Both the position numbers and the translations under genes were made by a program. Source: Leptolyngbyaceae cyanobacterium (GTDB lineage Bacteria; Cyanobacteriota; Cyanobacteriia; Phormidesmidales; Phormidesmidaceae). Taken from it: 64,000 nucleotides of DNA. The DNA lies in the NCBI GenBank assembly GCA_050331235.1, contig JBHJHA010000020.1, positions 1 through 64,000 on the forward strand, given 5' to 3'. Below, piece by piece: positions 1 through 64,000 of the stretch; the stretch's first letter is position 1; the number at the start of each line of letters is the position of its first letter. The notes under the pieces are model-generated. The model worked only from the letters and a program-made list of their open reading frames with translations. It was not told where the DNA came from and made no database searches.

Positions 1-498
1 ACCGACCGCCTGAGGCGTCTCCCCAGATCCGCGCGCCGCTGCGGTCACCTGCTGATCCAACTGAATCGCCGCCAGGTCACTGCCCACATACTCTCGATAC
101 AGGTCTGGATAACTTTGGATTTTGCACGTCACCGCACAGGCATATTCGAGGTATCGCTGCTGCTGCACCTCATTCACCGTTTGCTGAGCATACTGCAACA
201 GCTTGGATAAAGCTGCCTGTTTTTCCTCTGGGGTCAGTGTGGCCGCTTGATGTTGGGTAAGTGGCCCCTGAGCTAACAGTTGAATCACTTGCCGCGCTGA
301 ATTCCCCGCTTTCAGGGCAACTCCGGCAACTTCTTGATCCAAAGCCTGCGCCGCTGTCGAATTTGGCGCATAGCGTTGATACAACTCCCCGTAGTTTTTC
401 ACCGTCTTGCCAGTGGCCTTCGCAACAGAAAAATACTGCTCTCGACCGGCTTTGCCCTTTGCACTGTCCGGTTCTTTTGGCAGAGGCAATTCCGTCAT
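1..498 (-). CDS. Hypothetical protein, 3'-partial (>=166 aa), with a repeated helical module; absent from the ORF track
   Basis: Hand translation is open from the ATG at 498 to the window edge: MTELPLPKEPDSAKGKAGREQYFSVAKATGKTVKNYGELYQRY...LDQEVAGVALKAGNSARQVIQLLAQGP...YPDLYREY...LDQQVTAAARGSGETPQAVG. The start overlaps the stop of 495..959 (ATGA). Confidence 0.8.
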   Translation of the reverse strand, partial: MTELPLPKEPDSAKGKAGREQYFSVAKATGKTVKNYGELYQRYAPNSTAAQALDQEVAGVALKAGNSARQVIQLLAQGPLTQHQAATLTPEEKQAALSKLLQYAQQTVNEVQQQRYLEYACAVTCKIQSYPDLYREYVGSDLAAIQLDQQVTAAARGSGETPQAVG

Positions 499-959
499 AA
501 GACATCCGCAAACTCATCCAGCAAGTCAGCCTCCTGAGTTATCACCTGAGCTGCTTGGTTAGGTGCAGGCATTGGCGGCAATTGCACCGTACCCTCAGCC
601 TCAACAGTAGACACCGACTCTGACGTCACCAGCGTTTCAGTCGCGAGACTACTTCCGCCTACCCCGATGCCAAACTTTTCCCTTAAATGCTGAATTTGGG
701 CCTCCATTTGCCAGATGGACTGCTGAGCTAAGTCCCACAATTCTGCTTCCGAATGATTGCCAGATGCCTCATAGGCAAACGGTAGCCAGAAAGCTCGGGT
801 GGCCGTCGCTGCTTTGTCTTTACCTTTGTAAGTGCCATGAATCAGCCAGGAGTAGGTGATGCCGTTGGGAGAGGTGCGATCGGGCTCGAAGATGAATCGA
901 ACGCGAGGTTTGCTCTTGGAGCTGTTGTTTTCAGGGGATGCAGACGGCTTCCTGGGCAT
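495..959 (-). CDS. Hypothetical protein resembling cyanobacterial plasmid proteins
   Basis: 154-aa ORF (RFIFEPD...RAFWLPFAY...QIQHLREKFG), translationally coupled to the downstream ORF. Confidence 0.7.
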   Translation of the reverse strand: MPRKPSASPENNSSKSKPRVRFIFEPDRTSPNGITYSWLIHGTYKGKDKAATATRAFWLPFAYEASGNHSEAELWDLAQQSIWQMEAQIQHLREKFGIGVGGSSLATETLVTSESVSTVEAEGTVQLPPMPAPNQAAQVITQEADLLDEFADVL

Positions 960-1260
960 TTCGTTACGGCCTCAAACGCTAGACGGGACTGTCAATTTGC
1001 TTTCAAGCACCTTTCTGACCATCATCCTAGCTCAACGAGGCTGAACCAATGCAGATATTTAACCCTCTAATGGGCTCTTGTGAACTTTGAAGCTGACCTA
1101 ATGCTGAAGTGAGATGTTTTGGCGTGTCTTTTGCCAGATAAGCAAGCGGAAATTTGTTGGATACGACTTTCTAAGATTGCTTTTGCCGATCAGCAGTAAT
1201 ATGTTGAGCTTGCTGGAAACAGAGATGGGTAGTGTCCCCTGAAATGCTGAGTGTAAAAGG

Positions 1261-2459
1261 CTAGATATCAGTCGGTTTGAGATGGTCGAGCTTCATCTTG
1301 TCCAGGTATCGCTTCTCAATGACTTCACTCGAATAGCCTACCCATCGTGCAATGGTAGTTAGGAATGGCCCTGAAGCGCTTGCAAAGTGATGAATGTGTC
1401 TCGGCAGTTGTATGGGGTTATCTTGATATTGTCCTTAACCTCCAGTCCTAACCGGGTCAGCACTTTCGTCCAGGCTCGATCCGAGAAGTTGCTTTCCGTA
1501 ATGGTTTTGCCTTTCGGTGACTTGAAGACCAGTTCCTCCGCCTCAGGGGCTATAGGGCGAATGGCTTTAAGTAGCTCTTTCAGGCGTGTTGGACAGCTGA
1601 ACCAGCGTTTAACATTAGTTTTGTCTTCTTTGCGCCGTTCGAGACGTCCCGAGATTTCGACAATACTTTCGTGAAAATGAACTCGATGGCAATCCGGCGT
1701 CACACTCCCCCACCGCAAGCCAATGGCTTCACAGGGACGGCAGCCAGTCCAAAAGAGAAACTTGATGAAAGGCGCATAGTGCCGATAGTTCATGCCAGGG
1801 CGACTATCGGTTTCAAAGGCTGCAATAATCCGGTCTCGCTCTTCCATCGTGAAGGCCATGGGCGGCGGTGGCTGGGTCGGCGAGAGGTCGAGGTACATGC
1901 CCTCTAAGGGATTGTCATCAACCAATCTATGCTTGATGCCCCACTTGCAAGCTGCTGAGAGCTGCATCAAGGTGCGTCTGGCCTGAGATTCCGTTGTCAC
2001 CTTCAATAGCTCTCGGCGAAATTTAATGGAGTCCTTCAGGCCATCGGTTCTGCACTTACCCAAATGGGCCGTGACCGGGTCATAGGTGCCGTTAATCGTC
2101 TTGGGTGAAACATGGGGCGATTTGTATTCCACATACTGAGCCCAGATAGAGCGGATTGGGGTAATTTCCTGGGTCTTCTCTTTGAGCAGATTTTCCGGTC
2201 GATATTTATCTAGGGTCGGGTCAAAGTTCCCAGAGACAAAATCCAGCTCAATTTGTCGGGCCTTCTGCTCAGCCGCTTTGCGATTGATCGCAGTATCAGG
2301 AACCCCCAAGCTCAGATAGTATCTTTGTCCTTGCCAGCTAAACACGAGCTGTATGCGTCCGTGAGAAATCTTCACTTGGACGGAGCCTTTTTTGGCCTTT
2401 GGACGGCGGAGAGATGACGTGCGACTGGGTGCCAAGAGATTCCTGGGATTAAGAGGCAA
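1261..2459 (-). pseudogene. Tyrosine recombinase/integrase with N-terminal arm-DNA-binding (DUF3596-like) domain; frameshifted at about 1360
   Basis: Motifs RYYLSLG...NFDPTLDKY, TGCRPCE and PYNCRDTF. The frame stops at GHS-TAA (1359-1361), but the adjacent frame 1359..1261 continues TTIARWVGYSSEVIEKRYLDKMKLDHLKPTDI*, which holds the catalytic Tyr. Confidence 0.85.
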
Positions 2460-2463
2460 ATCT

Positions 2464-2483
2464 TTACCCCAAACTTACCCCAA
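2464..2483. repeat. TTACCCCAA direct repeat (x2), candidate integrase arm-type sites
   Basis: Copies at 2464-2472 and 2475-2483; inverted copy TTGGGGTAA at 2156-2164 inside the integrase gene. Confidence 0.5.
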
Positions 2484-2601
2484 TAATAGGCCTAAAACTG
2501 TCCAAATACACCCAATCCTGGGAGTGCCAGTGCTATGTGACGCTCGATCAGGTAATCCTGAAATCCCCTGGAATCATTGACTTTGGCGGGCTTTAGTAAA
2601 A

Positions 2602-2673
2602 AGCCGATGGCGGGATTTGAACCCGCGACCGCTCGATTACGAATCGAGTGCTCTACCACTGAGCCACATCGGC
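2602..2673 (-). tRNA. trnT: tRNA-Thr (anticodon CGT)
   Basis: GCCGATGTGGCTCAGTGGTAGAGCA-CTCGA TTCGTAA TCGAG-CGGTCGCGGGTTCAAATCCCGCCATCGGCT; full cloverleaf, CCA not encoded. Confidence 0.97.
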
Positions 2674-2958
2674 ATTGCGATTGACTAAATTAGCAGAGAA
2701 ATCGCAGGGCGGCAAGGACAGCTATAGATTGTGCTCGATCGCCGACTCCCAGATGGCGCTTTGTTAGAAGCAGAGATTTTGTGTAAAGGTCGATTCATGC
2801 TGTCATGGGTCGAAAACAGATAGCCTGACGGGCGCGTGGGCAATATCTGTCGATTTTCGTTCGCCAATCGCTTATTAGCCATTGAGTTGAGGCCCGTCGG
2901 TCCTAATCCAATCGCGATTAACGAACAAAAAAATGGAGTGATTTTTTTGGGCACCTGC

Positions 2959-2986
2959 TTGACGTTGAGAAGCCCGCAAGTAGTAT
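2959..2986 (+). promoter_or_regulatory. Putative sigma70-type promoter for the riboswitch transcript
   Basis: TTGACG (2959-2964), 16 nt, TAGTAT (2981-2986), about 20 nt upstream of the aptamer. Confidence 0.45.
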
Positions 2987-3002
2987 TTTGAATACAACAA
3001 AA

Positions 3003-3072
3003 ACCGTTCATCTCTTCATCACGTCAGTTGCGAAGGGACGGAAGTAAGGATGATTTCCTGAAGGAACGCGCC
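3003..3072 (+). ncRNA. Glutamine riboswitch (glnA motif, glutamine-I class)
   Basis: P1 CGTTC(3005-09)/GAACG(3064-68); P2 TCTCTTC/GAAGGGA; junction CGGAAGTA; P3 AGGA/TCCT; then GAAGGAACGCGCC. Matches the glnA motif consensus. Confidence 0.88.
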
Positions 3073-3106
3073 TCTCGTTCGATGCAACTCTCTTGAGGCG
3101 ATATTC

Positions 3107-3274
3107 ATGACTCACAATACTGCTGTACTGACGGAACTAGTCGGAGCTTTAGCGATCGCATTTGCTATTTTGTGTCCCATTTTTTGCTGGGTAATCGAAT
3201 CGCCCAAACGAGACAAAACGGTTTTTCGCACACCAATTTGGAGGCTGTCGTCACAGCCTCAGTCTGGACGCTAG
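3107..3274 (+). CDS. Small putative membrane protein (55 aa) directly downstream of the glutamine riboswitch
   Basis: MTHNTAVLTELVGALAIAFAILCPIFCWVIESPKRDKTVFRTPIWRLSSQPQSGR*; SD-like GAGGCG at 3095-3100; one hydrophobic segment followed by a basic tail. Confidence 0.7.
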   Translation: MTHNTAVLTELVGALAIAFAILCPIFCWVIESPKRDKTVFRTPIWRLSSQPQSGR

Positions 3275-3296
3275 ATCAATCTTTGACTAAGTTATT

Positions 3297-3437
3297 ATGC
3301 GATCGCGCGTCGGAGTTGGCGTTTGGCTGTGCCTAATCCTAACGGCTTTGTTTGTGGTGTATGCCAGACCCTACGGAAGTCCTGAGCAAACCTACCGAAT
3401 TGCTCAAGAATACTGCCGTCAGTATTCAATTCACTAA
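3297..3437 (+). CDS. Small putative membrane or exported protein (46 aa)
   Basis: MRSRVGVGVWLCLILTALFVVYARPYGSPEQTYRIAQEYCRQYSIH*; starts 22 nt after the previous stop; basic N-terminus plus a hydrophobic stretch; no clear SD. Confidence 0.5.
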   Translation: MRSRVGVGVWLCLILTALFVVYARPYGSPEQTYRIAQEYCRQYSIH

Positions 3438-3633
3438 AGCGCAACGAGCGAAACGGCCGATGTTAGTTTTCTAAACTCAGACTAGGATTGAAGCAATTCC
3501 AGATTTCCCTTTCATCTGCGGCAAGTGGAAATCTCTAACGGATAAACGTTATGCCGACGCTAAAACCGTGTCTCAAGACATTGGCACTCAGCCGTCACCT
3601 GGGTTTGGGGCGTAGATCAAGGATATTAGTCAG

Positions 3634-4446
3634 ATGCCATCTACCAGTTCGCTAGCTAACCGGCATATTTTGTATATTTCCCATGGTGGTGGGCCCTTAC
3701 CGCTGCTCGATGATCCGCAACATCGGGACATGGTGGCCAATTTGCAGGCGATCGCCGCTCAGCTGCCTCGACCCAAAGCAATCGTGGTGATCAGTGCCCA
3801 CTGGGAAGCTGCCGTCCCTACGCTAACCGCCGGTACCCAGCCACCGCTGATTTACGACTATTACGGTTTTCCCAAATCGGCATATCAACTCACCTATCCT
3901 GCCCCTGGGCATCCCGCCCTAGCGGCGGCGATCTGCGAACTGCTACAAACACAGGGGCTTGAGGTGAGGCTGACGACAGAGCGAGGCTTTGACCATGGGC
4001 TCTTTGTGCCGCTTAAGATCATGTATCCAGCCGCCGACATTCCCTGTGTGCAACTGTCGTTGGTCAAGGGATTGGATGCTAAGACCCATATCGTCATCGG
4101 TCAGGCGCTGTCACAGCTAGCGGCGGACAATGTGCTGATTCTCGGTTCCGGGTTTTCGTTTCACAATATGCAAGCCTTTCAAACCCCAGACACGGCTCAA
4201 ACCCGTGCACAGAATGAAGCCTTTGAGCAATGGCTGATTGAGACCTGTGCGAACCCCGACCTGGCAACTAGCGATCGCACGCATCGACTAATCAATTGGG
4301 AGACGGCCCCCGCGGCTCGATATTGTCATCCCAGAGAAGAGCACTTGCTGCCGCTGCACGTTTGTTATGGTGCCGCCCAGCAAGCCTGTCGTGAGTATTT
4401 TGAATTGACAGTCTTGGGTAAAAAAGCCAGCGTATATCTCTGGTGA
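3634..4446 (+). CDS. Class III extradiol dioxygenase (LigB / DOPA 4,5-dioxygenase / YgiD family)
   Basis: Motifs SHGGGP, ISAHWE, YDYYGFP, RGFDHG, GSGFSFHN and HPREEHLLPL. Confidence 0.9.
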   Translation: MPSTSSLANRHILYISHGGGPLPLLDDPQHRDMVANLQAIAAQLPRPKAIVVISAHWEAAVPTLTAGTQPPLIYDYYGFPKSAYQLTYPAPGHPALAAAICELLQTQGLEVRLTTERGFDHGLFVPLKIMYPAADIPCVQLSLVKGLDAKTHIVIGQALSQLAADNVLILGSGFSFHNMQAFQTPDTAQTRAQNEAFEQWLIETCANPDLATSDRTHRLINWETAPAARYCHPREEHLLPLHVCYGAAQQACREYFELTVLGKKASVYLW

Positions 4447-4556
4447 GCGCAATGAGGTAGAGGGCAGTGTTGAGACACCGATGATGAAGGCGGTCAAAGG
4501 CTGATTGCCCAGAACGTGTTGTTCATCGTCTCTGTTAACTGCGACTCAAAACGGGG

Positions 4557-5219
4557 TCAAAGCAGTCCCCGATAACGGATGAACATTAGGATGGCTGCCC
4601 AGGCCCCCAGTGCTACCTTGACCGCAACGAGAATATTGAGTAATGGAATCCAACCGCCGCTACTGAGTAGGCCCATCTCCCCCTGGGGGAGCTCTAATCC
4701 CAATATAGATAGAGCTGCTAGGACAACGAAGATCAAAACGGAGACCTTTTCTAAGGTGGCGGCCCGCCAGCGTTTATAGAGCGCTTCCATCCACGTTGAG
4801 GAAGAGGTGATCGCGACGAGGCCGATCGCTGTTCCCCCCGCGACTCCGGCGGCAAACCCACCCCCCGGGCTAAGATGTCCCCGTAGGGCGAGTTCCACAC
4901 TAATGAGAGCCGCGATCGTTGCCCCTAGTCGAGCCAGCACGATCGAAGGCTGATCGGTAAATTGATGAACTTGGGGAGCTGGTTGCTCATCTGCTAGTAA
5001 ATAGCGCACCCCCATGATTGAGAGGCTAAAAACCACCACCTCAAAAATAGTGTCATACAGCCGGTTGCGGAAAATAATACCCGATACGGCATTAGGGACA
5101 CCGCTTTCCTGCACGATCGCCTCCACGATGGATAGGTCCGCCGTCTCTAACGCTGGATTGGGAAAAACCAGCATTTTGAGATACACCGCAATGCCGACAG
5201 CAATATAAACCCAGGTCAT
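4557..5219 (-). CDS. mrpB: Mrp/Mnh Na+/H+ antiporter subunit B
   Basis: NAVSGIIFRNRLYDTIFEV and GHLSPGGGFAAG; operon context. Confidence 0.88.
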   Translation of the reverse strand: MTWVYIAVGIAVYLKMLVFPNPALETADLSIVEAIVQESGVPNAVSGIIFRNRLYDTIFEVVVFSLSIMGVRYLLADEQPAPQVHQFTDQPSIVLARLGATIAALISVELALRGHLSPGGGFAAGVAGGTAIGLVAITSSSTWMEALYKRWRAATLEKVSVLIFVVLAALSILGLELPQGEMGLLSSGGWIPLLNILVAVKVALGAWAAILMFIRYRGLL

Positions 5220-5821
5220 GACTGTACCTCACAGGAATCAGTGGATGGAGATAGGGCAGGGGCAGGAGCCTTAATCGGTTGAGGCGGTGGGGTCAGTGAG
5301 ATCGCGCCCGCTGGTAACTGCCCGTGGAGCAACTGATGTAACTTGGGCACACGAGTCGTTAGTTGATAGGGGTATGCTGCTGTCGGGGTGGCCGTGAGCA
5401 TCCCATGGATTTCCTTGGCTGCCATCGCTGCTTGCAGCGTCTGGGGAGACGGGTAAACGACGCTTTCGAGCCGCAGATGGGATTTGGTCAGCGTTTGCCG
5501 CAGCGTTGTCAATATCTGGTTTTGAGGAGTCTGCGACTCTGGATCGTCGGCGATCGCCGACGCGTCCTCCGTCAAGAGGCCCACCCGCACCGTCATCGAT
5601 GACCGCACCGCGATCGCATACAGGGTGATGGAGAGCATGGTACCTACTAGGGCCTCAGTCAGGGCGACGTCCGCTGCGCCAAAGAGGGCATAGACCAGGG
5701 CTGCCACAGCCCCTAACATGCCGCGCATCACTAAGGCGTGATACGGATTTTTTTGAGTGACGACCATGGTCGCTGTCAGGGGCAACAGCGCCGCGATCGC
5801 CAGCATGTATGAGTCAAACAT
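5216..5821 (-). CDS. Mrp-associated DUF4040-type subunit (MrpA C-terminal-like)
   Basis: GAADVALTEALVGT motif; overlaps mrpB. Confidence 0.8.
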   Translation of the reverse strand: MFDSYMLAIAALLPLTATMVVTQKNPYHALVMRGMLGAVAALVYALFGAADVALTEALVGTMLSITLYAIAVRSSMTVRVGLLTEDASAIADDPESQTPQNQILTTLRQTLTKSHLRLESVVYPSPQTLQAAMAAKEIHGMLTATPTAAYPYQLTTRVPKLHQLLHGQLPAGAISLTPPPQPIKAPAPALSPSTDSCEVQS

Positions 5822-6105
5822 TAATCCGACCTCTCACTAGAGCAGTAGGCCAAGACATAGCCCAACACAGTATTCCAAATGGCTAGGGAGATAAGAGCCA
5901 GAACCAGTAGGGGCCACTCCCGGGGAATCTTGAGCAGTAGCCCCGCCACAATCGCCATTGACCCTAGGGTGTCTGCCACCGACAGACTGTGCAGTTTGTA
6001 AAGCACGGAGCGCTGGCCTAAGAGGGGCCAAGTGCCCCAAAACCAAAACACTATGCCAACGCCAATGAGGCTGTAGCTGGTGGCGTTAATGATGGTATTA
6101 GCCAT
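5821..6105 (-). CDS. mrpG: Mrp subunit G
   Basis: YKLHSLSVADTLG motif; three TM segments. Confidence 0.85.
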   Translation of the reverse strand: MANTIINATSYSLIGVGIVFWFWGTWPLLGQRSVLYKLHSLSVADTLGSMAIVAGLLLKIPREWPLLVLALISLAIWNTVLGYVLAYCSSERSD

Positions 6106-6106
6106 G

Positions 6107-6352
6107 TTAGTTCATCCGTTTAATCACGTGGGCTAAGAGCATCAGGGCCGCATTCCCCACGCTGAGAATGAGCACCCCCACCAGACCGATCATCCAGTCG
6201 TCGCGCAAGACCGACACCACCAAAATCAAGATAGAGGTCTTGGACGCGATACTGGCGAAGGCCAACATCTTTTGCCAAATGTCTTCGTCGTGCCAAGCTT
6301 CATAGACGGGGATGAGCAAAGCCCCAATCATGGGCCAAATGATGCTGCTCAT
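6107..6352 (-). CDS. mrpF: Mrp subunit F-like
   Basis: 81-aa, 3-TM protein between mrpE and mrpG. Confidence 0.7.
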   Translation of the reverse strand: MSSIIWPMIGALLIPVYEAWHDEDIWQKMLAFASIASKTSILILVVSVLRDDWMIGLVGVLILSVGNAALMLLAHVIKRMN

Positions 6353-6744
6353 GGCGACCTCCTTCGGCGTTGAATGCGATGGACCTCATACCAGCCGTCG
6401 TCGTGGTACTTCACCACGATGGTTTTGGGTGTAAAGGTAATCAGAAAGACGTCTAAGAAAATGAGTCCGGAGCTGCGGCGAGGCTTGACCCGATCCATCG
6501 TGGTGGCCTCAGCGTGGTGGGGCCGCACAATAATCTCGATCGCCTCGATGAAGGCTTGGGGAATGGCCACGATCACCTCACCCACCGTCCGGAGCCAGTC
6601 TGTTAGCTGACTAGAGCGCACCGGCGAGCAGCGGGGAATCAACAGGGCGATTGCCACCCCCAGCAGCACATTGACAGGGCTGACATCCGCCGTCAACAAA
6701 AACCAAATGCCGAGCCGGAGGCCGATTTCTAAAAGACCGATCAT
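6349..6744 (-). CDS. mrpE: Mrp subunit E
   Basis: ITFTPKT motif; start MIGLLE at 6744 overlaps the mrpD stop (ATGA). Confidence 0.85.
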   Translation of the reverse strand: MIGLLEIGLRLGIWFLLTADVSPVNVLLGVAIALLIPRCSPVRSSQLTDWLRTVGEVIVAIPQAFIEAIEIIVRPHHAEATTMDRVKPRRSSGLIFLDVFLITFTPKTIVVKYHDDGWYEVHRIQRRRRSP

Positions 6745-8165
6745 GCCAGCACCCCCCAAAACAGCAGCATTAGCATGAACGTCATAACTCCAATTAGATG
6801 TTCAAACCGTTCCAGTAATCGAGGTAGGCGCACCGCCCAGTGCTGCACGATGAGCAGGTAAGCCCCCCAGCCGATAGCGATCGTGACCAACGGCTTGATC
6901 ACGTTGGACCAGCTGTAAGCTTCGTAATAAACGACATTGGCCACGGCGAGCCCCCCTAGCAAGATCCCAATCGCCCACCAAAACCCAGGCTTGGCAGACT
7001 TTTCAGGATCCGGGGCATGGGGCAAGAAAATGAATTTAGCAAAGGAAATGGCCGTACCCACAGCGGCCAAGTTCATCGCGATCACCTGCCACGGCAGCAG
7101 CGATTTCATCGTTAGCACCTTCGCCCCAAATCCTGACAGCAGGGGGAAGCCCGAGATCGAGAAGCTGGCTAAAACCAGGGCTATCCAAACTGGGGTGGGG
7201 ATGGTCGTCTGCTTGAGTTCCTTAAAGCGACGACTGGGCAGATTGCCAGCCGCCAAAAACAGTGCCGCCTTCACTAAGCCATGGGTCAGCGCATAAAAGC
7301 CACCAACGGCAGGAGCTGCTAGCACAAAACCCAATTGGGAAACGGTGTGAAAGGCCAACATTCGCTTAGTGTCTTTTTCCACCATGGCGTAGCCAACCCC
7401 CAGCAGCGCTGTGCAAACGCCAAACAGCCGCACAATAGGATCAATTGTTTCCAACATGAGGGCAAACCGCACCAAGGGAAACACCCCCGCTTTGATCACC
7501 GCTCCCGAGAGCAAGGCTGAAACTGGAGTTTCTGATTCTGAATGGGTCAGGGGCAACCATAACCCTGAGACAAAAATGCCTCCCTTAGTCAGCAGGCCCA
7601 GTAAAATCAGCGCGATCGCCTCGGGTGGGGCTTGCCCCAATCCCTCATAGGCAAAGGATTGATTAGCCTGATATACCAATACCGCCCCGATGAGATAGAA
7701 CAGCATGGCGGTATTGCTGACGAAGAGATAGCGCAACCCGACCCAAATAGAACGGTTGGTGCGGGGATAGGCAATCAACAAACAGGTGGCGATGCTAATC
7801 ACCTCGAGCGCTACATACAGACTGATCAAATCAGCACAGATAAAAGCTGAGTTGACGCTGCCGTGGAGGATAATCACCTGGGTATAAAAAAACGCTGACT
7901 TGCCCTGTTGCCAGCAGTAGAGAATCACCGCCGCAGTTACCAGCGCATTGGTGAGAATGAAAAAGCCGCTGACCGAGTCGATGATTAAGGTGACGCCAAA
8001 ACTATCGACTAGATTTAGCGTTTCGGGCATGGGAGCAAACAGATGCAATAGGCTGTAGCCCGTTGACAGCACCGCGATCGCCAGGGCCAAGGACCGCGCC
8101 AACTGCGGAAACAGGTAAATACTGAAGCCAACTAAAAAGGGAAGGGCAATCCACGCAATGGTCAT
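6741..8165 (-). CDS. mrpD: Mrp subunit D (antiporter-like proton-translocating subunit)
   Basis: DLISLYVALEV, WLPLTHSESETPVSALLSG and KRMLAFHTVSQLG. Confidence 0.9.
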   Translation of the reverse strand: MTIAWIALPFLVGFSIYLFPQLARSLALAIAVLSTGYSLLHLFAPMPETLNLVDSFGVTLIIDSVSGFFILTNALVTAAVILYCWQQGKSAFFYTQVIILHGSVNSAFICADLISLYVALEVISIATCLLIAYPRTNRSIWVGLRYLFVSNTAMLFYLIGAVLVYQANQSFAYEGLGQAPPEAIALILLGLLTKGGIFVSGLWLPLTHSESETPVSALLSGAVIKAGVFPLVRFALMLETIDPIVRLFGVCTALLGVGYAMVEKDTKRMLAFHTVSQLGFVLAAPAVGGFYALTHGLVKAALFLAAGNLPSRRFKELKQTTIPTPVWIALVLASFSISGFPLLSGFGAKVLTMKSLLPWQVIAMNLAAVGTAISFAKFIFLPHAPDPEKSAKPGFWWAIGILLGGLAVANVVYYEAYSWSNVIKPLVTIAIGWGAYLLIVQHWAVRLPRLLERFEHLIGVMTFMLMLLFWGVLA

Positions 8166-8167
8166 GG

Positions 8168-8512
8168 CTAGGGCTGGTGCTCCGTCTCAATGTCTGCAAT
8201 GTCTAGGGTGGGGATGTCGCGGGCCAGCTTCATGACCCCCACCAGCATTAAGGCTTGAATCGAAAAACCAATGACGATCGCAGTCAAAATTACCGCCTGC
8301 GGTACCGGATCGGCATAGGCCGCTGCGGGGTTCTCAATGGTCGCGATCGGCGTAAAGGTGCCGCCTCGGGCTGCAACCAGCACGTAATAGGCAATGACGC
8401 CGGTACTCATCACATCCATGGAGATGATTTTCATCATCAAGTTTTTCTTCAAGATGATGCCAAAAAAACCACCCATCACAGTGGCAAATACAAAGGCTTC
8501 TAGAACAACCAT
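8168..8512 (-). CDS. mrpC: Mrp subunit C
   Basis: DPVPQAVILTAIVIG; start adjusted to MVVLEAF. Confidence 0.9.
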   Translation of the reverse strand: MVVLEAFVFATVMGGFFGIILKKNLMMKIISMDVMSTGVIAYYVLVAARGGTFTPIATIENPAAAYADPVPQAVILTAIVIGFSIQALMLVGVMKLARDIPTLDIADIETEHQP

Positions 8513-8644
8513 GTCTCTTCGGTGGATAAATACTGGAAACGGAGGACGGGGAGAGCGATCGCCGGGCAAAGTGTGTCAATCAGCCAGAAAGAGAGGCATG
8601 CCCCCTACTCGGCGACTTTGACCCGGCCAAGACAAACGCGCGGC

Positions 8645-10063
8645 TTAGTCCACAGGGACCGTGGAGGCTTCCGAGGCATCTGCGGCTGTCACATCCTGAC
8701 CACTCAAAGCCCATTGCAGCAAGGGCGGCGCAATGAACGTAGTCAAAATCACCATAACGATAATGGCGGCTTCGAGGGGCTTGTCTAAGACGCCGCTGGC
8801 CGAGCCAATGCCCGCAAATACCAAGCCGACTTCTCCCCGAGGGACCATCCCGATGCCGATCGCCAATCGATTGATGCCTGGTTTGCCAAACACGACCCAG
8901 CCAGTAACCACCTTGCCCACGATGGCAACGGCAATCAAAAAGGCGGCAATGATCAGGCCGGCTCGATTTTCCGGCACCGCCGGATTCAGCACACCGAGGT
9001 CAGCTTTAGCCCCCACCGTGACAAAGAAAATCGGCACCAAGATGTCGGCAATGGGCATGACCTGGTAGTCGAGCTCCTTGCGCCGGTCTGTTTCATCCAG
9101 CACTAGACCGGCTGCAAAAGCACCCAAAATCGCCTCCAGATGAATCACATTGGCCAAAAACGCCATCGCCAACGCAAAGGTAAAGGCGGGGATCAAAAGG
9201 GCACCTCGGGTCTGCAAACGATCCGCGATCGCCTCAAAGCTTTGGTTGAAAAACTTACCCAGTAGCACCGAGCCTAATAGGAAAGTGCTCGCGCTGACAA
9301 TCAGGTAAATCACATTCCACAGGTCGACCGCTCCTGTCTTGGACAAGCTAGCCACCACCGCCAGTACGATGATGCCGAGCACATCGTCCATGACAGCCGC
9401 CCCAACAATGATTTGGCCCTCAGTTGACTTTAAATGGCCGAGCTCCGACAGCACCTTTGACGTGATGCCAATGCTTGTAGCGGTCAGGGCCGCACCCGCA
9501 AAAACAGCAGGAATCACCGGCGTATGGAACAGCGTCACCAGTCCGACCGTGCCCAACACAAACGGAGCGACCACCCCCACCACGGCCACAATTGCCGCCT
9601 GAGACCCCACCTTTGTTAGCTCTCGCAAATCTGACTCCAGGCCAATCTCAAAGAGCAGGACAATAACGCCGAGCTCAGCCAGAACTGAAATCACCTCGCT
9701 CTGGCTGGTAAAAATATGGGTCATGGCTTCAGCATCTAAATCGCCCAGCCACTGCAGACCCGACATGATGACCGAGTCCGCCGCCGCCGCACCCGTTTCT
9801 GGAAAAACGATTAAGTGAAGCGCTGAAACCCCAACAACCACCCCACCCACTAACTCACCCAAAACTGGCGGTAGGTCCAGCCGTTTGGAGAGTTCTCCGC
9901 CCAGCTTGCTCATTAGGTAGACCACAACTAGCGTGACTAACACGCCCGCCAGCACAAAAGAGCCATAATCGGCCTCGGGGGTTGCTGCAAATAAAGAGGT
10001 GGCAGGAGCCAAGACATCGATACCGAATATCGCGGCCACATTATCCATGAAGTTCGAAATCAT
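8645..10063 (-). CDS. nhaS3: CPA2-family Na+/H+ antiporter (NhaS3/NapA type)
   Basis: LLFEIGLES, ATSIGIT, AAVMDDVLG and GMVPRGEVGLVFA. Confidence 0.88.
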   Translation of the reverse strand: MISNFMDNVAAIFGIDVLAPATSLFAATPEADYGSFVLAGVLVTLVVVYLMSKLGGELSKRLDLPPVLGELVGGVVVGVSALHLIVFPETGAAAADSVIMSGLQWLGDLDAEAMTHIFTSQSEVISVLAELGVIVLLFEIGLESDLRELTKVGSQAAIVAVVGVVAPFVLGTVGLVTLFHTPVIPAVFAGAALTATSIGITSKVLSELGHLKSTEGQIIVGAAVMDDVLGIIVLAVVASLSKTGAVDLWNVIYLIVSASTFLLGSVLLGKFFNQSFEAIADRLQTRGALLIPAFTFALAMAFLANVIHLEAILGAFAAGLVLDETDRRKELDYQVMPIADILVPIFFVTVGAKADLGVLNPAVPENRAGLIIAAFLIAVAIVGKVVTGWVVFGKPGINRLAIGIGMVPRGEVGLVFAGIGSASGVLDKPLEAAIIVMVILTTFIAPPLLQWALSGQDVTAADASEASTVPVD

Positions 10064-10175
10064 TGACAGTCTCTAAACGACAAAAGAGCATTGAAAACAA
10101 TCAGTAGGCATATCAGGGGCTGAGCGCCCTACTTGTGAATCAAAAGTCAGCCGGCTACAGGTCTGATCTCGCAGC

Positions 10176-11888
10176 TCAGACCTGCGGCTCTACCTTAGGA
10201 GAAGTGGCGGAATTACCAAAGTCGGAGGGCACAGCCTGCCCCGTGGGGACGGCAGCACTTACCGCATCTTTTAGGGCTTCTTCACGGCTGGCGTAGAGGC
10301 TACCAGATGGCAGTGAGTTAAAGACTTTGAGCTTGCCGAGACGGCGTTTGGTTTGCCCAGAGGCACCAACGACATAGACCTGGCGCTCCTCGTCTAGCGC
10401 TTCCTGCATCGCATTTTCGAGGGCAAGGGAAGCCGTTACACCCATGTGCGGCACCTCCGTCAGATCAAAGATGATGGCGTCACAGTCGCGGATGGCATTG
10501 TGCTCTCGGCTAATGGCTTTGGCCACCCCAAAGATCATAGGTCCGCTGAGTTGAAAGAGGAGAACGCGGCCATTGCCTTCATCCAGCCAGCGCTTTTCAT
10601 CGTTGGTCAAGCGCACGGTATCATCAGCATCGCTAATCACCTGCACCGACTCAGCCTGAATCGCACTCATCTTTTCAATGGTGAGGATGTTAGCCACAAA
10701 GACCCCAATCCCTACGGCGGTAATCAAGTCGACTAGTACGGTCAGGATGATGACACCGTACATAATCAGCGCTGCTTTAATGGAAATTTGGTGGGCTCGT
10801 TTCAGAAAATCCCAGTCGATGATGTCGATACCGACCTTGAGGGCAATGCCCGCGAGAACGGCCAGGGGAATCACCGCCGCCAAATCCGCCGCTGCCAAAA
10901 TCACAACCAGCAGGATAAAGGCCCGAGAGAGGCCAGACAGCGCCGTGCGCCCTCCAGCTTGAATGTTGACTACAGTGCCCATGGTGGCTCCTGCACCGGC
11001 AATACCGCCAAATAGACCGGACGCTAGGTTACCGAGACCTTGGCCGATCAACTCTTTGTTGGAGTCGTGCTCTGTTCGCGTCAAGCTGTCGGCAACTAAC
11101 GAAGTTAATAGCGCATCAATGCAGCCCAACATGCCTAATACAGCCGCGTCTACAAACATTAGCTGGAGCTGATTAAGGCTGAAAGTGGGCGTTTGCAGAG
11201 CCGGAAAGCCTGCAGAGATTTCGCCAATGCGGCGAATGTCAGTGCCTGGAAACAGCGTCAGCGAGAGAATCGTACCGGCAATCAGTGCTACGAGCTGAGG
11301 CGGAACGATGCGCTTAAGTTTGGAGGGCATCAACCAAATGATGGCCACCGCCACCGCCGCCAAAATCGTTTCGGCGGGCTGAATATTGGCTAGTAGCTCA
11401 GGTAGCGATCGCAGGGTTCCCACAACGCCCCCAGCAGGGCTGGCCTGCCCTAAAAAGGGTGCCGTCTGCAGAATAATTAGAATAATCCCGATGCCAGACA
11501 TAAAGCCTGAGATCACGGTGTAAGGCATCATCGTGACGTATTTACCCAGCCGCAGTGCCCCAAAAATAATTTGGAAAACACCGGCCATCATCACCACGGT
11601 AAATGCCATGGCCATGCCGTTTTCAGGATTGCTGGCGGTCAGGTTAGCAATGACTGCAGTCATCACCACGGTCATGGGACCAGTGGGCTCAGAAATCAGA
11701 GTCGGCGTGCCCCCAAACAGAGCCGCAAAGAACCCTACCAATACTGCGCCCCAGAGCCCCGCCGAGGCCCCCGCCCCAGAGGCCACACCAAAGGCCAGCG
11801 CCATAGGCAACGCAATTACGGCAGCGGTAACCCCACCAAAGAGATCACCGCGTAGATTTCGGAAATTTATCCGGTTAGTTATCTGCAT
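10176..11888 (-). CDS. bicA: SulP-family Na+-dependent bicarbonate transporter with STAS domain
   Basis: MQITNRINFRNLRGDLFGG...ISEPTGPM; GAGATMGTVVNI; C-terminal STAS (LSGPMIFG); first gene of the nhaS3-mrp operon. Confidence 0.92.
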   Translation of the reverse strand: MQITNRINFRNLRGDLFGGVTAAVIALPMALAFGVASGAGASAGLWGAVLVGFFAALFGGTPTLISEPTGPMTVVMTAVIANLTASNPENGMAMAFTVVMMAGVFQIIFGALRLGKYVTMMPYTVISGFMSGIGIILIILQTAPFLGQASPAGGVVGTLRSLPELLANIQPAETILAAVAVAIIWLMPSKLKRIVPPQLVALIAGTILSLTLFPGTDIRRIGEISAGFPALQTPTFSLNQLQLMFVDAAVLGMLGCIDALLTSLVADSLTRTEHDSNKELIGQGLGNLASGLFGGIAGAGATMGTVVNIQAGGRTALSGLSRAFILLVVILAAADLAAVIPLAVLAGIALKVGIDIIDWDFLKRAHQISIKAALIMYGVIILTVLVDLITAVGIGVFVANILTIEKMSAIQAESVQVISDADDTVRLTNDEKRWLDEGNGRVLLFQLSGPMIFGVAKAISREHNAIRDCDAIIFDLTEVPHMGVTASLALENAMQEALDEERQVYVVGASGQTKRRLGKLKVFNSLPSGSLYASREEALKDAVSAAVPTGQAVPSDFGNSATSPKVEPQV

Positions 11889-11990
11889 AAACCCCCCTTC
11901 AGCGACACATCGAACTCAAACAACAGTGGCCGAATAGCCTGAAATCGTTGCGATAGCGCTCCGTCAGACTAAGCAAGCCTAAAACTCTCG

Positions 11991-12037
11991 ATAGATAAAA
12001 AGCTATGCAGAACTTTTTATCATTAACTTGAGTCTAT
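11991..12037 (-). promoter_or_regulatory. Two NdhR/CcmR (LysR) binding sites upstream of bicA
   Basis: Perfect ATAG-N8-CTAT at 11991-12006 and near-match ATTA-N8-CTAT at 12022-12037. Confidence 0.75.
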
Positions 12038-12787
12038 GACTGAAGCGAGCGGACTGCAACTAAGGGGTGCCTATGGATTTTTATTTATGCTAGAAGTCTT
12101 GCTTATGTTTCAGGGCTGCAAACTGAGATTCCAAGCACCCAAGGCGGTGTTTACTTTGAGAGCCTGCCTAGAACTCAGGTGATAACTATAGAAGCACTTG
12201 AGTTGCTCCAGTTGCGGTGTCGCTACGGAGCTCTGCATGGCAGGGGCTAAATCAGAGCCGATCAAGCGATCCGAACTATGGCGAAGGTTCTTAGCGTGGC
12301 TGCAGTTCGTGATGCCAGGGTGATGTCCACGCTATTTGGCCATTACTAACTGATTGAGCGATCGCCCACCTTTTCCTGTTTGATATCTGGGCGGCATTGC
12401 CGTTTGCGGCAACTGGTTTGGGCTTTCAACAGAGATACTAGAGTCGTCGGAGTTTGTAGCCATCGCGACCTTGCGTTGGTCAGACAACTTCGCCTCGGTT
12501 GGCAGTTAATAAAAATACCCGCGATCGCAAGCCAGTAGATTATGCTGCTCATCCCCGCCAACAACGCCCAAACGATTCCTCCAAGCCAGTGAACTATCCA
12601 GTTACACAGAGTTCGTACAAAAGTTTGTATCAGCCCCACGGCTTAGATTCATAAATTGCTTACTTTTAGCGTGAGGTAACTAGTAAGTTGCAGGGGGAAC
12701 GCCAAGATCAGCACTTTACAGCGCCCCCAACTGAGTCCGGCTTTGTAGCAAGTCACGCCCATATTGGTTGCCCTCTGGAGAATGCCC

Positions 12788-15700
12788 ATGAAGTTGCCCC
12801 TGTTTGACCGCATCCATTTGCATCAGGTTCCAGAAACTACCAATTGGCCTCAGTTGCTTGCCCCCCTGGTCAGTGACATAACCCGTGATGGAGCGATCAA
12901 TCCTAGCTTCGAGGCCGTGGGTGGCGACCAGTCTAGTCACATTGATCTAAATGGCTCGATGCCGTTGTGGCCGCAGCCAGCTGGGTTTCTCCCTGAGGCA
13001 GCAACGAATAAATTGGCACCAGTTGTCATCACAGCGGCAAATGCAATAATTGGCGCTACTGATACGGCATCAATAAATCGTCATTCCCTGGATCATCAGC
13101 TCAGCCAAAGGCCCGACTCTACCCGAGATCATGTCGGCAACCCACTGCTTGGACCCGATTTGCTAGGAAAGTATTTCAATATTGTGCAAGCGTCCTACCG
13201 GACCGGCGACACTTTAGAGGTTCAGTTCCAAGTAGGAAATGATGGCCGATCAGCTTCTGGCCCCTTTGATGTCAACTTTTATTTGTCGATCAACAACTAC
13301 ATCAGCCGCTTTGACTATCGCCTGGGCCGCTTCACCATTGCCAACATGGCGGGCAACACTGATAGCGGTTTGCTCACGGCCTTTCTCACGTTGCCGCCCC
13401 CCGAAGATACCTTTTGGGAAGATCTGAGCGATGGTCGCTATTCCATCGGCATGTCCATTGATCAGGCTGATGACGTGGCGGAAACCAACGAAGCCAACAA
13501 TCACAATCTTGGTCAATTTGCGGATTACGATAATTTACAGATCAGCCAAATTCGACCGGTCAACTTAACTGGCCAGCATTTCAATGTTGTCCAAGAGCCC
13601 CTCAGTGCTGGCGATCGCTTCGACCTTCAGTTTCGCGTGCAAAATACCGGGACCAATACCGCTGGTGAGTTTGATGTGCACTTCTATTTGTCAGGCGATG
13701 ACGATATCAGCCCTGCTGATTATAGTCTCGGCAGCTATACCCTCACAGGTATTGCCGGCAATCGTAGCAGCGATTTAACCAGTATTACCTGGGTATTGCC
13801 GGAAAAGGGCAATGCTGTTTGGGAAGGTCTTGGCGATGGCACTTACCACTTTGGTATGTATGTGGATCAAGCCAACGTGGTGGCTGAAACCGATGAAAGT
13901 GATAACCGCAATGTGAGCGAATTTGTCGACTCCGATAGCCTAATTATCAATGACACGGCAGCGATCGATTTGTCGGGTAAGTTTTTTAATGTCGTTCAAG
14001 AGCCCCTCAAGGTTGGTGACAGTTTTGATGTTGAGTTTCGGATACAAAACACCGAGGCGAGTACCTCCGGGGCGTTCGACGTGCATTTTTATCTATCAGC
14101 CAATGACTACATCAATCCGCGCGATCGATTCTTGGGTGGCTACACAATCAACAACATTGACGGCAACAGCAATAGCGAATTGCTCACGACCTCACTAGCA
14201 TTGCCGGAATCAGGCGATGCTTTTTGGCCGATGTCTGACGATGGAGCCTACACCATCGGAATGATTATTGACCCAGAGAGGACGATCGCCGAAACCACCG
14301 AAACTAACAACAGCAACCTGGGCGAATTTAAAGATTACGACGCTGTATGGATCAGCAACGATACCTTCGCTCAGTTTGGTGTGGTCGATGCCTCTGGCGA
14401 TAGCACCCTCGGCACCGTGTTTGATGATGGAGCGCTACGCCTGAGCTATGACTGGTCTGGCAGCGCCTCATCACTTTTTGAAATTCGTCTCGAGGCGCTG
14501 CAGAACGGCAACGTCATGGCCACCCTCGGGAGTTGGCGTGAAGCCTCCCTCACCGATGAACTGGTCGACCTAGCTGATATTCCAGGATTCATCGCGGGAG
14601 CCTATGATCTACGACTGGTGGCGAATAATACCGATGGTGAGGCATTTGTCTCGGCGTCTGAATCTATCAGTATCTTGCCTTGGCTGAGCAGCAGTGGCGA
14701 CTTTACTGCCGACACCCTCAACTACGATAGCGACCTTGGGTCGGGGGCCGTCTTTTTGGGGCGGGGAGGCACTGACACCCTTGACCTGTCAGGCATTGCG
14801 ACAACTGACGTGGCCCATATTAATGGAGTGAGCTTAGGGAGCTTTGCGGGCTCCACAGCGAATCAGGCCATTTTTGGCGGCACTGCCTTTGACTATCTCA
14901 CCCTAATGGATGGGCGCGAAGTTTATTTCCAGGGGATAGAAACGATCGCGTTTGCTGATACTGCAGTTGCTCTGTCAGTGCAGGCTGACGACCCTTATTT
15001 TGACGAACAATGGAACTTACACATTTCTGATGTGACCAGCGCCTGGCGCTTTACCCAAGGCAGCCGTGATGTCTTGTTGGCTTCCCTCGATAGCGGGGTT
15101 TTGACTGCTCCTGGGGCGAGCGGCGGGATTCACGATATTGCTTTAAGCCGCCTGATCACTGATCCAACGGACGACGACAACTTTGAAGGCTTCTATTCCT
15201 ATGGCCATGGCCACCAAGCAATTAGCGTAATGTCGTCTACAGTCAATAACTCAACCGGAGTGACCGGTATCAACTGGCATAGCGATATTTACGTGGCTGA
15301 TGTTTACTCGGGGGTAAGCCTCCAGCAGGCGATCACCGATGCGATCGCCCATGCCCGCGCAAACAATCAAAAAGTGGTCTTTCAAGGGGGCGTTCAGGGG
15401 GAGTTTTGGCTGACCAGCGGTGGCTCTCAAGCTGAGTTAGAGCAGCTCATTCAAGACAATGATGATGTCGCCCTGTTTGCGATCGCCGCCGGCAATGGCG
15501 GTCCGTCTGGCAACCTCAATGACCCTAACTATCTCACCAGTGTCAGCGGGGTCGGTAAGCTCGAGACCGCCTATGACAATGTTTTGTCGGTGGGAGCTCT
15601 GCAACATTCCGGTACCGGTACCGCTGACGGATTAACCAACGCCACCGGGGTCAATTTGGCAAACTACTCGAATCGCGGCTCTAACTTGACAATGGTAGCC

Positions 15701-16000
15701 GCCACGGACTCCCCCGCCATGGATAAGCTCAACTCTTTCAGCTACTTTGGTGGTACCTCTGCCGCTAACCCGAACCTAGCAGGTATTGCCTCCCTAGTCT
15801 GGAGCGTCAATGACAACTTGGACGGCGGCGACGTGCGTCAGATCATGATTGACACCGGGATGGATCTCGGCTCAACTGGACGCGACAATACCTACGGCCA
15901 TGGTCTAGTCAATGCTGATGCTGCCGTGCGCCGGGCTTGGGCGCTGGGTGCCGACGCCGGTCTAGCGGGTCTCTACGACAGCGGTCCATTTTTGGTCTAA
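12788..16000 (+). CDS. Subtilisin-like S8 serine protease with three CARDB/Ig-like repeats
   Basis: Catalytic triad LDSG / HGH / GGTSAA, oxyanion AAGNG; three ~135-aa repeats. Start uncertain (GGAG precedes the ATG at 12788). Confidence 0.85.
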   Translation: MKLPLFDRIHLHQVPETTNWPQLLAPLVSDITRDGAINPSFEAVGGDQSSHIDLNGSMPLWPQPAGFLPEAATNKLAPVVITAANAIIGATDTASINRHSLDHQLSQRPDSTRDHVGNPLLGPDLLGKYFNIVQASYRTGDTLEVQFQVGNDGRSASGPFDVNFYLSINNYISRFDYRLGRFTIANMAGNTDSGLLTAFLTLPPPEDTFWEDLSDGRYSIGMSIDQADDVAETNEANNHNLGQFADYDNLQISQIRPVNLTGQHFNVVQEPLSAGDRFDLQFRVQNTGTNTAGEFDVHFYLSGDDDISPADYSLGSYTLTGIAGNRSSDLTSITWVLPEKGNAVWEGLGDGTYHFGMYVDQANVVAETDESDNRNVSEFVDSDSLIINDTAAIDLSGKFFNVVQEPLKVGDSFDVEFRIQNTEASTSGAFDVHFYLSANDYINPRDRFLGGYTINNIDGNSNSELLTTSLALPESGDAFWPMSDDGAYTIGMIIDPERTIAETTETNNSNLGEFKDYDAVWISNDTFAQFGVVDASGDSTLGTVFDDGALRLSYDWSGSASSLFEIRLEALQNGNVMATLGSWREASLTDELVDLADIPGFIAGAYDLRLVANNTDGEAFVSASESISILPWLSSSGDFTADTLNYDSDLGSGAVFLGRGGTDTLDLSGIATTDVAHINGVSLGSFAGSTANQAIFGGTAFDYLTLMDGREVYFQGIETIAFADTAVALSVQADDPYFDEQWNLHISDVTSAWRFTQGSRDVLLASLDSGVLTAPGASGGIHDIALSRLITDPTDDDNFEGFYSYGHGHQAISVMSSTVNNSTGVTGINWHSDIYVADVYSGVSLQQAITDAIAHARANNQKVVFQGGVQGEFWLTSGGSQAELEQLIQDNDDVALFAIAAGNGGPSGNLNDPNYLTSVSGVGKLETAYDNVLSVGALQHSGTGTADGLTNATGVNLANYSNRGSNLTMVAATDSPAMDKLNSFSYFGGTSAANPNLAGIASLVWSVNDNLDGGDVRQIMIDTGMDLGSTGRDNTYGHGLVNADAAVRRAWALGADAGLAGLYDSGPFLV
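13154..14350 (+). repeat. Three in-frame tandem domain repeats with a 405-nt period
   Basis: Units start PDLLGKYFNIVQ (13154), VNLTGQHFNVVQ (13559) and IDLSGKFFNVVQ (13964). Each contains FDVxFYLS and an E-T-x-E-x-x-N motif. Confidence 0.85.
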
Positions 16001-16174
16001 TGCCAAGGCCTCATGGTTAAGTTGAGAAACTAGCCTGGCACAGATTGAGGATTCCCTGCTGTCGCCACTCCCTTGAAAATTAGCTATGCATCAATTATTG
16101 GAAACAGATTGACCTTGAAGGCGAGCCAATCCTGCTGTCATAACTGTGGTACAACCGCTGGCTCTGCAGTCGCT

Positions 16175-16711
16175 TTAGCAGCGCTGCTCCAAATATTGGC
16201 CGATCATAATTTCCTCACCGGCTCGCGAAATGATGGTCTGGCGCGTGCGAGTCGACTCCCCAATCAGCCTGATTTCTTCTTCGAAGCTGGAGCCGTTGTA
16301 GGCGGTCTTGAGCACCATAGCCCGGGGCTCGTGAAAGATAAAGTCAGCGGTCACCGGCTTAGAGGTGGCAAATCCGCGATCGCGGTATAGAGTCGTGCCC
16401 CGAACGCCAAATACAGTGGAGCCACGTACGGGCTTTTTGTCGGTGTGGATGTAATTACTCTCCCAAGACACCTGTGCCCCGCAAACCAAGGGCGTACGCT
16501 CAGGCAACTTGTGTAGCTGATGAAGTTCCTCTAGCTCAGAAGTCCCAGCCGCCAAAAACTTGATAGTGATGTAGCTGACCACTTCCTGCACGTCACCACT
16601 CTTAAGGGTGTAATAGCGCCGCTTAGAGCGCCAATCGACCGCACAAGTTTGAAAGAAAGAAGCCACTAATGGCTCCGCCAAAATACGGGCAGTGTCTAAG
16701 GTGTAGGGCAT
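16175..16711 (-). CDS. CpcS/CpeS-family phycobiliprotein lyase (CpcV-like)
   Basis: FF...WRSKRRYY, YRDRGFAT and FEEEIRLIG...RTRQTIISRAGEE. Confidence 0.8.
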   Translation of the reverse strand: MPYTLDTARILAEPLVASFFQTCAVDWRSKRRYYTLKSGDVQEVVSYITIKFLAAGTSELEELHQLHKLPERTPLVCGAQVSWESNYIHTDKKPVRGSTVFGVRGTTLYRDRGFATSKPVTADFIFHEPRAMVLKTAYNGSSFEEEIRLIGESTRTRQTIISRAGEEIMIGQYLEQRC

Positions 16712-16766
16712 AAGTATCCGCCGAAACGATTAGAAGAAAAAAAGGGGGGAGGAGCGCTTACCGTTA

Positions 16767-16784
16767 ATTGTTAACTTTTGTAAC
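16767..16784 (-). promoter_or_regulatory. Possible RpaB HLR1 site upstream of the lyase
   Basis: Minus strand GTTACAAA-AG-TTAACAAT; one mismatch to the (G/T)TTACA(T/A)(T/A)-N2 repeat. Confidence 0.4.
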
Positions 16785-17033
16785 CTGACTCAATGCTATC
16801 GATCTGTTCCCAAATTGACAACTTGCCAATCAGTCGCAGATCTTTTCGCTGTACTGGAGTTTGAGTCGCTAGTACGATTCGATAGTACTGATCGCACCCG
16901 GGCAAACTGCTTCATTCGCTACCGCAGGGTGTAAAAGATCGCTAAAGCGGCAGTTAAGCGGTCTCAACCCGCAAATAGAAACCTTAAGATGGAATGGAAT
17001 TAATGCATTCTTTAGGTTTTTGGGTCGTCCTCT

Positions 17034-17591
17034 GTGCCTTCTCCTCCCTTTTTCGATCGCTCGTCGTCCACCCCGGTTTCTAAGAACGCTTTGTCTAATC
17101 TGCCCCCGTCGCGCCCACTCGGTGTTCGGCTCAAGCGCCAGGCTCGATATATCTATTTAAGGTTCATTCGCCTACGGGGCCATCCTACCGAGTTAGCCCG
17201 TGGGTTGGCTGCCGGTGTCTTCGCCGGCATGTTTCCCCTATTCGGATTACAGACGATTATGGGAGTGGCGATCGCCCTGCGCATCAAAGGCAATCCGCTG
17301 ATGGCCGCTGGCGGCACCTGGATTAGCAATCCCCTGACCTACCTGCCAATTTACGCGTTTAACTACCGACTGGGCTGTTGGATTTTGGGCCGGCCCGCCG
17401 TCAATCTGTTTACCGACGTCGAGTCTCTCAAAGTTTGGCTCGAAGCCAGTGCCGATGTCGGCGTGGCGCTTATGTTGGGCAGCTTCGTGATGGGATTGAT
17501 TTTTGGCGTCAGCAGCTACTTTGCCGGCCTACCGTTGATTCGCCGAGTACGCCGCCGCTACCGGCAAGTGCGCCATTCTGAAGCGTCTTAG
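17034..17591 (+). CDS. DUF2062-family membrane protein
   Basis: LARGLAAGVFAGMFPLFGLQT and TWISNPLT. Confidence 0.85.
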   Translation: MPSPPFFDRSSSTPVSKNALSNLPPSRPLGVRLKRQARYIYLRFIRLRGHPTELARGLAAGVFAGMFPLFGLQTIMGVAIALRIKGNPLMAAGGTWISNPLTYLPIYAFNYRLGCWILGRPAVNLFTDVESLKVWLEASADVGVALMLGSFVMGLIFGVSSYFAGLPLIRRVRRRYRQVRHSEAS

Positions 17592-17672
17592 CCGCTTGCT
17601 ACGCGGACTCACAACCAGTCACGAGGTGGGACTGGCAATTTGTATCCGTTGATAACGGTCAAACTGGGGTCA

Positions 17673-17704
17673 TAGACCTTCCAGTGAACTGGAGTATCTA
17701 TTAT
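17673..17704 (+). promoter_or_regulatory. MerR/CueR-type metal-responsive promoter
   Basis: -35-like TAGACC, a 20-nt spacer containing the dyad TCCAGT-GA-ACTGGA (17680-17693), and -10 TATTAT. Confidence 0.7.
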
Positions 17705-17745
17705 AGGGATATTCCTGTCAGTGGCTGGCGATCGCCCTGTGAACC

Positions 17746-20001
17746 ATGCAGCAAACCTTTCAAATTACCGGCATGAGCTGTGCCGCCTGTGTCAAAAGCG
17801 TCGAAACGGCCATCAGTGAGGTAAAAGGGGTTGCACTGTGCAACGTTAATTTTGGTGCTGAACAGGCCACCGTAGAGTTTAATCGGCAGCAGACAACCCC
17901 TCAAGCGATTCAAACTGCAGTAGAACGCGCCGGGTACGGTGCCCACCCGCTCGCAGCGTTTGGGGAAGCTCCCCCTGCGGCTGAGACTGCTCAGGATCTA
18001 ACTATTCGGACTCTCCGGCGAAAAGTCATTTTTGGGGGAATTATCAGTACCGTTTTGATAGTTGGGTCTCTACCCATGATGACGGGCCTGCCTATTCCCT
18101 GGATTCCAGCGTGGCTGCACCATCCCCTCGTGCAGTGGGGATTAACGACGCCGGTGATGGTGTGGTGCGGATCAACCTTTTTCGTCGGGGCCTGGCGCAG
18201 CGTACAACGCTGCTCCGCTAACATGAACACTCTGGTTGCCTTGGGCACGGGGGCCGCTTACCTATATTCGCTAGTTGTCACCTTTGCCCCCCAGTTGATT
18301 GTCAGCCAGGGGATTACCGGGGCGGTCTATTACGAAGCCGCCGTGGTGATCATTACCTTGATTTTGTTGGGACGATTGTTGGAGCAGCGCGCTAAAAAGC
18401 AGACCTCCACGGCTATCCGTCAGCTCATGGGCCTCCAAGCCAAAACGGCCCGGGTCAAGCGCCAGGGCCAGATTCAGGACATGCCCATCCAAGCGGTGGT
18501 GGTTGACGATGTGGTCATTGTGAGACCAGGGGAAAAGATTCCCGTCGATGGCGAGGTCATTGAGGGCACATCCACGGTGGATGAGTCAATGGTGACCGGA
18601 GAATCGCTGCCCGTCACTAAAGGACCAGGAGACGAAGTTGTCGGTGCCACCCTCAATAAATCAGGTAGCTTCCAGTTTCGGGCCTTGCGGGTTGGTAAAG
18701 ATACGCTGTTAGCTCAGATTGTACAGTGGGTACAAACGGCTCAAAATTCCAAAGCACCCATTCAAAATCTCGCTGATCGCGTTACCCAGTGGTTTGTTCC
18801 TTGCGTGATGGCGATCGCTGTCTTGACCTGTCTAACCTGGTGGCTGACGACCCGCAATCTCACGTTAGCGATGATTGCAACGGTGAGCGTTTTGATTATC
18901 GCTTGCCCCTGCGCCCTGGGCTTGGCGACGCCAACGTCGATCATGGTCGGCACAGGCAAAGGGGCAGAGCATGGCATTCTCATTAAGGGAGGTGAGAGTT
19001 TAGAACAGGCCCATCGCATCACCACAGTGGTTTTAGATAAAACCGGCACCCTTACAGCGGGGCAACCCACGGTGACTAACTTTGTCACCGTGGATGGAAC
19101 GGCCCATCAAAACGAGCTAAAACTGCTGCGCCTTGCCGCCGCCATCGAGCAAAATTCAGAACATCCCCTGGCGGAGGCTGTCATCCGCTATGCCCAGCGG
19201 CAAGAAATCTCCGTAGACCAATTGCCCACTGTAGAAAACTTCACCGCCGTCCCTGGGAAGGGTGTACAGGGCACGGTCAGCGATCGCCACGTGCAGATTG
19301 GCACCCGCCGCTGGATGACAGAGTTGGGCATTGATCTAGAGCGCTGGGCCGCGCGGGAGTCAGCCTTTGCCAGTCAAGCGAAAACGACGGCATTGGTGGC
19401 GGTAGAGGGCCAAATTGCTGGCTTGCTAGCCATCGCTGATGTGATCAAGCCAAGCTCCCAGGCCGTTGTTACCCAACTGCAAAAGATGGGGTTAGAAGTA
19501 GTTATGCTGACGGGGGATAATCACCAAACCGCGCAGAGCATTGCCGACTCCGTGGGCATTCGCCGGGTAAGGGCAGAGGTCAAGCCAGATCAAAAGGCCG
19601 CGGAGATTTACGCTTTGCAGCAGGCCGGAGCCAATGTCGCCATGGTAGGAGATGGCATTAACGATGCACCCGCGTTGGCGCAGGCCGATGTGGGCATTGC
19701 CATTGGGACAGGCACCGATGTGACGATCGCCGCTAGCGATATCACGTTGATTTCCGGTGATTTGCAGGGCATTGTCACCGCTATCCAACTGAGCCGCGCC
19801 ACCTTGACCAACATTCGCCAAAATCTCTTCTTTGCGTTCATCTACAATGTCCTTGGCATTCCTATCGCGGCGGGTATCCTGTATCCCCTTACGGGATGGT
19901 TGCTTAATCCGGTATTGGCGGGGGCGGCGATGGCTTGTAGCTCCGTTTCTGTAATTACCAATGCCCTTCGACTCAAGCGCTTTCAGCCCTGGCAAAGCTG
20001 A
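17746..20001 (+). CDS. pacS: Cu(I)-translocating P1B-type ATPase (PacS/CopA)
   Basis: GMSCAAC, TGES, CPC, DKTGT, SEHPL, GDGIND, YN and MxxSS. Confidence 0.92.
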
Positions 20002-20257
20002 TGACTAGATAGTCAAAAGGCTCGTCAGCCTCTATCGCTGGTATCGTCAACCCAGTCTGACAACTTGTGCGACGGTTGCAGCGGTGTAAACAGCTGACGC
20101 AGCAAGCCTTTGGATGTGCGAATTCGGTAAATACCGTGGTTACAAAACTTTGTGATCGGGGCACTGTATTAATACGAGCAACCGCCACCATAGACCGTTT
20201 CACGGGCTGTCCTTTTTAATCTGCTCACTTCGTTGTGCTGGTAAACAGTAAAAATTC

Positions 20258-20869
20258 GTGCTAACTTCTACTCCTGCTTTAAATCCTCGATTGATTCAAC
20301 CTAAATCATCCTTGCAACCGACCAAGCTGCTAGGGCAAAGAGAAGATTATACTACTTGCCATATTCTGCTTCCAGAAGAAGGCGAACGACTGCCAGCGAT
20401 CGCGCTCGATGGTCATTTTTATAGCTTTTTTAGGAGCTTGGATGATCCGCAAAAAATCCTCCGCATCTTACTGAAACTTTCCGCGAAGGGTGAGCGCACG
20501 GTCATGACCCCTAACAAACGGGGATATGCCATCTGGGTACATGAACCGACTGCGGTATTGGCCACGTCAAAGGGGAAGGCTTCTCGCCAGTTACCCTCAT
20601 CCTTTGGCCCCGCCAACTGCTGGATTATTAGCGATCGTCAGCCGGGCTACCGTCTATGTACTCTCAATGTCCCCGATTTACCCGACGCGGTCCCAGGTCT
20701 CGCCCAAGGACAAAAGCTCTTTAGCCTGTACCGGCGTGAGCAAGATGCTGACAATACGCTTAAACTGGGCTCTCGTCTTTCCCAACGAGGCGACGAAATC
20801 GTGATTGTTATCTCTAACAACAACTACGGTCTGTGCATTTATGAACCCGGTGCAACCGCACTCAACTAA
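20258..20869 (+). CDS. Hypothetical protein made of two homologous halves
   Basis: YTTCHILLPE...YSFFR...KGE...WVHEP aligns with YRLCTLNVPD...FSLYR...RGD...CIYEP. Confidence 0.75.
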   Translation: MLTSTPALNPRLIQPKSSLQPTKLLGQREDYTTCHILLPEEGERLPAIALDGHFYSFFRSLDDPQKILRILLKLSAKGERTVMTPNKRGYAIWVHEPTAVLATSKGKASRQLPSSFGPANCWIISDRQPGYRLCTLNVPDLPDAVPGLAQGQKLFSLYRREQDADNTLKLGSRLSQRGDEIVIVISNNNYGLCIYEPGATALN

Positions 20870-20961
20870 GCCAGCGATGGCACATTTGGTAGCCCAGCGA
20901 TCGACATCCCAAATCAAGGAGCCCAGCATTTAAACGGTGCACTGTTGTTGCTCATAAGACT

Positions 20962-20994
20962 CTCCCCTAGACGCTCTCAAGGTGTCTAGGGGAG
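20962..20994. terminator. Stem-loop between convergent genes
   Basis: CTCCCCTAGAC...GTCTAGGGGAG inverted repeat. Confidence 0.6.
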
Positions 20995-21119
20995 TTATTG
21001 TACGGAGCCACCTGTCCAAGGCAACTTCGTCTACAGGCATCTTCATTTCAAACTACTGCCTTGCTTAGACCATGTGTGTCCTACAGAGCTCAAGCATTCA
21101 GTAGACAGCCTTAACTAGA

Positions 21120-21479
21120 TTAACGCTGACCCGGACTACCGTTAGCTCCAGGTAAAATGGGTTGCTCAACGGCCTGTCGAAAACCTGCAACCTCTTCGGT
21201 AAAGTCGATGGGCAATACCGAGACAACGTTCTCATGGGGACGAGGAATGATTACCCAAGTTTCCAAAACACCACCGGGCGCATTTTCGGCAGCTGCGACC
21301 CCCGCTTCCATGGCAGCTTTCACTTCTGATATATCACCCCGAATGTTGACCACAAATCGAGCACTGCCCGCCCGAATGTAGTTCACCAAAGTCACCCGAC
21401 CTGCTTTGACCATTGCATCTGCTGCCGCCAAAACAGGCGGAAAGCCTTTTGTCTCAAGGGAGCCCACTGCCTGTGGCAT
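21120..21479 (-). CDS. ccmK4: Carboxysome shell protein CcmK4
   Basis: BMC domain: AVGSLETKGFPPVLAAADAMVKAG...RAGSARF...IIPRPHENV. Confidence 0.88.
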   Translation of the reverse strand: MPQAVGSLETKGFPPVLAAADAMVKAGRVTLVNYIRAGSARFVVNIRGDISEVKAAMEAGVAAAENAPGGVLETWVIIPRPHENVVSVLPIDFTEEVAGFRQAVEQPILPGANGSPGQR

Positions 21480-21609
21480 TGCCGTTCTCCTAATTTATGC
21501 CTGTATTGCAAACTTTATTGTACGAGCCTGATGAACATTAGCGCGGCGATAATGAAGGAATTAAGTCATCGCCAGACAATCTTCAAATTTGTTCAGACGC
21601 CTTCAAGCG

Positions 21610-21951
21610 TCAGAGACCGGGTAGAACGCCCCGCATTTCCTCTAACCAAAAATCTTCTGATTCTTCGCTGAAGTAGATGGGCAGTACCGCCTCTAAGTTT
21701 TCGGGCGGATTGGGCACGATGTAGTGAGTTGTCACCGTGCCTTCATTCGGCATATTGTTGCCAACTTCAATACCAGCTTCTACCGCACGCTTGACTTCGG
21801 AAACGGGACCTCGAACCGCCACAAACTGTCGGCCACTTTCAGCCCGCTCATATTTCACTAAAGTGACGCGCCCTGCCTTAACCATCGCGTCTGCGACTCC
21901 GAGCACTGCGGGAAATCCCTGAGTTTCAATGACACCAACAGCAAATGGCAT
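21610..21951 (-). CDS. ccmK3: Carboxysome shell protein CcmK3
   Basis: MPFAVGVIETQGFPAVL...YERAESG...IVPNPPENL; upstream of ccmK4; start adjusted. Confidence 0.88.
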   Translation of the reverse strand: MPFAVGVIETQGFPAVLGVADAMVKAGRVTLVKYERAESGRQFVAVRGPVSEVKRAVEAGIEVGNNMPNEGTVTTHYIVPNPPENLEAVLPIYFSEESEDFWLEEMRGVLPGL

Positions 21952-22019
21952 AGACTCAAACGTCCTAAAAACTTGAAATGACGATTTTGAAACCGGGGTA
22001 AACCAGCCCAGCTTTAGAA

Positions 22020-22610
22020 TCATACCTTGATTGAGCTGGGTTCCGCGATCGCGGCAATGATTCGTTCGCAGCCTGACTCTGGCCGGGCCCAGTCATAGTG
22101 GCAAATCTTAGGATCGCCCCAGCAAAGGCGTAAATACAGCTCCGAACGAGTTGCATCAACCTCCGCCCATTCCGCCTCGCTAATCCACGTATCAATGGTG
22201 GCTAGCTCCACCGGCAGAGGGGGTGGCCCTGGTCGCCAAAGTCGCAGATTTGGAATTGAAGAACGCCAAAACTGGATTACCCCCGACTTGGCAGCTTGCA
22301 GTGCTAGCTTATCTGCCTCAATGGCAATGAGTTGGGGGTGCAGTTCTGGGAACCGATGCGATCGCCCCTTAAAGCGGCACGTATGCCATACCAAACCAGA
22401 TACATTGTGCTCGCGCTGATAATGATGAATTTGATCGCGAAAGTCTTGCACCGCAAACACTTTGCTAAGTTTCTCAGTGCCAATCGCCTTGGCAATCACT
22501 GGATTGAGGCGTTCATTGGAAGACAAGACCACCCGCTCTCCTCGCCAAGCTGCCCGGAGTTCCTGATCAAGAAAGTCGAGGAGTTGTTCAGTCGTATAAC
22601 TCATGGGCAC
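22020..22610 (-). CDS. Hypothetical protein
   Basis: 196-aa ORF with protein-like composition, co-oriented with the ccmK genes. Confidence 0.7.
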   Translation of the reverse strand: MPMSYTTEQLLDFLDQELRAAWRGERVVLSSNERLNPVIAKAIGTEKLSKVFAVQDFRDQIHHYQREHNVSGLVWHTCRFKGRSHRFPELHPQLIAIEADKLALQAAKSGVIQFWRSSIPNLRLWRPGPPPLPVELATIDTWISEAEWAEVDATRSELYLRLCWGDPKICHYDWARPESGCERIIAAIAEPSSIKV

Positions 22611-22800
22611 TCAGAGTAAGAGTAGTCCAATCTTATCAACCTTGCTTCGTGCTGACAGTGCCTTGGCCTACGCTCAGGGAGCCCAGCACTAATTATGGCT
22701 CATCTATGGACATGGAATAACAAATCTGAACCAGCATCCACGACTCAGGTGGAGTCTTAGCCAATCAGCAGCATCACCGTCCCAAGTAATGACGATGGCT

Positions 22801-23553
22801 TCAAACCGCCAAAAACTCTTGAATCACCGCGTTACTAAGCTCTGCAGTTGGTCCCGAAGAGACGATCCCGCCTTTTTGCATGGCGTAGTAATAATCGGCT
22901 TGGCGGACAAAGTGCAAATGCTGCTCCACCAGTAAAACTGAGATGCCAGTGGTCTCAATAATCCGCCGCACAGCCGCCTCAATATCCAAAATGATGGAGG
23001 GCTGAATCCCTTCGGTGGGTTCATCGAGTACGAGGAGTTTGGGCTTGCTCATCAGGGCTCGGGCGATCGCCAATTGCTGTTGCTGACCGCCGCTTAAGTC
23101 GCCGCCCATGCGATCCAGCATAGTTTTCAACACGGGAAACAGCTCAAAGATTTCATTGGGTACGGTTTTGGACTTTTGCCCGCGATCGCCCAGGGCCTCT
23201 TGGCCAATGATCAGATTTTCGGCAACGGTCAGGCGGGGAATGATCTCCCGACCCTGGGGCACGTAACCAATACCCAGGCGGGCTCGTTTATCCGGAGTGA
23301 ATTTCAGCAGCGATCGCCCCTCGTATTCAATGTCTCCAGTACGAGGCAACAGCAAGCCCATAACGTTGTTCAGCAGCGTGGTTTTGCCCACTCCATTGCG
23401 GCCAATCAGACATACCATCTGGCCTTGGGGCACCGTCAAATCGACGTCTCGTAAAATATGGCTCTCACCGTAAAAGAAGTTGAGCCCAGAAATCTTCAGC
23501 ATGGGGGCCGTTGCCGCCGGGGCGTCCGACAGTACACCAGTCGTTTGGGTCAT
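22801..23553 (-). CDS. urtE: Urea ABC transporter ATP-binding subunit UrtE
   Basis: GRNGVGKTT, YVPQGREI, LSGGQQQQ and LDEPTEGIQP. Confidence 0.93.
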   Translation of the reverse strand: MTQTTGVLSDAPAATAPMLKISGLNFFYGESHILRDVDLTVPQGQMVCLIGRNGVGKTTLLNNVMGLLLPRTGDIEYEGRSLLKFTPDKRARLGIGYVPQGREIIPRLTVAENLIIGQEALGDRGQKSKTVPNEIFELFPVLKTMLDRMGGDLSGGQQQQLAIARALMSKPKLLVLDEPTEGIQPSIILDIEAAVRRIIETTGISVLLVEQHLHFVRQADYYYAMQKGGIVSSGPTAELSNAVIQEFLAV

Positions 23554-24671
23554 GACAGTAAATCCTCTTGAGCAGCCACTTCTAAACGGCTGACCGTTTC
23601 GGGGGCCAGATTAAGTAGAGAGACGAGCTTTTGATAGGTGAGGGCTTCGGCCTGGTTGATTTGGTTAGCGCTGATCACTTGAAAGCCCAGCACCAATGCC
23701 TGTTCGCGTTGTGCCTCAGAGGTCAATAAAGGCACCAACTCTTCTAGGGGAACAGCCTTGGCCAAAAGATTTTCTAATTCGCTTTTGAGGACCATTTGCT
23801 CGTCAGGATCATGGGCAAAGCGGCGACTCAGCTGAGTCAAAATCAAATCTTGCTCAGCTGAGTCAAATTGCTCATCGGCCCAGGCCATCGTGGCCGCAAT
23901 GCGCAATAGCAGCATCTGCTCGGCGGTGACGGTAGTCTCTTGGCCCAGGTACACCTCAATGACGCGGGGGTCGTTTTGCACCTCATCCATTGAGCCTTCA
24001 CAGAGCACTGACCCTTCATGGAGCACTGTCACCTGGCGGGCAATTTGCCGCACAAACTCCATGTCGTGCTCAATCACAATGATGGAATGACTCTCGGCCA
24101 GAGACATCAGCAGGTTACCCGTTTGTTCAGTCTCTTCGTCCGTTAGACCGGCCACAGGCTCATCTACCAGCAACAAGTCAGGGGACTGAGCGACCAACAT
24201 GCCGATTTCGAGCCACTGCTTTTCTCCGTGGGAGAGCAACGCCGCGGGAATATCCGCTTTGCAGTCAAGGCCAATGGTTTCTAACAAACCACCTACGGTG
24301 CGTTTTTCGGCAGTAGGCGTTTGCTTAAACAGCGTCGCAAAGACGTTTTTGTCACGGTTGCAAGACAGCTCTAAGTTTTCTCGGGGGGTGAGATTTAGAT
24401 ACACCCGAGGAGTTTGAAATTTACGGCCGATGCCCAATCGCGCGATGGTGTGCTCGGCCTGCTTTTTGAGGTCTTTACCTTTAAACCGAGCCTGCCCCGT
24501 AGTGGGCTGCACTTTGCCTGTAATCACGTCTAAAAAGGTCGTTTTACCCGCGCCGTTGGGACCAATGATGACTCGCAGCTCTCCCTCTTGCATGGAGAAG
24601 TTGAGGTCGTTCAGCGCCTTAAATCCGTCGAAGCTAACGGTGACATGTTCAATCTCTAGCAGTGCTGTCAT
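23550..24671 (-). CDS. urtD: Urea ABC transporter ATP-binding subunit UrtD with a C-terminal TerB-like extension
   Basis: GPNGAGKTT, GRKFQ, LSHGEKQWLE and VIEVYLG, followed by ~125 extra aa (MAWADEQFDSAE...INQAE). Confidence 0.92.
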   Translation of the reverse strand: MTALLEIEHVTVSFDGFKALNDLNFSMQEGELRVIIGPNGAGKTTFLDVITGKVQPTTGQARFKGKDLKKQAEHTIARLGIGRKFQTPRVYLNLTPRENLELSCNRDKNVFATLFKQTPTAEKRTVGGLLETIGLDCKADIPAALLSHGEKQWLEIGMLVAQSPDLLLVDEPVAGLTDEETEQTGNLLMSLAESHSIIVIEHDMEFVRQIARQVTVLHEGSVLCEGSMDEVQNDPRVIEVYLGQETTVTAEQMLLLRIAATMAWADEQFDSAEQDLILTQLSRRFAHDPDEQMVLKSELENLLAKAVPLEELVPLLTSEAQREQALVLGFQVISANQINQAEALTYQKLVSLLNLAPETVSRLEVAAQEDLLS

Positions 24672-24750
24672 GTTGAAAGAGTCGGTAAATCAAAATATTA
24701 AACGGCGAACACTCAATGATGGATATGGGTCGACCGGGTCGAGCCTTGGG

Positions 24751-25920
24751 CTATTCAGACACTTGCTGGGAGGCTGGTGGTGCATCTAGCTCACCCTCCA
24801 CCTGCGGGTAGGTTAACGGGGCCTTGCTAAAGAGCGATCGCACTCCCATAGGGGCCTGCTGGCGCAGCCACCCTACGATGCCGTCAGGCAGAGCAGTTAC
24901 TACGAGCAAAAACAGCGCCCCTTGGAAAAATAGCCATACCTCAGGAAAGCTCTCACTGAGCAAGGCTCGCGCCCAGTTCACCAAGAGGGCACCGAGAATC
25001 GCGCCCACCAGTGTGGCACGGCCCCCCACCGCCACCCAAATCACCATCTCAATGGAAAAGGCAATGTCCATAAACTGCGGTGAAACGATGCCTGACTGCA
25101 CAGTGTAGAGCGCTCCCGCGATGCCCGCGATCGCCCCAGAGACGGCAAACACCAGCACTTTAAAGCCGGTGGGGTCATACCCCGAAAAGCGCACGCGGTT
25201 TTCATCATCCCGAATTGCCATGAGCAGCCGACCAAACCGGCCACTGGTCAGCCAGCGACAGAGCAAATACATCAGCACTAAAAGGGCGATCGTCAGCAAA
25301 TAAAACGTCATCTGCATCCTTTCATCGCCCACCTGCTGTCCCCAAAAGGTGCTCGTGTCGGTTTTCAAACCGTTGGTGCCATTGATCCATTTTTGTTGGC
25401 CATTGAACAGGTTGAAAAAGACCACTAGGGCCGCTTGGGTCAAGATTGAAAAATAAACGCCCCGAATGCGGTTGCGGAAAACTAGATAGCCCAACAAACC
25501 GGCAATGATCGCCGGAATTATAAATATTGCTAGCAGAGTAAAGGGAAATGAATAAAACGGTTGCCAAAACCAAGGCAGTTCAGAGACACCATACAGACCA
25601 AAAAACTCCGGTAGTTGCCCTGCTTCTAAGCTATTGAGCTGGAGAAACATGGCAAAAGCATAGCCACCGAGAGCAAAGAAAATACCGTGCCCGAGGCTCA
25701 ACAAGCCTGTAAAGCCCCAAATCAAATCAATGCCTAAGGCGACGATCGCCAGTGACATAAATCGTCCCAATAAGCCAAGGCGAAAGCCACTTAAAACAAG
25801 AGGTAAGATCACCGCCATCAGCACGACAAACGCAACAATGCCGATGATTTCGACTAGGCGGCGGCGGGAATTTTGTGCTCGAACTACTTTTCTAGGTTGC
25901 ACGGGAGTTGGAGTCGTCAT
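24751..25920 (-). CDS. urtC: Urea ABC transporter permease UrtC
   Basis: DLIWGFTGLLSLGHG, GVYFSILTQA and AIRDDENRVRFSGY; start adjusted. Confidence 0.92.
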   Translation of the reverse strand: MTTPTPVQPRKVVRAQNSRRRLVEIIGIVAFVVLMAVILPLVLSGFRLGLLGRFMSLAIVALGIDLIWGFTGLLSLGHGIFFALGGYAFAMFLQLNSLEAGQLPEFFGLYGVSELPWFWQPFYSFPFTLLAIFIIPAIIAGLLGYLVFRNRIRGVYFSILTQAALVVFFNLFNGQQKWINGTNGLKTDTSTFWGQQVGDERMQMTFYLLTIALLVLMYLLCRWLTSGRFGRLLMAIRDDENRVRFSGYDPTGFKVLVFAVSGAIAGIAGALYTVQSGIVSPQFMDIAFSIEMVIWVAVGGRATLVGAILGALLVNWARALLSESFPEVWLFFQGALFLLVVTALPDGIVGWLRQQAPMGVRSLFSKAPLTYPQVEGELDAPPASQQVSE

Positions 25921-25925
25921 CACTG

Positions 25926-27098
25926 CTATACCTCCACCGAACGGCCTTTTTGGGGGAACATCCCGGCCGGCTTCCACTGCAAGAAAGCAATGATCAGAGC
26001 AAACACCATGACCTTAGCCATACTCGTGGTAGCAAAGAACGTAAAGAAATCGGTCAGTGGTTGAAGGGCTGCAAATGGAGTGAGCATCAGCGCGATCGTG
26101 CCCGAACCGATGAGATAGGTAATGACGCCAATGACCATCGCCGCGACGATGCTGCCAACGAGCTTACCCACACCGCCGACTACTACCACCATGAAGGCAT
26201 CCACAATATAGTTGCCGCCTAGGTTAGGACCCACCGAGCCCAGCAGCGTTACCGCGCAGCCGGCAATCCCCGCTAAGCCTGAGCCCAAGGCAAAGGTCAA
26301 TGCGTCTACCGTTTCAGTGGGAATGCCCAGACAGGCACTCATCTTCCGGTTTTGAGTGACCGAGCGGATGCGCAGACCCCAAGCTGTACCGTTGAGGAAC
26401 CAGTAAACGCCAATTAAGCACACAATTGTCAGTGCAATAATGAACAGCCGGGCGTAGGGAAACTGCAGCGTTGAGCCTAGGGAGACACCGCCACGGAGCC
26501 AACTTGGCGCCGTTACATCAACGTTGCGGGCGCTGAACCAGGCGCGACTGAGGACGGTATTGTCGCCTTGGTTGATGACAATGCCGGTGGCGATCGCGAT
26601 CGCCCCTGACAGCATCAACACCACTGGATTGGCGAGTCGCCGCAGTTGTTCCCAATTAGTCTGCCGCTGCAGCACCCAGCGGCCACCCAAGAACAGTACA
26701 CAAAAGATGACTAAGCCAATCACCATGGCCCAGTTCACACTGCGGACAAACTGCCGCAAAATCAAGCTCACACCCCAAGTAGCCAGTAGCGTTTCTAGCG
26801 GTCGCCCGTATAAGTGACGAATGACGCCCCGCTCCAGGACAAGACCCACCAGCGCAGCCACCACAAAAGACAGCGGCAGCGCCACAAAAATGTAAATTTC
26901 CAGCGCTCCATCGCCCATGGCCTTAGCGCCATTTTGCACCACGTAGGTCGTGTAAGCGCCCAGCATCATGAGTTCCCCATGGGCCAGATTGATCACGCCC
27001 ATGAGCCCAAACACAATTGCCAGGCCCAGGGCCACAATCAACAATACTGCGCCAATGCTGATGCCGTTAAATGCACCGCTTATTAATCCCTCAATCAC
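25926..27098 (-). CDS. urtB: Urea ABC transporter permease UrtB
   Basis: FGLMGVINLAHGE and LYGRPLETLLATWG; GTG start inferred. Confidence 0.92.
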   Translation of the reverse strand: MIEGLISGAFNGISIGAVLLIVALGLAIVFGLMGVINLAHGELMMLGAYTTYVVQNGAKAMGDGALEIYIFVALPLSFVVAALVGLVLERGVIRHLYGRPLETLLATWGVSLILRQFVRSVNWAMVIGLVIFCVLFLGGRWVLQRQTNWEQLRRLANPVVLMLSGAIAIATGIVINQGDNTVLSRAWFSARNVDVTAPSWLRGGVSLGSTLQFPYARLFIIALTIVCLIGVYWFLNGTAWGLRIRSVTQNRKMSACLGIPTETVDALTFALGSGLAGIAGCAVTLLGSVGPNLGGNYIVDAFMVVVVGGVGKLVGSIVAAMVIGVITYLIGSGTIALMLTPFAALQPLTDFFTFFATTSMAKVMVFALIIAFLQWKPAGMFPQKGRSVEV

Positions 27099-27188
27099 AC
27101 GCTTATCCGCCGGATAAATTTCACATAGACGGCGATCGCCATCATGACTTGCCACCAATTGCCACCTCAGAGAGTCCTGCCGGTACCG

Positions 27189-27218
27189 CTGTAATGATGA
27201 CAACTGTAATGATGACAA
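27189..27218. repeat. 15-bp tandem duplication
   Basis: CTGTAATGATGACAA x2 in the urtA-urtB spacer. Confidence 0.8.
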
Positions 27219-27225
27219 CGAGTCC

Positions 27226-27275
27226 AAAAAAAAAGGAGAGCAAACCGCCGAGTGTTGGCAAAGCTTTACTCTCCT
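27226..27275 (-). terminator. Stem-loop plus U-tract after urtA
   Basis: Minus strand AGGAGAGTAAA...TTTGCTCTCCT followed by a poly-T run. Confidence 0.65.
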
Positions 27276-27311
27276 AGACATCAGGTTGCATACCTCAAAT
27301 GGTTGCCTGGC

Positions 27312-28649
27312 CTACGCACCCTCGGTCTGATATTTGCCACCCTTTTCGGGATCAGACCAGTCGCAGGCAAAGCCCTTGGTATCAGGCACATACTGGTTCC
27401 AAGGCACCGGATCAACAGGACCGTCGGTCGAAGACACGATGTCAAACAAACCATCATCTCGGACTTGGCCGATACGCACAGTCTTAGAGATGTGGTGATT
27501 CGGGTTCATCGTCACCTGTCCCTCAGGTGCCGCAAAGGTTTGCCCGTAAGCGGCTTCACGTACGGCTGGAATGTCAGTGGTCCCGGCTTCTTCAACTGCC
27601 TGCTTCCAGAGGTAGACCATGATATAAGCCGCCTCCATGGGGTCGTTGGTCACGCGATCGTCACCATACTCGGCCTTAAAGTCCGCTACCCACTTTTCGT
27701 TTTCCGGGGTCTCAACTGTCTGGAAGTAGTTCCAAGCAGCATGGTGATCAATCAAGAATTCCTTGCCGATCTGCCGAACTTCTTCTTCGGCAATGCTGAC
27801 GGACATGACAGGATACTTGTCAGGTCCCATGCCTGCACCCTGCAGCTGCTTAAAGAAAGCAACGTTGCTGTCACCGTTCAAGCTGTTAAAGATAACTCCG
27901 CCATCTGGCAGAGCTGCCTTGATTTTCGTGATGATCGGCGTAACTTCAGTGTTGCCCAAAGGCAGATAATCTTCACCAACGGTTTCGCCGCCCTTGGCCG
28001 CCAATTGCTCTTTGATAATGGTGTTGGCAGTCCGTGGGAAGACGTAGTCAGAGCCTACCAAGAAGAACTGCTGGCCCTTGTTCTCTAGCAGCCAGTCAAC
28101 TGCGGGCTCAATCTGTTGGTTAGGGGCCGCACCTGTGTAGAAGATGTTTTGAGAACACTCTTGTCCTTCATACTGCACGGGGTACCAGAGCATATGCTGC
28201 TTAGATTCAAATACCGGCAGCACGGCTTTACGACTAGCAGAGGTCCAACAGCCAAAGACGGTAGCTACCTCGTCCTGATCGATCAGCTTCTCCGCTTTCT
28301 CAGCAAACGTAGGCCAGTCAGAAGCGCCATCTTCCTCAATCGCCTCAATTTGCTTACCGAGAACGCCGCCGGCTTCATTAATTTCTTTGATCGCAAGCTT
28401 TTCGGCGTCAACCACAGTAGTTTCGCTAATCGCCATCGTGCCACTCAGAGAGTGTAAGATACCGACCTTGATGGTTTCACCGTCGCCACCACCCGCCGCC
28501 GTAGCTTCGTCACCACCGCCTTCAGCAGGCTCGGTGGACTCGGTAGAAGCGGTATCCGAGGGAGAACCGCATGCCTTGAGCAGCATTGCTGTACCCATCG
28601 TGGCGGATCCATACAGCAAAAACTTTCGTCTGCCAAACCGATTTGTCAT
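27312..28649 (-). CDS. urtA: Urea ABC transporter substrate-binding lipoprotein UrtA
   Basis: RRKFL...LKAC signal, [25 protein letters not shown] and YPVQYEG; AGGAG SD. Confidence 0.95.
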
Positions 28650-28799
28650 TCGTGCCGTTACTCCTGACTCGAAAATGTGTTCTAGCCGTGCGATTACTTT
28701 GTGGCACAGCCGCACAAATTAAGGGGCTGTAGGCAGAGACACGCCTCCACCTTGAGAAGGATGTAACTCACTCGCCAGCATGCATCGCAATCGTAGGTG

Positions 28800-28842
28800 A
28801 TACTAAAGTCAGGGTAAATACGGAAGTGTATCGCAAGATACA
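28800..28842 (-). promoter_or_regulatory. NtcA-activated promoter of the urt operon
   Basis: GTA-N8-TAC (28828-28841, flanked by T and A), 22 nt, then TAGTAT (28805-28800). Confidence 0.88.
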
Positions 28843-28924
28843 AAACCAAAAAATACTTGTCTGGATGTCTCGATAGCCCATCAGAATTGGGGTGAACAAA
28901 GGCACCCCTTGTCATCAATTACCG

Positions 28925-29587
28925 TCAATGGGAATGGCTATGGAGTCGGGCCGATTCCGCCGCCGCCGCTACCACATTTTCGCTCGGTCCCAGACCATAC
29001 TGATATCGGATCAAGTTGATGATCGCAGGTAGGCCCTCTTGAGTTTTGAGATTTGTAAATATAAACGGCCGATCGCCCCGCATTTTTTGGGCGTCACGCC
29101 GCATGACCTCGAGGTCTGCCCCAACATAGGGCGCGAGATCAATTTTGTTGATCACCAAGACATCAGACTTCATGATGCCGGGTCCACCTTTACGAGGAAT
29201 CTTGTCGCCGGCCGCGACATCGATGACATACAAGGTCATTTCGACAAGCTCAGGACTAAAGGTGGCGGCTAAGTTATCCCCCCCGCTCTCCACAAAGACG
29301 ATATCTGGGGCAAACTGACTCACCAACCGATCAATGGCTTCCAAGTTGATTGAAGCATCATCTCGAATGGCCGAATGCGGGCAGCCGCCGGTTTCTACGC
29401 CGATGATGCGATCGCGCGCTAGAGCCTCACTTCTCACTAAAAACTGAGCATCTTCTTGGGTATAAATGTCATTGGTTACAACGGCGAGATTGTAACTACC
29501 GCGCATTTCTTTGCATAGGGCATCAATCAGCGCAGTTTTGCCTGAGCCGACGGGGCCAGCCACCCCCACCCGAAATGGTTTCACCAT
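28925..29587 (-). CDS. ureG: Urease accessory GTPase UreG
   Basis: [22 protein letters not shown] and NKID. Confidence 0.95.
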
Positions 29588-29693
29588 ATCACCTGCCTCA
29601 GTGATGACGTTTCTATTGTTGAGGCATTATAGCGATGCGGTGCCGCTCCAAACTGGTAACTAATCGACAGAAACCCTATGCAGAATCCTGCCG

Positions 29694-30386
29694 TTAACTA
29701 CGAAACAGTCGACTATATTGAGTTTCGTGTTGCATACTGGCGAGTGAAACGCCCCAGCTGCAGGCCATGAGATCATCAGCGGTCAGCGCTGCGATCGCCT
29801 CCTGAGCAGCTTGAATGGGTTCGTTCAACTGCTGCAAAATCCGCTGTCCCTCGGTCTGCCCGAGGGGGACTGCCCGCACTGCGGCACTCACTAGGTTGGC
29901 CGCCCACCCATGTAGATAAGCGATCGCGGCTGCCTCCAAGGGAATCTGCCAGGCTTGCGCTACTAAGCCATAGGCGATCGCATAGTTGCAGTTTTCTGCC
30001 TGAGTGAACGGTGGTAACCCTTGTGCAAGCTCAGGATTGAGGTCAGAAAATAGACGCAGCAGCGATTTGCCCATTTGCCAGCTTTGCGATCGCATTTCCT
30101 CCGTTTCCCGATAGGCCGATAGCCAGTCGTTCCAGTAGACCAAACGTTCAGCATTCGAGTTGATTGCCGCTCGGTAGCTCCACTGCATGATGCCTGTCTC
30201 CAGACGAATCCCGCCCCATTGCAACTCGTCAGACAGCCACCGGAGTAGTTCAGCCCCTGTAGCGATCGCCTGATTAGTAGCCAGCGTTTCAATGCCTTCT
30301 GAGTAGCTGTAGGCCCCAACCGGGAGAGCTGGGCTCGCCAACTGCAACAGCGTTAGCAAATGCACATGCGTAAAATTTACGGTCAT
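29694..30386 (-). CDS. ureF: Urease accessory protein UreF
   Basis: LPVGAYSYSEG, PLGQTEGQ and HETQYSRLFRS. Confidence 0.95.
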   Translation of the reverse strand: MTVNFTHVHLLTLLQLASPALPVGAYSYSEGIETLATNQAIATGAELLRWLSDELQWGGIRLETGIMQWSYRAAINSNAERLVYWNDWLSAYRETEEMRSQSWQMGKSLLRLFSDLNPELAQGLPPFTQAENCNYAIAYGLVAQAWQIPLEAAAIAYLHGWAANLVSAAVRAVPLGQTEGQRILQQLNEPIQAAQEAIAALTADDLMACSWGVSLASMQHETQYSRLFRS

Positions 30387-30518
30387 TTAGCCTGCCCTCA
30401 ACCTCGCCAAATCATACCCCTAGCCAAACTGAGCAGCCCACAGATTCACCCTGGCCGGTAGACCTTAAACGTAATGTGCGCCAAATCAATAATGGCTGTA
30501 CGGAGGGGAGCTAGCCCC

Positions 30519-31259
30519 CTATAAACGACGCATCAAGCTCTTACCGTGTGTATCTGTACCACAGGTAGTAAGGAGCCCTAACTCCTCAGCCAACTGCTGC
30601 ATTGAGGGGGTCTTCTTAGGGCAGGGCCGCCAAGCTTTGGGGTTGTCATAGGCATAGAAGGCTTCGATGCCGTCAATTCCATGCTCCACCGCCAGAGGCA
30701 CTAGATCTTCGGGAGAACGACGATAGCGACAGGGGTGTGCCAATACCGCAATCCCCCCCGCCAACTGAATTGATTGGATCACCTTGTCGGCCAGTTGCTC
30801 ATCGCCCCGAGGGGAGTAGTGATTGAGGTAAGGCTGCATCGCAGGATGGTTGGGCTGAAAGGCATATCCTAAAATATGTACTTCTACCCCTGCCAGCCGC
30901 GAGGTCACCTCAACGCCAACCCAAAGTCTGGGTAAACGTCGCATCCCCTGGTAGCGTCCCCGCCGCTGAATTGGAGCCGGATGCTTCCACTGCCAGTCTT
31001 CTAAATACTGTTTAGCCTGACGAAATCCACTCACTGTGTGGTGATCAGTAATCGCAAACTCCCGTAGGCCTAGGTTGATAGCTTGCTCCACCAGCATTTC
31101 TGGCGACAGCTGGCCGTCAGAATGTAGGGTATGCATATGAAAATTGAGTTCCCCTGGGCAGCTCGCCTCGGTGACAGTTTCGAAGATCCTTCGAAGCTCT
31201 AGAGCATTTCTCTGTAATGCCCCAGCCGAAACGCCTACTTGGGCGGGGCTAGTTACCAT
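30519..31259 (-). CDS. PHP-domain metallophosphoesterase
   Basis: HMHTLHSDG, ITDHH, LAHP and GTDTHG. Confidence 0.88.
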   Translation of the reverse strand: MVTSPAQVGVSAGALQRNALELRRIFETVTEASCPGELNFHMHTLHSDGQLSPEMLVEQAINLGLREFAITDHHTVSGFRQAKQYLEDWQWKHPAPIQRRGRYQGMRRLPRLWVGVEVTSRLAGVEVHILGYAFQPNHPAMQPYLNHYSPRGDEQLADKVIQSIQLAGGIAVLAHPCRYRRSPEDLVPLAVEHGIDGIEAFYAYDNPKAWRPCPKKTPSMQQLAEELGLLTTCGTDTHGKSLMRRL

Positions 31260-31629
31260 GACTGTCCTTGTTTTTTCTGATTACCACATATTTTCTTCAT
31301 CTAATATAACTGTCGCGAAAAGTTTGCGTATAGTTGTTTTTACCTTTCTCAAGGGGAATTCAGCTGGCGTAGCCAGCCATCTCCCCTCAACTGCCCCAAC
31401 CAGCACAGTTTGCTCTGCGCCAATTGCTCTGCACCAAAACGTCTTGAGAGTCGAGCTCTCAAGCTTGTTGCGAATACTTTCTGTATAAGCGACCTATACA
31501 TCGACCCCCGATGACCTTAGTTCTCTCTTGGCAAGGCGATATCAGCACGGCCCCGCCAGCCATAAAAATGAATAAAAGCTTTTCTTATGAGGTTTTTCCA
31601 CAACTCGAAAGAGGCTAAAACACTCGGCC

Positions 31630-31716
31630 TTGAAGACATTCTCTCAAATTTTAGTTGAGAGTGTTTATCAACAATGCTAGGATGCTTCACATTGTTCTAA
31701 CTGCATTTATTCTCAA
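31630..31716 (+). promoter_or_regulatory. Fur-box-like AT-rich dyads upstream of futA
   Basis: TTGAAGACATTCTCTCAA, TTGAGAGTGTTTATCAA (31655-31671) and CTGCATTTATTCTCAA. Confidence 0.5.
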
Positions 31717-31732
31717 CAAGGACCTGTTTACG

Positions 31733-32785
31733 ATGCACAAGTTTACGCGACGCTCATTTTTGGTTGCAGGGGGCGCTACTATCGCGTTGACCGCGGCTCA
31801 GCTCAACCGTCCCCGCCGAGCGATTGCTCAAACAGAAGAGATCAACCTTTATTCTTCTCGTCACTACAACACCGATGACGCGCTTTACGAGGGCTTTACC
31901 GAACAGACTGGTATCCGCGTCAACTTAATTGAGGGCAATGCAGACGAATTGCTCGAGCGCATTTTGAATGAAGGCGATAACAGTCCGGCTGACATTTTTA
32001 TGACTGTTGATGCCGGTCGTTTGTGGCGGGCGGCACAGGCAGATATCTTCGCCCCCGTAACTTCATCTATTTTGACGGAGCGCATTCCCGCCAATTTGCG
32101 GGATCCCGATGGGTTGTGGTTTGGCTTTTCTAAGCGGGCTCGCGTCATCATGTACAACCGCGATCGCGTCAACCCTGCCGAGCTATCGGCCTATGAGGCA
32201 TTGGCCGAACCCAAATGGAATGGACGCGTCTTAATTCGTTCATCGAGCAACATTTACAACCAGTCTTTGGTTGCCGGCATGATCGAAACGAATGGTTTAG
32301 AGGCGACTGAAACTTGGGCTGAGGGGCTCGTGAGCAACTTTGCGCGCTCTCCTGAAGGCAACGATACCGCTCAAATTAGGGGAGTAGCAGCGGGTCTAGG
32401 CGATGTTGCCATTGCTAATAGCTATTACCTAGCTCGCTTAGGCAAATCAGACGATCCGGCTGATCAACTCGTATTTGAGAAGGTTGGGGCTTTCTTCCCG
32501 AACCAGCGAGGTCGGGGCACCCACGTCAATATCAGCGGAGCAGGTCGACTGAGCACCGCGCCGAATCCAGAAGGGGCGATCGCCTTTTTGGAATATCTAT
32601 CCACCCCACAAGCTCAGGCCTTTTTTGCGGAGGGTAATAACGAGTATCCCGTCGTTGAGGGGACTGAGATTGATCCAATCTTGGCTAGCTTTGGCGACTT
32701 TAAAGAAGACGAAGTGGATGTCGAAGCCTACGGCAGCAACGCCAGTGCAGCAGTGCAACTCATGGATCGAGCCGGTTGGGAATAA
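31733..32785 (+). CDS. futA: Fe(III) ABC transporter periplasmic binding protein FutA/IdiA
   Basis: Tat signal TRRSFL; YSSRHY, TVDAGRL, NIYNQSL and NSYY iron-binding motifs. Confidence 0.93.
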   Translation: MHKFTRRSFLVAGGATIALTAAQLNRPRRAIAQTEEINLYSSRHYNTDDALYEGFTEQTGIRVNLIEGNADELLERILNEGDNSPADIFMTVDAGRLWRAAQADIFAPVTSSILTERIPANLRDPDGLWFGFSKRARVIMYNRDRVNPAELSAYEALAEPKWNGRVLIRSSSNIYNQSLVAGMIETNGLEATETWAEGLVSNFARSPEGNDTAQIRGVAAGLGDVAIANSYYLARLGKSDDPADQLVFEKVGAFFPNQRGRGTHVNISGAGRLSTAPNPEGAIAFLEYLSTPQAQAFFAEGNNEYPVVEGTEIDPILASFGDFKEDEVDVEAYGSNASAAVQLMDRAGWE

Positions 32786-32816
32786 AGCCGACGCTTAGAT
32801 AACCATTGCCAAAGTC

Positions 32817-32849
32817 AAGGCAGCTAGGGCAATTTTGTCCAGCTGCCTT
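32817..32849 (+). terminator. Stem-loop after futA
   Basis: AAGGCAGCT...AGCTGCCTT inverted repeat. Confidence 0.55.
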
Positions 32850-32994
32850 CTGTGTTTATGGTCATTACAGATGACCGTCCGCTATAGCTGGATAGCGTGA
32901 CAGCTGAGCGGCCATGCTCACCAGCCGTCTAACATTCGGTTTTATACTGTCAAAAGAATATCCAAACTCCCTGTTTCCCTGGACATCACCGTTT

Positions 32995-33888
32995 ATGACT
33001 GTTCAACTAACGGCTCCCCAGAGCCTCGAAAAAAAATTCTGGAGTTGGCAAGGACATCAGATTTGCTACACCAGCCAAGGCAGCGGCCAGCCCCTCGTTC
33101 TGATTCACGGCTTTGGGGCCTCGATTGGTCACTGGCGCAAAAACATCCCCGTGCTGGCTGCAGCAGGCTATCAAGTTCATGCCCTTGACCTACTGGGGTT
33201 TGGTGCATCTGATAAGCCCCATCTGCCGTTTACTCTGGAGCTTTGGGAGTCTTTGCTCCAAGACTATTGGCGGGCTCACATCAATCAGCCGGCGGTCTTC
33301 GTCGGCAACTCCATTGGGGGGCTGCTGACCCTTATGTTGCTGGCTCACTCCCCTGAGATGGCCCAAGCTGGGGTCCTGCTGAACTGCGCAGGGGGTCTGA
33401 ATCACCGTCCTGAGGAGTTGGCCCCACCACTCCGGTTAATTATGGGCACTTTTAGCAAAGTAGTTGGGTCAAAGTGGTTAGGCCCAATCGTTTTCAACGA
33501 AGTCCGGCGGAAATTTCGTATTCGCGGCTCACTCCAGCAGGTTTATCGCAACCGAGCCGCGATTACTGATGATTTAGTAGAGATGCTCTATCGACCTTCC
33601 TGTGATCCTGGAGCCCAAAAGGTGTTTGCCGCCATTCTCTCAGCCCCCCCCGGCCCCAAGCCCGAGGGTTTGCTACCTCAGATTAAACAGCCGCTCTTAG
33701 TGCTTTGGGGGGCAGATGATCCGTGGACGCCAATTCAAGGGTCTGCCATCTACCGCGAACTGAGTGAAACAGATGCGATCGCCCCGGCGGTCGAGTTTCA
33801 CGCCATTCCCGATACGGGGCACTGTCCGCATGATGAGCGTCCTGAGGTTGTCAATCCGTTAATGATTGACTGGCTCCAGGCACTGTAG
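32995..33888 (+). CDS. Alpha/beta-fold hydrolase
   Basis: HGFG, GNSIGG, WGADDPW and GHCPHDE; start adjusted. Confidence 0.9.
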   Translation: MTVQLTAPQSLEKKFWSWQGHQICYTSQGSGQPLVLIHGFGASIGHWRKNIPVLAAAGYQVHALDLLGFGASDKPHLPFTLELWESLLQDYWRAHINQPAVFVGNSIGGLLTLMLLAHSPEMAQAGVLLNCAGGLNHRPEELAPPLRLIMGTFSKVVGSKWLGPIVFNEVRRKFRIRGSLQQVYRNRAAITDDLVEMLYRPSCDPGAQKVFAAILSAPPGPKPEGLLPQIKQPLLVLWGADDPWTPIQGSAIYRELSETDAIAPAVEFHAIPDTGHCPHDERPEVVNPLMIDWLQAL

Positions 33889-34186
33889 TAACCCTCAAGC
33901 GAATCTGGGGCTAGGTCGTCGGAGCCGCAACTGGAGAATCGTAAAGGTCAGTCAGGTCTAGTTTTGATTCGGGCTGATGTTGCAAAGCACGGCTCTGCGG
34001 TACCCCGCGATCGCTCCGACCACCCTCCCTTAATCGGGAATTAAACGCATCAATGACTTTTGTTAATCTTCCACACATCGACTTTCGCTATCCTGAGCCA
34101 CAGGGCTTGGGGTGTGGAAGTCCCGTATCTGTTTCGCGCCCATCAAACTGCTCATTTGTTCCATTGCTTTTATTTGAGCTGCACCT

Positions 34187-34882
34187 ATGACAACCGTATT
34201 TGATTTTTTGGCAAAAGGTGGCCCCGTCATGGTGCCGATTTTGGGTTGCTCAGTGCTGACGATTGCCACTGCCTTTGAGCGCACCTGGTTTTGGACAAGT
34301 CTGCTGCAGCGGGAAAGTCAAGTTGCTAACGATGTGTTGGAAGCAGCCCGGCATGACCTAGACGAAGCCGCAGCGATCGCGAGCGGTGCTAGTGACACTC
34401 CTATCGGGCGTTTTTTGCTAGCTCCTTTGCGGCTCAAACATCCCTCACCGGAGACCTTTCGGCTAGCCCTCGAAAACGCTGGTGATAAAGAGTTTGTCAA
34501 AATGCGACGGGGCGACAAGATTCTAGAAACGATCGTCGCCGTGGCCCCACTTCTGGGTTTGCTGGGTACCGTAACGGGTCTAATTGCGACCTTCAATAAT
34601 TTAGACATCGGCAGCGGTGGGGGCACCGATACCTCCCAAGCAGCGGCCGGTATTGGTGAGGCCCTGATTACCACGGCGGCGGGCATGGTGGTTGCCATCA
34701 TGGCGTTGTTAGTATTCCGGGTGATGGTGACCTTTCAGGGGCAGCAGATCGACTATTTTTCGGAAGCAGGCAACGAACTGGAGCTGATTTACCGACAATG
34801 TTGGTACGAGCCCGCTTTGTCCGCCATGGATGGCCATCCCGATCATTCTCCGGCCGAGCCGATCCCGGCGGAACGGTACTAA
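34187..34882 (+). CDS. exbB: MotA/TolQ/ExbB proton channel protein
   Basis: APLLGLLGTVTGLI and GIGEALITTAAG. Confidence 0.9.
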   Translation: MTTVFDFLAKGGPVMVPILGCSVLTIATAFERTWFWTSLLQRESQVANDVLEAARHDLDEAAAIASGASDTPIGRFLLAPLRLKHPSPETFRLALENAGDKEFVKMRRGDKILETIVAVAPLLGLLGTVTGLIATFNNLDIGSGGGTDTSQAAAGIGEALITTAAGMVVAIMALLVFRVMVTFQGQQIDYFSEAGNELELIYRQCWYEPALSAMDGHPDHSPAEPIPAERY

Positions 34883-34902
34883 CCCCATAGCCAGAGGTTG
34901 CC

Positions 34903-35316
34903 ATGCGCTTTCGTGATACGAAAGATACTCCGCCCCCTCAGGTGGATTTGATTCCCATGTTGACGGTCATGATGGGGGTGCTGGCGTTTTTTGTCGTGGT
35001 CACCCTGACCCTTGGCAGCGAAGAGAAAATTGATATGAAGCTGCCCGCTGCTCAGTCTGAAGACCAGCCGGCACCCACCTCATCGACGCTCCCTTTCATT
35101 GTCGAAATGGAGGCTAACGGCGGCTTTCAGGTGAACAATGAACCTATTGATAAAGACACTCTAAAAGTGCGTATGGAAGCCTACCTCAACGCCGATGAGG
35201 ATAACGTTGTCTATCTACTGCCCAATCGAGAGTTGCCCTACGAGCAGGTCATCCAGTTTTTGGGAGAAATGCGAGCGGTGGGGGGCGATCGCGTGACCTT
35301 AGCGATCGAAGAATAG
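34903..35316 (+). CDS. exbD: ExbD/TolR protein
   Basis: VDLIPMLTVMMGVLAFFVV; the canonical TM Asp appears replaced by Thr. Confidence 0.85.
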   Translation: MRFRDTKDTPPPQVDLIPMLTVMMGVLAFFVVVTLTLGSEEKIDMKLPAAQSEDQPAPTSSTLPFIVEMEANGGFQVNNEPIDKDTLKVRMEAYLNADEDNVVYLLPNRELPYEQVIQFLGEMRAVGGDRVTLAIEE

Positions 35317-35374
35317 GCCGATCGATAAGTCCCAATCAAATACCGTTTATTTAAGTCCAACTGCAGTCACTGCC

Positions 35375-35788
35375 ATGCGCCGAAATCGACCCGCGTCTAA
35401 AATTCCCGAAGTCAACCTCGTTCCCATGATGGACGTGCTGATGACGGTGCTGACCTTTTTCATTATCATCTCTATGAGCCTGACCGGGCGACAACTGCTC
35501 GGCATCGACATTCCTAGTGAAGTGGAGGGAGTCGACGAACCGGTTGAAGAAGAAGAACAAACTGCCGCGCTAATTATCGGTTTAGACAGCGGTGGCGCGA
35601 TTTTATTTGAAGACCAAAAGATCAGCTTTCAACAACTAACCCAAAGAATTCGCACCTATTTTTCGGAAAACCCTGACGGCACTTTAATCCTCAAGGCCGA
35701 TAAGGAACTGCCCTACGACGAAGTTGCTAACTTTTTGACGGATTTACGGGATATCGGTGGCAATCGAGTTTCCCTCGCGGTGGAATAA
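35375..35788 (+). CDS. exbD: ExbD/TolR protein
   Basis: VNLVPMMDVLMTVLTFFII and LKADKELPY. Confidence 0.88.
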   Translation: MRRNRPASKIPEVNLVPMMDVLMTVLTFFIIISMSLTGRQLLGIDIPSEVEGVDEPVEEEEQTAALIIGLDSGGAILFEDQKISFQQLTQRIRTYFSENPDGTLILKADKELPYDEVANFLTDLRDIGGNRVSLAVE

Positions 35789-35980
35789 ATTGCCTGGCTG
35801 GACGCGATCGCACCCTGTTGTCAATAACTCGCAATACTGAACTTCCGGTGTCTCGCTCCGTTGGCTCCTCCGCGACCGTTTCAGCCGCGATCGTTGTTAT
35901 ACGCAGGGCCGCGAGGGTAGCCCGCAATAGGCTAGACCACTATAATTTTTATGGCAGTTATCAGGTATTCAGGAACATTT

Positions 35981-36451
35981 ATGGACCTTGGCGCACTGGA
36001 CCCCATCAAGCCCTATTTGAACTTTTTTCACCCCATTTTTATGTGGGCGTTGCTCGCACTCAGCATCTATGCCCTGTATTTAGGTCTCAAAATTCGCGAA
36101 ACTCGCTCAGCCGAAGGCGATAAACGCAAGGAATTGATTAAGGGTAAATTCAACAGCCGCCATCACAATATGGGCTCGGCTCTGTTGGCCTTGATGGTGC
36201 TTGGCAGCATCGGAGGGATGGCGGTCACCTACATCAACAACGGCAAACTGTTTGTGGGTCCACATCTATTAGTGGGCTTGGGGATGACGGGCATCATTGC
36301 TACGTCTGCTTCCCTCGTTCCCTTTATGCAAAAGGGCAATGATATCGCTCGCTCGGCTCACATCACCCTCAATATCGTGTTGGTCGGGTTGTTTGGCTGG
36401 CAAGCGGTGACCGGGATGCAAATTGTGCAGCGGATCTTAGACAACTTCTAG
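35981..36451 (+). CDS. DUF4079-family membrane protein
   Basis: FFHP, RHHNMGS, NNGKLFVGPHL, ARSAHITLN and WQAVTG. Confidence 0.8.
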   Translation: MDLGALDPIKPYLNFFHPIFMWALLALSIYALYLGLKIRETRSAEGDKRKELIKGKFNSRHHNMGSALLALMVLGSIGGMAVTYINNGKLFVGPHLLVGLGMTGIIATSASLVPFMQKGNDIARSAHITLNIVLVGLFGWQAVTGMQIVQRILDNF

Positions 36452-36619
36452 AGCACAAGCGGAATTTTCTGCTTCGGAGCCAGGTTTTGTTTCTTCGCTT
36501 GCTGACAAGCTCGTTGACCAAGACCTGGCTTGGTTATCTTGGCTCTCGCGAAAGCTGCCCCCATTCCGTTGATTCTTTCATCGGTTTTTTAGGCGTGTTA
36601 CTCCCTGTACAGTGACCAG

Positions 36620-39586
36620 ATGAACCTTTCTACCTTTGGGGTAATGCTAGCGATCAGCGCGATCGCGTTTATCATCGGCGGGCTACCGATCATTGCTGGG
36701 TTGGTACAGGGGTTGACTCAGCAACGGCTCACCCAACTCGGCACCGGCAACATCAGCGTCTCGGCAGCGTTTTACCATGGGGGGACAAAGGTAGGGCTGC
36801 TGGCAGTGCTCTCGGAAGCGCTGAAAGGCATCGGTGTTGTCCTGCTGGCTCGCTGGTTGCTGCCAGACTTGAGCGCTGGCGAGATCGTTGCGCTGATTGC
36901 GCTGGTAGCTGGACGCTTCACCCTGGGGCGGGGGGCCGGCACGACCAACGTCGTTTGGGGCTATATTGCTCACGATTGGGTCATTGCGGCTAGCATCTTC
37001 GCCGTGTCGGGGATCTTGTTTATTCTGATGCGGCGGCGGCAAACAGCGCGTCTAGGAATATTGGTGCTGATACCGCTATTCGAAGCGCTGCGACGTCCTA
37101 ATGAACCCGGCGCGATCGCTGCCGCCACTATTCTCAGCCTGCTGATTGCCTGGATTTACCAGCAACTGCCAGATGATTTGGCCCTGTCTCGTCAGCCCAC
37201 CTCAACGAGCTCTCGCAAGATGTTTCAATTTTTGAAAGGATCTGAGGTAATTGGGTCACTCAACGACCCGCCCAATGCTGCCCAAATGGGACAAAAAGCC
37301 GCCACTTTAGCGCAGCTCAAACAAAGGGGTTACGTCGTACCCGAGGGTTGGGTGTTGCCCCCTGCAAGTTCTGTACCATCACTCATTGCGCACCTAGAGA
37401 AATCTAACGCTGACCCGTGGCAGCAGGCTTGGGTTGTTCGCTCCTCTGCAATCGGTGAGGACAGTCCAGACACTTCTGGGGCAGGGCAATATACCTCGAT
37501 CGCTGGCGTCATGAGTGCGACTGTCATGGCAGCGGCGATCGCTGAGTGTCGAGCGGCTTACTTTCAGGCAGGGGCCGCCCAATATCGGCGCGATCAGGGG
37601 CTGGTAGACCAGGCGGGCCTCTCACTGCTAGTCCAGCAGCAAATTACGGGGCAGTTTTCAGGGGTAGCCTTTAGCCGCGACCCGGTCCAGCCGGATGATG
37701 CGGTGCTGGTCGAGGCCCTGGCTGGCGGCGCTGATCAAGTTGTTTCCGGCAGGGTTACCCCCCAGCAATATCGCATCACTGTCGATGAGACGGCGATCGC
37801 TTCGTGCTTACCCACTGACTTTGCTACGCTCACGCTGCCCTTGGAGCCTGAAACCACGGTCCCCCCCGCATTAATCGATCAGGTGGCAGCTCTGGCTCGG
37901 CATTTAGAGCTCTACTATCATGGCATTCCCCAGGATATCGAATGGAGCTATGACGGCAAAACGCTGTGGCTGCTCCAGGCTCGCCCCATCACGACCTTAA
38001 CGCCGATTTGGACACGTAAAATCGCAGCGGAGGTCATCCCAGGAATGATCCGCCCGTTGACTTGGTCGATCAACCGACCACTCACCTGCGGTGTTTGGGG
38101 TCAACTGTTCACCATTGGTCTAGGCAAACGGGCGGCTGGCCTCAACTTCGAAGACACGGCCACACTGCATTATTCCCGTGCCTATTTCAACGCGACACTG
38201 CTGGGTCAACTGTTTCGTCGCATGGGGCTGCCACCCGAAAGCCTAGAGTTCCTCACCATGGGGACCAAATTCAGCCGACCGCCCTGGGCAAGCACCCTGG
38301 GCAATCTCCCAGGGCTGCTACGGTTGCTCAAGCGGATGTGGCAGCTACCCTCAGACTTTGAGCAGGACGATCACCAAACCTTGGCTCCAGCAATTCAATT
38401 TCTGCGTGAGCAGCCAGCGACAACGCTCACTGTGCCTGAGCTATTTGAGCGCATTGACTCAATTCTGACGCAGCTCAATAAAGCCACTTATTACAATATC
38501 TTGGCTCCCCTAAGCTTTGCCCTGCTTCGGGGCATTTTTAAAATTCCTGAAACGGCCCTCGACCCACAGCACCAGCCCGAGATCGCTTCGCTGCAGTTGG
38601 TGAAAGCACTGGCTCAGCGGGCACAGCAGCAGGCACCCGAGGTGATAGCCCGACTTAGGGATGCGGCGGCGTCTACGGCTCCGGCAGACCTCTGGCAAGG
38701 GTTGTTGCAGACGCCCGGGGGTCAAGCGATCGCGGCTGATCTAGCAGACATCATTCAGCAGTACGGCTACCTCAGCGAGGTAGGAACTGACATTGCCGTT
38801 CCCACTTGGCAGGAAGATCCCCAACCGGTTCAAACGTTGCTGATTCAATTTTTGCTCAATCCTCCACGGGCAGCGACCAGCGCCGAGTCAGACTCAGAAA
38901 GGCAGGCCAGTAATTGGCGCTATCGACAGGTACAGCAGCGATTTGACCTCAAGGGCAGAGTTGCCACGGTTTATCTCATCCTCCTAGCAGAATTGCGCTG
39001 GAGTTTGTTGGCCCTAGAGCAAACTGCGATCGCCCATCGTTTGCTGGACGAGCCTGGGGATGCTTTTTTCCTTACCGATGCCGAGCTGAAAACTTGCCTA
39101 ACTAATCACGAAACCATGCAGGCCTTAGTGACTCAGCGGCGATCGCAGTTTGCACAGCACGGCGCTTTTGCCACTGTGCCGTTCGTGGTATATGGCAATA
39201 CGCCCCCCCCGGATCTGCATCCAGGCAGCTCTGATCTGCCCCTTTCGGCCAAGTTCCAACAGGGAATTGGGGCTAGCCCTGGCCAAGTCGAGGGGACCGT
39301 AAGAGTTCTCACTTCACTCCAGCTATCAGAAAAATTAGCTCCCAATACGATTTTGGTGGTGCCATACACCGATGCCGGTTGGGCCCCCGTCCTCGCACAG
39401 GTAGCCGGGCTCATCGCCGAAGTAGGCGGTAAGCTATCCCATGGGGCGATCGTCGCTCGAGAATATCAGATTCCTGCGGTCATGAATATTGCGGATGCCA
39501 CTCAACAATTTCATGACGGTCAGCGGATTCGCATCGATGGACGCTTCGGAACCGTTGAAATTCTCGATGAGATAACCACAACTTAG
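36620..39586 (+). CDS. Fusion protein: degenerate PlsY-like membrane domain + PPDK ATP-grasp + central domain + swivelling phospho-His domain
   Basis: GTGNISVS / EALKG; GQKAATL, VRSSAIGED, QDIEW...LLQARPIT; GGKLSHGAIVAREY. Confidence 0.88.
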   Translation: MNLSTFGVMLAISAIAFIIGGLPIIAGLVQGLTQQRLTQLGTGNISVSAAFYHGGTKVGLLAVLSEALKGIGVVLLARWLLPDLSAGEIVALIALVAGRFTLGRGAGTTNVVWGYIAHDWVIAASIFAVSGILFILMRRRQTARLGILVLIPLFEALRRPNEPGAIAAATILSLLIAWIYQQLPDDLALSRQPTSTSSRKMFQFLKGSEVIGSLNDPPNAAQMGQKAATLAQLKQRGYVVPEGWVLPPASSVPSLIAHLEKSNADPWQQAWVVRSSAIGEDSPDTSGAGQYTSIAGVMSATVMAAAIAECRAAYFQAGAAQYRRDQGLVDQAGLSLLVQQQITGQFSGVAFSRDPVQPDDAVLVEALAGGADQVVSGRVTPQQYRITVDETAIASCLPTDFATLTLPLEPETTVPPALIDQVAALARHLELYYHGIPQDIEWSYDGKTLWLLQARPITTLTPIWTRKIAAEVIPGMIRPLTWSINRPLTCGVWGQLFTIGLGKRAAGLNFEDTATLHYSRAYFNATLLGQLFRRMGLPPESLEFLTMGTKFSRPPWASTLGNLPGLLRLLKRMWQLPSDFEQDDHQTLAPAIQFLREQPATTLTVPELFERIDSILTQLNKATYYNILAPLSFALLRGIFKIPETALDPQHQPEIASLQLVKALAQRAQQQAPEVIARLRDAAASTAPADLWQGLLQTPGGQAIAADLADIIQQYGYLSEVGTDIAVPTWQEDPQPVQTLLIQFLLNPPRAATSAESDSERQASNWRYRQVQQRFDLKGRVATVYLILLAELRWSLLALEQTAIAHRLLDEPGDAFFLTDAELKTCLTNHETMQALVTQRRSQFAQHGAFATVPFVVYGNTPPPDLHPGSSDLPLSAKFQQGIGASPGQVEGTVRVLTSLQLSEKLAPNTILVVPYTDAGWAPVLAQVAGLIAEVGGKLSHGAIVAREYQIPAVMNIADATQQFHDGQRIRIDGRFGTVEILDEITTT

Positions 39587-39811
39587 GAAATCTGAGGGCC
39601 TTTCTTTCGACTCTCTCCCTGCCACAACTCTGGCAGCCAACTTCCCTAAGTGCTTGAGCGCTCTCATGACGTCTTGAAGACTAATCATTGCTCTGGTTTG
39701 TCCATCGAGGGCGAGCCAAACCTGCTGTTTTGTCTTATGACAACCTGCTTGCCATAAGACACTCAAACTTTTATCCGGGCACAAAGTCTAGTTCAGCCGC
39801 TTTACAGCCGC

Positions 39812-39842
39812 AAAAAAAGCTCCAGGCAACTGCCCGAAGCTT
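39812..39842 (-). terminator. Intrinsic terminator of rbp
   Basis: Minus strand AAGCTTCGGGCAGTTGCCTGGAGCTTTTTTT. Confidence 0.75.
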
Positions 39843-39907
39843 AATAAATCTCAGACAGAATATCGTCTAAGGTATGCAATCGATGGCTCAAGCTTGGCCC
39901 TCAGAGC

Positions 39908-40192
39908 TTAGTAGCTGCGAGAAAAGCTGTCACGACGATTATTTTTATTTTCACGAGGCTTCGCCTTGTTGACTTTCAAGTCACGACCCATCCATTCAGC
40001 TCCATCGAGGGCATCGATAGCCTCGGTTTCATTCGCTTCGTCGCTGAGTTCGACAAACCCAAAACCTCTCATCCGACCTGTTTCGCGATCAACTGGTAGC
40101 TGAACTCGCTTGACTGAGCCATACTTCGAAAATACGGAATTTAAGTCGTCTTCCGTGACGTCATAGGACAGATTGCCAATATAAATAGACAT
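39908..40192 (-). CDS. rbp: Cyanobacterial RRM RNA-binding protein (Rbp)
   Basis: MSIYIGNL (RNP2), RGFGFVEL (RNP1) and WMGRDLKVNKAKPR. Confidence 0.95.
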   Translation of the reverse strand: MSIYIGNLSYDVTEDDLNSVFSKYGSVKRVQLPVDRETGRMRGFGFVELSDEANETEAIDALDGAEWMGRDLKVNKAKPRENKNNRRDSFSRSY

Positions 40193-40200
40193 ATTAGTTG

Positions 40201-40304
40201 TCTCCAAAATTGAACTGGACTTGAGAAGAGAATTTCGGAGAGAACCGTGTCAAAAGAAAAATGCAATTGCTTTTTAATACTTGAAACAAACGCTACAACC
40301 GATA
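40201..40304 (-). promoter_or_regulatory. Conserved rbp 5'-UTR boxes associated with cold-inducible rbp genes
   Basis: Minus strand TTTGTTTCAAGT (40290-40279), TCTCCGAA (40241-40234) and the complementary SD region TTTGGAGA (40208-40201). Confidence 0.7.
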
Positions 40305-41161
40305 CCTAACATCTTCACTTGCCTACCCTAACACTTGAAAGTCTTCATTGCAGGGTTTAGTCACAATTAAGTACACCAAACCGGTTAGCCACTATTGCAG
40401 CCGGATGGTGACCAGTTCAACAGAATTGCTCTAGCGCCCTGTCGAATTCCGCTTTGTTGCGATGCTTTGTTGCGATGCCTCTGGGAGGCTTACCAAAGCA
40501 GTAAGTGAACTGCAGTTAGAATTGGACGCTTTCATCGGTATTTAGCTGGCGATGGAGTTCGCCAGCGGCTCAGGGCATCCCACCACACTGAGCCGTATGG
40601 TAATACGACAAGCTATAAGCAGGCGATCACGCTGAACTGCTTCATACGCCTCCAGCGCAATTTATAGGAGAGACTTCTCCTGCCACCTGTATATCTCTGC
40701 GTTAGGACCCCTATGAACAGAGCCCTGAGATAGACTCAAAGACACGACGAATCAGGCATCTCTGCAGAAAGACAATCAACTAAAGCCAGTCTGACTTACG
40801 CTTCCGTCGATGCCAAAACCACAGAATCGCTAGCGGTAAACATGGCCACGGGACGAGTACGGAGCCCGCAAGTGCACCAGCGTATCTTGGTCCTATTTAG
40901 ACCCTGTCTAGCGAAGGTGCTTGCTTAAAACGCCACTGAGCAATGATAAAACGGCCAACATAATCATCCCAAGGCCAGCTGCTCGAAGGGATTTATCAAC
41001 ACTAGCTTCTTTCTCAGGCTCGACGGTAAAACCGACTGACTACAGAGCCGCGACACCAAAAACTGCTAACTCCCTTTATTGCAGAGTTTTGTTTAACTAA
41101 ATTGCTGCTAGCCCTTAGGTGCTGAGCTTCCCGAGGGCTGAAATCGCGCCCTCTACCACGA

Positions 41162-41929
41162 CTACTGCTGTGACTCAATCGTCGGTAAACGCTTCAGCTC
41201 ACGTACAGTTTGACCGCCCAGCTGCCAAAACTCAGTTTGCCCGTTGTTGAAGAGCAGCCGAACCTTCAAAGTCTGCTCTGGCAGTGCAGCAATTTCTGCT
41301 TGTACGGGAGTCAGATCAAATAGGACCGTGCCTGTACTGCACTCTACACCTGGAATGTAAGATGGCGGCGCGTAGGAGAACCCAACGGAAAACGGCGAAT
41401 AGTAGAACGGATCGTAGAACGGGTCAAAGTAAAAGGAGGAGCTCACATTGCTGACCCGAGGCGGGCGAATTTCGTTTAGATAAGACGCGCGAGAGGTTAC
41501 GACCTCATCAATCGTGGCTAAAGTTGCGTCACCGTCCATCAGCTGCATTTCCACAAGCTCGGCACCGGCAGCAGCCAACTGAGTGTCTTCAAAGCAGTAC
41601 TTGACGGCAACACCCAAAGCGTCACGGGCTGGAACATTCCCCCACAATGTAAACAGGCCAAGGTCGGGTTCCGCTGGGTTATAGTCTTGGTCTTTGACGG
41701 CGTAGGCAGCATTGTCGCCGATGATAAACAGTTCGCTAAAAGGGGCTTCACGAATTTCGGCGAGGGCAGCGGGGGAAATCTTGAGTTGTGATCCTTCAGT
41801 TGAGTCACTTTGAGCGATCGCATCGGTTTGAGTGACTACCGCAACCGTGCTGGCAGCGATGGCAGTGGCCGCCAGTCCATAACCAACTTGACTCAATTGC
41901 CTCATCCTCTCGCCCATGACTTTCCCCAC
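41162..41929 (-). CDS. Hypothetical exported protein
   Basis: Signal-like N-terminus ending AIA-Q; aromatic/Pro-rich segment YFDPFYDPFYYSPF; start uncertain. Confidence 0.75.
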   Translation of the reverse strand: MGKVMGERMRQLSQVGYGLAATAIAASTVAVVTQTDAIAQSDSTEGSQLKISPAALAEIREAPFSELFIIGDNAAYAVKDQDYNPAEPDLGLFTLWGNVPARDALGVAVKYCFEDTQLAAAGAELVEMQLMDGDATLATIDEVVTSRASYLNEIRPPRVSNVSSSFYFDPFYDPFYYSPFSVGFSYAPPSYIPGVECSTGTVLFDLTPVQAEIAALPEQTLKVRLLFNNGQTEFWQLGGQTVRELKRLPTIESQQ

Positions 41930-42023
41930 AGCAAAATATGTATGATTCGCTTACAGAATAGCGGAGAATTCTCGCAATATAAGCGTTGTCATCAAAATAT
42001 TGACTGTTGGTAAAACGAGTGAA

Positions 42024-42698
42024 TTACTTTATCGCCACTCTGACGGGTCGGGTCTTTGAAGGTGATTTTTCGCGCGATGGCTCTGTTGGTAAGCATAGAG
42101 GCTCGTCAGCGACCGTCAGGTAGGCGGTTGCTGGGCGGCGATCGCTCAAGACATCTCCGATCACCGCGACAAAGACCTTATCCCAGACGGGACCGACCTG
42201 GTCCATACTATCTTGCTCAACCTCAGGGACTAGCTGTCGAACTCGGGCAAAGATTTGCCCATGAAGTGCTTCCACCGTTAGCTCAGACCGCCGCATCTGC
42301 TCCTTAAGGGAGCGATCGCTCGACTGTGAGGGAGCCAAATATTTCAATCCGTCTTCGCTGATCACCGCTTGCATTCGCCACCACAGCACATTAGCCCATT
42401 CGAGCTGCTCCGAAGGGGGAAGGGCCGTAAAATCACCGCCACACCGAGTCACATAGTCAGCCACAACCTGATAAAACCAGTCAACATCGATATCGGAGGA
42501 AGCCAACAGATATTCCAGTTCCGAATCAATATCTTGAATCGGGGTGTCCAACAGCCCTTGTTTAAAAGCAACGAGCACATTTTGAGGGGCCGGTTCAGCA
42601 TCCGCAACCTGGATACGACTCACCAAAAACCTGCCACCGACCGCCAATGAAACGGCTAGCAATGTGATCGCAATGCGAACGCTTTTGGGTTTGCCCAT
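42024..42698 (-). CDS. Hypothetical protein with N-terminal signal or anchor
   Basis: 224-aa ORF; basic N-terminus plus a hydrophobic helix. Confidence 0.65.
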   Translation of the reverse strand: MGKPKSVRIAITLLAVSLAVGGRFLVSRIQVADAEPAPQNVLVAFKQGLLDTPIQDIDSELEYLLASSDIDVDWFYQVVADYVTRCGGDFTALPPSEQLEWANVLWWRMQAVISEDGLKYLAPSQSSDRSLKEQMRRSELTVEALHGQIFARVRQLVPEVEQDSMDQVGPVWDKVFVAVIGDVLSDRRPATAYLTVADEPLCLPTEPSREKSPSKTRPVRVAIK

Positions 42699-42952
42699 AG
42701 CGCTTTACCAGTTCAAATGTACTAAATTTAGCATTGTTTTTGATCTAAGTGCAATACCCTTGCAATTCTCCATCCTACCTAGGTCCCGATCTGACAGTCA
42801 AAAGCAGTTATTTCTCAGGTTTGGCGAAACGCTGTATGGATTTTGTATGGGCGATCGCGGCTTATCTACCGCTTGTGTAATACGACAGCCTAGATATAGT
42901 ACATAATAACTATTTTGCGGTACGATTACGGGACGTGTATGTCAGGATTGAT

Positions 42953-43420
42953 ATGTCGGTCAAAAAGTCGATGAGCATTCGTTTGCCCGAGGGATTAGTA
43001 GATGACCTCAAGGCAAAGGCTTCGGAAGAGGGGGTCTCGGTGACAGAAATGATCAATCGCTTTACCCGCATGGGGCTCAAATTTACGGCTGATGATCGCC
43101 TGCCTCTTTATGTCGGCACCTTGGAGCACAATGGCACTGTGGCTCCAGGGGTGGCGCGCCCTGTCCAAGAACCTAGCAACGGCTATTTGTCCAGCCAGTT
43201 GCTCTATCAGCCTCCCCTCGATGAGGAAATGGCCTCTCCCAGCAGTAAGTCTGACAAACATGAAAGGCTATTAGAGGGCTTTGAAAAATTCATCGCCATT
43301 TTGGACCTTTCCATGAGCTATTTGGCCGATGATAGAAATCGCGAAAGCGTCTTAGAGACGATTGGTGAACTCGCCAAGTTGAAAACTCGATTGAAATTTG
43401 ACCCCTGCTTTAAAGATTGA
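42953..43420 (+). CDS. Ribbon-helix-helix (CopG-like) domain protein
   Basis: KSMSIRLPEGLVDDLKAKASEEGVSVTEMINR. Confidence 0.75.
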   Translation: MSVKKSMSIRLPEGLVDDLKAKASEEGVSVTEMINRFTRMGLKFTADDRLPLYVGTLEHNGTVAPGVARPVQEPSNGYLSSQLLYQPPLDEEMASPSSKSDKHERLLEGFEKFIAILDLSMSYLADDRNRESVLETIGELAKLKTRLKFDPCFKD

Positions 43421-43454
43421 GATTGATCGCGGAGCACTCATCGGGGCAGAACCT

Positions 43455-43919
43455 ATGCAAATACGGCAGGCGATCGTGGCAGATGTGCCTCAATTAGCGA
43501 TTTTGTATTACGACACTGTGAGCCAGCACGGACCGACGTACTACACCGCTCATCAGACCCAGGCTTGGGCTAATTTCGTCACCGATGCGGAGTCGTTTCG
43601 ACGGTTCATCCTCGATGTCAGGACTTATATCGCTGAAGAGTCGGGTATACGACTGGGCTTTGGGGGCATCAGCCCCGCCGGTCGGATTACTTCGCTCTAC
43701 GTTCATCGGGCCCATCTTGGTGAAGGCATCGGGTCGCGACTCTTACAGCATTTGATCGCGCAAGCCGAAGGCGATCAAATGCCCCGTCTGTATGCCGAGG
43801 CCAGCCGATTTAGTCTTGGCCTATTTGAAAAGTTTGGCTTTCGTCAGTACGACATCGAAACGGTAGAACGCTCTGGTGTCCTGTTTGAACGCTATTTGGT
43901 CGAGAAGTGGTTGCACTAA
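43455..43919 (+). CDS. GNAT-family N-acetyltransferase
   Basis: LYVHRAHLGEGIGSRLL and LFEKFGF; start adjusted to MQIRQA. Confidence 0.85.
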   Translation: MQIRQAIVADVPQLAILYYDTVSQHGPTYYTAHQTQAWANFVTDAESFRRFILDVRTYIAEESGIRLGFGGISPAGRITSLYVHRAHLGEGIGSRLLQHLIAQAEGDQMPRLYAEASRFSLGLFEKFGFRQYDIETVERSGVLFERYLVEKWLH

Positions 43920-43942
43920 CGACCAAGATGTCTCGCCATAGC

Positions 43943-44410
43943 TCAGGTAGTTAGGCCAAACTCTTTAAGCGCGGGAAGAAAGTTGCGGTTTTCATGGCCT
44001 GGGCGGCTGAGCTTATACAGGGCAAAGCGCTGGAGGGGAGAGAGCCTCGCCCACTGGCTCAGGGTCATCGTGACGTCAAACTGAGCGGCTTGCTCTTGCA
44101 CCGTTGGCGGCACCTGGTCAGCCTGTAGCCAAGGTGGTTGCGGGTCAATGGCCAAATCCTTGGGAGGGGCGTCAAAATGTTGCTGCACAAGATTTTGCAA
44201 AAGCTTACGGTAATCGGCGATCGCTGTTTTGCTATCGCAGGGGTGCGTCACCAGACGCTCGCGATCGCTAACCGAGAACTGATGCCAATGTTCTAGCTTC
44301 AGCTTGACGCCACAGGTATCTAGTTTGTATCGCACCTGCATTGGAATGCATCTTAGGGAATCGACAAAATCAGCCTCAAATTGGAAGAAAGTTAAATCTG
44401 AAGTAGCCAT
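43943..44410 (-). CDS. narM: Nitrate reductase maturation protein NarM
   Basis: FQFEADFVDSLRCIPMQVRYKLD...LQRFALYKLSRPGHENRNF; downstream of narB. Confidence 0.9.
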   Translation of the reverse strand: MATSDLTFFQFEADFVDSLRCIPMQVRYKLDTCGVKLKLEHWHQFSVSDRERLVTHPCDSKTAIADYRKLLQNLVQQHFDAPPKDLAIDPQPPWLQADQVPPTVQEQAAQFDVTMTLSQWARLSPLQRFALYKLSRPGHENRNFLPALKEFGLTT

Positions 44411-44477
44411 ATTAGGGTTCTGCTCGGGTCAAAAGGTTGCTTCGTTGTCTCACGCTTGCCATAGTAGATAGGCCGGC

Positions 44478-46694
44478 CTAGGGATGTAATACGGCAGGTC
44501 TTTGCGACCTTTCCCAGGGAGTGCCGAGGGTTTGGAGATCGCGCGCCGCTTGCAGCATCTCTTCTGAAAGGGGAACGACCGCCACAGCGCTGGCCTTTAG
44601 CTCTGGCTGGAGTGAAATTGGGCAAACTGTCGGATGGGTCAAGGCATTACATTCTGCTGCATCGGCCCACAAAGCGCCCCAGTGCATGGGAATAAAGAGG
44701 ACGCCTCGGCGCATGTATTGGGTGACGTGAACTTTTAGTCGAGCCATGCCCCGGCGCGATCGCACCTCGACCCAGTCGCCAGACTGGAGTTTGAGATGTT
44801 GAGCATCAATGGGGTTCATTTCTAGCAGGGGCTCAGGATGCATCTTGCGAATTTTGTCGATGCGCCCGGTGCGGCTCTGGGTGTGCCAGTGGCCATAAAG
44901 GCGACCATTGGTCAAAACAAAGGGGAAATTGGGATCGGGCGGTTCGGTCAACCCTTTTTCATGGAAGGCGGCAAAATTAGCCCGACCATTGGACGTTGGG
45001 AACAGATGGTCCGCATACAGCCGCTTATCATGCTTGGTCGACGCCGTAGCCTCAGTCTCAGTTTGCGGGCAGGGCCACTGAATAGGGCCTTCAGCCGCGA
45101 GCCGCCCATGGCTGAGCCCTGTCATATCGCAGACGCGGCCAGCGGTGAGTTGTATGAACTCGGCGTAGACTTCTGCGGCATCTTGAAAAGCAAATTGCTG
45201 TTCAAAGCCGAGCCGTCGCCCCACTGCGGCAAAAATTTCCCAGTCGGCGCGGGCTTCGCCGGGCCGAGATCGAAAGGCCGGGCAATAGGTGACCGTGCGC
45301 TCAGAGTTAGTCATAATGCCGGTCTTTTCGCCCCACTGGGCAGCGGGTAGCAGCACATGGGCATACTCAGCAGTTTCGGTGGGATAGTAGGCGTCTTGCA
45401 GCACCGTGAAGGGCGATCGCCGCAGCGCTTGTTTAGTGCGTTCAATATCGGGCATGCTGACGGCTGGGTTCGTCGCAGCCACCCATAAAACGCCCACTGC
45501 TCCTTGCTCGAGCCCTACCATCATGTCCCAAGCGGCGAGACCAGGAGTCGGAGAAATGCTGCCCTCTGGTAAGCCCCAGGCGGCTTCGACCGCACGGCGA
45601 TGTTCGGGATTTTTGACTAAGCGATAACCCGGCAAAATGTGCGACAGCCCACCGGCTTCGCGACCGCCCATGGCGTTAGGTTGACCAGTCAAAGAAAATG
45701 GGCCGGAGCCGGGTCGACCAATTTGCCCAGTCATCAAATGTAGGTTGATCAGAGTCCGGGCTTTGGCCGTGCCGTCAGAAAACTGATTTAACCCCATTGA
45801 CCAGAGAGACAGCACTCGCTTAGAGCGGCCCCAGTAACGGGCGGCGGTTTCCAGATCATCTACGGTGATGCCACAGACCGCGGCGACATGCTCCGGCGGA
45901 TATTGATCAATGATCTGTACGTAGTCGGTAAAGCCTTTGGTGGCTTCATCAATAAAGAGCGCGTCAATCCAGCGCTGGCGCAACAAAATGTGCGCGATGC
46001 CGTGCATCAGCGTAATGTCGGTGCCGGGACGAATCGCTAGGTGCAGATCGGCTTCCTTCGCGGTTTCGGTGCGGCGCGGGTCAACCACGACGAGTTTGAC
46101 TTTGCCTTTTTTCTTGCGGTGGTACTTGCGAAACCGGTTAAACACAATCGGATGACATTCGGCGGTATTTGTCCCGATCAAAAAGGCACAGTCGGTTTGC
46201 TCTAGATCGTCGTAGCAGGGTGGCGGACCGTCTGAGCCAAAACTTTGAATGTAAGCGGCTACTGCAGACGACATACAGAGCCGCGAGTTGGCGTCAAAAT
46301 TATTGGTGCCCAGGCAGCCTTTCAACAGCTTTTGGGCCGTGTAGTAATCTTCGGTCTGTAACTGACCGGAGCCATACATGCAGACGGCTTCGGGCCCCTG
46401 GGTCTCGACCACTTGGCGAATCCGACCGGCGATCGCATCTAGCGCTTCTTCCCAGCTGACCTGACGAAAGGGCTGATCTAGGGAGTCGCGCAGCATGGGA
46501 TACAGGAGCCGGTTTTTGTCCAAGGCATCTGCAATGGTGGCCCCTTTGACACAGACCATACCTTGGCTAGAGGGATGATCGCGATCGCCGCGCACAATAT
46601 AGTTGTTGCTCGCTTCAACCGAGCGGCCAATGGGAGCCACATCGAGCCCGCAGCCGACTCCGCAATAGGGGCAAAGCGTCTTGATCGAAGTCAT
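44478..46694 (-). CDS. narB: Ferredoxin-nitrate reductase (Mo-bisPGD)
   Basis: [33 protein letters not shown] and SLQPELK; start adjusted. Confidence 0.95.
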
Positions 46695-46856
46695 AACGGT
46701 CAACCTAACGGGGATAAACGAACGAAGCTCCGAATCGACTAGATGCCACGGAGCAGCGTCCTCACGGCGGGATTTAGACGCTGGCAATCAGTTCGACTCG
46801 GGTAAAAAGCTGTGGCCATGCCGCCAAGGGAAATGTTTCTGAGCAACAATAGCGGC

Positions 46857-46909
46857 AAAAAAGCCGGGAGAAGACTTCATCATTGCAATGATGTCCTTTT
46901 CCCCCGGCT
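46857..46909 (-). terminator. Long stem-loop plus U-tract between nrtP and narB
   Basis: Minus strand AGCCGGGGGAAAAGGACATCATTGCAATGATGAAGTCTTCTCCCGGCTTTTTT. Confidence 0.7.
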
Positions 46910-46962
46910 ACTGTCTGATCGTGAATGGGAACTCAATCAGGACTTCCCAAAGCGCGGACGTT

Positions 46963-48588
46963 TTACATCAAACGTGCCGACTGCTCATTGGGCAGAGCCG
47001 TAGGATGGAGCGCTGCATTAGGGTCTTCACCTTCATGGAACTCAGCAAAAGATCCCTTGGGCTCTTCCATAAAGAAGACACATAGAATGGCCACAATCAA
47101 ACCGCCGATTCCCAAAACTTGGAAAAACTGAGCGTTGACGGTAGACATAACGGCGTTTCCAGCATTGGCGGCTGCCGACGCATCGACAAATAAGAGACGG
47201 GTTGTTAAGTAAGCCACCGCACCGACGTTACCGTAAGCGCCAACGTTACCCGCAATCTGACCGGTCACCTTACGCTTGACCAACGGCACCATGGCAAAGG
47301 TTGCCCCTTCGGAAGACTGTACGAAGAAAGAGCAAGCCATGGTCAACAAGACCGCCAGCGGTAGTGGCCAAGCACTGCTAACTGTGCTCATCATTAGATA
47401 GCCAATCCCCATACCGGCAGTTAAGATAACCATCGTCCACTTGCGGCTGCCCATCTTGTCAGAGATGAGGCCGCCACCCGGCCGGGAAGCTAAGTTCATA
47501 AAGGCGTAGCTGGCCGCAATCGTACCGGCAGTTGCTTTGTCCAGACCAAAGGTGCCTTCAAAGAACGCGGGGAGCATGGTGACCACAGCTAACTCCGAAC
47601 CAAAGTTAACAATGTAAGTTAGCTCCAGCATAGCGACTTGCTTAAAGCGATAGCGCTCTTCGGGGGAGTAGGTCTTAGCACCCGAAAGCAAGTCTTTGTT
47701 CACTGCCCAGCAGTTGTAAGTTTGAAATGCGTACAGCCCCAGCAAACACGCCCAAGCAATATACATACCACCAATGGTGAGGAAGTTGACCTTGGTCAAG
47801 CGCCATGCCAACACCATCAAAATTGCGGTGAGGGGAATGTTCATGATCAGCAGGAACCAGAAGTCACGCACGGAGGTGACTTCAAGGCCACGAGCGCTTT
47901 TGGGACGCTGATACACCTTGCCAGGCGGCGTATCGGTCACATTGAAGTAGTAAAAGATACCGTATAAAGCACCAATGACACCAGTACCAGCGATCGCCGC
48001 GCGCCAGTTCAAAATGTCAGTCTGAAAGGGGGGAAACAGCAAAACGCGGAAGTTCTCAGCCTCAGGGAACTGGAAAGCACCGGGCAAGAAAGCCAGCGCC
48101 AAGCCAAACAGCACCATAGTGAAGGCAGAAAACGCGGAACCGAAGTTACCCCAACCGCCGTAGATCCCTTCAGCCGTGCCCACCTCCTTGGGAGGAAACC
48201 ACTCGGCAGTCATCCGGATGCCGATAACGAAGCCAGCACCCACAATACCCATGAGCAAACGCCCCAGCACGAGCTGGTTAAAGCTTTGGGCGGTGGCAAA
48301 GATAAAGCAAGGAATGGCAGCGTAAACAAGCAAGACAGAGTAGGTCAAACGAGGTCCATACTTGTCCAGCAGCATCCCGATAATGATGCGAGCAGGGACA
48401 GTCAGGGCCACGTTACAGAGACCAATGGTGCCAACCTGAGCGGGCTCCAACCCAAAATCCTGAGCGATGGTGGTCGCAAAGGGGGGAAAGTTAAACCAGA
48501 TTACAAACGTTAGGAAAAAGGCAAACCAGGTCAGGTGCAGGACTCTGTACCTTCCCTGAGTTGCTTTAGTAAACAACTCAACGAGCAT
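46963..48588 (-). CDS. nrtP: NarK-family MFS nitrate/nitrite transporter
   Basis: LHLTWFAF, EGIYGGWGNFG, NFGSEL, RPGGGLISD and GNVGAYGNVG. Confidence 0.92.
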   Translation of the reverse strand: MLVELFTKATQGRYRVLHLTWFAFFLTFVIWFNFPPFATTIAQDFGLEPAQVGTIGLCNVALTVPARIIIGMLLDKYGPRLTYSVLLVYAAIPCFIFATAQSFNQLVLGRLLMGIVGAGFVIGIRMTAEWFPPKEVGTAEGIYGGWGNFGSAFSAFTMVLFGLALAFLPGAFQFPEAENFRVLLFPPFQTDILNWRAAIAGTGVIGALYGIFYYFNVTDTPPGKVYQRPKSARGLEVTSVRDFWFLLIMNIPLTAILMVLAWRLTKVNFLTIGGMYIAWACLLGLYAFQTYNCWAVNKDLLSGAKTYSPEERYRFKQVAMLELTYIVNFGSELAVVTMLPAFFEGTFGLDKATAGTIAASYAFMNLASRPGGGLISDKMGSRKWTMVILTAGMGIGYLMMSTVSSAWPLPLAVLLTMACSFFVQSSEGATFAMVPLVKRKVTGQIAGNVGAYGNVGAVAYLTTRLLFVDASAAANAGNAVMSTVNAQFFQVLGIGGLIVAILCVFFMEEPKGSFAEFHEGEDPNAALHPTALPNEQSARLM

Positions 48589-48727
48589 TCGTGCTAATCT
48601 CCTAGTAAACCAAGAAACGACTCAAACCTTGTCGGGCTTATGCTCCCAAGGTTTTTTTCTTTTCACAGACACACTCCCCAGACGGGGATCTCGATGGGCA
48701 ACGCCACAGTCGTCGCTGCCCAAAGCT

Positions 48728-50314
48728 TTATTCGGCGATCGTCACTTCGACTTGGCCGTTGCGGTCAGCCCTGCTATCTGCAGGTTGCGCGCCGAAGTGC
48801 TCAGTCAATAACCCGGTGAGCACTTCGGGCAAATCATCACAGGGCACCCCTTTTTGCACACAGGTCCCGAGGTGGGCATCCTTGCCTACTTTGCCGCCCA
48901 TGTAAATATCAACGCCCTCTGCCGGCTTGCCATCCTTCCGTACTTTGGTACCCATGAGGCCAATATCGGCCACCTGCGGTTGGCCACAGGAGTTGGGACA
49001 GCCCGTCCAGTGAATGCGGACAGACTGGGGGAGGCTCAGGGTGGCATCCAGCTGTCGCGCAATGGCGATCGCCCGCTGCTTTGTCTCTACCAGGGCAAAG
49101 TTGCAAAACTGAGCCCCAGTGCAGGAAACCAGCGATCGCACCAGCGGGCTCGGAGCGGTAGAAAAACGCGACAGCAAAGACTCTCCCATCAACAGATCCA
49201 ACCGGGTATCGGGAATGTAAGGAATGATGATGTTTTGCTCCACTGTCAGACGAATTTCACCTTCGCCATAAACATCCGCGATGCGCGCTACATCAAACAT
49301 GTCTCGGGCCGACAGGCGACCCACAGGAACGTGTAGACCGACATAGCTCAGACCCGGCTGCTGCTGAGGATGAATGCCAACGTGATCACGCTTATCCCAA
49401 TCAATTTCATCTTCGTCAGCGGCACTTAGTAGGGATTTGCCGTAGACCTTTTCGACTTCTGCGCGAAAAGTCTCCATACCCCACTCGTCAATCAGCCACA
49501 ATAGCCGCGCCTTCTGACGATTGACCCGCAGGCCGTGATCGCGGTAGACCAGCAAAATTGCTCGAGACAATGCAACCACGTCTTCATTGGGCTCAACCCA
49601 GGCATTTAAAGGCACTGCGGCCTCACACCGGCGAGCGGAGAAAAACCCGCCAACCAATACATTGAAGCCAAGCTTGCCTTCGCGATAGGCCGGCACAAAC
49701 GCGATGTCGTTGATTTCCGCATGAACCGCATTATCACGTCCGCCCTCAACCGCAATGTTGAACTTGCGAGGTAGATTGGTAAACTCCGGGTTGCCCTCAC
49801 CGCGATCGGTGATCATATCCTGCAGTGCCCTTACTAAGCCGCGAGTATCAATCAGCTCATTAGCATCAATACCTGCCACTGGCGAACCGGTGATGTTGCG
49901 CACGTTGTCCATGCCAGACTGCATGGAAGTAAGACCCACCGCTTCAAACCGATGGAAAATATCAGGAATGTCCTCAAGGCGAATGCCCCGCAGCTGAAGA
50001 TTTTGGCGGGTGGTAATATCCGCACTGCCGTCATCCCCATATCGCTGCACAACCTCAGCTAGCACCTTCATCTTCTGGCTTGATAAAATGCCGTTGGGCA
50101 TTCGCAGCCGCAACATAAACTTGCCCGGCGTGACGGGTCTAAAGAAAATGCCAAGCCACTTCAACCGCTGGGTCAAATCAGTTTCATCAACGGATTCCCA
50201 ACCAAGCTCCGCAAACTTCTCAAGCTCTGACTTGACGGCAAGACCGTCTTTCTCAGCCTTGAACTTCTCAAACTTGTTGAGTTTTCCGGTTGACTTTTGA
50301 GCTGCGCTTACCAC
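48728..50314 (-). CDS. nirA: Ferredoxin-nitrite reductase
   Basis: LNKFEKFK, ITTRQNLQLRG, NLPRKFN, CTGAQFC and TGCPNSCGQ. Confidence 0.95.
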   Translation of the reverse strand: MVSAAQKSTGKLNKFEKFKAEKDGLAVKSELEKFAELGWESVDETDLTQRLKWLGIFFRPVTPGKFMLRLRMPNGILSSQKMKVLAEVVQRYGDDGSADITTRQNLQLRGIRLEDIPDIFHRFEAVGLTSMQSGMDNVRNITGSPVAGIDANELIDTRGLVRALQDMITDRGEGNPEFTNLPRKFNIAVEGGRDNAVHAEINDIAFVPAYREGKLGFNVLVGGFFSARRCEAAVPLNAWVEPNEDVVALSRAILLVYRDHGLRVNRQKARLLWLIDEWGMETFRAEVEKVYGKSLLSAADEDEIDWDKRDHVGIHPQQQPGLSYVGLHVPVGRLSARDMFDVARIADVYGEGEIRLTVEQNIIIPYIPDTRLDLLMGESLLSRFSTAPSPLVRSLVSCTGAQFCNFALVETKQRAIAIARQLDATLSLPQSVRIHWTGCPNSCGQPQVADIGLMGTKVRKDGKPAEGVDIYMGGKVGKDAHLGTCVQKGVPCDDLPEVLTGLLTEHFGAQPADSRADRNGQVEVTIAE

Positions 50315-50529
50315 AATATCTGGGCCCCTTTAGGCACAACATTTATCAAAACGAGCGTTACAAGAACGGTTGCCTGCCATGGTGAGCCAATCGCATCCAC
50401 AAAAAAGTGCACACATAACATGTGCCACCTCAGGCGATTTTCACCAAGTTGAAGTTGCGCTCGCCGCTGATTTGCAAAAGATGAGGACGTCATCTGTCAG
50501 TTGGCTGACAAGTTTCAATCACATGGCAC

Positions 50530-50624
50530 AAGTTAGGCGAGGAAAAACTGCTTTTTTGTATCGAGTGTTACGCTTCTTTTCGAGGGTTGCACTGAATGCA
50601 TCGCATCTATGCGTTAAGCGCATA
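50530..50624 (-). promoter_or_regulatory. nirA promoter: -10 box, NtcA site and upstream LysR (NtcB-like) dyad
   Basis: GTA-N8-TAC at 50558-50571, 22 nt from TAACTT (50535-50530); dyad TATGCG-TTAAG-CGCATA at 50608-50624. Confidence 0.85.
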
Positions 50625-51076
50625 ATGGAGTGTTGCGTGCTGTCCATGCATTCGGATGAAATGCCCAATAATTTTATAAATGCCGTTTGAGTGCCAGCAG
50701 AAAAGTCTGGTAGATAGCCTTTTAAGAGGCTACAGCGGGTCGTTAGTTGCTACCGCTGAAACTTCCGAAGCTGCAGGAAACTTCGACAAATTTCCAAGCA
50801 GGTTTTCCATTGGTAATAACGGGGTTTGGGATGAACGTCGGAACCAAATGGAGCTGATAAAACGCAATAGAACACAACTGTAGGCGATCGCTGGTGTCTG
50901 CCCCACTGAGCTAGCCAATAAATCATGCCGAGGGTAGAGCACCATGCCCCGAAGACTTTGGACATTATTCATTAGGAGAGTTGCTGATTCAGCGCGATCG
51001 CCCTAGCATTAAAACCACCAGACCCAATCAACGGAGTTCCTAGTGGGTCTGACATTCGCTACAGTGTTGCTTAACT

Positions 51077-52208
51077 ATGCTCGATAAAACAGACTTAAAG
51101 CGCGAACTCGCGACGTTGACGCAGCGCCTGGGCACCGCTCAGGAGTATCTTTGACGTTGACGCCATCACTGCCAACATTCGAGATCTAGAACAGCAGGCC
51201 GCCCAACCGGAGTTATGGGACGACCAAGCTCGAGCTCAACAGATTTTGCAAGAGCTGAACGACAATAAGGCTCAGCTAGAACAGCTCAAAACCTGGCAAA
51301 CTCGGCTCGATGATACCGAGGCCATCTTAGAGCTGCTGGAAGACGACGATGACGAAACCTTGCTGGCTGAGGCTCAAGCCACCCTGGACGAGATGTCTCG
51401 GGCACTGGATTTGTGGGAACTACAGCAGCTGCTCTCAGGTCCCTACGACAAGAATGGGGCCGTCTTGACGATCAATGCTGGGGCCGGTGGCACCGATGCC
51501 CAAGATTGGGCCGAGATGCTGCTCCGCATGTATACGCGCTGGGCCGAATCCCAGGGCTATAAGGCGGCGTTGCTGGAACTATCTGAGGGCGATGAGGCTG
51601 GACTCAAGTCAGCGACCCTGGAAATTTCTGGTCGCTATGCATTTGGCTATCTCAAAGCTGAAAAAGGTACCCATCGACTGGTGAGAATTTCACCCTTTAA
51701 TGCCAACGGTAAGCGACAGACCAGTTTTGCGGGGGTCGAGGTGATGCCCATTTTAGACCAGTCAATCGAGCTCGAGATTCCCGAAAAAGACTTGGAAATC
51801 AAAACCTCGCGGTCTGGTGGTGCCGGTGGTCAAAACGTCAATAAGGTTGAAACTGCCGTTCGGGTGACTCACTTACCTACGGGAATCTCGGTGCGCTGTA
51901 CCCAAGAGCGATCGCAGTTGCAAAACCGTGAAAAGGCGATGGCTCTCCTCAAAGCTAAGCTTTTGGTGATTGCCCAAGAGCAGCAGGCCCAGGCAGTTGC
52001 CGAGATTCGGGGCGATATTGTCGAAGCGGCCTGGGGCAATCAGATTCGCAACTATGTCTTTCACCCCTATCAAATGGTGAAAGATCTCCGCACTAATGAA
52101 GAAACCACAGCAGTCAGCGATGTTATGGATGGGGAGTTAGATCCATTCATTCAGGCCTATTTGCGACAAGATACGCAGATCGCCCCAACAGCAGAGGTCA
52201 CAGCCTAA
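51077..52208 (+). CDS. prfB: Peptide chain release factor 2 with programmed +1 frameshift
   Basis: Frame 0 reads [10 protein letters not shown]...AQEYL, then CTT-TGA-C at 51149-51155 with internal SD AGGAG (51141-45). The +1 frame contains SPF and GGQ. Confidence 0.97.
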
Positions 52209-52306
52209 AGTCCCTGAGGGGAGGACATCTCTACCGGCTTTTACAAACTAAGCCGTCACATTCAGCTAAATTGATCAGAGTTAAGCTCCCCACCCCCAAC
52301 GGATAA

Positions 52307-53854
52307 ATGGTTACGTTCTTGATTTTCTTGGCTGCGGTTGCCCTCTTGGTTTGGGGCTTTGTGCGCGCCCGCCCCTACGGCAAAATCGGCATCCTGGCCT
52401 GGTTACAGTCAGTCGTCCTGATGTTGCCATGGCTGTTATTCTTTGGCCTATTTACCTTAGGAATTTATTTCAACTTAGCTGGGGTGTTGTTTTTAGTCTT
52501 GGCCTCGGCAGCCGTTTACATTTACTTAGGCAGACAGCTGCGGGCACTGGGCCAGGAGGAACTCGCTGCGCAGAAGCTCAAAAAACTGATGGCAGCTTCT
52601 GCCTCTGAGACCTCCGGGAAACTGGCCGACTCAGAGGATGACGAGATGGGCCCCAGCCTCCATTCGGAGCTATCCTCAAAAGGCACCGATTCAGAAGCCG
52701 CTGATGATGAACCCTTAGGCTCCCCCGATACCGAGGAGGAAATTCCCACCATTGCGGCGGCAGATCGGACCGCTCTAGAGGGCATTTTTGGGATCGATAC
52801 GTTTTTTCGGACTGAGACTGTGCCCTATGACCAAGGGGCCATCTTTAAGGGCAATCTGCGGGGGGAGCCTGAAGCCACCATCACTAAGCTCACAGACTTG
52901 GCCGAAGCGCGCCTAGAGGGGCGCTATCGGCTGTATTTGCTGGCGGATCCCCAAGCTAAGCCAGTGGTTTTGGCCCTACCCAAAACCAGTGATCCTAAGC
53001 CCCTTACCCCTTTTCAAAAAGTGGCTGCGGTCGGATTGGCGATCGCAACCTTTTTGACCTGCTTAGAAGCCAGTGGAATTCTAATGGGATTTGATCTGCT
53101 GGTCACCCCGGAAAAATGGCGCAGCGCCTTGCCCTTTGCTGTGGGCACTGCCGCCGTTCTCTTGACCCACGAACTGGGGCACTGGCTAATGGCGCAGCGT
53201 TTAGACGTCCGCCTGAGCTGGCCCTTTTTTATTCCCACTTGGGAAATTGGCTCGTTTGGAGCCCTGACGCGCATTGAGTCGGTGTTGCCCCAGCGCTCAG
53301 CCCTGTTTGACATTGCGATCGCGGGACCTGCTGCCGGGGGCTTACTCTCCTTTGGTCTGTTGATCTTAGGCTTTGTGCTGTCTCAGCCGGGCAGTCAGTT
53401 TCAGCTACCGGGCGAGTTTTTTCAGGGGTCGGTATTGGTGGGCACCCTGGCCAAAGTTGTCTTGGGCGATGCCTTAACCCAGTCCCTGGTAGATATTCAT
53501 CCATTGGTGTTAGTCGGTTGGCTGGGGCTCATCATCACCGCCTTGAACCTGTTGCCGGCAGGTCAACTCGACGGGGGGCGAATTGTGCAGTCGATTTATG
53601 GGCGCAAAATAGCCGGTCGAGCCACAGTGATTACGCTGATCATCCTAGCGATCGCGTCTTTGGCTAATCCCCTAGCGCTGTACTGGGCCGTGCTAATTCT
53701 CTTCCTGCAGCGCAATCAAGAGCGTCCCGCCACTAACGAACTGACCGAACCCGACGATGCTAGAGCGGCCTTGGGACTATTGGCATTATTTCTAACGCTG
53801 GCCACCTTGTTGCCGTTAACGCCCTCCCTGGCAGGACGGTTGGGCATTGGTTAG
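52307..53854 (+). CDS. Site-2 (M50) intramembrane metalloprotease, EGY-like
   Basis: HELGH, IAIAGP and NLLPAGQLDGG. Confidence 0.9.
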   Translation: MVTFLIFLAAVALLVWGFVRARPYGKIGILAWLQSVVLMLPWLLFFGLFTLGIYFNLAGVLFLVLASAAVYIYLGRQLRALGQEELAAQKLKKLMAASASETSGKLADSEDDEMGPSLHSELSSKGTDSEAADDEPLGSPDTEEEIPTIAAADRTALEGIFGIDTFFRTETVPYDQGAIFKGNLRGEPEATITKLTDLAEARLEGRYRLYLLADPQAKPVVLALPKTSDPKPLTPFQKVAAVGLAIATFLTCLEASGILMGFDLLVTPEKWRSALPFAVGTAAVLLTHELGHWLMAQRLDVRLSWPFFIPTWEIGSFGALTRIESVLPQRSALFDIAIAGPAAGGLLSFGLLILGFVLSQPGSQFQLPGEFFQGSVLVGTLAKVVLGDALTQSLVDIHPLVLVGWLGLIITALNLLPAGQLDGGRIVQSIYGRKIAGRATVITLIILAIASLANPLALYWAVLILFLQRNQERPATNELTEPDDARAALGLLALFLTLATLLPLTPSLAGRLGIG

Positions 53855-53907
53855 CCTGTATATAGGCCTCTCTAGTCCCTGAGCATGGTGAACTTTTTCC
53901 TGGGGCC

Positions 53908-54108
53908 GCGACGCTGCATCGCCTTGGTGACAGCGTATTTCCCTTAGGGAGCAGTCTCGGCTCGAGGTTTGATGGCGCAGTTTGTGGGTGTTCTCCAGTA
54001 ATGGGTGAAACAACCACACAGCAGACGCTTGAGCCAAGAGTTTCCCGCGCTGGTTCGAGACCAGGGAGGCCAACTTCTTGAGTTGGTGCCAGGTGCGGCC
54101 GCAGCGGT
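53908..54108 (-). ncRNA. ssrS: 6S RNA
   Basis: ~200-nt rod-like fold: 5' ACCGCTGCGGCCGCACCTGG pairs with 3' CCAAGGCGATGCAGCG, and GGGAAACTCTTGGCTCAAG pairs with CTCGAGCCGAGACTGCTCCC around a central bubble. Resembles cyanobacterial 6S from recall; ends approximate. Confidence 0.78.
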
Positions 54109-54351
54109 GAGTAAGTAGGCTGCTTCATGGTTCTTTATGCTCGGTGCAAGTTGGGACTTCAGGTTTGATGAGAACATTGGAAGAATGCTCTATCGCTTGT
54201 TTGGTTCTAAGTAACCGCCACCCATAGCAAGGTGAATCGCTGAAATACTTTGCCCCCACTGCAGATAGCGTTCTATCTCAACTGCCAATTCTAATCTCAA
54301 GCTGATTTAGCCTGACTTGTTCCGTTTTTATATCAATAGTTTTTTATCTCA

Positions 54352-55776
54352 ATGACAGATGCCCCTTCGCGGTCAAAAAGTCTTCCGCATTATTCCAGGA
54401 TTCTTAAAGCACTTGAGGTGACTCACGCTCTGGCTCGCCAGACCAATTCCGCGCAGGTGGCCAGCCTATCTTTTGGGCTGCCGCCGATTGACCCATTGGC
54501 TGTGCTGCTGACGTTGCCTGAGGTAGAGCAACATCAATGCTACTTTGAGTCCCCGTCGCGGGGGGTGGCCATTGCCGCCTGGGATGCAGTGATGTGTGAG
54601 CAGTTCAGCGGGCGCGATCGCTTTCATCGGGCGCGCCAGGTCTTGACCCGCTGGCAAGCTCAGGTCTGCGCTTTTCCTCAACGTCGGGAAGGACCTTATT
54701 TTTTTTGCAGTTTTTCATTCTTTGAAACCCTGCAGCCTGCGATTGCGGGGTTTGCCCCGGCCACAATTCTGTTGACTCGCTGGCAAGTGGTGCGCCAGCA
54801 CGGCCGCCACGCGCTGATAGCGAACGTTCTAGTGCAGCCGCACACCCGACTACATGCGCTGGCCCGAGAAGTTGCCCAGCAGGTGCACCAGTTAGCGTCC
54901 TTTGTCCCGAGTGCGCGAACTTTGGGCAGTCGCCACTGGGCCGCTGGGACACCCTGGCATCCGCGGTTAGCCGTGCAGGAAGGCGAAGTCTTTCAGCAGG
55001 GGGTACGAGATGCGTTAGCTGCCATTCGCGCCCGAACAATTGAAAAGCAAGTAGTTGCGCAGGTTTTTGATGTGACTCGGAGTTCTCCCTTTACCCGGAC
55101 AACAGCGCTGCCGCGGCTGCGATCGCAGTATCCCGACTGCTATATATTTTCATTTTCCGGCAAAGGCGATCGCCATTTTATCGGAGCGAGCCCAGAGCGG
55201 TTGTTGAGCATCCATCAGGGACGCTTAGTCACGGATGCCCTGGCCGGTTCTGCCCCCCGGGGAAAGACTCCAGAGCGCGATCGGGCGATCGGTCAACGCT
55301 TGCTCAACACCCACAAAGAGCAGCAGGAACATCAGTTAGTGCTCGACTTTATCATCAAACGCTTGGAGGCAGAAGGGCTCACCCCTTGCTACAGTACCCC
55401 ACCGGGACTGCTGCGCTTATCGAACATTCAGCATTTGCATACCCCTATTTGTGCTGAGGTGCCGAGTCACATCTCACCATTGACCCTGGTAGAGTCGCTG
55501 CATCCTACCCCAGCTGTTGCTGGAGTCCCTACCCAAGCCGCGTGCGAGCGTATCCGCCAGGTCGAGGCTGGCGATCGCGGCCTCTATGCGGCTCCCCTAG
55601 GCTGGATTGACCCCTACGGTAATAGTGAATTTATTGTCGGCATCCGGTCAGCCCTGATTCATCAAAATCATGCTCGGCTATACGCCGGGGCAGGCATTGT
55701 GGCTGAGTCTGAGCCAAGTCAGGAGCTAGCGGAAATTCAACTTAAACTCCAAGCGTTGGCCCAGTCTTTAGGATAG
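54352..55776 (+). CDS. menF: Isochorismate synthase
   Basis: FIGASPERL, ALAGSAPRG, KEQQEH, LHPTPAVAG and YAGAGIV. Confidence 0.9.
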   Translation: MTDAPSRSKSLPHYSRILKALEVTHALARQTNSAQVASLSFGLPPIDPLAVLLTLPEVEQHQCYFESPSRGVAIAAWDAVMCEQFSGRDRFHRARQVLTRWQAQVCAFPQRREGPYFFCSFSFFETLQPAIAGFAPATILLTRWQVVRQHGRHALIANVLVQPHTRLHALAREVAQQVHQLASFVPSARTLGSRHWAAGTPWHPRLAVQEGEVFQQGVRDALAAIRARTIEKQVVAQVFDVTRSSPFTRTTALPRLRSQYPDCYIFSFSGKGDRHFIGASPERLLSIHQGRLVTDALAGSAPRGKTPERDRAIGQRLLNTHKEQQEHQLVLDFIIKRLEAEGLTPCYSTPPGLLRLSNIQHLHTPICAEVPSHISPLTLVESLHPTPAVAGVPTQAACERIRQVEAGDRGLYAAPLGWIDPYGNSEFIVGIRSALIHQNHARLYAGAGIVAESEPSQELAEIQLKLQALAQSLG

Positions 55777-56139
55777 CTATGGACTTGGCGCTGCTGCTGC
55801 CTCGTCTTGGCGAATGTTTTACAAAACCTGTATTTCATTCAAGACATCGGCTGAGTCGTCTACAGTCAGACAAGGAAGCTGCTGCCAATTGAAACGTGAC
55901 GTTCTGTCCTGCGAGATGGTCTCTACCTTAAAATTGGGCGCGCTGGTTGATAGTGGCTAATCATCAACGAGAGACGACCGAATTTATGGCCTGGAGCTGT
56001 CGTTGACACAATCGATACCACAGGCTGTGACGAACTAACGTCTAATTCCAGCAGCTACGGTTAATGTCCAGTGTCTGTTTTGGTTTTTGACTCAAATCCC
56101 GACTGATTGTCCTGTCGTCAAGCGCATACCCTCGCACTC

Positions 56140-56631
56140 ATGACTCACACTACGACTCTCCAGCATCTCGAAACCAGTGTTGCTGACAATTGCAAATTAC
56201 CCGTCATCAAAACCTCTGCCGATTATCAGGTTTACCGTATCAGTCCTGAAGATCGAAACCGGCTGGCGATTGTGTTTGATCCTAAAACGGCTGATGTTTC
56301 GCTTACCTACTGCGTTGAGATTTTTGAGGCGGGCGGACAAACCCCGGCTCATCGCCATAATGCCGCCGTCGAGATGTTTTACGTGCTCAAGGTTCAGGGT
56401 GAGGCGGTCTGCGACGGCAAGGTTGTCTCGCTACGAGCGGGTGACAGTATCTTAATTCCCAACAGCGGCACCCATCTGGTGCGCAATGTGGGGCGCGATC
56501 GCCTATACATGCTGTGCATTATGGTGCCTAATGAGGACTTTGCTGAGCTCATTCGCAATGGCATTCCCGATGAGCTCGATGAAGAGGATCTACGGGTGCT
56601 CAATCGCACCGATAGCTTCCTTCCGGGTTAG
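56140..56631 (+). CDS. Cupin-domain protein
   Basis: TPAHRHNAAVEMFYVL and GDSILIPNSGTH; start adjusted. Confidence 0.85.
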   Translation: MTHTTTLQHLETSVADNCKLPVIKTSADYQVYRISPEDRNRLAIVFDPKTADVSLTYCVEIFEAGGQTPAHRHNAAVEMFYVLKVQGEAVCDGKVVSLRAGDSILIPNSGTHLVRNVGRDRLYMLCIMVPNEDFAELIRNGIPDELDEEDLRVLNRTDSFLPG

Positions 56632-56654
56632 CCCTGGTCCCATCAAGATCAACA

Positions 56655-58907
56655 TCAATGCCCCTGAGCTTCTGCATGTTGCACAATTTGTGCGGTGATT
56701 TGTAGGGCCGACGCGTCGACAGAAAGCCCCATAATCTTTTGTCGCACGGCCGCTTCAACTAAGTCTGGGTACCGGCTCGGAAATGCTCCGCATAAACAAC
56801 AGTCGATATTCTCCCGTTGTGCAACTTGAATGAGCTGGCTAACTGCCGCTAGCACGGCGGGATGCGTCTCGTTGTAAGGATCTGTAAAGACTGCCTGATC
56901 GCGATCGACTCCCAGCAACAGTTGAGTCAAATCATGGGCCCCAATCGCGATGCCGCGAATGCCCGCTGCTGCATACTGCGGCAGCATAAACAGCACTGAG
57001 GGCACCTCTGCCATCATCCATAGGGCAAAGTCCGGATGACGACCCAGACCAGTGGCTTCGACCAACGCTCGACAGTCACTCACTTCTTCCACCGTGCGGA
57101 CAAAAGGCAACAACAACTGTATATTGGTAAGCCCTTCGTCTTGGAGCTGCTTGAGCAAGCGAAGCTCAAGGTCAAAAAATTCCGGGTGGTGATAGTAGCT
57201 GTAAGCCCCGCGAACGCCGAGCATTGGATTTGACTCGACTGGGGGAGCCCCTTCTAAATCCGCAAACTCACTCGTGCGGATATCAAGGGTCCGGTAACGC
57301 ACCGGACGCGGTGCAAAAGCCGACAATATCGGGCGGAGCAGCTTAACCAAGGCTGCGAGTAGCTGATCGCCACGGCCACTGGTGAGCCAATAGTAAGGGT
57401 GCTGTTGCTCGAGAACGGGCATCATCAGCCACTCCGAGCGCAAAATGCCGACACCCGCCACGGACAAATGGGAAATTGCCGTAGCTAGGTCCGGCTGACT
57501 AAGGTTGACCCAAATCTCAGTCCGCGTTGTCGCCAGTGGACCAGTAGGCCAGTGTGGTGTAGCCGTTGCTAGGTCAGTGATCTCCGGGAGGCGAGTAACC
57601 AAGCCGCGATCGCCATCGAGCTCTAACGCCTCACCGGGCTGAAATTGTTGAGTGGCATTGGCGACCCCAACGATTGCCGGTATCCCCAGTTCCCGCGCCA
57701 TCACCGCCGCATGGCTCGTTAGCCCACCTCGCTCAGAGATAATGCCTCTAGCTGTTTTCAACAAGGGCAACCAAGCCGGCATGACTTCTTGGGCAATGAT
57801 GATATGCAGCTCTGCCGCCTGGGGCAGGGGTTGATGCGCCGACAATACCAGTGCCCGGCCCTGGCATCGGCCAGGCGCGGCCCCTGCACCCTGGTAGATC
57901 AGGTCACCGGCCTGAGCGTCCTGTGGCACTGGTTGAACGACCCAAGGATGGAGCGGCCATCTGTCGGCTCGAATAATATGCAACTGGCTGTCGGTGTCGA
58001 GGCCCCAGTCAATATGTAGCGGTTGGCTTGCCCAAGCAGTGAGCCATTGAGCAAAGGTTTGTAAGGCTTGCTGGGCTGCTGTGGATAGGGTGAGGTCAGT
58101 GCTATCTCGACTTTCACCAATCAAGCAGGCTGCTAATATGTCCTTTGCCGGGTCGTCTTTAAGGGCATGGTGACGATAGCGTTGCTCTTGATATCCTGGC
58201 TGCCAGTGAAACGAAGGTGTCTCAGGCAGGCTTTTGCCGATGGTGGGGTAAGCCTCAGACATCGCCTGGGCCAGACCGTCTACCGCAGCGATCGCCACTT
58301 CTGATGGCCGTACAGTCATCGTGCCAGAGCAGGTCACGGCTTCTACGGCTTGCACCACAATTGCCAATTCGACCCGGGCCGGGGGCTCCCCAGTCGTTGG
58401 AGCGGTCAGCCAGTGCCCCCAGTAGGTCAAACTGCTGGCATCCACTGCCGCTAACCAGATTTGCTTGACGGCGATCGCCAACGCCTCTGAATCGGCCCAA
58501 CAAAAGGGGGAGGGCAGCATCTGGCTCCAGGGAGCGGCAGCAGCACCGTTGCTAAGCCAAATTGAGGGCAATAGCCGCAGTACAGGTAGCTGAAATTGCT
58601 CGACCAAAGTTGAGCAATCCATGGGCAAAGGCAAGCGGCTGAGGGGACCGCTGAGTCGCTTGGCAAGATGCTGAACGGAATAGCCCGTTTCTGCCTGATG
58701 CTGCCAAAGCAGTCGCGGCCAATCACTGTAAATCGGATCCCGCGAAGTTAACTGCTGCAAAGCTTGGTGAAAACAGGTCGGCGAAATCACCCAGGTTGGA
58801 GGCACCCGCTGTCCTGCTTGCTGGAGTTGGCACAGATAAGCAGCAGTTTCCCCAGTCTGGCTGGGATCGACATCGATGAGTTGATTTAGGGAGAGAAATG
58901 GAGTCAT
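56655..58907 (-). CDS. PEP-synthase-like protein with a degenerate N-terminal nucleotide-binding domain
   Basis: GGLTSHAAVMARELG, GVGILRSE, NPMLGVRG, MAEVPS and DLTQLLLGVDR; start adjusted to MTPFLS. Confidence 0.82.
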   Translation of the reverse strand: MTPFLSLNQLIDVDPSQTGETAAYLCQLQQAGQRVPPTWVISPTCFHQALQQLTSRDPIYSDWPRLLWQHQAETGYSVQHLAKRLSGPLSRLPLPMDCSTLVEQFQLPVLRLLPSIWLSNGAAAAPWSQMLPSPFCWADSEALAIAVKQIWLAAVDASSLTYWGHWLTAPTTGEPPARVELAIVVQAVEAVTCSGTMTVRPSEVAIAAVDGLAQAMSEAYPTIGKSLPETPSFHWQPGYQEQRYRHHALKDDPAKDILAACLIGESRDSTDLTLSTAAQQALQTFAQWLTAWASQPLHIDWGLDTDSQLHIIRADRWPLHPWVVQPVPQDAQAGDLIYQGAGAAPGRCQGRALVLSAHQPLPQAAELHIIIAQEVMPAWLPLLKTARGIISERGGLTSHAAVMARELGIPAIVGVANATQQFQPGEALELDGDRGLVTRLPEITDLATATPHWPTGPLATTRTEIWVNLSQPDLATAISHLSVAGVGILRSEWLMMPVLEQQHPYYWLTSGRGDQLLAALVKLLRPILSAFAPRPVRYRTLDIRTSEFADLEGAPPVESNPMLGVRGAYSYYHHPEFFDLELRLLKQLQDEGLTNIQLLLPFVRTVEEVSDCRALVEATGLGRHPDFALWMMAEVPSVLFMLPQYAAAGIRGIAIGAHDLTQLLLGVDRDQAVFTDPYNETHPAVLAAVSQLIQVAQRENIDCCLCGAFPSRYPDLVEAAVRQKIMGLSVDASALQITAQIVQHAEAQGH

Positions 58908-59198
58908 GGAGACTGCCAAAAAATCGTCACGCACAAAACCAGAGAACCGGAAAACCGGGCTTTGGCTTGCTGTAAGGATAAACGAGTCGCCCAATTGCGC
59001 TAGAGACGAGCTGGACGGAGTGTCCGCAAAGGCACTTACCCAGGACGCCACTATGTTTGGCTAAACAACTTTGCCCTCGTGGGTTTCACGCTGGTCTGCC
59101 ACCGTTGTCTGTTGAGAGAATAGCGCCAGTCAAGCGATCGTAAAGGCCCCAGTCAGGCGATCCGTTGGTCCGCTACGGTTCTATTAATTTCATCAAAT

Positions 59199-59876
59199 AT
59201 GTTGACTCAGTCGTTAAGAACGGTAACCAACCTGTTTCTAGCGCAATCTTGCCCTTTGTGTGAGCGCTCAACGGCGCAGACACTCTGTGCATCCTGTTGG
59301 CAACAACTAGAGAACTGTCAATGGGCTCACCCAGCACAAACAACGTCACCTAAGGGTCTACCGACCTTAGCCTGGGGACATTACCAAGGGGAACTCAAGC
59401 GGGCGATCACGACGATGAAATACAATCAATGCCCAGATTTGGCAAGACCCCTGGGACAAGCCCTCGGGGGCTGCTGGCAACACAGGCAGGCCGCTCGTCG
59501 TCCTCCATTAGTCGTCCCCATTCCGATGCATGCTCACAAACAGCGGCAGCGGGGCTTCAATCAAGCGGCTCTCATTGCTGAAGCTTTTTGTGCTCGCACA
59601 GGTTTGCCGCTCGCAAAAGCGGGACTTCTGCGGACTAAGGCCACAACGCCGCAGTTTGGCTTAGGGCTAGCCGAGCGCCAACACAATCTTTCAGGAGCCT
59701 TTGCCCTAGGACCCTACTTTCAACGTCAGCGCCCTACGCGCCCAGTTTTATTGCTTGACGATATCTACACCACCGGCACCACCATGCAGATGGCGGCTTT
59801 AGCGCTTCGCCGTAGCGGGGTTTCCGTTTGTGGGGCCGTCGTCGTTGCCCGCGCGACCCTTGAAACGCCCAATTAA
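59199..59876 (+). CDS. comF: ComF-family phosphoribosyltransferase-like competence protein
   Basis: CPLC...CASC, RGFNQA and LLLDDIYTTGTT. Confidence 0.9.
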   Translation: MLTQSLRTVTNLFLAQSCPLCERSTAQTLCASCWQQLENCQWAHPAQTTSPKGLPTLAWGHYQGELKRAITTMKYNQCPDLARPLGQALGGCWQHRQAARRPPLVVPIPMHAHKQRQRGFNQAALIAEAFCARTGLPLAKAGLLRTKATTPQFGLGLAERQHNLSGAFALGPYFQRQRPTRPVLLLDDIYTTGTTMQMAALALRRSGVSVCGAVVVARATLETPN

Positions 59877-59905
59877 TAGACCGATCGCTCAGATGACCGC
59901 CAGTC

Positions 59906-61840
59906 TCAGGGGCGAGCTACGGGTTGAGAAAACGAGGTTTGGAACTGTTCATTACGCTCTGCTACTGTTTCTCGTCCTGGGGTCCATAGACTGGCGTAAA
60001 AGAAATAGGACACCCCGGCATACTCGCGATCGCGCACTGCCTGTAGCTGTTCGGTCAATAGTTCCGCATCGGTAGGGCGTCCTCGCAATCCGCTCAGCAA
60101 ACCAATGCTCGTCGGTGTGCCGGTCCGGGCAGCGGCAGTAGCCGGTTTGTTCAGCTCCCAGACAAATCGCTCTAAATCATCTCGATAAATTTGCACGATC
60201 ACTTCATCCAAGAGCTCGCCGGCTTCCCACGTCGGCCAATCCTGCAAATACTGTGCATAGGAAAAAGGATACGGATTAGGGGAAACGGACAGCAGAGCAC
60301 CCGGTTGGCGGCGGTCAATCAGCCCTCGCACCTCCCGCATAAACTCGGTAATGTGGTCAGCCCGCCAGCGCATCCACTCAGCATCGCTGACATCATCCGG
60401 CGGTAGTTCACCATCGTGCTCCCGCTGGTAAAGGGCTACTGTAAACGGGTCATACCCCATATCCACCGGCAGCCCCAAATGATCATCCACTTGGATACCT
60501 TCCACATCGTAGTTGTCCAGCACCTCTGCCATCAGCTGTACCAACAGTCGCCGCGTTTGAGGATGAAAAGGATTCATCCAGGTAAAGACCTCCTCACCCA
60601 TGGCGATTTCCTGGGTCCCGTCTTGTCGCTGGGTAAACCAGTCGGGATGCTCCGTCCGAATGCGGTAGTTAGCCGGGGCCATGAAGCCAAACTCAAACCA
60701 AGGAATCACTGCCAGACCTTCGGCATGAGCTAGGGTGATTAACTCTTGTAACATGTCGCGATCGCCCTGTTGCTGCTCAAAAGCCGAATTATCCCCCGGC
60801 CAGAGTCGCCGTGCTTGTCCTAAGTAACGCTCGGCCACAGCGCTGGGATATTGGGTATACCCCATGTTCCAGACCACGGGATAGAGAGTGTTGATATTCA
60901 TCGCCTTGAGCCGCTGAATGCCCTCGGCTAGGTTTTCTTGGGAAAACAACACATCACTGTCAATGTTGGTCAGCCAAACCCCCCGGACTTCTGACCGGGG
61001 CTCGGCTTGTCTCGACAAAGTCGCAGGCACCGCCACCCACCCATCGGCAATGGTCGCCTGCAAGCGGGCATCAGGCACAGCTTGGCAAATGAGTGCGGCC
61101 ACCTCGCCCCGAGTAATGGGCAAAAAGCTGTCGGCCTGTTGAGGTTGGTTGGGGTTGACTAACACCCGTGCGGCTAGGGCGGCCGCCACTCCTTCCCGGG
61201 CATAGGGGGGGACGCGATCGCCATCCGCCAGACTGTTGGCTAAGAGTTCGTTAGCTCGAGCCGTATAGGGCAAGGAGGCTTTAGCCGCTAGGGCGGTGAT
61301 GGCCTCGGCTCGGGTAATCGTCCGCCCCGGTTGATAGTAGTCGGCTGGGTAGGTGTACAGCATATTTACGGGTGAAGGTAGCCCCAACGCTGTTTCCAGA
61401 GCCGATGCCCCACCATAGGCTTCCCCCGTTGGAAAACTCCGATTGAGCATCTCCGTGACCACTGCCCATGTCGCCGGTTCATTGGGATAAAACTGATTTG
61501 AGGTGAGGGAGTCGGGGAGCGCGGCGTCTAAGTCATTGAGCAGCACCGCACCTCGCCGGGCTAACCCCTGGATGCAGTCAGCAGCCCAGTAATCGTCCAC
61601 ATCACTAGGTAGCTGGACGATTGGCGGCGCAATTCCATCCCTGACCGGCGGGTCTGCGGTGGGTGCCTCTAGTTGCACCTGCGCGGTCAGATTATGGGTA
61701 ACCCAGCTGGCAACCTGGGGTGCTGCCTGTGAGTCTGGCGTGTAAGCCAGCAGGGGAGTAAGCGCACCAACGGTCATGGTCACAATCAGCCCGAGCAAAA
61801 CGCCCGTCATCAAACGCTGGGAAAGGGGAGTCAATCTCAT
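59906..61840 (-). CDS. SLH-domain protein with a GH10-like (GHL10/DUF187) glycoside hydrolase domain
   Basis: SDVDDYWA, ITRAEA and ITRGEVAALI; EVRGVWLTN, IPWFEFG, GIQVDDH, QDW and QIYR. Confidence 0.85.
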   Translation of the reverse strand: MRLTPLSQRLMTGVLLGLIVTMTVGALTPLLAYTPDSQAAPQVASWVTHNLTAQVQLEAPTADPPVRDGIAPPIVQLPSDVDDYWAADCIQGLARRGAVLLNDLDAALPDSLTSNQFYPNEPATWAVVTEMLNRSFPTGEAYGGASALETALGLPSPVNMLYTYPADYYQPGRTITRAEAITALAAKASLPYTARANELLANSLADGDRVPPYAREGVAAALAARVLVNPNQPQQADSFLPITRGEVAALICQAVPDARLQATIADGWVAVPATLSRQAEPRSEVRGVWLTNIDSDVLFSQENLAEGIQRLKAMNINTLYPVVWNMGYTQYPSAVAERYLGQARRLWPGDNSAFEQQQGDRDMLQELITLAHAEGLAVIPWFEFGFMAPANYRIRTEHPDWFTQRQDGTQEIAMGEEVFTWMNPFHPQTRRLLVQLMAEVLDNYDVEGIQVDDHLGLPVDMGYDPFTVALYQREHDGELPPDDVSDAEWMRWRADHITEFMREVRGLIDRRQPGALLSVSPNPYPFSYAQYLQDWPTWEAGELLDEVIVQIYRDDLERFVWELNKPATAAARTGTPTSIGLLSGLRGRPTDAELLTEQLQAVRDREYAGVSYFFYASLWTPGRETVAERNEQFQTSFSQPVARP

Positions 61841-61881
61841 GTTGGAAAAAGCGTTACTGAACGTTGTTTGTGTAAATATCG

Positions 61882-62238
61882 TTAGCCGCCGCTGCGTTTG
61901 GCGGTATATCCCGCTTTTTGTAGGGCTGCTAATACCGTATCGGCCTGATCGCCCTGAATTTCAATAGTGTTGTCCTTGGCCGTCCCGCCGGTGCCGCACT
62001 GAGCTTTGAGCTTTTTGGCCAGGGTCTTGAGGGTATCTGGGCGATGCTGAAAGCCGCTGATAACAGTAACGGTTTTGCCACCGCGCCCTTTGCGGCTCAC
62101 CTCAACCTTGACGGTTTGCTGATTAGGGGGGAGATCGGCGACGCCTCGCTCGGTGGCAGCGGTGCGCTGCGTGGCAAACTCTGAGTAAACGGTGCGATTT
62201 TTATTTTGCGACGATCGCGATGATTTTTGTTTGCCCAT
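61882..62238 (-). CDS. yciH: SUI1/eIF1-like translation factor
   Basis: RKGRGGKTVT, LKAQCGTGG and IEIQGD. Confidence 0.92.
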   Translation of the reverse strand: MGKQKSSRSSQNKNRTVYSEFATQRTAATERGVADLPPNQQTVKVEVSRKGRGGKTVTVISGFQHRPDTLKTLAKKLKAQCGTGGTAKDNTIEIQGDQADTVLAALQKAGYTAKRSGG

Positions 62239-62439
62239 ATCTTTCAGCGGTGTCAGTACACAGTATCCAGCTGGTGTCAGCCCGGTCTGGTCAGTTCTTT
62301 ACAATCTAGACTAAAACTGGCTATCAGACGTGACGACTTGTCGATGGCTCAGGTTGCCGAGCCGAACCAGTCTGTGAACAGCGGCTTCAACGACGGCGCT
62401 GTGAATCGTTTAGCGGTTGGCGATCGCTAGTGTTGACCA

Positions 62440-63162
62440 TTACCCCCACCACTGCCATAGGCCATAGGCCAAAAAGCTACTGCCTAAGGGAACCGTGAGG
62501 TTATCAAATCCCCACCGCGAAAACGACTCCAAAACGGTTGCCGAAATGGCGGTAAGCAGGGCGATCGCCGCCATCGTCGGCACGAATCCATGGACGCTCC
62601 CCAAGACCAGCCCGCTTATGATCAAACTCACGAGCAGCATCGCGCTCGTGCCCTCCCAGCTTTTAGTCATCGTCCACACAGTGTAAGGATGACGACCCAG
62701 GGCTTGCCCCACGATCGCCGCCATGCCATCCCCCCAGGTCATGATCAAGATACCCAATACGGTAAACTCGGCCTGCCCTCGGGCCCAAAATGCCACCGTC
62801 AACACTCCGATGCTCACCGCATAAAAAAATGTGCCTAAGCTGGTGCGCCCCACGCTGTTAATACCAGGCAAAATCGGCAGCCAATACGAAGCCAGTGCCA
62901 CTAAGCTAAATAAGATGGAGGCTGCAACCCCCATCCAGGCAGGGGTTTGCAGCCACCAAGCCAGCAAAATCACATTGCCAGCCCCGATATGCACAACTTT
63001 GCGCGTAATCTCTACTGAGACTGCCTTGGTCAAATATAGGCTCTCAGAAATGAGTCCTACCAGACCTAGCCAGATCCCCACTAGCCCGATCTGCAACACC
63101 GGCAGCGGCAAGCGCGTTAGGTCGACCAAAGTCTCTGAATCAATAAACAGCAGGCTCAACAT
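62440..63162 (-). CDS. Phytol/polyprenol kinase (CTP-dependent) family
   Basis: RKVVHIGAG, WGDGMAAIVG, KSWEGT and DNLTVPL. Confidence 0.88.
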   Translation of the reverse strand: MLSLLFIDSETLVDLTRLPLPVLQIGLVGIWLGLVGLISESLYLTKAVSVEITRKVVHIGAGNVILLAWWLQTPAWMGVAASILFSLVALASYWLPILPGINSVGRTSLGTFFYAVSIGVLTVAFWARGQAEFTVLGILIMTWGDGMAAIVGQALGRHPYTVWTMTKSWEGTSAMLLVSLIISGLVLGSVHGFVPTMAAIALLTAISATVLESFSRWGFDNLTVPLGSSFLAYGLWQWWG

Positions 63163-63407
63163 GATGACAAGATACTATCGCGGGCCTGCTCGCTAATGAA
63201 CGTCCCCTTTTGGGGGGCAGTGGTTTGAGTAAGCAGTGACTAAACCTTAGCGCCTTTGCCGTAGGGTAATGAAGAAGACCCTAGGAAGAACATGGACAAT
63301 ATGACCCGGGGATGTCGGCAATGCCGCCACGGCGACGGACCACTTACACGCATCGCTTGCCGTTGAAGAAGGGTCGATTTGTTTGTGATCGTGAGGGGGC
63401 GATCGCC

Positions 63408-64000
63408 ATGATCATTACGGTTACCAGCTTTAAAGGCGGAGTGGGCAAAACCACCACAGCGATTCACCTGGCCACGTTTTTGCAAGGACAGGCCGAAACG
63501 CTGCTGATTGACGCTGACCCGAACCGTTCAGCCCACGGCTGGGCCAGTCGTGGGGAATTGCCCTTTCCGGTGATTGACGAGTGGCACCCCACCGCCCTCA
63601 ATGCCGACTTTCGCCATATTGTGATTGATACCCAAGCACGCCCAACCCAGCAAGACCTGGCAACCCTGGCGACCAACTGTGACCTGCTAGTACTACCCAC
63701 CACCCCCGATGTACTGGCGCTAGATGCCCTAGTGTTGATTGTGAACTATCTCAAAAGCGTGCCCTCAGCCCGCTATCGCATTTTGCTCACGTCGATGCCC
63801 CCTAAACCTACCAAAGCAGAACGAGAAGTGCGATCGCTCTTAGCTGAGACTCACCTGCCGGTCTTTCAGCAGGGCATTCGTCGTTACAGCGTCTTTCAAA
63901 AGGCGGCTCAAGCCGGCGTGCCTGTCTATAGTGCCAAAGATCCCAAAGCTGAAGCCGCCTGGCAAGACTATGAGGCCGTCGGACAAGAAATTCTTGATGA
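63408..64000 (+). CDS. parA: Short ParA/ParF-family ATPase, 3'-partial; absent from the ORF track
   Basis: Hand translation MIITVTSFKGGVGKTTTAIHLA...LIDADPN...IVIDT...AWQDYEAVGQEILD; open to the window end. Confidence 0.9.
   Translation, partial: MIITVTSFKGGVGKTTTAIHLATFLQGQAETLLIDADPNRSAHGWASRGELPFPVIDEWHPTALNADFRHIVIDTQARPTQQDLATLATNCDLLVLPTTPDVLALDALVLIVNYLKSVPSARYRILLTSMPPKPTKAEREVRSLLAETHLPVFQQGIRRYSVFQKAAQAGVPVYSAKDPKAEAAWQDYEAVGQEILD

Follow-up and report, generated by a model that had tools for sequence, protein, structure and literature searches.

Predicted membrane peptides as a recurring cargo of the cyanobacterial glutamine riboswitch, from a locus of a Leptolyngbyaceae cyanobacterium

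The closest described counterpart of the locus analysed here is the leader of gifB (IF17) from Synechocystis sp. PCC 6803, for which PMC6212724 postulates an anti-SD/SD platform and reports that the aptamer activates expression after ammonium addition, stating also that NtcA boxes lying over the -10 element repress. In the survey of the same source, 25 of 28 genomes have DUF4278 behind the aptamer, and 77 downstream genes are listed as 'hypothetical, no CDD match' and left uncharacterised. Small proteins that act on membrane complexes are known from other contexts. SliP4/HliR1 and SbtC of Synechocystis are small, previously overlooked, have one predicted membrane helix each and act on membrane complexes (PMC5126843, PMC11848123, bioRxiv 10.1101/2025.11.25.690420), and SbtC, which acts on SbtA, sets a precedent for a small protein working on a transporter. 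Also, according to bioRxiv 10.1101/2023.09.04.555848, the protein sP36 of Methanosarcina mazei binds AmtB1 after an ammonium upshift. Within the full-text literature, mostly excluding subscription papers, we found no membrane peptide family described behind a glutamine aptamer.

The locus lies in a window of 64,000 nucleotides, the whole stretch of DNA under analysis, from a Leptolyngbyaceae cyanobacterium (GenBank assembly GCA_050331235.1, contig JBHJHA010000020.1, positions 1 to 64,000). An initial annotation had placed on it a promoter, a glutamine aptamer, a Shine-Dalgarno (SD) sequence and two short open reading frames, ORF1 and ORF2, and every one of these elements is present where it had been put, all on the plus strand. 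The promoter-like site (2959–2986, from a motif scan) is of the sigma70 type, with TTGACG as -35 (2959–2964), TAGTAT as -10 (2981–2986) and a spacer of 16; taken alone such a site is at chance level, with 1 found versus 1.8 expected, and its position is conserved, 19 of 27 related loci having YTGAC at the corresponding offset (promoter counts exclude L101 and L102). The aptamer (3003–3072) matches the full model of RF01739, positions 1–53, at 50.4 bits (E 4.4e-8; gathering score 35) without any non-standard pair, and presents the P1-P2-P3 junction with the conserved core CGUUCA, GACGGAAGUA and GAAGGAACGC, which is invariant across 19 aligned loci. By this covariance-model match, the check that the initial annotation had asked for, the element is a genuine type-1 glutamine riboswitch. 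The same model is above its gathering score in 20 of 20 related loci scanned (out of 22 non-window loci) and is found in 5 of 20 more distant loci of the ORF1 family, which come from four other genome families.

The anti-SD CGCCUC (3069–3074) overlaps the 3' end of the aptamer and pairs with the SD of ORF1, GAGGCG (3095–3100), in both the minimum-energy and the centroid folds, so that the riboswitch is predicted to lie in a 5' leader equipped with an expression platform, the anti-SD standing 3' of P1. When P1 is imposed and the next three bases are kept unpaired, the predicted probability of an unpaired SD changes from 0.01 in the free fold to 0.44 (median of 28 loci) and, for the window copy, from 0.02 to 0.29. 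The aptamer class, the anti-SD/SD platform and a predicted ON state under nitrogen excess are thus those of the gifB leader. In relatives, the likeness extends to an NtcA box that overlies the -10 element: using the consensus of PMC6212724, 18 of 27 related loci have a perfect GTA-N8-TAC there, and 22 of 27 have one when a single mismatch is allowed. The window copy carries a degenerate NtcA-like box (2980–2995), which can be read as GTA-N10-TAC or GTA-N7-TAC and has two mismatches from the consensus at the N8 spacing. Across the family, the strict box is present at 41 of the 70 loci that have an aptamer and at 19 of the 70 that lack one, versus 5.8% in shuffles. Five family members (L141, L142, L144, L151 and L170) have a 9-residue N-terminal extension, no SD and GTA-N8-TAC only 16–34 bases ahead of the start; their messages are possibly leaderless.

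Comparison of 140 distinct starts of ORF1-family genes relates the SD to the aptamer. The SD reads GAGGCG at 65 of 70 aptamer-bearing loci versus 5 of 70 aptamer-less ones, and 62 of the 70 aptamer loci have CGCC after the core; since GAGGCG tracks the presence of the aptamer, ORF1 is taken to be the target of the switch. At least three of the five aptamer-less loci with GAGGCG have visibly decayed aptamers. Ongoing loss of the riboswitch is seen at L076, L098, L112 and L135, where the aptamer is decayed and the GAGGCG retained. Aptamer presence among the 140 starts was called by pattern, with Rfam concordant on the 20 distant loci checked, and the loci were taken from search rankings, not at random, with kin that are not independent, for which reason these counts are only descriptive. 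Half of the loci lack the aptamer and many lack the NtcA box, and the family overall is therefore not specific to nitrogen.

ORF1 (3107–3274) encodes a peptide of 55 aa, from an uncatalogued family marked by the motif P-x-L-C-W, with a predicted membrane helix at about residues 12–30 and a tail that is poorly conserved beyond residue 33. Its identity to relatives is 17–33%. The initial annotation had called both products single-TM microproteins, which hydropathy predictions uphold for ORF1 and only in part for ORF2: the best 19-residue Kyte-Doolittle means of the window copies are 2.57 and 2.42, respectively, and a value of 1.6 or more is reached by 21 of 21 ORF1 copies (as by 56 of 56 rows of three ORF1 subfamily alignments) versus 10 of 21 ORF2 copies. 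Lysine and arginine are almost absent N-terminal of the helix of ORF1-family peptides and number 1.2–1.5 C-terminal of it, and the AlphaFold model of ORF1 consists of one helix, residues 3–30, with a pLDDT of 86–98. Hydropathy, charge distribution and the model together point to a single helix of N-out/C-in orientation; in this predicted layout, a single membrane helix in less than 60 aa, ORF1 is like the small membrane regulators of transporters. Like IF7/IF17 and the DUF4278 proteins, which are soluble, it is small and predicted to be under the same dual control; the cargo differs from that of the gifB leader in being a hydrophobic single-helix peptide without DUF4278.

The dN/dS comparison proposed in the initial annotation gives a median of 0.30 for the ORF1 core (135 unsaturated of 190 pairs) and 0.78 for the tail, and also indicates purifying selection on ORF2, at 0.33. 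The other five frames of ORF1 contain stops in 16–20 of 20 rows each. At the level of codon comparison, these values and the stops show that ORF1 is under purifying selection. Conservation is concentrated around the motif, as counted from its proline in 138 anchored members: Trp at +4 in 96%, Leu at +2 in 82%, Arg at +9 in 61% and Pro at +7 in 60%. Two rows were left out of both alignments, L048 (a chance match without aptamer) and L041 (divergent), L040 was left out of that of ORF1 for an in-frame stop and L188 was left out of the ORF1 tree, a quick one over 43 columns that is used only for the clade of the window locus, type A (SH-aLRT 99).

Family peptides measure 35–55 aa. A broad profile collects 157 cluster representatives, mostly of 34–60 aa, with members in 119 of 173 host-family genomes and at most 5 per genome, and matches 1 of 5 additional genomes. 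A profile of the second subfamily, type B, which aligns with type A at 98.6% probability, matches 65 of 401 genomes of the class, with 38 matches outside the host family or in the source genome. The family is present in at least 12 further cyanobacterial families among those sampled. The broad profile finds no match in G350, a Synechocystis-type genome in which the hliR1 primer published for Synechocystis has an exact match.

As the initial annotation had surmised, neither peptide resembles IF17/DUF4278: PF14105 matches neither ORF1, ORF2 nor their alignments, while positive controls from the source genome match it at E 7e-11 to 5e-22. Nor did the family libraries searched yield a credible match of either ORF to a characterised family. 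The genes had been described as unannotated, which is right in that the family is uncatalogued and needs qualifying in that some homologues stand as 'hypothetical protein' in NCBI. The names under which homologues are listed, Leptolyngbya, Halomicronema and Coleofasciculus, mark the source genome as cyanobacterial. For the ORF1 family no fitting Pfam, NCBIfam or PDB entry was found, and in the ESM Atlas an ORF1 paralogue reaches a best score of 0.80 to clusters without names. Occasional matches were judged to be hydrophobic noise, namely MerF (1 of 51 members, E 6e-4) and OppC_N and SosA (single members, near 0.05).

A serious rival to a transporter as partner is a complex of the thylakoid or respiratory membrane (NDH-1, cytochrome b6f, a photosystem or ATP synthase), of which ORF1 would be an accessory subunit controlled by nitrogen status, adjusting electron flow once nitrate reduction no longer draws electrons. 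Size and an N-out single helix are what small photosynthetic subunits look like, and the aptamer-less paralogues suggest a general membrane role under several regulators. PsaI, in particular, bears a P-x-x-C-W motif. However, PsaI (PF00796) gives at most 0.5 bits against four profiles, PSI_8 matches none of 51 members, and the PsaI of the source genome has no similarity to ORF1. A further precedent is SliP4, of 37 aa and with a single helix; here too homology, prompted by the published primer MSNLIAVAF, is rejected at about 0 bits against all five ORF1-family profiles, and SliP4 differs from ORF1 in being light-induced. Besides, ORF1 resembles no Pfam, NCBIfam or PDB entry, and its family is missing from G350 and from most genome families sampled, unlike core photosynthetic subunits. 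Weighing these points, we regard an accessory subunit as rather unlikely, and the adjustment of electron flow by it equally so.

The source genome holds five glutamine aptamers, three of which head DUF4278 genes, the two others being those of the window locus and of C35 (C35:133760-134011, L002). The C35 aptamer (51.9 bits) heads a 41-aa type-B paralogue of ORF1 without ORF2. As the other three aptamers head DUF4278 genes, the ORF1 peptide and the IF17 family have their control in common. A third ORF1-family paralogue, without aptamer, is found on C51 (6390–6488, L221), where a direct repeat of about 18 bases spans the stop codon. Judging from sequence, then, ORF1 is the core of the unit, and aptamer-led and aptamer-less paralogues occur together in the source genome and across cyanobacteria. 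The ORF1 family is thus a second recurring cargo class of the glutamine riboswitch, beside DUF4278/IF17, the regulator itself being known. At C50:43934-44306 (L001, L004) two aptamer and DUF4278 units stand in tandem, the genes having 56 aa and an aptamer each and the first promoter a perfect GTA-N8-TAC; the tandem arrangement recurs in the relatives L010 and L014. At L174 (G003:C35), an aptamer-less ORF1-family gene lies directly 3' of an ORF with a terminal YRG motif like that of DUF4278 genes, and may be the second gene of a glutamine-controlled message.

The small size and hydrophobicity of ORF1, its sequestered SD and its up to five paralogues per genome would also suit a peptide that acts like a type I toxin or depolarises the membrane and that RNA structure keeps from being translated. 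Yet it is a metabolite aptamer that does the sequestering, the peptide is predicted to be expressed in nitrogen plenty, no toxin family was matched and the promoter scan finds no minus-strand promoter-like site in 2400–4200; we hold a toxin to be very improbable. That the window copy is the decaying relic of a working cassette is somewhat less remote, and still improbable. The window ORF1 is the longest branch of its clade (2.04), its identity to relatives is low, the NtcA box is degenerate, helix 1 of ORF2 (see below) weak, and broken copies occur among relatives. Against decay, both frames are open, the aptamer core, anti-SD and SD are intact, and the window ORF2 is 38–72% identical to relatives and keeps all 7 invariant residues.

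A distinct scenario results for ORF2 (3297–3437), whose 46 aa comprise an N-terminal hydrophobic helix, the sequence RPYGSP and a C-terminal C-x-Q-x-x-I-H, without a SD. A search of the 173 host-family genomes for ORF2 matches 23, source genome included, and in 22 of these 23 the synteny sought in the initial annotation is found, an aptamer and an ORF1-like gene lying directly upstream; the 23rd is a chance match, and of the 22 loci one carries a stop within the ORF1 frame and another is divergent. The two-gene cassette proposed there holds as far as both ORFs are conserved, and is not a fixed arrangement: among 30 type-A ORF1 loci, 19 have an intact ORF2, 3 a broken one and 8 none, and the ORF2 profile matches just 2 of 401 genomes drawn phylum-wide, both of the host genus. 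ORF2 is therefore accessory and lineage-restricted. As a protein it has no NCBIfam match for the sequence itself and no usable match in the ESM Atlas; SteA-like_C and DUF6821 (1 of 21 members each) were judged hydrophobic noise, a cleaved signal peptide was rejected on a V-Y-A site that is not conserved, and a distant paralogy to ORF1 has an hhalign probability of 57% over 15 columns only.

RNAalifold pairs the two most conserved codon blocks of ORF2 with each other and adds a second hairpin. Helix 1 (3325–3381) joins 3325–3337 with 3370–3381, is kept in relatives and is weak in the window copy, whereas hairpin 2 (3408–3427) has 8 bp and the loop CCGU and changes on both sides across relatives, which explains the covariation of Tyr...Tyr and Cys...His in ORF2. 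On the alignment from which the structure was itself derived, 92.5% of stem cells are paired and 6 of 19 pairs show both-sided change, a combination that 0 of 500 shuffles equals and slid controls, at 29–48%, fall short of. Compared with synonymous recodings, the codons used are biased towards helix 1 (median fraction 0.03) and equally towards an alternative in which its GGCAG segment pairs instead with the 5' arm of hairpin 2; fourfold sites are pairing-restricted within the stem and free outside, and the whole ORF2 folds with mild stability only (mean z -0.63). No Rfam family was found for this RNA, with the window copy searched at the gathering score and one relative at E up to 10, and a covariance model built for it is found in 24 of 151 host-family genomes, at the cassette every time.

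These data raise the question of whether the region acts mainly as an RNA, either as a 3' stabiliser or as a small RNA released by processing, with the peptide secondary. Complementarity between the most conserved codons above that of 500 of 500 shuffles, the codon choice and the fourfold sites speak for it, as do the lack of a SD-like core in all 21 copies and the loci L069 and L070, which keep the helices though the ORF2 frame is broken. However, the stems of these two broken copies are conserved no more than those of intact copies, so that recent loss of ORF2 explains the retention of the helices too, and the residues of helix 1 are kept in the window copy in spite of its weak pairing. Codons outside the stems are still constrained, with pN/pS 0.61 (bootstrap 0.48–0.74) versus 1.00 and 1.17 in shifted frames. 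Furthermore, all 21 aligned copies, from a protein search that favours open frames, start with ATG, end in varied stops (TAA 10, TAG 7, TGA 4) and have indels in multiples of three. A mainly RNA role is accordingly one we think fairly unlikely; it bears on ORF2 alone and leaves room for the main reading of ORF1, as a nitrogen-controlled membrane peptide. We consider it likely that ORF2 is translated and selected as a protein and lean, a little less firmly, to the RNA structure of the region being functional.

The surroundings of the cassette vary. No intrinsic terminator was found in 2400–4200, hence none between ORF2 and the same-strand gene for a LigB/DODA-type extradiol dioxygenase (3634–4446), which follows 196 bases 3' of ORF2 and is not conserved as a neighbour among relatives. 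On the other side of tRNA-Thr(CGT), a tyrosine-integrase-like gene (1359–2673; Arm-DNA-bind_2, weak Phage_integrase) adjoins the 3' end of the tRNA and likely marks the border of an integrated element; the relative L034 likewise has, upstream, a tRNA together with an integrase of this kind. The membrane-protein ORFs that run along 4557–10063 on the minus strand resemble, by eye, an operon for a cation-proton antiporter of the Mrp/Mnh type, preceded by an antiporter of the CPA2 type. Across 126 distinct loci of the family no nitrogen-transport gene is a conserved neighbour, and the largest neighbour clusters count 13, 9 and 9, with no conserved functional neighbour. A link to nitrogen fixation is rejected, a nifD-like match being present in 10 of 24 cassette genomes and, among all 173 genomes, in 62 (Fisher p 0.65).

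By analogy with gifB (PMC6212724), low glutamine would leave the SD of ORF1 masked by the anti-SD, glutamine would engage a conserved C in a long-range pair and thereby free the SD, and under nitrogen limitation NtcA would repress transcription. Expression would then occur only when 2-oxoglutarate is low and glutamine high, and that the two inputs act together on ORF1 is, on this analogy, very likely. The peptide would sit N-out/C-in, and its composition makes it quite probable that the P-x-L-C-W-x-L-P-x-R end is a binding patch at the cytoplasmic face. The partner may be an ammonium, nitrate or urea transporter, which would make the peptide a membrane counterpart of the GS inactivating factors; this we propose tentatively, because the gene characterised under dual control damps nitrogen assimilation and because small proteins act on AmtB1 and SbtA. 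A complex prediction of the Amt permease of the source genome with ORF1 residues 1–40 scored 0.00, controls not being folded, and weighs on neither side of the question of binding. As a functional model we take sP36, a small protein on AmtB1 that is archaeal and cytoplasmic and relocates to the membrane; it is likened to ORF1 by function and not by sequence. SbtC is set apart by its 80 aa, its low-CO2 induction and its place beside sbtA. ORF2 would be transcribed along with ORF1 as an optional modifier, its translation probably coupled to that of ORF1, on an mRNA with selected structure in which the GGCAG segment may pair upstream or downstream, a possible switch.

The whole reading, in which a riboswitch-fused ORF1 peptide made in nitrogen plenty binds a membrane protein and lowers nitrogen uptake, is one to which we give not quite even chances. 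More doubtful is its widest form, that microproteins controlled by glutamine riboswitch and NtcA are the nitrogen-import inactivators of non-model cyanobacteria, a membrane arm of IF7/IF17 that model strains lack, with a second gene that in one lineage doubles as a possibly switching RNA. The glutamine riboswitch of cyanobacterial genomes is so far known almost wholly from DUF4278/IF17 genes, and the absence of the ORF1 family from the Synechocystis-type genome tested would explain why it was overlooked. Its regulation predicts the time of action, the ammonium upshift. If the target is a transporter, the peptide would add an extra layer to the cyanobacterial shut-off of nitrogen uptake; more generally, ORF1 likely serves to readjust a membrane protein, which may be a nitrogen importer, in nitrogen plenty.
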